32,000 nucleotides of DNA, taken from the NCBI GenBank assembly GCA_043808785.1, contig JAZDEL010000002.1:237611-269610 (forward strand). Direction: 5' to 3'. Numbering within the stretch: position 1 is the first letter of the stretch; the number at the start of each line of letters is the position of its first letter. Below, piece after piece: positions 1 through 32,000 of the stretch. The notes beneath the pieces were generated by a model. That model searched no databases and had not been told where the DNA came from. It was given only the letters and a program-made list of their open reading frames with translations. Source of the DNA: Candidatus Iainarchaeum sp. GTDB taxonomy: Archaea; Iainarchaeota; Iainarchaeia; Iainarchaeales; JAZDEL01. Made by a program: the position numbers and the translations under genes.

Positions 1-721
1 ACTTATACAATTCCGAAGGGTTAACCGCCCTCACCTTTTCTATCTGTTTGCAGAGTTTGTCCCATTCCTTTACAGCCTCGCCGAAATAGATATAGCTGAT
101 GTAATCCCCGCCGACCATTACGTCGTGGTCAAATCTGAATTCATGGCTTACCTTTACCTTGCAGCCAAATTGCTTGAACGACTCGATTGACATTCTGTCT
201 ATGAGATTATCGAAACCTGTCAGGGCGTATGCGCCCTTTTCGCTTATGAACTTTTTTGTAGCCGCATATTCCTCCTCCGACACGGTAATTATCGGCCACA
301 TGTGGCGCCAGTGCATGACCTTCGGGCATTTATGCTGGCCGGGATATTTAAAGATATAATTCACTACGAATTTCCCCATGGACATCATAGATGGAAATGT
401 GAGGTTTACAATGTCTCTTTTCGCCAGTTCCGCAAGATTGTATTTTTCGTCCAGATATGCCGCACCGAATTCCTTTACCCCGTTTACCCATTCAGGGTTC
501 AGCACGTATTCCATGCCCTCCTTTTTCAGCACGCCGTCATCCGCCGCCTGCACAACGGCCTTATGCATCGCCTGATACGTCCCCTCAAAAGCGTGTTCGC
601 GCTTTACGGCATTGTAAATTTCCTTTATCGTAAGGGGCTTTTTCTCCAGAAGCAAGGAGATAATCTTGTCCCTCGTTGATTTGAGGTTCGGGTTCGGGAA
701 AATGCTGTCTGTGCGCGTCAT
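1..721 (-). CDS. winged-helix + uncharacterised C-terminal domain protein, tandem paralog A (3' end beyond window edge)
   Basis: Absent from the ORF track because no stop lies in the window. Hand translation of the minus strand from ATG 721-719 gives MTRTDSIFPNPNLKSTRDKIISLLLEKKPLTIKEIYNAVKREHAFEGTYQAMHKAVVQAADDGVLKKEGMEYVL...HWRHMWPIITVSEEEY...DVMVGGDYISYIYFGEAV. It stays open to position 1 and is collinear with ORF 718..1560, with roughly half the residues identical by eye. Its ATG overlaps the upstream TGA (ATGA, 721-718). Confidence 0.75.
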   Translation of the reverse strand, partial: MTRTDSIFPNPNLKSTRDKIISLLLEKKPLTIKEIYNAVKREHAFEGTYQAMHKAVVQAADDGVLKKEGMEYVLNPEWVNGVKEFGAAYLDEKYNLAELAKRDIVNLTFPSMMSMGKFVVNYIFKYPGQHKCPKVMHWRHMWPIITVSEEEYAATKKFISEKGAYALTGFDNLIDRMSIESFKQFGCKVKVSHEFRFDHDVMVGGDYISYIYFGEAVKEWDKLCKQIEKVRAVNPSELYK

Positions 722-1560
722 TTTTTGTTCACCCCAAACTCCGCAAGGGTGCGCCTGCGTATCTCCTCCGCAACCTTCGCATTCTTCACAACCACCACAT
801 TCACCTCAATCTCGCTTTCAAGCATGACCTTGTAGAATTCAACCAAATCGATATCCTCCGCGGTTTTTATTTTGCCGCAGATATCGTCCCACAATTTAAC
901 CGCATCCCCGAAATAGATGTAAGCCACATAATCGCCGTAAACCATGACATCCGGGTCGAACCTGAACACAGGGTTCACCTTTATTTTGCAGTTATATTTC
1001 TTGAACGCCTCCGTAGAAAGGTTGTCGAGAGGGTTGTCGAAACATGTCAGGGTATATCCGCCAAACTTCTCGCAGAACTCCTTCGTTGTCACGTATTCTT
1101 CTTTTGACAGGGTAATTAATGGCCACATGTGCCTCCAGTGTATTATCATGGGCTGATTTTTTGGGTTCGGGTAACGAGTGTAATAATTTATTATAAACCT
1201 TGCCATCGATATAAGGTATTTGAAAGTGATGTTGGCAACATCCTTTTCCACGAGCTCGGCAAGGTTGTATTCCTTTTTCAGGTATGTTGATTCCAAGTCT
1301 GCTCCGTAGTTTTTGATGGAACTTATCCAGTGCTCGCTCAGCATGTAGCCTTTTCCGTCGCGTACAACAACACCCTCCGCAAGCGCCTGCATAATCGCCT
1401 TATGCGCTGCTTGGTATGTGCCCTCAAAACCGTGCTCCCTACTCAAGCGTCCGCATATTTCCTTTGCGTTCATGGGCCACTTTTCCGAGAGCAATGATAT
1501 GATTGAATCGCGCGTTGATTTTGTGCCGCCGTTTATTTTAGGGATTGAAACGGTTTGCAT
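718..1560 (-). CDS. winged-helix + uncharacterised C-terminal domain protein, tandem paralog B
   Basis: 280-aa ORF with ATG at 1560-1558. The N-terminal ~70 aa has a wHTH-like pattern (SIISLLSEKWPMNAKEICGRLSREHGFEGTYQAAHKAIMQALAEGVVVRDGKGYMLS). The C-terminal ~200 aa shares HWRHMWP and GDY..YIYFG blocks with paralog A. The gene abuts the stop of 1561..2412. Confidence 0.85.
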   Translation of the reverse strand: MQTVSIPKINGGTKSTRDSIISLLSEKWPMNAKEICGRLSREHGFEGTYQAAHKAIMQALAEGVVVRDGKGYMLSEHWISSIKNYGADLESTYLKKEYNLAELVEKDVANITFKYLISMARFIINYYTRYPNPKNQPMIIHWRHMWPLITLSKEEYVTTKEFCEKFGGYTLTCFDNPLDNLSTEAFKKYNCKIKVNPVFRFDPDVMVYGDYVAYIYFGDAVKLWDDICGKIKTAEDIDLVEFYKVMLESEIEVNVVVVKNAKVAEEIRRRTLAEFGVNKK

Positions 1561-2412
1561 TTATTTCACCCCCTTCCTTTCGTATGCCGCCTTTGCCTCG
1601 CGCCTGAACTTTTCCGCGAGTGCGGGGTTTTTGACTATGAGCGCGTGCACATCAACTTTCGGCTTTAGCACTGTGTCAAAGTATTCATTCATGTCAATGT
1701 CGTCCGCGCACTTTATTTTTTTGTAGAGCGCATCCATACTATTCTTAAATTCAGGCGGAACGAAAACAAACATTATGAAATCGCCCTGTATAAAGGTGTC
1801 GTTACCGGCAGAATAGTTGTAGCCGGTTACACACTTCTTTCCGAGCCTGCTGACGTAATCGGAACACCAGCGGTCCATAAATGTATCGTTTCTGCAGAGC
1901 CCGTAATGGAGCTCCTGGGCAAATAGTTTCTTGAGGTTTTCGTGCTCCTCGTTGGTTGCACCAATTATTGAATAAGCATGCTCCCATATGCAGATGCAGT
2001 TCTTTTTCTCAGGGTTAGGAAATTTCATGGAGTATTCGTTCACCAGCCATTTCGTGAACTCGAGAAAATTGTCGAATTTCAGGTGCGCGCTCCCCTCGAA
2101 ATTGTTCGGGTCGATTTTGTTTCCGTTCCCGCTGTAGTTTGAATCAAGGTCGCTCCCCATCTGCTTTACCTTTCCTATCCACTCCCTGCTCAGCGCGTAA
2201 CCTTTCCCCTCGCGCGAAAGCACGCCCTCCTGCAGCGCCTGTGAAACAGCCTTGTGCACCGCCTGGTAAGTTCCCTCGAATGCGTATGTGCGCTTCAGGC
2301 GGGAAAAAATTTCCTTCGTACCCAAAGGCCACTCCGAACCCAGGAGTGAAACAACCAGTTCCCTTGTGCCCCTGCCGTTCGCAACTGGCAGAGGCAGAGT
2401 CAGTTCGCTCAT
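1561..2412 (-). CDS. winged-helix + uncharacterised C-terminal domain protein, tandem paralog C (most diverged)
   Basis: 283-aa ORF with ATG at 2412-2410. It has the same N-terminal pattern (LVVSLLGSEWPLGTKEIFSRLKRTYAFEGTYQAVHKAVSQALQEGVLSREGKGYALS), the same length and the same FPNP block. Its TAA (1563-1561) is directly followed by the ATG of paralog B. Confidence 0.85.
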   Translation of the reverse strand: MSELTLPLPVANGRGTRELVVSLLGSEWPLGTKEIFSRLKRTYAFEGTYQAVHKAVSQALQEGVLSREGKGYALSREWIGKVKQMGSDLDSNYSGNGNKIDPNNFEGSAHLKFDNFLEFTKWLVNEYSMKFPNPEKKNCICIWEHAYSIIGATNEEHENLKKLFAQELHYGLCRNDTFMDRWCSDYVSRLGKKCVTGYNYSAGNDTFIQGDFIMFVFVPPEFKNSMDALYKKIKCADDIDMNEYFDTVLKPKVDVHALIVKNPALAEKFRREAKAAYERKGVK

Positions 2413-2493
2413 CTTGGCACTAACTATATTTATCTGCAGGGAAATGGTTATAAAGTAAATTTTTTTGGCAAGAATGGATAAATACTTAACTTT

Positions 2494-2544
2494 TTAATGG
2501 TTTTTGTGCATAATTGGTTTAAAAAATAACCAAAAAACCATTAA
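2494..2544. promoter_or_regulatory. AT-rich nested inverted repeat (candidate operator) in a divergent intergenic region
   Basis: TTAATGGTTTTT (2494-2505) is the exact reverse complement of AAAAACCATTAA (2533-2544). An inner pair TTGGTT (2514-2519) / AACCAA (2528-2533) is nested within. The repeat lies between the paralog operon start (2412) and the Lrp-like gene (2691). Confidence 0.4.
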
Positions 2545-2587
2545 TTTGGAGATTATTTAGCCGAGGAAAGCAGGGTTATGTAGTAAG

Positions 2588-2676
2588 TTTTTGCACGGGC
2601 ACAGGAATTTTTTGCACCGGGTGCGGCAATTTTTTGCGCAGGAAGGCTGAAAGCCGGGCACGGTAATTTTTTTCAC
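2588..2676 (+). promoter_or_regulatory. four phased T-tract+G(C/A)C repeats; the last is the probable TATA box of the Lrp-like gene
   Basis: TTTTTGCAC at 2588, TTTTTTGCAC at 2608, TTTTTTGCGC at 2630 and TTTTTTTCAC at 2667, with spacings of 20, 22 and 37 nt. The last copy sits about 15-25 nt upstream of ATG 2691, consistent with a leaderless archaeal promoter. Confidence 0.4.
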
Positions 2677-2690
2677 AGGGGGATGCGGGA

Positions 2691-3161
2691 ATGAACAAAA
2701 ACACCGCTGTACAGCTGGATGAAGCGGACATAAAAATCCTGAACGCGATGCTCGCAATGCGCGAGACTGGCTACACTGCGATAGGGAAAAATCTCGGCCT
2801 CACCCCGGCGGCGGTGCAGAAGCGCGTGAAGAGGATGCGTGCGCGCGGAATTTTCCTCGGCACCGTGCCCGTGCTCGACCTTGCGAAAATCGGCTACGGC
2901 CTTACCGCAATAATAAAGGTCTCGGTTTCGCAGGGAAAGCTTGTGGAGGAGGCGCAGCGCTGGACCCAAAAGCGCAACACATGCTCGGTTTACAGGATTA
3001 CCGGGGATTACGACATCATAGTGATAGGCAAGTTCAAGGACATGGACGAGCTGAACGACTTCACCACGGAGATGAACAGGGAGGGCTGGGTTACAAAAAC
3101 AAACACGAGCCTGACCTTCCAGATTGCGCAGGAATCCGTGAACCCGAAGGTTATTTACTGA
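2691..3161 (+). CDS. Lrp/AsnC-family transcriptional regulator
   Basis: 156 aa. The N-terminal HTH (LDEADIKILNAMLAMRETGYTAIGKNLGLTPAAVQKRVKRMRARGI) is followed by an AsnC-type ligand domain pattern (LTAIIKVSV...VYRITGDYDIIVIGKFKDMDELNDF). Confidence 0.85.
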   Translation: MNKNTAVQLDEADIKILNAMLAMRETGYTAIGKNLGLTPAAVQKRVKRMRARGIFLGTVPVLDLAKIGYGLTAIIKVSVSQGKLVEEAQRWTQKRNTCSVYRITGDYDIIVIGKFKDMDELNDFTTEMNREGWVTKTNTSLTFQIAQESVNPKVIY

Positions 3162-3309
3162 GCGCGGGAATACGCGGGCTGGAATGCGGCCTGCCTGGCG
3201 CGCGGAAGCCCGTAACCGGAACGCGGTTTTCAGGCGTATGCGGAATGCCTCCGAAAAGCTTTCTATTATAGTGGAAAGGTTTTTAAACAAAACATGCTAT
3301 TATAGTGTT

Positions 3310-4572
3310 ATGGATTTTGACACCATAATCAGGGAACAGCGGGAAGAGCTCGAGCGCATAGGGAAACAGGAAATCCTGGTGCCGAGGGAAAAGCTCGGGG
3401 ATGCGGAAAGGGCGCTGAAATTCCCGAACATCCTGGCTGTTCTCGGCGTCAGGAGGTGCGGCAAGTCGATTTTTTCGTATCTGCTGGCGAAAGGCGGGGC
3501 TTTCGGCTATGTGAACTTTGATGACGAACGCCTTCTGGGCGCAAAGGCGGAGGATTTGAACCTGATTCTGGAATCCTTCTATAGGCTCTACGGCGATGTC
3601 GAATTTGTTGTCCTGGACGAGGCGCAAAATGTCAGGGGCTGGGAACTGTTTGCAAACAGGCTGAGGCGGACCAAAAAGGTAATATTGACGGGCAGCAACT
3701 CAAACCTCCTGTCGGGGGAACTGGCAACGCACCTTACGGGCAGGCATTCCGATGCGGTTCTTTTCCCATTTTCTTTCAGGGAGTTCATTAAACTGAAAAA
3801 GTTCGGGGAGAGCGCGGCATACACCACGAAGGAAAAGGCAATGCTGCTCAGGCTTCTTGAGGAATATCTCCGGGACGGCGGCTTTCCGGAAGTACAGAAA
3901 TTCGGCGGCAGGACGGCTTCGCTTATATACGAGGACATTCTGGCGAAAGACATCCTGCTGAGGCACAAAATAAAAAAGATTGAGGAGATGAGGAAGCTTG
4001 CCAGATACCTCGTAACAAACTCCGCGAAAGAGTTCAGTTATGCGAAAACCGCAAAACTGCTTTCAATAAAGCACGTTGCGACAATGTCAAAATGGACTGG
4101 CTATCTTGAGGAAGCCTTTCTGGTGTTCAGGGTGGAGAGGTTCGACTTCAAGCTGAAGCGCCAATTCCTGGCGCCGAAAAAAATATACTGCATCGATACG
4201 GGCATGATGGGCGCCGCGGGCTTCAGGGTTTCGGAAAACAGGGGCGTGCTGATTGAGAATGCCGTAGCTGTAGAGCTGAGGAGAAGGGCTCAGTGGAACG
4301 AGGAAATATACTACTGGAAAGACTACCAGCATAGCGAGGTGGATTTTGTGGTGAAGGCGGGGGAAAAAATCAGGCAGCTGATTCAGGCAAGCTATGCAAA
4401 CTCCAGGGAAGATATACGGGAGCGCGAGCCGAACGCATTAATAAAGGCAAGCAGGGCGCTGCGGTGCAGGGACCTCCTGATAATCACATGGGGCTACGAG
4501 GGCACAATCGCCGCAAAGGGGCACAGGATAAAATGCACCCCGCTCTGGAAATGGCTGCTGGCGGGGCGATAA
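3310..4572 (+). CDS. AAA+ ATPase of the archaeal COG1373 type (AAA_14 + DUF4143-like C-terminus)
   Basis: Walker A LGVRRCGKS, Walker B FVVLDEAQ, and a C-terminal nuclease-fold-like block YYWKDYQHSEVDFVV. I moved the start to ATG 3310 (MDFDTIIREQ). The upstream 42 codons of the tracked ORF are R-rich and overlap the promoter region (TTTTTAAACAAA at 3280-3291). Confidence 0.8.
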   Translation: MDFDTIIREQREELERIGKQEILVPREKLGDAERALKFPNILAVLGVRRCGKSIFSYLLAKGGAFGYVNFDDERLLGAKAEDLNLILESFYRLYGDVEFVVLDEAQNVRGWELFANRLRRTKKVILTGSNSNLLSGELATHLTGRHSDAVLFPFSFREFIKLKKFGESAAYTTKEKAMLLRLLEEYLRDGGFPEVQKFGGRTASLIYEDILAKDILLRHKIKKIEEMRKLARYLVTNSAKEFSYAKTAKLLSIKHVATMSKWTGYLEEAFLVFRVERFDFKLKRQFLAPKKIYCIDTGMMGAAGFRVSENRGVLIENAVAVELRRRAQWNEEIYYWKDYQHSEVDFVVKAGEKIRQLIQASYANSREDIREREPNALIKASRALRCRDLLIITWGYEGTIAAKGHRIKCTPLWKWLLAGR

Positions 4573-4702
4573 ACGTTCCGGTTTTGGCGCGGGAGCCAAC
4601 GAACCCGCCGGCGGTTTGCCTGATGCATTGTTTACTTTTTGTGAACATAATGTTCATTAAAAATAAACGCTTTTGCGCCCACTGCGGCCTTGCTGCACGA
4701 AT

Positions 4703-4978
4703 TCATCGGAAATACTTTCCAACGGCATTAACCCCGAAATCGGTCGCGGATGCGACATTCAGCGATTTGCCGTGGAACGAAACAAACCCCCACTTTCTGA
4801 GCCTCAGGAGCAGTTTCTTTATCGTTATGCGTGAGTCGTATTTTGCCCTGAGTTCATCAAGCCTTATCTTGGATGCGATGGTTTCGACAGGCTTGTAGTT
4901 GTTCCTTATTATGCGCCTGTCGACCATCCTGAAAAGTGCGTGGATTTCAATCGAAGGGAATTCGGGTTCGTCCTGCAT
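4703..4978 (-). CDS. small hypothetical protein (91 aa), possibly wHTH
   Basis: Only the C-terminal 91 codons of tracked ORF 4703..5602 look protein-like (MQDEPEFPSIEIHALFRMVDRRIIRNNYKPVETIASKIRLDELRAKYDSRITIKKLLLRLRKWGFVSF...). The ATG is at 4978-4976. An AT-rich divergent promoter region lies at 4979-5062. Confidence 0.5.
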   Translation of the reverse strand: MQDEPEFPSIEIHALFRMVDRRIIRNNYKPVETIASKIRLDELRAKYDSRITIKKLLLRLRKWGFVSFHGKSLNVASATDFGVNAVGKYFR

Positions 4979-5062
4979 TAAGGCATTGTGCGGCAAAGCC
5001 AATATAAATTTACGTTTATTGACGATATTACTTATAACTAAACAAGTGATACTTGTAAGCAT

Positions 5063-5584
5063 ATGTTTAAATTCATTGCGCGCCGCAGTATTTGCATGGC
5101 AACTGAAACCGTAACGCGGCGCGGCCCCATGGAGATAGCGCAATCCATAGGTGCGTTGCTCGGCAAAAGCAGGGGCACGGTGCTGAGTGCAACGCTTATC
5201 GCCCGCAAAACAGGGCTTAACTACAACTCCTGCAAGGAATACCTGGGTCTGATTAAATATGCGCAGGGCCTGCCCGATATTGAGGAAGTGAGGACAGTGA
5301 GGGGCAGGGCGTTCATGCTGCCGCTTTCCGCCTATCCCGAGGCGGAAAGGCATAGGATTTTCAAGGAGGAGTTCGGGGTCAGGTTCACGGATGCGGACAG
5401 GCTTTACATAGGCCTGCTTGAAAAGGGTGCGGTATGTGCGGCAAAGGCGGCCACGCTCGAAAAAACAGCGCTCGTGAGGCGCGGGCTGAAGATGGAGCAC
5501 CTTAAGGAAGCGCGCGGCAAGGTATACCTTTCCGACCTTGGCATTTTGGTAGCGCAGGGCGCGAAGAGGATTTTTAATTGCTGA
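5063..5584 (+). CDS. hypothetical protein, wHTH-like N-terminus
   Basis: 173-aa ORF with balanced composition (IAQSIGALLGKSRGTVLSATLIARKTGLNYNSCKEYLGLI). An alternative ATG lies at 5096. The antisense ORF over this span is R/C/H-rich and was rejected. Confidence 0.55.
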   Translation: MFKFIARRSICMATETVTRRGPMEIAQSIGALLGKSRGTVLSATLIARKTGLNYNSCKEYLGLIKYAQGLPDIEEVRTVRGRAFMLPLSAYPEAERHRIFKEEFGVRFTDADRLYIGLLEKGAVCAAKAATLEKTALVRRGLKMEHLKEARGKVYLSDLGILVAQGAKRIFNC

Positions 5585-5654
5585 TTTTTCCCGTGGCATC
5601 ACGGAAAAAAGCGGGCGTTCCCTGTGCGATTCCTGAAAAACTCCGGAAAAAAGC

Positions 5655-5726
5655 GGGCGGTTGGTGTATCGGCAGCACGCAGTCCCGATGCGGCTGAGGC
5701 GGCAGGTTCAATTCCTGCACCGCCCA
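5655..5726 (+). tRNA. tRNA gene with atypical anticodon loop (anticodon GAU = Ile if read conventionally)
   Basis: Hand-folded 72-nt cloverleaf. Acceptor GGGCGGT/ACCGCCC. D stem GTGT/GCAC. Anticodon stem CAGTC/GGCTG. Anticodon loop CCGAUGC. Variable loop AGGCG. T arm GCAGG-TTCAATT-CCTGC. Discriminator A, followed by a TGTTTTTT tract. C at position 33 and G at position 37 are non-canonical. Confidence 0.6.
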
Positions 5727-5960
5727 TGTTTTTTGGCGCTAAAGGCTCCTGCCGCCTTCTTGCCAACAGGCAGTTTCGGCGTTTCCATAACTGTGGCAAG
5801 TATAATGCCGGTGATACTTTTTCTTTTTCGGGCCTAACTGGCTCTGCGAGAACGGCATTTCAACCTCGACCTGCTCAACTCGGACAGAAACTGCAGCGAG
5901 TGCGGCTTTGGTTTGAAGTGCGGGGCGGTCAATAATTAGAACAATCCCACTCAATACTAA

Positions 5961-5970
5961 TAATTATAAA
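5961..5970 (+). promoter_or_regulatory. TATA box of the pilin/surface operon
   Basis: TAATTATAAA lies 25-34 nt upstream of ATG 5995, and no SD is present, so the transcript is probably leaderless. Confidence 0.45.
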
Positions 5971-5994
5971 TCCCCATTGCATTAGTATTACCTG

Positions 5995-6417
5995 ATGCCG
6001 CAAACCAAAAACAACAGCGCGCAGGGTTCGATGGAATACCTCCTTCTCATAGGCGGAGTTGTGCTTGTTGCCGTCGTTGTGATACTGTTACTCCTGCAAA
6101 CCTCGCAAAGTGCGGGGAGCGAGGTTAATGCAACTGCAGAGGGAGGGGTTGCAAGGATGAAGGAAGAAGCAGGCATTGCACTTGGCGAGCTGGACACAGT
6201 TGTTAAGTTGGATTCTGGAAAAATTGGCGCCCCAACAGGGGCTGCAAACCTAAGCGGGTTTGCTACTGGAATCCTCAAGCCGCCCTCTGGTAACGGCGGC
6301 TCGGAGGGAGGGGGAATCGATGGCGGAGAGGACGGCGGCAGTGTGGGTGCGTTATTCACTTTCAATCAGGGAGGGGGAAACATCCAGCGAGATTTGCCCG
6401 AGGTGAAAGAACAATGA
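5995..6417 (+). CDS. archaeal type IV pilin-like protein with class III signal peptide
   Basis: The N-terminus MPQTKNNSA-QGSMEYLLLIGGVVLVAVVVILLLL matches the QXSXEXXXL class III signal motif (DUF361-type) followed by a hydrophobic helix. The tail is G/S-rich. The stop overlaps the next ATG (ATGA at 6414-6417). Confidence 0.8.
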   Translation: MPQTKNNSAQGSMEYLLLIGGVVLVAVVVILLLLQTSQSAGSEVNATAEGGVARMKEEAGIALGELDTVVKLDSGKIGAPTGAANLSGFATGILKPPSGNGGSEGGGIDGGEDGGSVGALFTFNQGGGNIQRDLPEVKEQ

Positions 6418-9400
6418 ACCGCTGTGCGCTCGCGCTCTTGGCATTCTTCCTTGTCTTTTCAGGCTCAGCATTCGCTGAACAGGTTGTAGCCTACAAGGGT
6501 GAGGTGCAGGCGCTGAACACGCACGACTTGTTTTACTCTGTAGGGCTGAAAGAGAATACTCCAAACAGGATTGACGCCTGCGGGGAAACCCCCGCATACT
6601 TGATTTATTTCTCTAACGAAACAGGCAGGGTTTATGGCTGGAACCTGAAAGAAAAGCGCTGGGAGCAGGCGCTGATTTCCGAACTTTATTCACAGCTTGA
6701 AGGCAACCCAATAGACGCCTTTGCCTATGTCGCATCCCTTGGCATATTTGAAATAACGTCCGGCAATAAGGCCTGGGTAATAAAGGATGGCAAAATCAGC
6801 GACACGCCATATAACATAAGCGAAATTGCGGCGGCGCAGTGCGCAGGGCTTGCAAAGTGCCCGGACCGTGCCGATGCGATAGCATTTTACAAAGATGCCG
6901 AGGGCAAAGACCAGTTCGTCTGGACTGTGAACAACGGCGCAAGCCTTGACATATGGTTTTCAAAAGGCGGGGCGCTGCACTACAACAGCGCGGCATTCGA
7001 TAAATTGGGCTTCTTCAACGGCAATCTTATGCGCATTGACGCAATCTGCACCCTCCCTCCCGGCAATCTGCTAGTGTTCGGGGAGGGAGGATACACTGGC
7101 GGAAGCGCAGGCGAGATTGGAGAGAACACAAAACTACTGAGCAAATATTCGGATAAGGAAGTTTTCCTTGTTTCCGACAGGGACTGGCGCGAGGTTCTGC
7201 CGCTTGTGCCTGTTACTACGTGGACTGAGAAAAACGGCGAGGTGAGGAAGTATCCGACATTGATTTGGCACGAGGAGGGTGGAGATATAAGCAAACTATA
7301 CCTCTCCACGGACCATTCCGACAGCGAACATTATGTGGGGTTCAGATTAGGTCTTGAAGGGGGAAGCGGCTCCTACGGAGAGAAGCAAAAATTCAGCAAA
7401 ACCTATAATTTGCAGCCTGGTGAGGAGTTGATTCTTTATTACACTCTCCGGACATATTACGACACCACAGTTACGAATATTGAAATAACCGAAAAACCGG
7501 ATTTTATTGAGTTTGTCGACCCGGCAGACGGAAAAATTGATAATATAAACCGCCAAATGCCTGACGGCGAAACCTTCGAATTCCGGCTCAGGGTCAAGGA
7601 AGATGCTGATACGGGGACAGAGGCAGCCGGGTTCGATGCGGATTCGGTGCTTTATTTCATGCAGCAGTACGGCGCCCAAAAAGCGACTGTTGTTGGGCAA
7701 ACCCCGCAGGAGCTTGACGATTTAATTCCTGCCGAAGCGCAAAGGATTTATGCAGGGGATTACCTCTCATACTGGGAGAAATTCGACATGGTTGTTTATG
7801 TGGCGGACAATTACGAACTCGCATTGCTGGCTTCCACCTACGCATCGCTCTTAAATGCCCCCATGGTTATTGAAGGCACTGCTGAGGATTCCCGAAATGT
7901 GTTTGCGGGCAGGAATGTTATCTGTGTCGGGAACCCAAGCGGCGCTACCTGCGATAGGCAATTTAGTCTTGAGGATTTGCAGAGGGAGTATGTTAAAATC
8001 ACAAATACGGACAAAATAATGCTGGTCAATCCGGATGATTTGGGTGATAAAGTGGAGGAGAAATTTCAGCCGGAAAAGTCGGCAAGCCCTATTTATGAGC
8101 TTTACGGAAAAACCTCGTTGGTTGCGCCAATATTGGCTTCCGCAAAGCATGAATTGATTATAACAACCAATAACCGGGGGTATGGGGAAGTAGACTCTGA
8201 TTTTACAGGAAGGTTTTTGGGGCTGTTTGGTTTTGACGAGGACAGCTTTAATACAAAAGAATGCAAAACAGGAGACTCCTGTTCAGGCGGGTGGGGCACG
8301 TATGGTTTGGAGGTAAAAGAGTCAACAGGGGACAGCATTAATTATAAATTCGATGTTGGGGATATTAACCTTGCCGATATCGAATATATAGGTTTAGAGA
8401 AGCTGCTTGTAAAGGTGTCCTGTATCATGGAAGCAGAACCATCTTACATTATCTACGTTAATGGCCAAATGCATGCGCAGTCAGATGGTTTCGGCTTTAG
8501 GTGGGATAGTCTGCTTGAGGGATATATATCGCCTGCATTACATAGTGGCAACTTATCGGGAACCCCTCTTGAAAGTCCCAAGCTGGATGTTACCGTTCAA
8601 ATCCCCGACTGTAAGATTATTAGAAGACTTGATAGAGGTGACAAGATTCTTGGGGTGACTTTGAGTGACAGTAGCAAGGAGTATTCGTTCCTTGAAGAAA
8701 CAGGCGTAACAGAAAAAACAATAGGGATTAAAGGAATTGAAGCAGGGCAGGAGGCATATTTTGATTTTAGTGGTTTGGACAATGCGCTGGATTACAGGAT
8801 TCTCTTGTATTTTGCCGGGAGCCAAAGCCCAAGGGCCTGTGGAGAATCTGAATGCAAAGGGCCGTATTTCAATGGCAGAGAAACAGCAATAATAAACGGA
8901 AATGAGATATCCAATGGGCAAGCCAGAATAATTGTTAAAGCCAATTCCGAATTAGAATATGGCATTTTGCCTTTAGCCTCAGTAAAGTTAATTCCATTGC
9001 TGCCAAAGGATTTCTACCTGACAATAATGTCCTCGCCGGATGCTATTCAGATGAGCTCTGAGCCAAACGGGCAACTTAGACTTAGAGGTGCGCTTGATTT
9101 TTATTATTCTACATTAAATAGAAATTATTACCCCGAAGAAGGACGGATACCCGAGCTCGGTTTTTTAACTAAATTATACACGGGCAGGATTTTTGGCATT
9201 AGCCCGTCAGATACTTCTGCTTATACGGCAAGAGACTTATTTTTTGGTCAAATTGAGAAGGATAGGTCCGGGTCATTTATTCTGCGCGGCGACAGCCAAG
9301 AGTACGGTGCAGAAGACACAAAAGAGTTGATGAACATAGACTGGTACTGGGGCAAAGACGGTTCGGACATTTACAGCAAGTTTCCTGATGGGGTTTATGT

Positions 9401-9878
9401 CTGCTACAGCTATAATGATGAGGATGTCGGTTGCGATACTCACAGTGAAGATACAAAAAACAGTTATTATAATTCATATTTCACGCTGTATAAAGACCAC
9501 GGCAATACGGAATGGGCATTTGTTAGCAGTTATGATTTAGCCAACCGTTATATGCAGCCAAAAACAAACATTATTTCTGCATGCGATACCTGTGATTTTG
9601 CGCAGTCAGAGGAAGACAATCGGACAGGGAGTTTATTTTGCATGCAAAACCTGAGGAGGGGGGCATTGAGCTATATTGGAACGCAATCTATCGCGTTGCA
9701 GTCCTCAGACTATATCGTCCCTATGATCCCCCTCCTGGTTTTGGACAAGATGACTATTGGGAAAGCATTTCATATGTATAGTGATACGACTAGCTGGGGC
9801 TGGCCCATATATTATCTTTTAATTGGCGACCCAACCTTAACGCCAATATACTGGAATGGTCAAAATGACGCAAAATAA
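6414..9878 (+). CDS. large secreted surface protein (1154 aa) with possible clan-CD (gingipain/C25-like) cysteine peptidase region at the C-terminus
   Basis: Signal peptide MNRCALALLAFFLVFSGSAFA-EQ. GAGGTGA SD at 6400-6406. Near the C-terminus there is a His-Gly (KDHGN; His codon 9498-9500) and an Ala-Cys (ISACDTC; Cys codon 9582-9584) about 28 residues apart, as in caspase-fold peptidases. No other domain recognised with certainty. Confidence 0.8.
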   Translation: MNRCALALLAFFLVFSGSAFAEQVVAYKGEVQALNTHDLFYSVGLKENTPNRIDACGETPAYLIYFSNETGRVYGWNLKEKRWEQALISELYSQLEGNPIDAFAYVASLGIFEITSGNKAWVIKDGKISDTPYNISEIAAAQCAGLAKCPDRADAIAFYKDAEGKDQFVWTVNNGASLDIWFSKGGALHYNSAAFDKLGFFNGNLMRIDAICTLPPGNLLVFGEGGYTGGSAGEIGENTKLLSKYSDKEVFLVSDRDWREVLPLVPVTTWTEKNGEVRKYPTLIWHEEGGDISKLYLSTDHSDSEHYVGFRLGLEGGSGSYGEKQKFSKTYNLQPGEELILYYTLRTYYDTTVTNIEITEKPDFIEFVDPADGKIDNINRQMPDGETFEFRLRVKEDADTGTEAAGFDADSVLYFMQQYGAQKATVVGQTPQELDDLIPAEAQRIYAGDYLSYWEKFDMVVYVADNYELALLASTYASLLNAPMVIEGTAEDSRNVFAGRNVICVGNPSGATCDRQFSLEDLQREYVKITNTDKIMLVNPDDLGDKVEEKFQPEKSASPIYELYGKTSLVAPILASAKHELIITTNNRGYGEVDSDFTGRFLGLFGFDEDSFNTKECKTGDSCSGGWGTYGLEVKESTGDSINYKFDVGDINLADIEYIGLEKLLVKVSCIMEAEPSYIIYVNGQMHAQSDGFGFRWDSLLEGYISPALHSGNLSGTPLESPKLDVTVQIPDCKIIRRLDRGDKILGVTLSDSSKEYSFLEETGVTEKTIGIKGIEAGQEAYFDFSGLDNALDYRILLYFAGSQSPRACGESECKGPYFNGRETAIINGNEISNGQARIIVKANSELEYGILPLASVKLIPLLPKDFYLTIMSSPDAIQMSSEPNGQLRLRGALDFYYSTLNRNYYPEEGRIPELGFLTKLYTGRIFGISPSDTSAYTARDLFFGQIEKDRSGSFILRGDSQEYGAEDTKELMNIDWYWGKDGSDIYSKFPDGVYVCYSYNDEDVGCDTHSEDTKNSYYNSYFTLYKDHGNTEWAFVSSYDLANRYMQPKTNIISACDTCDFAQSEEDNRTGSLFCMQNLRRGALSYIGTQSIALQSSDYIVPMIPLLVLDKMTIGKAFHMYSDTTSWGWPIYYLLIGDPTLTPIYWNGQNDAK

Positions 9879-10779
9879 AACCAAAATGATTTTTTTCCTT
9901 ATTTTAATTAGCCTAATTACTGCCCCGTTGGGTTCAGCCCAGTCAATTTCCAAATTAGAGTTAAATAAGGCTATTTATTCCTTAAACGATAGCTTGGTAG
10001 CCAATATAACCATAGAAAATCCATCAGACAGCGACCTCTCATTGCAGTCTCTGATGCTCCACTCAGAGCAGGCAGTACCTACGGTTTCCAGGACGTATGA
10101 AATGCCGAGGGGGGAGACAAAAAGCATAACGCTCTATAATTTCAAAATAGATGAAACATATGAAAACGGAGAATACTTAATTATTGCAAGGCTGGTTGAC
10201 CCCCAAAATCCGGACAATGTTTTGGATTCAAGAGAGCTCGCTTTTTCAATCACTGGCTTGCCCGAGAAATTTGTTTTTGATTTAGAAAGTTGCAGGGACA
10301 GGGGCTGCGCAGAAAAATCAAAGATATTTGTAAAGGGGGAAATTATTTATCTGAATTTTGAGTCAGGGATTGAGGGGCCGGAAATAAGCGCCATGTTGAT
10401 TTTCCCCGGCAAAACAACGCAGCAAATTTTACTGCCATACTCATTAAAGGCAGAACAACTCGGCTCTTACAGGCTGGAGGCAACAGCCTCAGCGGAAGGC
10501 TGCAAGACAATGCAAAAAACATTCCAGTTTGTCGTAATCGAAAAGCACGCCGAGATTCCCTCGGCATCGCGGTGCAACGGCAACCATGTGTGCGACGCAG
10601 GGGAAAATGCGCAGAACTGCCCGCAGGATTGCCCTGGCCAAGGTGCGGGTATTGTAAATGTGCCTATGCAGCCTGCAGAGCCGCCAGCAGGCTTTGATTG
10701 GTTGCCAGTTATCGGTGTTGTTGTGCTGATTGCAGTGCTGGCTGTTGCATATTTCAAGGTGTTTAAGCCGCGCCAATAA
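9865..10779 (+). CDS. secreted, C-terminally membrane-anchored protein with Cys-rich motif
   Basis: Signal peptide MTQNKTKMIFFLILISLITAPLGSAQS. C-terminal TM plus basic tail WLPVIGVVVLIAVLAVAYFKVFKPRQ. Cys motif CNGNHVCDAGENAQNCPQDC. The start is ambiguous: ATGs at 9856, 9865 and 9886. I chose 9865 because it gives a basic n-region. Confidence 0.7.
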   Translation: MTQNKTKMIFFLILISLITAPLGSAQSISKLELNKAIYSLNDSLVANITIENPSDSDLSLQSLMLHSEQAVPTVSRTYEMPRGETKSITLYNFKIDETYENGEYLIIARLVDPQNPDNVLDSRELAFSITGLPEKFVFDLESCRDRGCAEKSKIFVKGEIIYLNFESGIEGPEISAMLIFPGKTTQQILLPYSLKAEQLGSYRLEATASAEGCKTMQKTFQFVVIEKHAEIPSASRCNGNHVCDAGENAQNCPQDCPGQGAGIVNVPMQPAEPPAGFDWLPVIGVVVLIAVLAVAYFKVFKPRQ

Positions 10780-10797
10780 ACAAAAACTAGTGTGCCC

Positions 10798-11424
10798 CTA
10801 ATCCGCCACAACCCTCGCATCCACGGCAACAACCCCTTCGGGCGTCGCAAACAGCGGGTTCAGGTCGAGCTCCTGAACATGCTTCTCCTTTTGCATCAGT
10901 TTGCCGACGGCAAGAATAGCATCCTCAATCGAGCGCAAATCCGCGGGCTTTGCCCCCCTGAACCCCGTGAGTAACTTGTACCCTTTCACGCCCTTAATCA
11001 TGCGCTTCGCATCCTTGCGTGAAAGCGGGCAAACCCCCAATGAGAAATCCCTGAAAACCTCGACAAAAATCCCCCCTGTGCCAAAAAGAACCGTGGGGCC
11101 GAACTGCGGGTCGCGCTTTCCGCCTATGATGATTTCAGTGCCCTGCGCCATCTCCTGAACAAAGACGCCCTCAAAACCCCGTAATTTGGACATCCTGTGC
11201 AGGGTTTGCATTGCCTCCTTTTCGTTGCGCACGTTCAGCGCAACCCCCCCAACCTCCGTCTTGTGGGTTAATTCCGCGCTGACAAGCTTGATTGCGCAGG
11301 GGAAGCCCACTGTTTTGAGGGCTTTTGCAAGTTCAAGCGGGCTTTTGGCGTGCTTCGCGCGGGCAAACCTTATGCCGTACCTTTGAACCAGGCGCGAACT
11401 TTCGGCAATGTCGAGGGTTGGCAT
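10798..11424 (-). CDS. ATP-grasp protein resembling the beta subunit/domain of ADP-forming acetyl(acyl)-CoA synthetase
   Basis: KTVGFPCAIKLVSAELTHKTEVGGVALNV...VFVQEMAQGTEIIIGGKRDPQFGPTVLFGTGGIFVEV...ELDLNPL. The tracked start at 11439 is GTG. The first ATG is at 11424 (MPTLDIAES). Confidence 0.6.
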   Translation of the reverse strand: MPTLDIAESSRLVQRYGIRFARAKHAKSPLELAKALKTVGFPCAIKLVSAELTHKTEVGGVALNVRNEKEAMQTLHRMSKLRGFEGVFVQEMAQGTEIIIGGKRDPQFGPTVLFGTGGIFVEVFRDFSLGVCPLSRKDAKRMIKGVKGYKLLTGFRGAKPADLRSIEDAILAVGKLMQKEKHVQELDLNPLFATPEGVVAVDARVVAD

Positions 11425-11448
11425 GTAGGTATTAGGCACAGCCGATAT

Positions 11449-12657
11449 TTAAACGTTCGTATGTTCTCCGATGCCGTATGCCTTTACCCTGCGGTAGGCG
11501 TCCCTGAAGGGCACGCCTTTCGCCGCGAGTTCGTGCGCCCTCTCCGCTGCATAGAGTCCGGGGCCCATCGCCTTTTCAAGCGCCTCCCTGTTCACGCCGA
11601 GGGTTTTCACCGCAATTTCCGCAACAGCAAGGCATTCATGCATTGTTTCAATCCCCGAGATAAGCGGCCCCTTTGTCAGCTGCAAATCGCGGCTGTACCC
11701 CGAAGGCAGGTTCTGCATAACCGCCAGCGCCTGAAACAACTGCGCGTTCACGAGGTTCGTTTTCGCGCGCAGCATTTCAATCGCATCGGGATTCCTCTTC
11801 TGCGGCATCATGGAACTGCCCGTGCAGAGCGATTCGTGCACCGTGAAAAAGCCGAACTCCTGCGCCGAGAACAGCATCACGTCAGTTGCAAACTTGTTCA
11901 GCGTGAGCGCAATCTGCGAGAGCGCGCAGAGCGAGAGCGCCTCGAACTTCCCCCGTGAGTTCGCGCAGTAAATAGGGTTCTGCTGAACCTTTTTGAAACC
12001 GAGGGTTTTTGCCGTGAGTGTGCGGTCAATATCGGGCGCAGGCACGCCATACCCCGCGCCGCTGCCGAGAGGGTTCTGGTCGATTATTTCAAGCGCGCAA
12101 TCAAGCACTTTGATGTCATCATCGAGCGAATCCGCAAATGCCCCCGCCCAGAGCGAAACCGAGGATGGCATGGCTTTCTGCATGTGCGTGTAGCCGGGCA
12201 TGGGTACGCCGTTGTTCTCCTTTGCGAACTCCCCGAATGCGGAGGCTAATTTTTTTGCGCTTTCTTTTATTCCTGAAAGTTCGCTTTTCATGTAAAGCCT
12301 CAGCGCTGCAAGAACCTGGTCGTTCCGCGAGCGGGAAGTGTGTATTTTTTTTCCGAGCGCGCCAAGATTTTCCGTGAGGTGGTTCTCTATTTTCGTGTGC
12401 ATGTCCTCGTCGGAGGGGGAAATTGAGAAATTCCCGCTTTTTGCAAGCGCGATTATTTCGGCAATCCCCTTTTTGAGCGCGCCGCATTCAGCGTGCGAAA
12501 GCACGCCTGCTTTTTCAAGCGCCTCCGCGTGCGCTGCAGAGGCGAGGCAGTCGTACTGCACGAGCTTTTCGTCGAGAGGTGCGTCGTCTCCCGCGAGAAA
12601 ATCCTCGATTTCCCTGCAGCCTTTATGCGGTGCACTTTTGCTTTGCCAGAGCTTCAT
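11449..12657 (-). CDS. argH: argininosuccinate lyase
   Basis: MKLW N-terminus, TSRSRNDQV, GYTHMQKAMP and the fumarate-lyase signature GSSMMPQKRNPD. At 402 aa it is shorter at the C-terminus than typical ArgH. Confidence 0.9.
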   Translation of the reverse strand: MKLWQSKSAPHKGCREIEDFLAGDDAPLDEKLVQYDCLASAAHAEALEKAGVLSHAECGALKKGIAEIIALAKSGNFSISPSDEDMHTKIENHLTENLGALGKKIHTSRSRNDQVLAALRLYMKSELSGIKESAKKLASAFGEFAKENNGVPMPGYTHMQKAMPSSVSLWAGAFADSLDDDIKVLDCALEIIDQNPLGSGAGYGVPAPDIDRTLTAKTLGFKKVQQNPIYCANSRGKFEALSLCALSQIALTLNKFATDVMLFSAQEFGFFTVHESLCTGSSMMPQKRNPDAIEMLRAKTNLVNAQLFQALAVMQNLPSGYSRDLQLTKGPLISGIETMHECLAVAEIAVKTLGVNREALEKAMGPGLYAAERAHELAAKGVPFRDAYRRVKAYGIGEHTNV

Positions 12658-13915
12658 TCCCGTCCACCTTTTGCAGTTTCTGTTTTGCCTTCAGCCTGCC
12701 TGCAATCCTGCCCTGCAATGACCAGAGTTCTATGAAGCCGGCTGACGCCGACTGGTTGAAGAGGCTGCCGCCATCCTCGTAGGAGTCGAGCTCCATGTCA
12801 TACAGGGAGTTCTCCGAACTGCGCGCAACAACCGTGCAGTTGCCCCCTGAAAGTTTAAGTTTCACCGTGCCGTGGACCTTGCTGTTCACGCTGTCAATGA
12901 ATGCATTCAGGCCGTGCATGAGCGGCTCGTACCAGAGCCCGGCGTAAACATTGTAAGCCCACTTCTGGTCAACTGCGGGCTTGAAATGGTTCTCGTGTAT
13001 TGTGCACACAAGTTTCTCAAGTTCCCTGTGCGCCTCTATTATGCATACCGCTGCCGGGCACTCGTAAACGTAGCGCGTCTTTATCCCCACTATCTTGTCT
13101 TCGACCATGTCTATCGCCCCTACACCGCGCTCCCCCGCTATTGCGTTCAGTTCGGCAACCAGCTCGTGCAGCGGCATCGGCCTGCCGTTGAGCGCAAAGG
13201 GCACGCCCGATGAGAACTCGAGTTCGGCATATGCGGGTTCCGCCGCCTTTCCGCCCGCGTTCCCGGCCCCGGTCCAGAGGAAAACATCATCCTTTGGCTC
13301 GGCAGAGGCGTCCTCAAGCGCCCCCCCTCCTACGGCCCTGCCCCACAGGTTTTCGTCGATGCTGTACGGCTTTTCCGTGCTCACGCTTACAGGGATGCCG
13401 TGCTTTTCCGCGTATGCAATCTCCTCCCCGCGGCAGAGCGCCCACTTCCTCACGGGCGCGATTATTTTCATTTCCGGGTTCAGCGTGAGGATGCCCGCAT
13501 CGAGCCTTACCTGGTCGTTGCCCTTGCCCGTACATCCGTGCGCAATCGCGTCAGCGCCCTCCTTTTCCGCGGTTTCAACCGCAATCTTCGCAATCAGCGG
13601 CCTGCCCAATGCGGTGTGCAGGGGATATTTGCCCTCGTAAAGCGCGTTTGCCTTTATCGCCTTTGAAATATAATCCGCACAGAATTCCTCCTTTGCGTCT
13701 ATAACAACCGCCTTCTCCGCGCCGAGCGCGAGCGCCTTTTCCTTTGCCGCGGAAAAATCGTCGGGCTGCCCCAAATCGACGGTAAGCGTGATGACGCCCG
13801 CATTGTACTTATCCCGAATCATTTTCAGGAGCACGGAAGTGTCGAGCCCGCCGGAGTAGAGGAGCAGGACCTTTTCCGCCTCTCCCGGCTCCGCCTCGTA
13901 ACCTGTGCCCTTCAT
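12623..13915 (-). CDS. argG: argininosuccinate synthase
   Basis: Contains LLYSGGLDTS, AHGCTGKGNDQVR and the GRA.. blocks. I set the start at ATG 13915 (MKGTGYEAEPGEAEKVLLLYSGGLDTS). The 3' end overlaps argH by 35 nt. Confidence 0.9.
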   Translation of the reverse strand: MKGTGYEAEPGEAEKVLLLYSGGLDTSVLLKMIRDKYNAGVITLTVDLGQPDDFSAAKEKALALGAEKAVVIDAKEEFCADYISKAIKANALYEGKYPLHTALGRPLIAKIAVETAEKEGADAIAHGCTGKGNDQVRLDAGILTLNPEMKIIAPVRKWALCRGEEIAYAEKHGIPVSVSTEKPYSIDENLWGRAVGGGALEDASAEPKDDVFLWTGAGNAGGKAAEPAYAELEFSSGVPFALNGRPMPLHELVAELNAIAGERGVGAIDMVEDKIVGIKTRYVYECPAAVCIIEAHRELEKLVCTIHENHFKPAVDQKWAYNVYAGLWYEPLMHGLNAFIDSVNSKVHGTVKLKLSGGNCTVVARSSENSLYDMELDSYEDGGSLFNQSASAGFIELWSLQGRIAGRLKAKQKLQKVDGNEALAKQKCTA

Positions 13916-13965
13916 TTTGCCCACCAGACTTCGCCGGGCTCGGCCGCATAACATGTGCCTTTCAT
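13912..13965 (-). promoter_or_regulatory. 17-codon upstream ORF (MKGTCYAAEPGEVWWAK) mimicking the ArgG N-terminus; stop overlaps the argG ATG
   Basis: Minus-strand ATG at 13965. The TGA at 13914-13912 overlaps the argG ATG at 13915-13913 (ATGA). 29 of the first 37 nt are identical to the argG 5' end. Candidate TATA TATTTTAA lies near 14003-14012. Confidence 0.5.
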
Positions 13966-14088
13966 TCCGCCCACCGGCAGGAATACCTGCCCCGCCGCGG
14001 TTAAAATAGTTTTTGCCCCAAATAGGACAAATCGGACAAAGATGTCCCAAACAGAACATTTTTATTCCTTTGGCAGGGATGCTTGCTT

Positions 14089-14721
14089 ATGAACACAACA
14101 AAGGCAACCGAGGAATACATCCGCGGGCACCCGATAATAAAGGAGTGCCTTGCAAAGGGGCTCGTGAATTACTCCGCCCTTGCACGGCTGATTGCGGACG
14201 ACCTGAAAACCGGCAAGCAGAGCAGTTTCGACGCAATCCTTGTGGCGTGCAGGAGGTATGCGGAAAAGGCGGGCACCGAGAAGGGCCTCGAGGGCAGGAT
14301 AACAAAAATACTGAAAAACAGCAGGTTCAAGATGAAGAACAAGGTCGTGGTTGTAATATTCAGCGGCAAGATTCCCCTTGGGAAACTGATGGAGTTTGCA
14401 GCGGGCATAAGTGAGGCCGGGGAGCAGTTCCACATCATCCAGGGTTCGGACACGGTTACGGTAGTGACTGCCGAGTATTTTATGCAGGAGGCAAAGCGCA
14501 GGTTCGCCCCATATATAGAGTCCTCGCGCAGCGGCCTTGTCGAGATAATGCTCAAGACCGGGAAGGAGATTGAAACAACCCCCGGGGTTGTGGCATGCAT
14601 AATTTCGCCCCTTGCGGAGCACGGCATAAACATACTGGAAATGGCGAGCTCCTGGACCGACACGCTCATTGTTATCGAGGAAAAGGATGCCGCAAAGGCG
14701 ATGGAATTGCTGAAATTCTGA
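14089..14721 (+). CDS. ACT-domain-containing protein
   Basis: The C-terminal block TTPGVVACIISPLAEHGINILEMASSWTDTLIVIEEKDAAKAMELL is typical of ACT_7-type domains. The tracked start 14083 is TTG. The first ATG is at 14089. Confidence 0.55.
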   Translation: MNTTKATEEYIRGHPIIKECLAKGLVNYSALARLIADDLKTGKQSSFDAILVACRRYAEKAGTEKGLEGRITKILKNSRFKMKNKVVVVIFSGKIPLGKLMEFAAGISEAGEQFHIIQGSDTVTVVTAEYFMQEAKRRFAPYIESSRSGLVEIMLKTGKEIETTPGVVACIISPLAEHGINILEMASSWTDTLIVIEEKDAAKAMELLKF

Positions 14722-14811
14722 GGCGGGGCAGGGCGGCTGAATCCATATATAAACCTGTTGTTTTCCAATTATTTTATAGGTCAAACAATCACTGCAAATA
14801 ACGGCGAGCAC

Positions 14812-16074
14812 ATGGTTAAAATCAGGTTTCTTGGCGGCTCCTCCGAGGTCGGAAGGAGCGCATTTCTCGTTGATTCCGGGGATAAAATCCTCATGGATTA
14901 CGGGGTCAAACTGAGTACCGGGGAGACCGAATACCCGCTGCCTGTTGAAACCAACCTCAATGCAGCGATAATTTCCCATGCGCACCTTGACCACTCGGGA
15001 AACCTGCCGCACCTTTTCCAGCGCGCGAACGCAATGACATACATGACCCCCCCTACCCTGGACATTGCCAAAATGCTCTGGTTCGACAGCCTGAAGATTG
15101 CGGGCCTTGAGGGAATGGATGCGCAGTTCTCGCGCGAGGAAATCGCGAAGACGGAGAAATACACCTTCCCGATAGATTACGGGAAGCGGATGATTATAAG
15201 CGAAACTTCGGAGATGGAATTTTTTGATGCCGGGCACATTTTGGGCTCCGCAATAACCAAGCTCTGGCTCAAGGATAAAACACTTATTTACACAGGGGAT
15301 TTCAAGGCGGAGGAAACAAGGCTGCACACCGGTGCGGACATGAAACTCGGCAAGTGCGACTGCCTGATGATTGAAAGCACTTACGGAAACAGGAACCACC
15401 CGCCAAGAAAGGAGAGCGAGAAGCTGTTTGTGGAAGCGGTGCAGGACACCATAGATGCGGGAGGGCACGCGCTGATTGCCGCGTTTGCAGTGGGGCGTTC
15501 CCAGGAAGTTGTGGATATCCTTGGCGAATACAAGATAAACGCCGACATTTACCTTGACGGAATGTGCCAGAAGGCGTCGCGCATTTACATGGACTGGCCG
15601 AAATACCAGAAAAACCCCGCGTTCCTGAAAAAGGCGCTCATGAACGTGCGCTGGGTAAGGAACATGGGCATGCGCAGGAAAGCCCTCGCAAAGCCGAGCG
15701 TTATTGTCTGCACATCAGGGATGCTGCAGGGCGGTCCCGTGCACGCATACCTGCCCGAACTTTACAAGGACAAGAATTCAAGGCTTATGCTTACCGGCTA
15801 CCAGGTAAAGGGAACGCCCGGAAGAATCCTGCTCGAGACAGGGAAGATAAACCTCGACGGCATAACCGTGGAGCCGAAGATGCATGTTGAGCGCTATGAC
15901 TTCTCAGCGCACGCGTCGCACGATGAATTGATGCGCGAGATAGAAAGGCTGAGCCCGAAGAAAGTGATATGCGTGCACGGCGATACCGAAGTGATGCAGG
16001 AGTTCGCGCAGGAGATAAGGGGCAAGGGGATTGAGGCGTTCACCCCTAAGGTTGGGGACGAGCTGGATATTTGA
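14812..16074 (+). CDS. beta-CASP / metallo-beta-lactamase-fold ribonuclease (aCPSF2-like size)
   Basis: MBL motif ISHAHLDHSGNLP, then the later D/H motifs (TGDFK, ESTYG, FSAHASHDEL, CVHGD). I set the start at ATG 14812 (MVKIRFLGG). Confidence 0.85.
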   Translation: MVKIRFLGGSSEVGRSAFLVDSGDKILMDYGVKLSTGETEYPLPVETNLNAAIISHAHLDHSGNLPHLFQRANAMTYMTPPTLDIAKMLWFDSLKIAGLEGMDAQFSREEIAKTEKYTFPIDYGKRMIISETSEMEFFDAGHILGSAITKLWLKDKTLIYTGDFKAEETRLHTGADMKLGKCDCLMIESTYGNRNHPPRKESEKLFVEAVQDTIDAGGHALIAAFAVGRSQEVVDILGEYKINADIYLDGMCQKASRIYMDWPKYQKNPAFLKKALMNVRWVRNMGMRRKALAKPSVIVCTSGMLQGGPVHAYLPELYKDKNSRLMLTGYQVKGTPGRILLETGKINLDGITVEPKMHVERYDFSAHASHDELMREIERLSPKKVICVHGDTEVMQEFAQEIRGKGIEAFTPKVGDELDI

Positions 16075-16104
16075 ATTTTTTCCGCAAAAATCAGGGAGAA
16101 AGTT

Positions 16105-16143
16105 ATGAACCGTTTCTGCCACGGTTGCGGCAGTGGTGAGTGA
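16105..16143 (+). promoter_or_regulatory. 12-codon upstream ORF (MNRFCHGCGSGE) mimicking the N-terminus of the downstream NMD3-like gene
   Basis: ATG at 16105 is preceded by GGGAGAAAG. The TGA at 16141-16143 is 4 nt before the main ATG at 16148. The peptide shares MNRFC..CG with the main ORF. Confidence 0.45.
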
Positions 16144-16147
16144 GCGC

Positions 16148-16858
16148 ATGAACAGGTTCTGCCCGAGGTGCGGAAAGGAAGGCACGCCCGAAAATTTCGT
16201 GCGCGGGTTCTGCAGCGCCTGCTACTCAATGGAGCACGCGATTGTTTCAGTGCCGCGCGTTATTCCTGTCGAGCACTGCAAGCGCTGCGGAAAGGTCAGG
16301 CTGCACGGCAGCTGGGAGGAGCAGGAGGAGGAAGCGCTGCGCGCACTTGCAGCTGCAAGCGTGAAGTCAAAGGACCTTTCGGAGCCGAGGATAGGGGTTG
16401 AGCTGGAGCCCTCCGAGCAAGGGGCGACTGTTGCCCGTGTTTCCATTTCAGGAAAAATCGACGGTTCCGATGTAAATGTCGAAAAGGAAATCCTGCTCAG
16501 GCCGCAGGGCGCGCTCTGCGACGCGTGCATGAAGCTTGCCTCCGATTATTATGAGGCCACTATACAGCTGCGTTTCGAGGGCAGGCCGCTGCAGGCGGAG
16601 ATAAAGGAAAGGCTGCAGGAGCTTGAGGATGCGCTGCGCCCGATACTTAGGGAGGACGCGCTCGCGGTTGTTGTTGCGGTGAAGAAAGTACAGCGCGGGA
16701 TTGACGTGCTCATAGGGAGCAAGCGCGCTGCAAAGCTCGCCGCGGAGGCGCTTGCGAAAAAGACGGGGGGAAAGGCAAAGCGCTCATACAGCCTTGTGGG
16801 AGTGGACAAGAGCGGCAAGCCGAAAACAAGGCAGACTTATTGCGTAAGGTTCGGCTGA
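16148..16858 (+). CDS. NMD3-family protein (archaeal homolog of 60S export adaptor)
   Basis: N-terminal double CxxC clusters MNRFCPRCG...GFCSACY...HCKRCGK...LCDACM in an NMD3-like arrangement. About 236 aa. Confidence 0.6.
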   Translation: MNRFCPRCGKEGTPENFVRGFCSACYSMEHAIVSVPRVIPVEHCKRCGKVRLHGSWEEQEEEALRALAAASVKSKDLSEPRIGVELEPSEQGATVARVSISGKIDGSDVNVEKEILLRPQGALCDACMKLASDYYEATIQLRFEGRPLQAEIKERLQELEDALRPILREDALAVVVAVKKVQRGIDVLIGSKRAAKLAAEALAKKTGGKAKRSYSLVGVDKSGKPKTRQTYCVRFG

Positions 16859-16904
16859 GAAAAAGCGATTCCGGGAAAAAACAATTAGCGGGAAAAAGCG
16901 AAAT

Positions 16905-17606
16905 TCAGCTTTCGAGCGATTTCAGTGCGGCAATTATTTCCTCAATCGGCTTTGTTGTTGTGAGCAGAGGTATTTTTTCCGCTTCGGCGATTTTTACCGC
17001 AACAGGGTCCACCTTGTCTATTCCGTGCAGCACGACAATGCTCGGCCTCATGTCCGTGGAGAACCTGCCGACCTTAACGGCAATCATCGGCGAGCGCCCC
17101 GATTCCACCTGCTGGAAAATAAGCGCGCGCTCGGGCGTCTTGCCGTACATCGTCATGTACTCGTGCACGGGCACGTCAAGGATAACCTTGAGTGAATCTA
17201 TTATGGTGTAGCCGTAAACCCTGATGTCCTTGAGTTTTGCCGGGTTTGCGACAATTGTCGCGTCTATCTTCTCCGCGAACTTCCTGCCCTCGATTGCCGA
17301 GCCGAATTCGTGCACATCGAACACTTCCTCCTTGGGCGTAAAGTCCTTTTCCAGCTGCTTCCTGATCTTGCTGCCCCTGCTCTTGTCTATTTCAACAAGC
17401 GAGAAAACAAGCCTCTTTATCACGCCTATGCCCGGGCTCTGCCTTCTCCCGCCCTCATAATCGGAAATGGTCGAGGAGGAAACCTTGAGGTATTTCGCAA
17501 GCTCGGTCTGCGAGACGCCGAAAATCTCGCGCCATTTCTTCATGCTCTGCCCCGGGCTTTTCGAAAGGGTTATCTCGCCCGCAATCGTTGTCTCAAGCTG
17601 GTCCAT
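16905..17606 (-). CDS. XRE-type HTH transcriptional regulator with a conserved archaeal C-terminal domain (COG1395-like)
   Basis: HTH_3 pattern MKKWREIFGVSQTELAKYLKVSSSTISDYEGGRR. The tracked start 17609 is TTG. The ATG is at 17606. Confidence 0.7.
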   Translation of the reverse strand: MDQLETTIAGEITLSKSPGQSMKKWREIFGVSQTELAKYLKVSSSTISDYEGGRRQSPGIGVIKRLVFSLVEIDKSRGSKIRKQLEKDFTPKEEVFDVHEFGSAIEGRKFAEKIDATIVANPAKLKDIRVYGYTIIDSLKVILDVPVHEYMTMYGKTPERALIFQQVESGRSPMIAVKVGRFSTDMRPSIVVLHGIDKVDPVAVKIAEAEKIPLLTTTKPIEEIIAALKSLES

Positions 17607-17777
17607 CAAAAATCCCCTGCAGTTTGCTTATACCCTATAATAGCGCGTTCCTGCTTTAAAATGTTTTCGGCAATAGGCGAAGTTACCATTCGGCAACAGA
17701 AACAGCGGCTGCTTGATTTTCGCGAAGCGAAAATCCTTTTTTGGGCAACCTGCCCTTTTTTATAAAAAAAGGGCGGA

Positions 17778-17866
17778 CGGACGGGGAGGGATTTGAACCC
17801 TCGACCTTCTGCTTTCCCCATGGAATGTAGGAGGCAGATGCCCTATCCAGGCTAGGCTACCCGTCC
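17778..17866 (-). tRNA. tRNA-Arg (anticodon CCU) with 14-nt intron after position 37
   Basis: Acceptor GGACGGG/CCCGTCC. D stem GCCT/GGGC. Anticodon stem TCTGC/GCAGA enclosing CUCCUA + CATTCCATGGGGAA + A. T arm GAGGG-TTCAAAT-CCCTC. Discriminator G. TATA-like TTTTAAATTATTTT lies about 30 nt upstream on the minus strand. Confidence 0.85.
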
Positions 17867-17950
17867 ATGCTACGGAACAGTTGCTGAAAATAATTTAAAA
17901 TAGGTTGATTTAAAAGGGGGTGTTTTAACCCCTCGCCCCACAGCCATGGT

Positions 17951-18694
17951 TCAGGAACGCCCTTTCCTGATGAGTTCCAGCGAAGCCCTGAGGTTATTGG
18001 AATTGCTGAAAACCCTGCTCAAGGCGCGCAGTTTTGGGGTTTTGGCCTTGCCGAGGAGTTTTGCCTCCCTTGCAAGCAGCGGCAAAGCGCGGCACACATT
18101 GTCCACAATTGTTATGTGCGCCTTTTTTGCAGTGCGCGAGAGCGGGTTCAAATCCACTGCAATAACCCGCTTGCCAATGGCGCGCAATGCTTCCGTGCGG
18201 TCCCCGTCCTCGAGCATTACAAGCACCGTGTCGGCAAGCGCAATCCCGCGCTTATCAACAACCCTGCGCGCGGAATCCAAACCCGCGATTTTTGTTTGGT
18301 TTTTCTTGTCCGCGCCGAGAATTTTCTCCCCCATGCCGGCAAACAGGCGCGCTATCTTTTCTTCCCTCCCCCTTGTGCGGTAGAAAAGGTTCACTTCAAT
18401 TGCCGAGTTTGGCAGCGCCTTCCTGAGCGCGATTATTTCACGGGCGCAGAGCGCTGCGCAGTTTCCGTTAACTGAAATTATCGGGCGTTCCGCAAGCAGC
18501 AGTTCCGCTGCTGCTGCACGTATTGCCCGCTTCGCAACTCCGCTTGTTTTCTCCCCTAACAAATAATCCAGCGCCTCCCCTCTCCCATGGGCAATCAGGC
18601 CTGCGGGGGCAACAATGCCCTTGCGCATGCCCTCCTCTATTGCATGGCGCTGCATGAGGGAGAGGTAGCGTGGATGCGATTTGGGTATTTTCAC
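17951..18694 (-). CDS. 4-phosphopantoate--beta-alanine ligase (archaeal phosphopantothenate synthetase, PPS)
   Basis: IPKSHPRYLSL, AHGRGEALDYLLGE, ISVNGN, EVNLFYRT, LEDGDRTEAL and DLNPLSRTA blocks. I place the start at GTG 18694-18692, which overlaps the upstream TGA (GTGA). Confidence 0.85.
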   Translation of the reverse strand: MKIPKSHPRYLSLMQRHAIEEGMRKGIVAPAGLIAHGRGEALDYLLGEKTSGVAKRAIRAAAAELLLAERPIISVNGNCAALCAREIIALRKALPNSAIEVNLFYRTRGREEKIARLFAGMGEKILGADKKNQTKIAGLDSARRVVDKRGIALADTVLVMLEDGDRTEALRAIGKRVIAVDLNPLSRTAKKAHITIVDNVCRALPLLAREAKLLGKAKTPKLRALSRVFSNSNNLRASLELIRKGRS

Positions 18695-19587
18695 GCCCGT
18701 AATGTGTAAGCCCCCCTTTTCGCTATCCTGCTTATGAAAACCCTGCGCGTGAATTTTTTCATTTTTTTTGCAGCCTCGCGCGGGCTGTTCGTAAGCACAA
18801 AAGCCGTTTCCCCAAGCATTGCCTGCGAAGCCTGCGGCATCTCCGCCATCACCGCGCGCAGGCGCGGCGTTGCGAGGCCTGTCTCGAGCGAGAACGCCCT
18901 TGCGCAGTGCACCATTGCGCGCTCCGACTTTTCCCCATCCATCCTGCTCATGCACCACGAACCCGCCTTGTTTATTTTCGATTTCCACGTGCCGCTCCTG
19001 ATTACGCCCTTTGTTTTTATTGGCGCGAAAAAACCAACCACGGCAAACCCGTGGTTTGTTTTTATTTTTTTCACGGTACGCGACGGGTAAGGCTTATTCC
19101 CGAGCATCACGCCCGCGTGCATCTCCGCGACAACATCCCCGAGGCCTGTGCCGCATTCAATCTCCGCGCGCTTGGCAATCTGCATGCACAAATTCCTGGA
19201 CAAGTTTGTGCCGAGCGCGCTGTTAAGGGCGAGCGCAAGCGAAAGCGCCCCCGCGCCGCTCACCCCCAAACCGTAGCCGATTGGGAGTTTTGTTTTGTGC
19301 AGCGCCGAAATTGCCCACTTGCCCTTCGCCCGCTTCAGAAATTCCCTAACAACCGCGCGCGATGTCGGCGCGGGAACGGATTTCCCGTTTATTTTTATTT
19401 TTACCTTTCCCTTCGCATTAACCGATTTTGCCTGCACGTTTGTTACAACGCCCTCCTCAAGGTTGACGCCCGCTCCCGTGGAGCCGTGCGGATATATTTT
19501 GAAGAACGCGGTTATGTGCGAGGGGGAGTAGGCGGAAGCGGTTTTGGCGCGGGCTTTCCCTGCGCCCTTTCGTGCGGGCAAAGCCAT
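18691..19587 (-). CDS. pantoate kinase (GHMP kinase family, archaeal CoA pathway)
   Basis: PSHITAFF N-terminal block. GHMP motif LPIGYGLGVSGAGALSLALALNSALG. The gene is adjacent to and coupled with PPS. I chose the ATG at 19587, just after the flpA stop. Confidence 0.75.
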   Translation of the reverse strand: MALPARKGAGKARAKTASAYSPSHITAFFKIYPHGSTGAGVNLEEGVVTNVQAKSVNAKGKVKIKINGKSVPAPTSRAVVREFLKRAKGKWAISALHKTKLPIGYGLGVSGAGALSLALALNSALGTNLSRNLCMQIAKRAEIECGTGLGDVVAEMHAGVMLGNKPYPSRTVKKIKTNHGFAVVGFFAPIKTKGVIRSGTWKSKINKAGSWCMSRMDGEKSERAMVHCARAFSLETGLATPRLRAVMAEMPQASQAMLGETAFVLTNSPREAAKKMKKFTRRVFISRIAKRGAYTLRA

Positions 19588-19600
19588 TTTTGCCTTCCCC

Positions 19601-20281
19601 CTACTTCCTCCTGCAGAAAACCATCTCGTGGAACTTATCATATGGCGCGAGGCTTACGCGCTGCAGGATGCCGAACTCCTTCTTCAGTTTCTCGGTTTCG
19701 CCGTCGAAAATTTTCCTCGCGCTGCCCGCGGAACTTATCGAGCGCGCCTTTATTGCAAGCATCCCCATTCCCCCCGCCTTTAGGTACTGCCTCGCGTTCC
19801 TCAGGAATATCTCCGCCTGGTTGCGCTGCGAGATGTCCTGGTAAAGCAGGTCCGCCTTGAACGCGCCCAGTTCATCCTTGTAGGAAAGCGGCTGTGCCGC
19901 GTCCCCCATTATCGGCAGCAAATTCTGCCTCTTCTCGCAGAGGAACAGGAACCTGCGCATAGTCCTTGCGGAAATGTCTATGCCCACAACAATCCCCTTC
20001 TCCCCAACGATATCGGAAATATGCGAAACCGTGGTCCCCTCCGCGGCGCCGAGGTAAAGCACATGCATTCCAGCGTGTATTTCAAATTTCTCCAGGCCGT
20101 TTTTTATCGCCGCGGCAAGCTTGCTCCTCTCGGGGCTCCACACCCTGTACTCGGTGCCGTTAAAATTCACAAGCTGTTCGCCGTAAACTTTCTGCCCGGG
20201 CACGAGGTTTTTCGTGAGAAGCAGTTTCCCCAGGGCATAAATGCCGGGAAATTTCTCCGCAAGGTTATCGCTTTCTGCCAT
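19601..20281 (-). CDS. flpA: fibrillarin-like rRNA/tRNA 2'-O-methyltransferase
   Basis: YRVWSPERSKLAAAI, VLYLGAAEGTTVSHISDIVG, IVVGIDISAR. 226 aa from ATG 20281. The tracked start 20308 is GTG. Confidence 0.9.
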   Translation of the reverse strand: MAESDNLAEKFPGIYALGKLLLTKNLVPGQKVYGEQLVNFNGTEYRVWSPERSKLAAAIKNGLEKFEIHAGMHVLYLGAAEGTTVSHISDIVGEKGIVVGIDISARTMRRFLFLCEKRQNLLPIMGDAAQPLSYKDELGAFKADLLYQDISQRNQAEIFLRNARQYLKAGGMGMLAIKARSISSAGSARKIFDGETEKLKKEFGILQRVSLAPYDKFHEMVFCRRK

Positions 20282-20307
20282 AAAACCGCCTTCCCACAAC
20301 AATGCCA

Positions 20308-20544
20308 CTACACCATTATCGGTTCGCCCTGCCTGTTATAATGCCTTGTTATCCCGAAATACCACTGCACCTCAAGGATTTTTTCCCCATTTTTTGGGCC
20401 GTCAATTGTCCTGCACATTCCTTCCCTGCCGGCAAAGGTTCCCTTGTGGTATTCCGTCTTGTCCCACAGTTTGGCAACCTCCCTCCTGCTCAGCAGGTTC
20501 AGCGATATTCTAAGGCGGCGCAGTATTTCCCCTGTCTTTGGCAT
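20308..20544 (-). CDS. hypothetical small protein (78 aa) between nop5 and flpA
   Basis: This is the part of ORF 20308..20760 downstream of the nop5 stop. ATG at 20544 is preceded by GGAGGAAAGGTCGGCGGGAGGCAG. Sequence: MPKTGEILRRLRISLNLLSRREVAKLWDKTEYHKG... No family recognised. Confidence 0.35.
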   Translation of the reverse strand: MPKTGEILRRLRISLNLLSRREVAKLWDKTEYHKGTFAGREGMCRTIDGPKNGEKILEVQWYFGITRHYNRQGEPIMV

Positions 20545-20686
20545 CTGCCTCCCGCCGACCTTTCCTCCTGTTTCGGCGTCAAGCAGGGCGCTTCCGCCAA
20601 TGAGGTGCTTCTGCAGGATGTTGCGCTTGCTTACCCTTTCTTTTTCCCCGTGGGGCTTTTCCTTCTTGTATATGGTTCCGAAGATG

Positions 20687-22048
20687 TTAGTGTAATCTCC
20701 GCCCTTTTTCTCCCTCTTTCTTATGCAATACTTTCTTATCGGGTGTGCCGTGCCTCTCACCCCCGCTATGAGGTTTTCCCTGCCCGCCGAATCCGCGCTG
20801 TGCGGAGTGCCCGCCGCGCATTGCTATTCCGCCGTGCCTTCCCCTTGCATAGCCGCCTGCTCCGTGCCCTGCGCCCCTGTTCTGTTCGCCGAATTCGCGC
20901 GGCGCTGTGTGCCCCTCAGGCTTGCCCCCCCTTTCCTGCCCGCCGAATCCGCGAGGTGCCGCAGAACCATCAGGCCTTTTGTTCCTGCCCCGCCAGCCAA
21001 AGCCCCCTTGCCTCGGGCGCCCGTAATTTCCGCCCCCCCTGTGCTGCCCGCGCGGTTCATATCGTGTTGGCTTCCCTTTCCGGCCCGTGCCTCCGCGCCC
21101 CTCTATTCTCGGGCGCGGCCGCCAGCCCCCGCCATCGTCCCTTCCCCTGCTTTCGTTGCCGCCTTCCTGCTCGGGCAGCATTTCCTTTCCTCCCGCAATT
21201 CCCTGCGCACGGTACGCGCGCCTCTTCGGCTTGCGTGAATCAAGCTCCTTTGCCCTGTCCTCAAGGCCCTTCTCCGTCTCTTTCAACTGGGGAGATTCAT
21301 TCTTAATGAAATAATCCCTGCGCGCGGCAATAGCAAGCTTTCCCGAAAGCGTGCGCGCCATCTTCCCCTTGTTCCAGGGCTTTGCTGCCTTGAGCATGGG
21401 GTGCGCGTAAAGCAGCCCGTACTTAGGGCCGCGGGCGCCCTTGTGCAGGTGCATGAACAGCGCCTTCTCAGCGCCGAGGACCTGGATTGTCGAGGCAGGC
21501 ATGAGGGCAAGTTTTTTCATGCTCCCCGCTTTTGAAAGCAGCCTTGCGCCGAGAACCCCGCCCGCAAGCGCCGAAAAGTTCGGCATCTCCTTTGACATCG
21601 CGCTCTCGACATAGCGGTCGAGGCACTTCCTTTCCTCGCGGATGTTAAGCGCGTTCAGCGCAAGCAATTTTATTTCATCAAGGTCAAGCTTATCTATATC
21701 CGAACCAATTGATGCCTTGGCTTTTTCCGCTACCTGCCTCACGCCCTCTTCATTATCGTAAAACTCGCCTATCTTCTTGTGCCCCACGCTCCCGAACTCG
21801 AACCTCCCCCCTATCTCATAAATCAGGCGCAAATAACGCTCATTATCCTTCACAATTTCGGCAAGTTCGGGAAAGTGGAAGGAGTACCATTCCCTTATCT
21901 GCTCGGCAAGAAGATTGAATGTTGAATCAAGGTCATCGAGCAAATTCACGGCCTTGATTATGTGCACGTCCCTTTTTGTATACTCCTCCCTGACCTGTTC
22001 CTTTGCCTTTTTGAGGAGTTTTTTCCTTAGCGCTTCGAGGCCGTCCAT
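20687..22048 (-). CDS. nop5: Nop5 (Nop56/58-like) C/D box sRNP protein, apparently N-terminally short, with a long RGG-rich C-terminal tail
   Basis: NOSIC/Nop blocks LLDDLDSTFNLLAEQIREWYSFHFPEL, LLSKAGSMKKLALMPASTIQVLGAEKALF, GPKYGLLYAHP and KMARTLSGKLAIAARRD. Residues ~272-453 (nt 20690-21235) are R/G-rich repeats. TATA TTTTTAAAAG (minus strand, 22071-22080) lies upstream. Confidence 0.85.
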   Translation of the reverse strand: MDGLEALRKKLLKKAKEQVREEYTKRDVHIIKAVNLLDDLDSTFNLLAEQIREWYSFHFPELAEIVKDNERYLRLIYEIGGRFEFGSVGHKKIGEFYDNEEGVRQVAEKAKASIGSDIDKLDLDEIKLLALNALNIREERKCLDRYVESAMSKEMPNFSALAGGVLGARLLSKAGSMKKLALMPASTIQVLGAEKALFMHLHKGARGPKYGLLYAHPMLKAAKPWNKGKMARTLSGKLAIAARRDYFIKNESPQLKETEKGLEDRAKELDSRKPKRRAYRAQGIAGGKEMLPEQEGGNESRGRDDGGGWRPRPRIEGRGGTGRKGKPTRYEPRGQHRGGGNYGRPRQGGFGWRGRNKRPDGSAAPRGFGGQERGGKPEGHTAPREFGEQNRGAGHGAGGYARGRHGGIAMRGGHSAQRGFGGQGKPHSGGERHGTPDKKVLHKKEGEKGRRLH

Positions 22049-22162
22049 AGGTTAATTAGAGGGGGGCATTCTTTTAAAAATGAATATAAGGCGCCAAACA
22101 AGCCAGAACCCAATCTCTATCAAAAACCCTGGGATGCGGGTTTGTGCCTGAAAGCTAGCTGA

Positions 22163-22522
22163 TTATTTTTTTGAATAATTACCATCCAGAATTCTCTCAA
22201 TAAGTGGCTCCTGAATGCCTTTCCTTAATTTTTTTACAGAATATTTGCCACCGCCCATATCGTTTACACCATACATAATCCAACGGGTGTTTAGATCAGC
22301 GTTTTCTTTGTGTGCAACTATTGTGTGTTTATATCCCTTAACACTATTCTTCGCCATTTGTATAGCCCAGCTGCGGAACGACCCCTGCGTTTTCCCGCTG
22401 TGTAGCATCCCATTGATAGCGCCGGACAGGGTTATCGGACCTTTAAAAAAGTTCTTCGCTGCATAGGCTTTAGTTCTGAGCCTCGCGCTAGTTCCTAACT
22501 TAAGTCTCTTTTTAAAAAACAT
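22163..22522 (-). CDS. hypothetical basic protein (119 aa) in a low-GC patch
   Basis: The ORF has an ATG at 22522 (the tracked 22543 start is GTG). It is lysine-rich. Sequence: MFFKKRLKLGTSARLRTKAYAAKNFF...KYSVKKLRKGIQEPLIERILDGNYSKK. No family recognised. Confidence 0.5.
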   Translation of the reverse strand: MFFKKRLKLGTSARLRTKAYAAKNFFKGPITLSGAINGMLHSGKTQGSFRSWAIQMAKNSVKGYKHTIVAHKENADLNTRWIMYGVNDMGGGKYSVKKLRKGIQEPLIERILDGNYSKK

Positions 22523-22657
22523 AAGATGCCTCCTCAATAGCACTATCTGCTTCCTGGTATTTAAATACTACCTATGCCTCCCGAAAACTTAACCCCCCGC
22601 AAAAAAACAAAAACGCGGGTTTTCGCGTTTTTGGGTTTTGTTTCTTTCCCAAAAACG

Positions 22658-22667
22658 CTTATAAACC
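22658..22667 (+). promoter_or_regulatory. TATA box of glyS
   Basis: CTTATAAACC lies 21-30 nt upstream of ATG 22688, and no SD is present. Confidence 0.45.
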
Positions 22668-22687
22668 TGTTCAGCCATATCATTTCC

Positions 22688-24196
22688 ATGCCCGAACTCG
22701 AGAACGACCTGATGAACCTTGCGCTCAGGCGCTCGCTTTTCTACCCCTCCGCTGAAATTTACCCGTCAGCGCCTTCGGGCTTCTGGGAGTTCGCGATGGA
22801 AGGCGCCGCAATACGCAGGAATATTGTTTCAATGTGGCGCCGCCTGCTTGTGAATGCCGAGGGCATGATTGAAATTTTCGGTTCGCAAATCCTGCCAAAG
22901 GAGGCTTTTGAGGCTTCCGGGCACCTTGCGAATTTCAACGACCCACTTTCCCAGTGCACAAAATGCCGCGCGCTCTGGCGCGTCGACACGCTGCTTGCGG
23001 AGCACGTGAACGTGAACTTTCCCGAGGGAATGCCTGCCTCAAAATTCGACGAACTTATAAAAAAGCACAAACTGAAATGCAAAAAGTGCGGCTCGGAGTT
23101 AGGGGCGACAAAGCGCTTCAACCTTATGATGGGCATGGAAATCGGCGCAACAGGCGCGCAGAAAGGTTACTTGCGCCCTGAAACAGCGCAGAACATTTTC
23201 CTTGATTTCGCGCGCATTTACAGGAGCGGGCGCGTCAACCTGCCGTTCGGAATCGCACAGGCGGGCCAGTCCTTCCGCAATGAAATCGCCCCGCGCAATT
23301 CGCTGCTCCGCGCCCGCGAATTCGGCCAGATGGAGTGCGAAATTTTCTTTAATCCCGAAAAAATAAATGAAGTGGAAAGGTTTGAGGAAGTGAAGGGTTA
23401 CAAACTCAACCTGCTTCTCCTCAAAAGCAAATCCGTCCAGAAAATTTCCTGCTCCGACGCTGTGGGCAAAAAAATAGTTTCAGGAAAGCTCGTTGCGTAT
23501 TACCTCGCCCGCACACAGCAGTTATATGAAAAATTCGGCCTGCCCGAAAAGATTATGCGCTTCCGCGAACTCGACAGCGATGAGCGTGCTTTTTACGCAA
23601 AGGAAACATGGGATTTCGAGGTTGAAACGCCCAACGGCTGGGTCGAGCTTGTTGCATGCAATTACCGCACGGATTACGACCTCAAGGCGCACGCGGAAAA
23701 AAGCAAAAAGGAAATCACGGTAACAGAGGACGGCAAAAGGTTCGTGCCGCATGTTTTCGAGCTTTCCGCGGGCGTTGACAGGACGCTCTTTGCCGTGCTC
23801 GGCACCCTGATGAAAAAGGAAAAGCGCGGCCCCGAGGAGCGCATTTATCTGGGCATTCCCGCGCGCCTTGCCCCTTCGCAGTGCGCGGTTTTCCCGCTCG
23901 TGAAAAAGGACGGCCTCTACGAAAAGGCGATGGAAATTTACCGCGAACTCGGTGCGCACGGCTTCGACGTTTTGTTCGATGAAAAGGGCTCCATAGGAAA
24001 GAGATATGCCCGCGTGGACGAGGTGGGCGTGCCGTATGCAATAACCGTGGATTACGAAACCCTCAGCGGAAAAACAAAGGGCACCGTGACTTTGCGCGAA
24101 AGGAACAGCATGGCCCAGAAGCGCGTAAAGGCTGCGGAACTCCCCCGGCACCTCTGGAAGCTGCTTTCTCAGGGGAAAACCGATGATTTAAAATAG
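22688..24196 (+). CDS. glyS: glycine--tRNA ligase (archaeal/eukaryotic-type class II)
   Basis: FYPSAEIYPSAPSGFWEF, the class II motifs (FRNEIAPRNSLLRAREFGQMECEIF; GVDRTLFAVL) and a C-terminal anticodon-binding block (VFPLVKKDG...IGKRYARVDEVGVPYAITVD). I set the start at ATG 22688. Confidence 0.9.
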   Translation: MPELENDLMNLALRRSLFYPSAEIYPSAPSGFWEFAMEGAAIRRNIVSMWRRLLVNAEGMIEIFGSQILPKEAFEASGHLANFNDPLSQCTKCRALWRVDTLLAEHVNVNFPEGMPASKFDELIKKHKLKCKKCGSELGATKRFNLMMGMEIGATGAQKGYLRPETAQNIFLDFARIYRSGRVNLPFGIAQAGQSFRNEIAPRNSLLRAREFGQMECEIFFNPEKINEVERFEEVKGYKLNLLLLKSKSVQKISCSDAVGKKIVSGKLVAYYLARTQQLYEKFGLPEKIMRFRELDSDERAFYAKETWDFEVETPNGWVELVACNYRTDYDLKAHAEKSKKEITVTEDGKRFVPHVFELSAGVDRTLFAVLGTLMKKEKRGPEERIYLGIPARLAPSQCAVFPLVKKDGLYEKAMEIYRELGAHGFDVLFDEKGSIGKRYARVDEVGVPYAITVDYETLSGKTKGTVTLRERNSMAQKRVKAAELPRHLWKLLSQGKTDDLK

Positions 24197-24297
24197 TTGC
24201 TACGCCTAATTTCTTTTGCTTTGGGTTTAAGTTTTCCCCAGGCTTTTGGAAGCGGGATTGAGCCCAAGCGAAATCCCGCACTCCGAAAAGGCTGAGC

Positions 24298-24384
24298 GCC
24301 AGGGTAGCTCAATGGCAGAGCATTCGCCTCGTAATTCCATCGCGGGCAAGCGAAAGGTTGAGGGTTCAAGTCCCTCCTCTGGCT
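24298..24384 (+). tRNA. tRNA-Thr (anticodon CGU) with 15-nt intron after position 37
   Basis: Acceptor GCCAGGG/CTCTGGC (one G-U pair). D arm GCTC-AATGGCA-GAGC. Anticodon stem TTCGC/GCGAA enclosing CUCGUA + ATTCCATCGCGGGCA + A. T arm GAGGG-TTCAAGT-CCCTC. Discriminator T. Confidence 0.85.
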
Positions 24385-24446
24385 CTTACATCGAATTGCA
24401 AAGCCCAACCTTTGCCCTTTTATATACCAAAGAAAGGGGGTTGTAT

Positions 24447-25715
24447 ATGGCTAAGCAGGATTTGGATGTAATAGACATCCACGGTTTTCGGAGGCAGTTA
24501 GACCATGTAATAGAGCGGAAGGTCAAGTGCCTCAAGCACGGCAATGCGGAGCGGCTTCTCCGCTGGGAGGATGAATACCGCTTCAAGGGCAGGCCCGTCA
24601 GCCTTGCAAGAAAGGTCAAGTTCCTTTGGATAATGTGCAACGTCTCGGAGATAATCGATGCGCCATTGGAGCCATTTGCCGAGGCACAGATTGAGAAGGT
24701 AATGCGGGCGATAACAAAGCGGGATTACGGAACGCACACCCTGTGCGAGTTCTCGAAGGATGTCTCGGTTTGGGTTCGCTGGATAAGTCCGAAGAATAGT
24801 CACGACATACTCAAGGAATCCGAGAAGTGGCTCAAGATTGAGAACCCTTACAACGACAGCAGGCGCAGCCTTAAAATCAAGCAGCAGCTCATAACTCCCG
24901 ATATGTTCCTCAAACTGCTCAATGCCGCGGAAGGGGACGAGCGCACAATCGCGGTCTTGTTTTACGGCTGCGGCTTCCGCCCGGGCGAGGTCGGGAGCAT
25001 AAGGCGCAGCGGGGTCACATTCAACGCTGACGGCAGTTGCGACCTTGATACTCTCGGCAAGACAGGCTATCGCGGGCCCGTAAGGCTGCGCTCCGACTTG
25101 GCAGGCTATGTCAGGCAGACATATGAGAACGCAAAGCTCAAGGCACCAGATGCCCCGCTGCTGCTGAACAGCAGAGGCAAGCCGCTGAAATACGGGTGCA
25201 TTGTTTTCACGCTGCAAAAGGTTTCAGTGATGGCAGGGCTTGGCAAGTGGGAATACCACGGCAACGGAAAAACAAAACACAAGGTCTATTCAGGCATACC
25301 AATCCGCCCAACGATTTTCAGGCAAACCCACACGACCTGGTGCCTGAAAAACATGAGCACCCAGATGGCTTGCAAGCGGATATGGGGTCGGGAGCACTCA
25401 AACATGATGCGCGTCTATTCGGGCATTACCTCCGAGGATGCGAACTCGGAGTATGACCAAGCTACTGGCAACAATCCTGTACAGGCGCCAAAGGATGACC
25501 TACTGAAAATGCGGGCTTGCTTCAAGTGCGGCAAGGTGTATGCTCCCACAAAAGAGGTTTGCGACATATGCAACATAGACCTGAACCCCGAGAAAATGAT
25601 GGAAAAGGTCGAGAATGCTCAGCGGGCGGATACGATGCTTGCCATCATTCAGGAACTGAGCCAGAGGGTTAAATCACTTGAAGGGGGCATACCTGCGAGG
25701 GCTGGCGGAATATAA
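24447..25715 (+). CDS. tyrosine recombinase / integrase with C-terminal zinc-ribbon
   Basis: Catalytic-type blocks FRPGEVGSIRRSG (Arg I), IRPTIFRQTHTTW (H-x-x-R region) and GREHSNMMRVYSGI (His/Tyr). C-terminal CFKCGKVYAPTKEVCDICN. ATG at 24447 is preceded by TATA-like CTTTTATATACC and AGGGGG. The tracked ORF start (24246) reads through the tRNA and was rejected. Confidence 0.85.
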   Translation: MAKQDLDVIDIHGFRRQLDHVIERKVKCLKHGNAERLLRWEDEYRFKGRPVSLARKVKFLWIMCNVSEIIDAPLEPFAEAQIEKVMRAITKRDYGTHTLCEFSKDVSVWVRWISPKNSHDILKESEKWLKIENPYNDSRRSLKIKQQLITPDMFLKLLNAAEGDERTIAVLFYGCGFRPGEVGSIRRSGVTFNADGSCDLDTLGKTGYRGPVRLRSDLAGYVRQTYENAKLKAPDAPLLLNSRGKPLKYGCIVFTLQKVSVMAGLGKWEYHGNGKTKHKVYSGIPIRPTIFRQTHTTWCLKNMSTQMACKRIWGREHSNMMRVYSGITSEDANSEYDQATGNNPVQAPKDDLLKMRACFKCGKVYAPTKEVCDICNIDLNPEKMMEKVENAQRADTMLAIIQELSQRVKSLEGGIPARAGGI

Positions 25716-25734
25716 TCCAAAACGGAGGCAGATG

Positions 25735-25764
25735 CAGTTAGATTTCTAACTGGAGGGCTTTTTG
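25735..25764 (+). terminator. hairpin + T-tract after the integrase gene
   Basis: CAGTTAGA (25735-25742) TT TCTAACTG (25745-25752) forms a perfect 8-bp stem, followed by CTTTTTG. Confidence 0.4.
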
Positions 25765-25841
25765 AAGGCACTTTTAGCCGAAACTGAGCCCTCTTCTGCC
25801 TTTTGGTTTCCGATGAATAAGCGCATTTTCCCTTGCGCACG

Positions 25842-26447
25842 CTAACTGCTTTTTGAACCCCAAACATAATTTTTGATTTCATCCTGTAGCCTTGCGGCTT
25901 CCTTTGCCTTGCTTTCATCAATCCCCAGACTTTCGTAAGTTTCACCATACTCCTCAGGCAGTGCACGTCCCATTTTGACAACGTTTGCTATGCCCGCCTT
26001 CCGTAGCCCGTCAGAATATTTATTAGCATCAAACCTCAAACTTGCCAATTCCTGCTGATGTTCAGGGCTCTGCTGCTTAAGCGCGTCATCAAGTGCAATC
26101 GGCAACAGCATAATCGAAATAACCGCAAACACAAGCAGCAGCGCAGCCGAACCTTTAATTATCCACCAAAAAACAACCAACGGATTCAAGTTGTAGCTCT
26201 TCTTCTGCACCTCAAGCAGTTTCTTGTTCGTGTCCCTCAAATCGTCAATTACGTGCTGCTGCGCTGCCAGCGCGGCTTCGTCACCCCACCGTTTCCTGAT
26301 GTAATCGATGTCCTCATTCCCATGCCCGAGAATCCTGTGAGCAGTCCCAAGAACCTTCGCAGCAGCGTCCATGAACTTGTGTACAGCCTCATACTCGTTC
26401 CCGAAAAGCAGAAGGCTCCTCAATCTGTGAAAAACACCACTCGGCAT
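25842..26447 (-). CDS. hypothetical membrane protein (201 aa)
   Basis: ATG at 26447 with the palindromic TATA TTTATAAA at 26474-26481. Central TM segment(s) LVVFWWIIKGSAALLLVFAVISIMLLPIAL. The N-terminal soluble part carries H-rich spots (AHRILGHGNEDIDYI). Confidence 0.65.
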   Translation of the reverse strand: MPSGVFHRLRSLLLFGNEYEAVHKFMDAAAKVLGTAHRILGHGNEDIDYIRKRWGDEAALAAQQHVIDDLRDTNKKLLEVQKKSYNLNPLVVFWWIIKGSAALLLVFAVISIMLLPIALDDALKQQSPEHQQELASLRFDANKYSDGLRKAGIANVVKMGRALPEEYGETYESLGIDESKAKEAARLQDEIKNYVWGSKSS

Positions 26448-26510
26448 ATAAGATTTCTATTACAGCCATGGCGTTTATAAATGTCCCGAGGGTGCGTTTC
26501 CACTGCGCCG

Positions 26511-27968
26511 TTACCCTGCCAGCCCGATAACATTCATCTCTGCCTTAGCGCCAGCTGCAGATCCCAATTGTCCAAACTGACAATTTGTGCATGCGGGGTC
26601 AAGGTAATACCAATTTCCATCTACTTGAACATTAACGAGCGCGTGGTTTGGGGAGAATGCAACACCGCCGTTCACATAGTATGAAATGTCATGTTCTGTG
26701 TCCTGAATCACAATTCGAACTGGGAACCCTACAGACAACATCATAGATGCGAGCAGTACTGACTTGTCCGCGCAATTTCCCGCCTTAAACTTCAGCGTGG
26801 CAGAAGGCGACTGCACCTGCTGGTGCAGAACGAGCGGAGTTTGGACATATTTGATTTCATCTCTGGCATAAATAAAAATTGCATTTGCCTGCTGAATTGT
26901 TCGGTCCCCTTCATAAGCGGCTGCACGCTGCGCCGCAATACTTCTCACATTCGGGTCGATAGGGTTGATTGGTTTAAGCAAATCGCTATACTCATAAATT
27001 GTCGTAAACATTTGGCTACCGCTGAACTCAAACTCTACATCTGGCACACCCTTCTCAATAAGGCCCTCCAGTTTTTCAAGCGCCTCAATTCTTGGGTATA
27101 ATGTGGCGCACCCCCCGAAACTCAAGTTAATCAATTTTGAAGCCTCTGGTTTTTCAAGCACAAACGTTTTGCAGTCAGCCGCATCCTTTTGGAGCGCCAC
27201 CCTGACATTTTTAATAATATAAAGTTTTGGCTCTAATGCCCGAATGGTCTTTATGTCACTTCCCTCGTCGATATGCGGCACTATCTCCGTCTGCAGAGTG
27301 CAAAGCGAACTCGCATCCCTTAGCAGTATGTCGGTTACTTCTTTGCCATCTTTGAAGTTGCCTAGCATATTTTCAGAATAAGTCGGGTAGAATCCTGCAA
27401 ATGCATTTGGTGCCTTCTCTTTCAACTCGTTTAACGCAACATCTGCCTCTGTAACTTCGGGTATTATTTCGACGAACCCCGCGTTAAATTTAGATATGTA
27501 TTCCATCGCCTTGCATGGGTCATTGCTCTGTGCACCGGGTACTTGTGCCTCGACACTTATAACTGCAGCATCTACGGCTGTGTTGCCAATTTTGCGCATT
27601 GCGTTGCCCGTAAGCTCGGAATTTTCGACCCATTCCCTATTCGCTTGCCTTATTTCTTTAGGAAGCAAAGCAACATAATGCTCAACCATACCATTTTCCT
27701 TTAAGTATGTCGCAAATCCCTCTAAAATTGTGGCGCACCTGTCAATCTCCGCCTTTTTCATTTCAGCTTGTTTGTCGGTTTCTTGGAGTGTCGGGACCCA
27801 TCCACGGACTACAAGGCTATCTGGGCAACTTGCCCACCCCGCACTGAATTCAGCAAACTTTTTGTTGAATTGCTCTGTCTGCGCAGAATCATACGCAAGA
27901 AAAGCCAATCCACAAAGAACTATGCCGACCACTACTGCGCCAATAATGAGGATGGTTTTACGTTGCAT
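26511..27968 (-). CDS. membrane-anchored transglutaminase-like (Cys-His-Asp) domain protein
   Basis: N-terminal TM ILIIGAVVVGIVLCGLAFLAY. The C-terminal core is KAGNCADKSVLLASMMLSVGFPVRIV...NHALVNVQVDGNWYYLDPA. This matches the G-x-C...H...D pattern of the transglutaminase-like superfamily. Confidence 0.7.
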   Translation of the reverse strand: MQRKTILIIGAVVVGIVLCGLAFLAYDSAQTEQFNKKFAEFSAGWASCPDSLVVRGWVPTLQETDKQAEMKKAEIDRCATILEGFATYLKENGMVEHYVALLPKEIRQANREWVENSELTGNAMRKIGNTAVDAAVISVEAQVPGAQSNDPCKAMEYISKFNAGFVEIIPEVTEADVALNELKEKAPNAFAGFYPTYSENMLGNFKDGKEVTDILLRDASSLCTLQTEIVPHIDEGSDIKTIRALEPKLYIIKNVRVALQKDAADCKTFVLEKPEASKLINLSFGGCATLYPRIEALEKLEGLIEKGVPDVEFEFSGSQMFTTIYEYSDLLKPINPIDPNVRSIAAQRAAAYEGDRTIQQANAIFIYARDEIKYVQTPLVLHQQVQSPSATLKFKAGNCADKSVLLASMMLSVGFPVRIVIQDTEHDISYYVNGGVAFSPNHALVNVQVDGNWYYLDPACTNCQFGQLGSAAGAKAEMNVIGLAG

Positions 27969-28041
27969 ACCTATTATGTGAAAGACAAGAATTTTAATGT
28001 TTGCTGCCCCAGCGAAACCTTTTTACGCATGCCTCCGCGCC

Positions 28042-28200
28042 CTCATCACCTCCCCCAAAAGAATTTTTTCATTACGGCTTGTTTTCCTCGGCTTAAGCCT
28101 TTCCCCTGTGGGGTCGGCTCCGCTGCGCTCCGCCTAAAGGCATAATGCCTCCTGAAAACCCACAGCCTCCATGAAAAAATTCACTTTTGGAGGTGATGAG
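28042..28200. repeat. ~30-nt inverted repeat pair bracketing a 98-bp core (divergent control region or MITE-like unit)
   Basis: 28042-28072 is CTCATCACCTCCCCCAAAAGAATTTTTTCAT. The reverse complement of 28171-28200 is CTCATCACCTCCAAAAGTGAATTTTTTCAT. The two are identical except for small indels. Read outward, each arm is ATGAAAAAATTC..TTTTGG(GG)GAGGTGATGAG. Confidence 0.7.
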
Positions 28201-28202
28201 TA

Positions 28203-28313
28203 ATGGCTGCATATCATGCGGATACGCAGGTTTCGCAAAGGGGAAACCCTTTCGACACAGCCGATGACTGCAACTTCTTCGGCAGGAAAACAAACGGGAG
28301 GTGCTCGCCGTGA
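28203..28313 (+). CDS. hypothetical 36-aa ORF (first of three coupled small ORFs)
   Basis: GGAGGTGA SD ends about 7 nt before ATG 28203. Peptide MAAYHADTQVSQRGNPFDTADDCNFFGRKTNGRCSP. The TGA at 28311-28313 overlaps GTG 28310 of the next ORF. It is too short for the ORF track. Confidence 0.35.
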   Translation: MAAYHADTQVSQRGNPFDTADDCNFFGRKTNGRCSP

Positions 28314-28519
28314 ATGTCAAGGAACTTACAGTTTCCGTTTCCCAGAAGGTCAATCTGGGAAATTTCCAATCTAAGGGCATAGGGCTCGGCATAACAGTCG
28401 AACTCAACGATAAAGACGACCTCTTCAAAACCAAACAGCAGTGCGCCGACAAACTCAACCAGATGCTGGACTTTGAAATAAGGAAAATAAAAGTCCAGAA
28501 CGGAAAGGGGGCGGAATAA
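28310..28519 (+). CDS. hypothetical small protein (69 aa)
   Basis: GGGAGGTG SD at 28295-28302, then GTG at 28310 (tracked start GTG 28301). Sequence: NVKELTVSVSQKVNLGNFQSKGIGLGITVELNDKDDLFKTKQQCADKLNQMLDFEIRKIKVQ. The TAA overlaps the next ATG (TAATG). Confidence 0.55.
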   Translation: MNVKELTVSVSQKVNLGNFQSKGIGLGITVELNDKDDLFKTKQQCADKLNQMLDFEIRKIKVQNGKGAE

Positions 28520-28884
28520 TGTCCGCCCCTCTCAAATGCATAGATATGGAAAAACTGAAACAAATCTACGGCGAACCAATCAGCGTTTACACCGAGGAGC
28601 AGGGGCTCAAGGACGGCGTTCTGCATTTCTTCGGCAGGGGCGCGGGAAACCGCCGCCTGCTTTTCACCGACAGCGTGATGGGCGCATTGGCGGAGGGCGG
28701 AAACGCGGAGAAGCGCCCGAACCTCGAAAGGCTAACCGACCTGTTCCTCGAGGGCTTCGAGGCGCTGCGCGAACCCGATGAAGAGGACAGCGAATACATG
28801 AAACTGCGCAAAATCCAGCGCGGGAGGTTCTGGGTTATCGAGGAACTCGGAAAAATAACCCTCATGCTGCCAAGCGACTATTAG
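28519..28884 (+). CDS. hypothetical acidic protein (121 aa)
   Basis: G-rich SD-like stretch AAAGGGGGCGG upstream of ATG 28519. Sequence: MSAPLKCIDMEKLKQIYGEPISVYTEEQGLKDGVLHFFGRG...REPDEEDSEYMKLRKIQRGRFWVIEELGKITLMLPSDY. The stop is followed by the hairpin GGGGGC-ATC-GCCCCC. Confidence 0.6.
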   Translation: MSAPLKCIDMEKLKQIYGEPISVYTEEQGLKDGVLHFFGRGAGNRRLLFTDSVMGALAEGGNAEKRPNLERLTDLFLEGFEALREPDEEDSEYMKLRKIQRGRFWVIEELGKITLMLPSDY

Positions 28885-28900
28885 GGGGCATCGCCCCCTT

Positions 28901-28962
28901 GGCAGGGATGCGCCGAACTTGGCAGAGGCGCGGCGCGCGCGGGTTCAAATCCCGCCCCCGCC
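28901..28962 (+). pseudogene. tRNA-like remnant lacking an anticodon arm
   Basis: GGCAGGG AT GCGCC-GAACTTGGCAGA-GGGCGC-type D-arm-like hairpin, then GCGGG-TTCAAAT-CCCGC (T arm) and CCCCGCC, which pairs with GGCAGGG apart from one A:C mismatch. At 62 nt it is too short for a tRNA. Confidence 0.45.
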
Positions 28963-28965
28963 TTC

Positions 28966-29008
28966 GGGCGCCGCTTAGTTGGGCAGAGGCGGGCGGCGCC
29001 CTTTATTT
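28966..29008 (+). terminator. GC-rich hairpin + T-tract at the GC/AT composition boundary
   Basis: GGGCGCCGC (28966-28974) pairs perfectly with GCGGCGCCC (28993-29001). TTTATTT follows. Confidence 0.45.
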
Positions 29009-29030
29009 ACGTATGCAGGCGTGTCGTTAA

Positions 29031-29041
29031 CTATATTAATT
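29031..29041 (+). promoter_or_regulatory. TATA box of the DAC-like gene
   Basis: CTATATTAATT lies 28-38 nt upstream of ATG 29069. Confidence 0.4.
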
Positions 29042-29068
29042 GTTTTTGGGAGAAGGCTATATTGTCCT

Positions 29069-30871
29069 ATGGCTCTCAAAAAAACTATCAAATATTTCAT
29101 GTGGGGTTTCCAGCACCATTTCTGCGGAGGTTTAGAAGTTGAGGCTGGCTTGTTGTTTGAGCGCCTATCCCCAAAACTGAACCCCAAGGTATTCTTAATA
29201 GGCGTACTTGAAGATGAAGGCGTTGAAGGACATCCTGTATGTGTTGAACCCGAAGATTGCGGAATATCTGTTGATGCGTTTGCTAATATTAAGGAACGTG
29301 CATCTGCGCTTTATGAATCGCATCCGAACAAAAATATGTGGCACTCGGTTGAGCACGCCCATAAAATCTTTCATGCACAACTTCAGGATGAATGTTTTTC
29401 GAATGCAGTTCAAGAAATATTAGATAAACACTTCGGGAAGGCGGGCATCTCCAGTTTTTTATCTCACCCAATTGTTATTTTAGGTTATAAAGTAATTGTT
29501 GTGCTTCAATTTAAAAAAATTATTTTGGGCAGCCTTTGTTTCCTCAGCAAGGACAAACATTTGTTGGGGGGCTCAAAACATCACGAAATAAACCTTTCAA
29601 GGTCTTTACTTGAATCAGTAATACACGTATTCCTTCGAGAAAGTTTCTTGGCCTTGCGCAGCCCAATGCCGGGGCAATACTTACAAATCATGGAGCGAGA
29701 TTATGATGAAATAATCAGAGATGGAGGCGTTAATTTTATGACCTCTATTGCGCTTCGCTCTTCTGATGAAGGCTATTCTGCCACAAGGTTATTCCCAATG
29801 TTTCATTCTGTTTCTGCGTTGAACTACGAAGGGCGTGCAGGCTCAGGGCGATTAATAATCTCAAAGAAAGGGCACCCAAATGTAAAAACGGTATTGTTAT
29901 TTAAGCATGAAATACGTCTCAGTAATTCTAGGGGAATAAGAGCCTTGCTAGAGTTGACTACTCACGAATCATACTTATTAACAAATGGCGAAGCCGCTTA
30001 TGGTGTAGGAGAACTTCAAGGCACATATGGCCCTGATAATGAAGACCTATTTGTTGTAGAATTCGAGGGACACTACAATTGGAAAGTCCTGCATAACCAC
30101 AAGACAGTTATGGTTGTTAAGGCTGGCTACCCTAGCGTATCTAGGCCCCCTATTGACACGGAAAAATTTAAGTCAGACTTGCAGAGGATATTTACTAAGT
30201 TTAACACTGGTGACATTGAGTTGTTATGGGAGTTATCTACGGCTGCAAGTCACCAGAAACATGGCGCACTTCTTATAATTTCAGATGGAGCTGCTGAAGA
30301 GGCTGTGCGCTTATCTGGCAGCGGAACACTTATAGCCCCTATAAAAGTAACCTCTGGATTAATAGGCCAGATTACTTCGATAGATGGGGCAATATTACTT
30401 GACAAACATTGCACATGCTATGCTGTCGGGGCGATTTTGGATGGCGATGCGACTTCTAAGGGTAAAACTACAAGGGGGTCAAGGTATAATTCTGCAATTA
30501 GATATGTAGAGCATATTTCGCCTAAATATAAGTCATTAGCGATAATAGTGTCCTCGGATGGCACAGTAGATATATACCCCGATTTATTGCCCCAAATTTC
30601 AAAAGTAGAACTCGAGAAACATGTCGACACATTGAAAGAGCAAGCGGAGTTGGAATCTGTAGCGTATGAAAATATTCGTGAATCCATAGTATGGCTAAAC
30701 GACCATCGGTCATATTTAACAAAAAAATATTGTGATGAGGCAAATACTGCTTATTCAAAAATTAAGCCCAAACTGAAATATGAAGGGCTGATGATCGTGT
30801 TAAATATCTTGCGACCAAATGAAGAAATAGACGACTCTTATTTTATAGAATCAAACGAATCGCCTAGTTGA
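29069..30871 (+). CDS. 600-aa protein: unknown N-terminal region + diadenylate cyclase (DisA_N/DAC)-like domain + helical tail
   Basis: DAC-like blocks in order: HGALLIISD, IDGAILLD (DGA, nt 30383-30391), AVGAILDG, TRGSRYNSAIRYVE (RYN at nt 30482-30490, where DACs have RHR), SLAIIVSSDGTVDIY. I set the start at ATG 29069 (MALKKTIKYF). The upstream 30 codons of the tracked ORF run through the hairpin and promoter. Confidence 0.75.
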   Translation: MALKKTIKYFMWGFQHHFCGGLEVEAGLLFERLSPKLNPKVFLIGVLEDEGVEGHPVCVEPEDCGISVDAFANIKERASALYESHPNKNMWHSVEHAHKIFHAQLQDECFSNAVQEILDKHFGKAGISSFLSHPIVILGYKVIVVLQFKKIILGSLCFLSKDKHLLGGSKHHEINLSRSLLESVIHVFLRESFLALRSPMPGQYLQIMERDYDEIIRDGGVNFMTSIALRSSDEGYSATRLFPMFHSVSALNYEGRAGSGRLIISKKGHPNVKTVLLFKHEIRLSNSRGIRALLELTTHESYLLTNGEAAYGVGELQGTYGPDNEDLFVVEFEGHYNWKVLHNHKTVMVVKAGYPSVSRPPIDTEKFKSDLQRIFTKFNTGDIELLWELSTAASHQKHGALLIISDGAAEEAVRLSGSGTLIAPIKVTSGLIGQITSIDGAILLDKHCTCYAVGAILDGDATSKGKTTRGSRYNSAIRYVEHISPKYKSLAIIVSSDGTVDIYPDLLPQISKVELEKHVDTLKEQAELESVAYENIRESIVWLNDHRSYLTKKYCDEANTAYSKIKPKLKYEGLMIVLNILRPNEEIDDSYFIESNESPS

Positions 30872-31251
30872 GTGATACCGCTATTTGCTGGCTCCGCCAG
30901 TTTCATCTGCCCCTTCCTCTTCCTCTCCAGATGTGCCAGCACCCTCGCAGTCTCCGCCATCTCCGCAACGCGCCTGTCCTTCAGCATCTCAAAAGTTTCT
31001 TTTATATCCCCGACGAAATAATCACCGCCCTCTGCGCGGCGCCCTGCAATGCCCGCGTCGAACAAATCCGTAAGGCACTGCTTAACCCTGCTGGGCCTGA
31101 GCCGCGCCTCTGCGGAAATCTCCTCCACGGTCTTCGGCGAAGAGGCGAGGAGCGCGTTGAAAACCCGCGCATGGTCAACCCCGAACCCGAGGCCGAAAGT
31201 TTCGAACAGCTCCCCCGCAACAGTAACCTCACAGCCGTCCTGCCGCTTCAT
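30838..31251 (-). CDS. TrmB/MarR-like winged-helix transcriptional regulator
   Basis: FGVDHARVFNALLASSPKTVEEISAEARLRPSRVKQCLTDLFDAGIAGRR fits the TrmB N-terminal wHTH pattern. ATG at 31251. The last 11 codons overlap the DAC-like gene convergently. Confidence 0.7.
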   Translation of the reverse strand: MKRQDGCEVTVAGELFETFGLGFGVDHARVFNALLASSPKTVEEISAEARLRPSRVKQCLTDLFDAGIAGRRAEGGDYFVGDIKETFEMLKDRRVAEMAETARVLAHLERKRKGQMKLAEPANSGITQLGDSFDSIK

Positions 31252-31335
31252 GCCCTAAGCCCCCGAGGGAATTTTCCCCGTTTAATAAATATTAGAACCC
31301 TCACTAAAATCCCCCTCTCTACGCCGCCCCCAGCG

Positions 31336-31977
31336 CTACCTGTGAACCATCCACGGCTTCAAAGTCCGCTCGTGCGCCCTGTCCAGCAGAACCCTGAAAA
31401 CCCTGTCAGTCTCCTGCTTCGCCTCGAGTATCTCCTGCTCCTTAACCAGCGCGCGGTTGTTGAAAAAAACCCTGCCGTCCCGCGGGCTGAGAATTATCCC
31501 GCCGCTCCCCGAACCCGCCTGCCTGATAATCCGCGAGAACAGCGCCGCACTGCTCCTTATCTCCTGCATCTCCCGCGCGGCAAGCCGCTTGTATTTCGTA
31601 ATAGGGTCCTCCGCGAAATAAAGCGCTGGGTGCGTGTGGTTTTTCGCAACAAGGCCGTTCTCAACCAAATCTTTCAGCGCCGTATAGAACAGCGGCTCGT
31701 TCGTTATCCCAATTTCCTTCATTATCTGCCCGCCTGTCTTAGGCTCCTTCGAAAGCAGGCAGCGGTATATCTTAGCGTGGTTCTCGCCGAACCGCGAAAT
31801 GAAACGCGAGAAAGTCCGCTTTATCACGGATATGTCGCTCTCTTCCACCCCGACCACCGCGCCCCCGGGAGGGGGGCGATCCAATCCTAATCCTCTGCCA
31901 AGATGTTCTGTATTTCTGCCTATACATAACGCTGTCTCGGCGATTAATATACCTTTGGTTGAATAAAAATCAACCAA
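31336..31977 (-). CDS. TrmB-like winged-helix transcriptional regulator (start uncertain)
   Basis: FGENHAKIYRCLLSKEPKTGGQIMKEIGITNEPLFYTALKDLVENGLVAK. The tracked start 31977 is TTG. In-frame GTGs at 31848 and 31827 would give an N-terminus comparable to the neighbouring paralog. Confidence 0.65.
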   Translation of the reverse strand: MVDFYSTKGILIAETALCIGRNTEHLGRGLGLDRPPPGGAVVGVEESDISVIKRTFSRFISRFGENHAKIYRCLLSKEPKTGGQIMKEIGITNEPLFYTALKDLVENGLVAKNHTHPALYFAEDPITKYKRLAAREMQEIRSSAALFSRIIRQAGSGSGGIILSPRDGRVFFNNRALVKEQEILEAKQETDRVFRVLLDRAHERTLKPWMVHR

Positions 31978-32000
31978 ACGGTTGATTTCCTCCCCGCTCA

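Follow-up and report, generated by a model that had tools for sequence, protein, structure and literature searches.

An intact CdaG-family diadenylate cyclase gene acquired horizontally by a DPANN archaeon

The gene described here encodes an intact diadenylate cyclase of the CdaG family, in which DACNG, DACNH and DAC domains are followed by a DisA-like helical tail. Work by Galperin from 2023 (J Bacteriol 205:e00023-23) reportedly deals with this family. With a probability of roughly 0.55, we interpret the gene as a horizontally acquired, sensor-regulated nucleotide-signal synthase that is probably antiviral, and whose effector is unlinked or not yet recognisable. Its features and those of its surroundings are collected in Table 1, where positions refer to the window, by which we mean the whole 32-kb stretch of DNA that was analysed. 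The appropriate annotation is CdaG-type diadenylate cyclase, rather than the new sensor-cyclase fusion that had been suggested.

Table 1. Positions of the CdaG-family gene, its domains and motifs, and neighbouring features in the window
Feature	Residues	Position (nt)	Strand	Basis and remarks
CdaG-family diadenylate cyclase gene	600 codons + stop	29069..30871	+	Pfam DACNG+DACNH+DAC; NCBIfam NF053872 full-length
DACNG domain, presumed sensor	11-224	29099..29740	+	PF21752, E 1.4e-51, model 1-208 of 208
DACNH domain	241-343	29789..30097	+	PF21750, E 5.6e-24
DAC catalytic domain (predicted)	393-503	30245..30577	+	PF02457, E 3.9e-9, 36.6 bits
DGA motif	D439-G440-A441	30383..30391	+	D and G invariant in 116 relatives
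Motif in place of G-T-R-H-R-A, family-wide	R469-G-S-R472-Y473-N474-S475	30473..30493	+	Alignment to 2fb5
C-terminal helical region	helices 512-526, 534-545, 552-568	30602..30772	+	AlphaFold2 secondary structure
AT-rich upstream region, GC 0.33, TATA-like TTTATTTA and TATATTAA		29000..29068	+	Sequence and GC step
GC hairpin, 7-bp stem, -13.3 kcal/mol		28883..28899	+	Directly 3' of the stop of an upstream 121-aa ORF
tRNA 3' fragment, 22 nt, T-arm and acceptor strand		28941..28962	+	Unique in window
tRNA gene, 87 nt, probably intron-containing		24298..24384	+	Rfam RF00005, 60.3 bits; missed by ARAGORN
Tyrosine-recombinase-like integrase		24447..25715	+	Pfam Phage_integrase E 1.6e-4, below cut-off; PHROG integrase E 7e-7
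TrmB-like HTH gene, convergent, host-like GC		30838..31251	-	34-nt overlap with CdaG gene

Domain architecture and predicted fold

The longest open reading frame spans 28979-30871 (+) and opens with TTG; the alignment of the family starts with MxxxxKYFMWG, a pattern that fits the ATG at 29069 and a protein of 600 aa. From this ATG the frame runs without interruption, and the encoded protein is 100% identical to the NCBI MAG protein V1676_02750. An initial annotation, made by eye, had placed a DAC domain at about residues 390-520 and had found nothing to match in the roughly 390 residues before it. The first proposal was borne out, both by the PF02457 match, which lies above that profile's gathering score of 27, and by the DAC fold of the predicted structure. 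The second gave way to the DACNG and DACNH domains, which Pfam labels as 'probable sensor' domains. NCBIfam NF053872 (DS2_3_antiphage) aligns end to end (residues 7-591 on model positions 1-576) with 552.7 bits, below its equivalog cut-off of 630 bits. Of the proposed acquired sensor-cyclase fusion there remains, then, a foreign DAC protein with a large non-catalytic N-terminus, but not the novelty of the fusion, which is a Pfam-defined DACNG-DACNH-DAC architecture already named CdaG (PMC13640721).

The AlphaFold2 model (pLDDT 93.7, pTM 0.90) is very confident throughout. Compared by Foldseek, it matched DisA and CdaA structures with probability 1.0, at a TM of about 0.6 to the CdaA catalytic cores; the DisA alignments covered 210-228 columns (E 3e-6 to 3e-5) and so reached beyond the approximately 135-165 columns of the CdaA-core matches. 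An HHpred hint of a DisA linker has been given for the E. coli relative (supplement, PMC13092281). For the DACNG/DACNH fold, neither the full model nor a model of residues 1-375 had a significant PDB match in Foldseek, and we treated the best one, GvpF, as no match given its E of 0.019 and TM below 0.2. Viral structural relatives were likewise absent at E ≤ 0.001. The claim in the literature that DACNH is a degenerate DAC domain was not reproduced (hhalign probability 0.2%); the top 50 Foldseek matches of the 1-375 model included no DAC structures, and searching PDB sequences with a profile gave no match.

The DAC active site

In a profile alignment of the DAC region with the B. cereus DAC structure 2fb5, IDGA falls on HDGA, RG[AS]R[YF]NSAI on LGTRHRAAI and SED on SEE, which is the same correspondence of blocks that had been drawn by eye. 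The nucleotide positions assigned to DGA and to R-Y-N (R472-Y473-N474, nt 30482-30490) proved exact, and R-Y-N does occupy the aligned RHR position. As regards the motifs of the DAC superfamily (PF02457), the protein thus has DGA and lacks RHR. R-Y-N had been taken for a peculiarity of this gene, a view that does not hold in an alignment of 116 relatives, across which R-G-[AS]-R-[YF]-N-S is invariant: R469, G470, R472, N474 and S475 never vary, while position 473 is Tyr in 97 sequences and Phe in 19. R-Y-N is likewise present in the E. coli protein validated in defence (R466-Y467-N468), whose D433 aligns with D439. Because R-Y-N is common to the whole CdaG family and to an active E. coli protein, it is a subfamily mark and not a sign of lost function.

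All 26 columns that are invariant in the 116 relatives are kept in the gene product, D439, G440, R469, G470, R472, N474, S475, S495 and D497 among them. At the 82 highly conserved columns it departs from the family consensus seven times, against a median of two for the relatives. These departures include K292A and F548S, found in none of the other 115 relatives, and E496S, beside the invariant D497; position 496 is not Glu in 12 of the 116, and nine of the 115 deviate equally or more.

Replacing RHR with AAA in M. tuberculosis DacA abolishes ATP binding and activity (PMC3328451), and by this comparison the fact that two of these three residues differ throughout the family, alongside a new invariant R469, argues for a remodelled pocket. 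We read R-[YF]-N and the invariant Arg three residues upstream as what is probably a re-arranged, functional phosphate-binding pocket and not a dead site; such a pocket could bring with it a changed substrate or product. Alternatively, R-Y-N may work just as RHR does, with plain 3'3'-c-di-AMP as the product. As expected for such an enzyme, the protein has the fold of canonical DACs and keeps DGA, the GALxxI strand and S-[ED]-D in register with them, and Acb1, which cleaves adenine-containing cyclic nucleotides, suppresses defence by CBASS-DAC, the E. coli system (PMC13069673). Against this stand the DacA result and the sponges Tad1, Tad2 and Acb2, which do not inhibit CBASS-DAC (PMC13069673). 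Given the range of Acb2, the latter may hint at an unusual signal. A canonical c-di-AMP synthase is therefore a possibility that we take seriously but would not bet on.

Separately, an HxxEH string (H92-H96, nt 29342-29356) had been located correctly to the nucleotide, but its significance did not survive: it occurs in 2 of the 116 relatives, 88 of which carry Pro where E95 stands, so that we discarded it as a metal site and ascribe it to chance.

Genomic setting, relatives and partner genes

The gene has a GC of 0.405 and a GC3 of 0.369, the lowest in the window, where housekeeping genes have a GC3 of 0.60-0.72, in agreement with the low-GC foreign gene that had been suspected. The GC drops from 0.75 to 0.33 near 29000 and rises from 0.39 to 0.57 near 30880, delimiting a single-gene segment of about 1.9 kb, situated beside a tRNA/integrase element in a MAG of a DPANN archaeon, Candidatus Diapherotrites. 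The AT-rich region directly upstream of the ATG is presumed, from its composition and TATA-like elements, to be an archaeal promoter and the left edge of this segment. The hairpin, the tRNA-like scar and the nearby integrase had all been recognised in the initial annotation and are confirmed here, the integrase-like gene following directly after the tRNA gene. No intact tRNA was called at the position of the tRNA fragment, which is possibly an old attachment-site remnant. As an attR candidate it has 78% identity over 23 nt to the tRNA 3' end at 24362-24384, much of this being generic T-loop, and it has no exact partner within the window. We found neither terminal repeats nor a target-site duplication around the low-GC segment. 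The convergent overlap of 34 nt with the TrmB-like gene is exact as first described, with the last 11 codons and the stop of that gene lying inside the low-GC DNA; its G+C is 57% overall, however, and not about 65%. From the foreign composition and the tRNA/integrase surroundings, we conclude that the CdaG gene was acquired horizontally.

The closest relative of the gene product is 40-41% identical, and at 50% identity the protein is a singleton among 1.84 billion representatives. We surveyed the neighbourhoods of 80 related loci from species-representative genomes, scoring CBASS genes within 10 kb. Only about eight loci had such a gene; about 72 had none, with unrelated housekeeping neighbours (esterase, EamA transporter, ArgRS, glycosyltransferase, AFOR, MscS). 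In Pedobacter and in Hymenobacter the copies look syntenic, with the same neighbours across the genus, and their GC resembles that of the host. At 25 of 76 related loci the gene, as here, is lower in GC than its flanks by over 5 points. Some close relatives are found in defence islands, for example one that contains GmrSD, an Eco57I-type methyltransferase and a PD-(D/E)XK nuclease. CdaG branches are enriched in antiphage and mobile-element neighbours according to the PanDA preprint (PMC13640721).

The characterised relative belongs to DS-2 (patatin, CD-NTase and DAC), which defends E. coli and loses defence in the DAC mutants D433A and 'R468A' (PMC13092281). The latter falls in R-Y-N, but on which residue exactly is uncertain: the near-identical WP_001593457.1 has Asn at 468, and its nearest Arg is R466. 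For CBASS-DAC, which as an operon is reported only in Pseudomonadota, immunity is abolished by a DAC mutant and affected only slightly by a cGAS mutant; a sensor-cyclase model has been published for this E. coli relative (PMC13069673). Over 571 aa, the protein studied here shares 30% identity with the DS-2 DAC encoded on a Citrobacter plasmid (E 4e-86). Since DAC mutants abolish defence in E. coli and the nucleotide-cleaving Acb1 suppresses it, we disfavour the suggestion that the protein has turned into a nucleotide-binding module.

No separate effector gene had been seen near the CdaG gene, and profile searches of the window agree: CD-NTase/DS-2B, DncV, patatin and Cap15 gave no match at E ≤ 1 in six-frame ORFs of at least 50 aa over the 32 kb, of which 1.1 kb is visible downstream of the gene. 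SMODS had no Pfam match among the 20 larger ORFs of the window, and PADLOC returned nothing for the CdaG gene or its island neighbours. PHROG likewise returned nothing for the CdaG gene, with the integrase as its sole match among the island neighbours.

Function and comparison with known systems

If the gene is an acquired and probably antiviral signal synthase, the DACNG/DACNH module would hold the enzyme inactive until it senses a trigger, which in the characterised E. coli relative is phage infection. Two protomers would then bring their DAC domains, placed by the helical tail, together face to face, and these would join two nucleotides into an adenine-containing signal. A receptor or effector outside the immediate neighbourhood would read this signal, being either encoded elsewhere in the genome or not yet recognisable. 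An unlinked reader has precedent in a TIR-SAVED effector from archaea, which responds to the c-di-AMP of the unlinked host cyclase DacZ (bioRxiv 10.1101/2025.06.19.660554). What had appeared as an unknown N-terminus and an odd RYN are thus properties of a named family with an experimentally validated anti-phage member. Additionally, R-G-[AS]-R-[YF]-N-S, which includes the additional Arg upstream, provides a concrete sequence marker, one that predicts altered phosphate handling in a DAC subfamily.

Another way to view the gene is as a non-immune, ligand-regulated synthase of c-di-AMP or a related molecule, acquired horizontally and serving a routine physiological task, for instance in osmotic or ion homeostasis, in the role of the stably inherited stand-alone CdaG copies. 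The housekeeping neighbourhoods without CBASS genes, the syntenic-looking Pedobacter and Hymenobacter copies and the Pfam sensor labels would all be at home with this view. The strongly foreign composition of the gene and its position at a tRNA/integrase hotspot would not, and neither would the defence islands of some of the closest relatives, the enrichment of CdaG branches in antiphage and mobile-element neighbours, or the defence role of the one family member that has been studied by experiment. We therefore consider a purely physiological role conceivable, but doubtful.

A more far-reaching form of the antiviral reading, which we think unlikely, is that stand-alone CdaG proteins, the large majority of the sampled relatives, constitute a class of self-sufficient or trans-acting immune sensors in bacteria and archaea. 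The remodelled R-G-x-R-[YF]-N pocket would then make a signal other than 3'3'-c-di-AMP, to be read here by an unlinked or unrecognised effector or by one of the DACNG/DACNH domains acting as effector itself. Least probable of all is an orphaned or altered remnant, left over from a CBASS-DAC-type operon or drifting to a nucleotide-binding, non-catalytic role, to which the missing partner genes, the seven departures from consensus, the NCBIfam score below cut-off and the singleton status would lend themselves, but which has against it the uninterrupted frame, the retention of every family-invariant residue, the variability of position 496 elsewhere, the confident model and the nine relatives that deviate at least as much.

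Returning to the acquired synthase, its resemblance to DisA lies in a DAC fold followed by a helical region. In DisA, however, the DAC domain is N-terminal, an HhH DNA-binding domain lies at the C-terminus and RHR is canonical; in CdaG, an N-terminal extension of 390 residues precedes the DAC domain, HhH is absent and the motif reads R-[YF]-N. The archaeal housekeeping enzyme DacZ, a diadenylate cyclase, shares an archaeal host and a DAC domain, but its domain architecture is different, the gene product has no DacZ-type match in Pfam or NCBIfam, and the CdaG gene is compositionally foreign to its genome. The minimal DACs of PanS (PanDA/Panoptoo) also place a DAC domain on mobile DNA in antiviral immunity, acting as a decoy/guard system (PMC13640721; PMC13640738); CdaG differs in being a large protein with presumed sensor domains, and its E. 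coli member appears to activate a phospholipase (PMC13069673).

The DAC protein of DS-2/CBASS-DAC (Liu-DS2) is a full-length homologue, with the D-G-x and R-Y-N motifs in common and NF053872 matching end to end. In E. coli, however, it is part of a three-gene operon with a patatin phospholipase and a CD-NTase, whereas the DAC gene stands alone here and its product falls short of the equivalog cut-off. With the CdaG family the protein shares the three domains, their order, the C-terminal helical bundle and a size class of about 575-600 aa (PMC13640721), as well as every invariant residue of the 116 relatives. It is set apart as a deep singleton lineage, by its departures at conserved positions and by its host. 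Through the recent acquisition of this single gene, the range of the CdaG family extends to a DPANN archaeon.

Base composition and flanks of the inserted gene

The gene at 29069-30871 (+) has a GC content of 0.405 and a GC3 of 0.369, the lowest among the genes of the window, compared with GC3 values of 0.60-0.72 for the housekeeping genes (ArgG/H, Nop5, fibrillarin, NMD3 and an aminoacyl-tRNA synthetase). Local GC drops from 0.75 to 0.33 near position 29000 and climbs again from 0.39 to 0.57 near 30880. Because of this lowest GC3 and the steps at the gene ends, "low-GC single-gene insertion", as the initial annotation had it, is a fair description. The window's gene content is archaeal (fibrillarin, Nop5, NMD3 and an archaeal-type phosphopantothenate synthetase), and a hypothetical protein encoded in a Candidatus Diapherotrites MAG matches this one with 100% identity.

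The hairpin, tRNA-like scar, nearby integrase and convergent overlap described initially could each be located (see table). No attachment-site pair could be defined; the tRNA fragment is only 78% identical to the 3' end of the tRNA gene at 24298-24384, and a search for terminal repeats around the low-GC segment found none. The last 11 codons and stop codon of the TrmB-like gene lie inside the low-GC inserted DNA, and its original 3' end appears to have been replaced by the insertion. ARAGORN missed the tRNA genes at 24298-24384 and 17778-17866, probably because of introns; read by eye, the former resembles a tRNA-Thr(CGU) whose intron follows position 37.

Features of the window and of the gene
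Feature	Position	Strand or placement	Detail
tRNA gene	17778-17866	-	89 nt; Rfam match
tRNA gene	24298-24384	+	87 nt; Rfam match; directly before integrase-like gene
Integrase-like gene	24447-25715		
GC hairpin	28883-28899	upstream	7-bp stem
tRNA 3' fragment	28941-28962	upstream	22 nt; no intact tRNA called
DGA motif	30383-30391	+	D439-G440-A441
R-Y-N motif	30482-30490	+	R472-Y473-N474
TrmB-like ORF	30838-31251	convergent, downstream	34-nt overlap with gene (30838-30871)

A TTGG(G)CAGRGG-type motif occurs three times around the tRNA fragment (28898, 28918 and 28979), in a stretch of 61-75% GC (28898-28998). Within the tRNA/integrase-associated segment, 26511-27968 (-) encodes a 485-residue protein with a C-terminal transglutaminase-core domain and a low GC3 of 0.46. 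Between this gene and the tRNA fragment lie two ORFs on the + strand (28301-28519, 72 aa; 28519-28884, 121 aa), which overlap by ATGA at the stop/start and have no family matches in Pfam, PADLOC or PHROGs; their layout resembles that of a toxin-antitoxin pair. Elsewhere, 3184-4572 (+) encodes an ATPase (AAA_14 and DUF4143) matching the PADLOC candidate defence family PDC-S01 (E 2e-95). Shortly downstream of a tRNA-Ile gene (5655-5726), the overlapping ORFs 6414-9878 and 9856-10779 (+; 1154 and 307 aa) form a candidate second island; their GC3 is about 0.49, below the 0.60-0.72 of housekeeping genes, and neither has a Pfam, PADLOC or PHROG match.

Domain architecture and family

The + strand ORF spans 28979-30871, and we place the start at the ATG at 29069 because relatives begin at MxxxxKYFMWG, which gives a 600-residue protein. 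Pfam identifies a diadenylate cyclase (DAC) domain at residues 393-503 (36.6 bits, gathering score 27), and a DAC-region profile built from 22 relatives aligns with the B. cereus DAC structure 2fb5 at IDGA/HDGA, RG[AS]R[YF]NSAI/LGTRHRAAI and SED/SEE. The same blocks had correctly been paired by eye, with exact coordinates for DGA and R-Y-N. The AlphaFold2 model of the full protein (116 sequences in the alignment; pLDDT 93.7, pTM 0.90) retrieves DisA and CdaA in Foldseek at probability 1.0, with a TM of about 0.6 to CdaA catalytic cores.

The roughly 390 N-terminal residues, initially regarded as unrecognisable, are assigned by Pfam to DACNG (11-224, E 1.4e-51) and DACNH (241-343, E 5.6e-24). 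Proteins with DACNG, DACNH and DAC in this order and a helical bundle at the C-terminus make up the CdaG family (Galperin, 2023; definition as quoted in the PanDA preprint, PMC13640721), so the sensor-cyclase fusion is not a novelty. Membership of this family is secure. The protein also aligns over residues 7-591 with the whole length of NCBIfam NF053872 ("DS2_3_antiphage"), but its 552.7 bits fall short of the model's equivalog cut-off, 630. Residues 1-375 were also modelled on their own (pLDDT 86.7), and a PDB fold search with that model gave no significant match (best GvpF, E 0.019, TM <0.2). DACNH is held in the literature to be a very distant DAC relative, a kinship reproduced neither by hhalign (probability 0.2%) nor by Foldseek or a profile search of PDB sequences. 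An HxxEH string in the N-terminal region, initially noted as perhaps fortuitous, is a chance occurrence. Because Foldseek alignments with DisA span 210-228 columns, against about 135-165 for CdaA catalytic cores, and helices are predicted at 512-568, the model suggests a DisA-like helical region in the tail, which could place DAC domains of different protomers. Shorter CdaG proteins of Hymenobacter and Solirubrum (507-524 aa; loci L045, L052, L056, L062, L064, L067, L070 and L075) lack this tail, their matches ending at about 502-510 of the query.

The R-Y-N motif

Replacement of RHR by R-Y-N had been taken as a peculiarity of this gene. Across 116 relatives, however, R469, G470, R472, N474 and S475 are invariant, residue 473 is Tyr in 97 of them and Phe in the other 19, and the DAC of the E. 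coli system DS-2 has R466-Y467-N468, along with D433-G-T. Shared by the relatives and the E. coli protein, R-Y-N is a family signature, one compatible with a defence function. Canonical DACs need RHR: an RHR-to-AAA mutant of M. tuberculosis DacA neither binds ATP nor is active (PMC3328451). CdaG retains the first of the two Arg residues, replaces His by Tyr/Phe and the second Arg by Asn, and has an extra invariant Arg three residues upstream, from which we infer that its phosphate pocket may be re-arranged. In DS-2, defence is lost when the DAC carries D433A or "R468A" (PMC13092281). Residue 468 is Asn in the near-identical WP_001593457.1 (L082, an E. coli locus, 4001-5746) and the nearest Arg is R466; the mutation listed as "R468A" (PMC13092281 Table S11) falls inside the motif, its exact residue being uncertain. 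Overall, the initial annotation is partly supported. Its claims of acquisition and of a DAC domain stand, as does its sensor-cyclase reasoning; the novelty of fusion and motif does not, both being properties of the CdaG family that this gene joins.

Relatives, likely function and comparison with DS-2

CdaG relatives occur in at least 589 species-representative genomes from many bacterial phyla and several archaea, 694 clusters (50% identity) reach E <= 1e-30, and IMG/VR contigs hold two full-length copies. At 50% identity the window protein forms a cluster by itself; the best relatives share 38-41% identity with it. Among the 80 most similar loci, about eight have CBASS components within 10 kb, while the others have unrelated housekeeping neighbours. 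At L090 (8001-9797), the locus of the close relative P0004, CdaG overlaps an Eco57I-type methyltransferase upstream and a PD-(D/E)XK nuclease downstream by a few bases, with GmrSD adjacent, an operon-like, defence-island context other than CBASS. A thaumarchaeal relative is surrounded by small unknown genes. The GC of CdaG is more than 5 points below its flanks in 25/76 loci and more than 10 points in nine, as with the window gene.

We consider the most likely function, at a probability of roughly 55%, to be that of a horizontally acquired, sensor-regulated synthase. The gene would have arrived as a low-GC single-gene insertion; its DAC would make an adenine-containing nucleotide signal, probably antiviral, and the effector that reads it would be unlinked to the gene or as yet unrecognised. 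Unlinked cyclase-effector pairs have a precedent in archaea (bioRxiv 10.1101/2025.06.19.660554). A signalling role outside immunity is less probable, though Pedobacter and Hymenobacter copies, which have host-like GC and are seemingly syntenic within each genus, point that way. That the gene is an orphaned or altered remnant is improbable: its frame is unbroken and all 26 invariant columns are retained. Of the 82 highly conserved columns, 7 hold a non-consensus residue here (2 in the median relative), and 9/115 relatives show at least as many; among the 7, K292A and F548S are absent from the 115 others, and E496S falls at a position that is non-Glu in 12/116. The sequence thus looks like that of a divergent member, with no visible decay.

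As for the effector of the putative antiviral synthase, none had been seen initially, in keeping with our searches: among six-frame ORFs of at least 50 aa in the window, which extends 1.1 kb past the gene, CD-NTase, DncV, patatin and Cap15-like profiles had no match at E <= 1. PADLOC and PHROGs gave no match for the gene, nor PADLOC for its island neighbours, of which PHROGs matched only the integrase.

A characterised system with a related DAC is DS-2 of E. coli, whose third gene is the "DS2_3" of the NCBIfam model. Its three genes encode a patatin phospholipase, a CD-NTase and the DAC. The system was phage-validated in the DefensePredictor study (PMC13092281) and independently characterised as CBASS-DAC (PMC13069673), where a DAC mutant abolished immunity to T5 and Rao1 and a cGAS mutant had minor effects; defence was suppressed by Acb1, not by Tad1, Tad2 or Acb2, and protected only at low multiplicity of infection. 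The operon turned up in our searches on a Citrobacter plasmid and on an E. coli chromosome; in the latter (AR_0128, L082 2069-9746) it adjoins a second, canonical CapV-DncV-E2 CBASS system. Whereas DS-2 combines its DAC with patatin and CD-NTase genes, the DAC studied here has no such partners in the window; the two proteins, compared through the Citrobacter plasmid copy, share 30% identity over 571 residues (E 4e-86).
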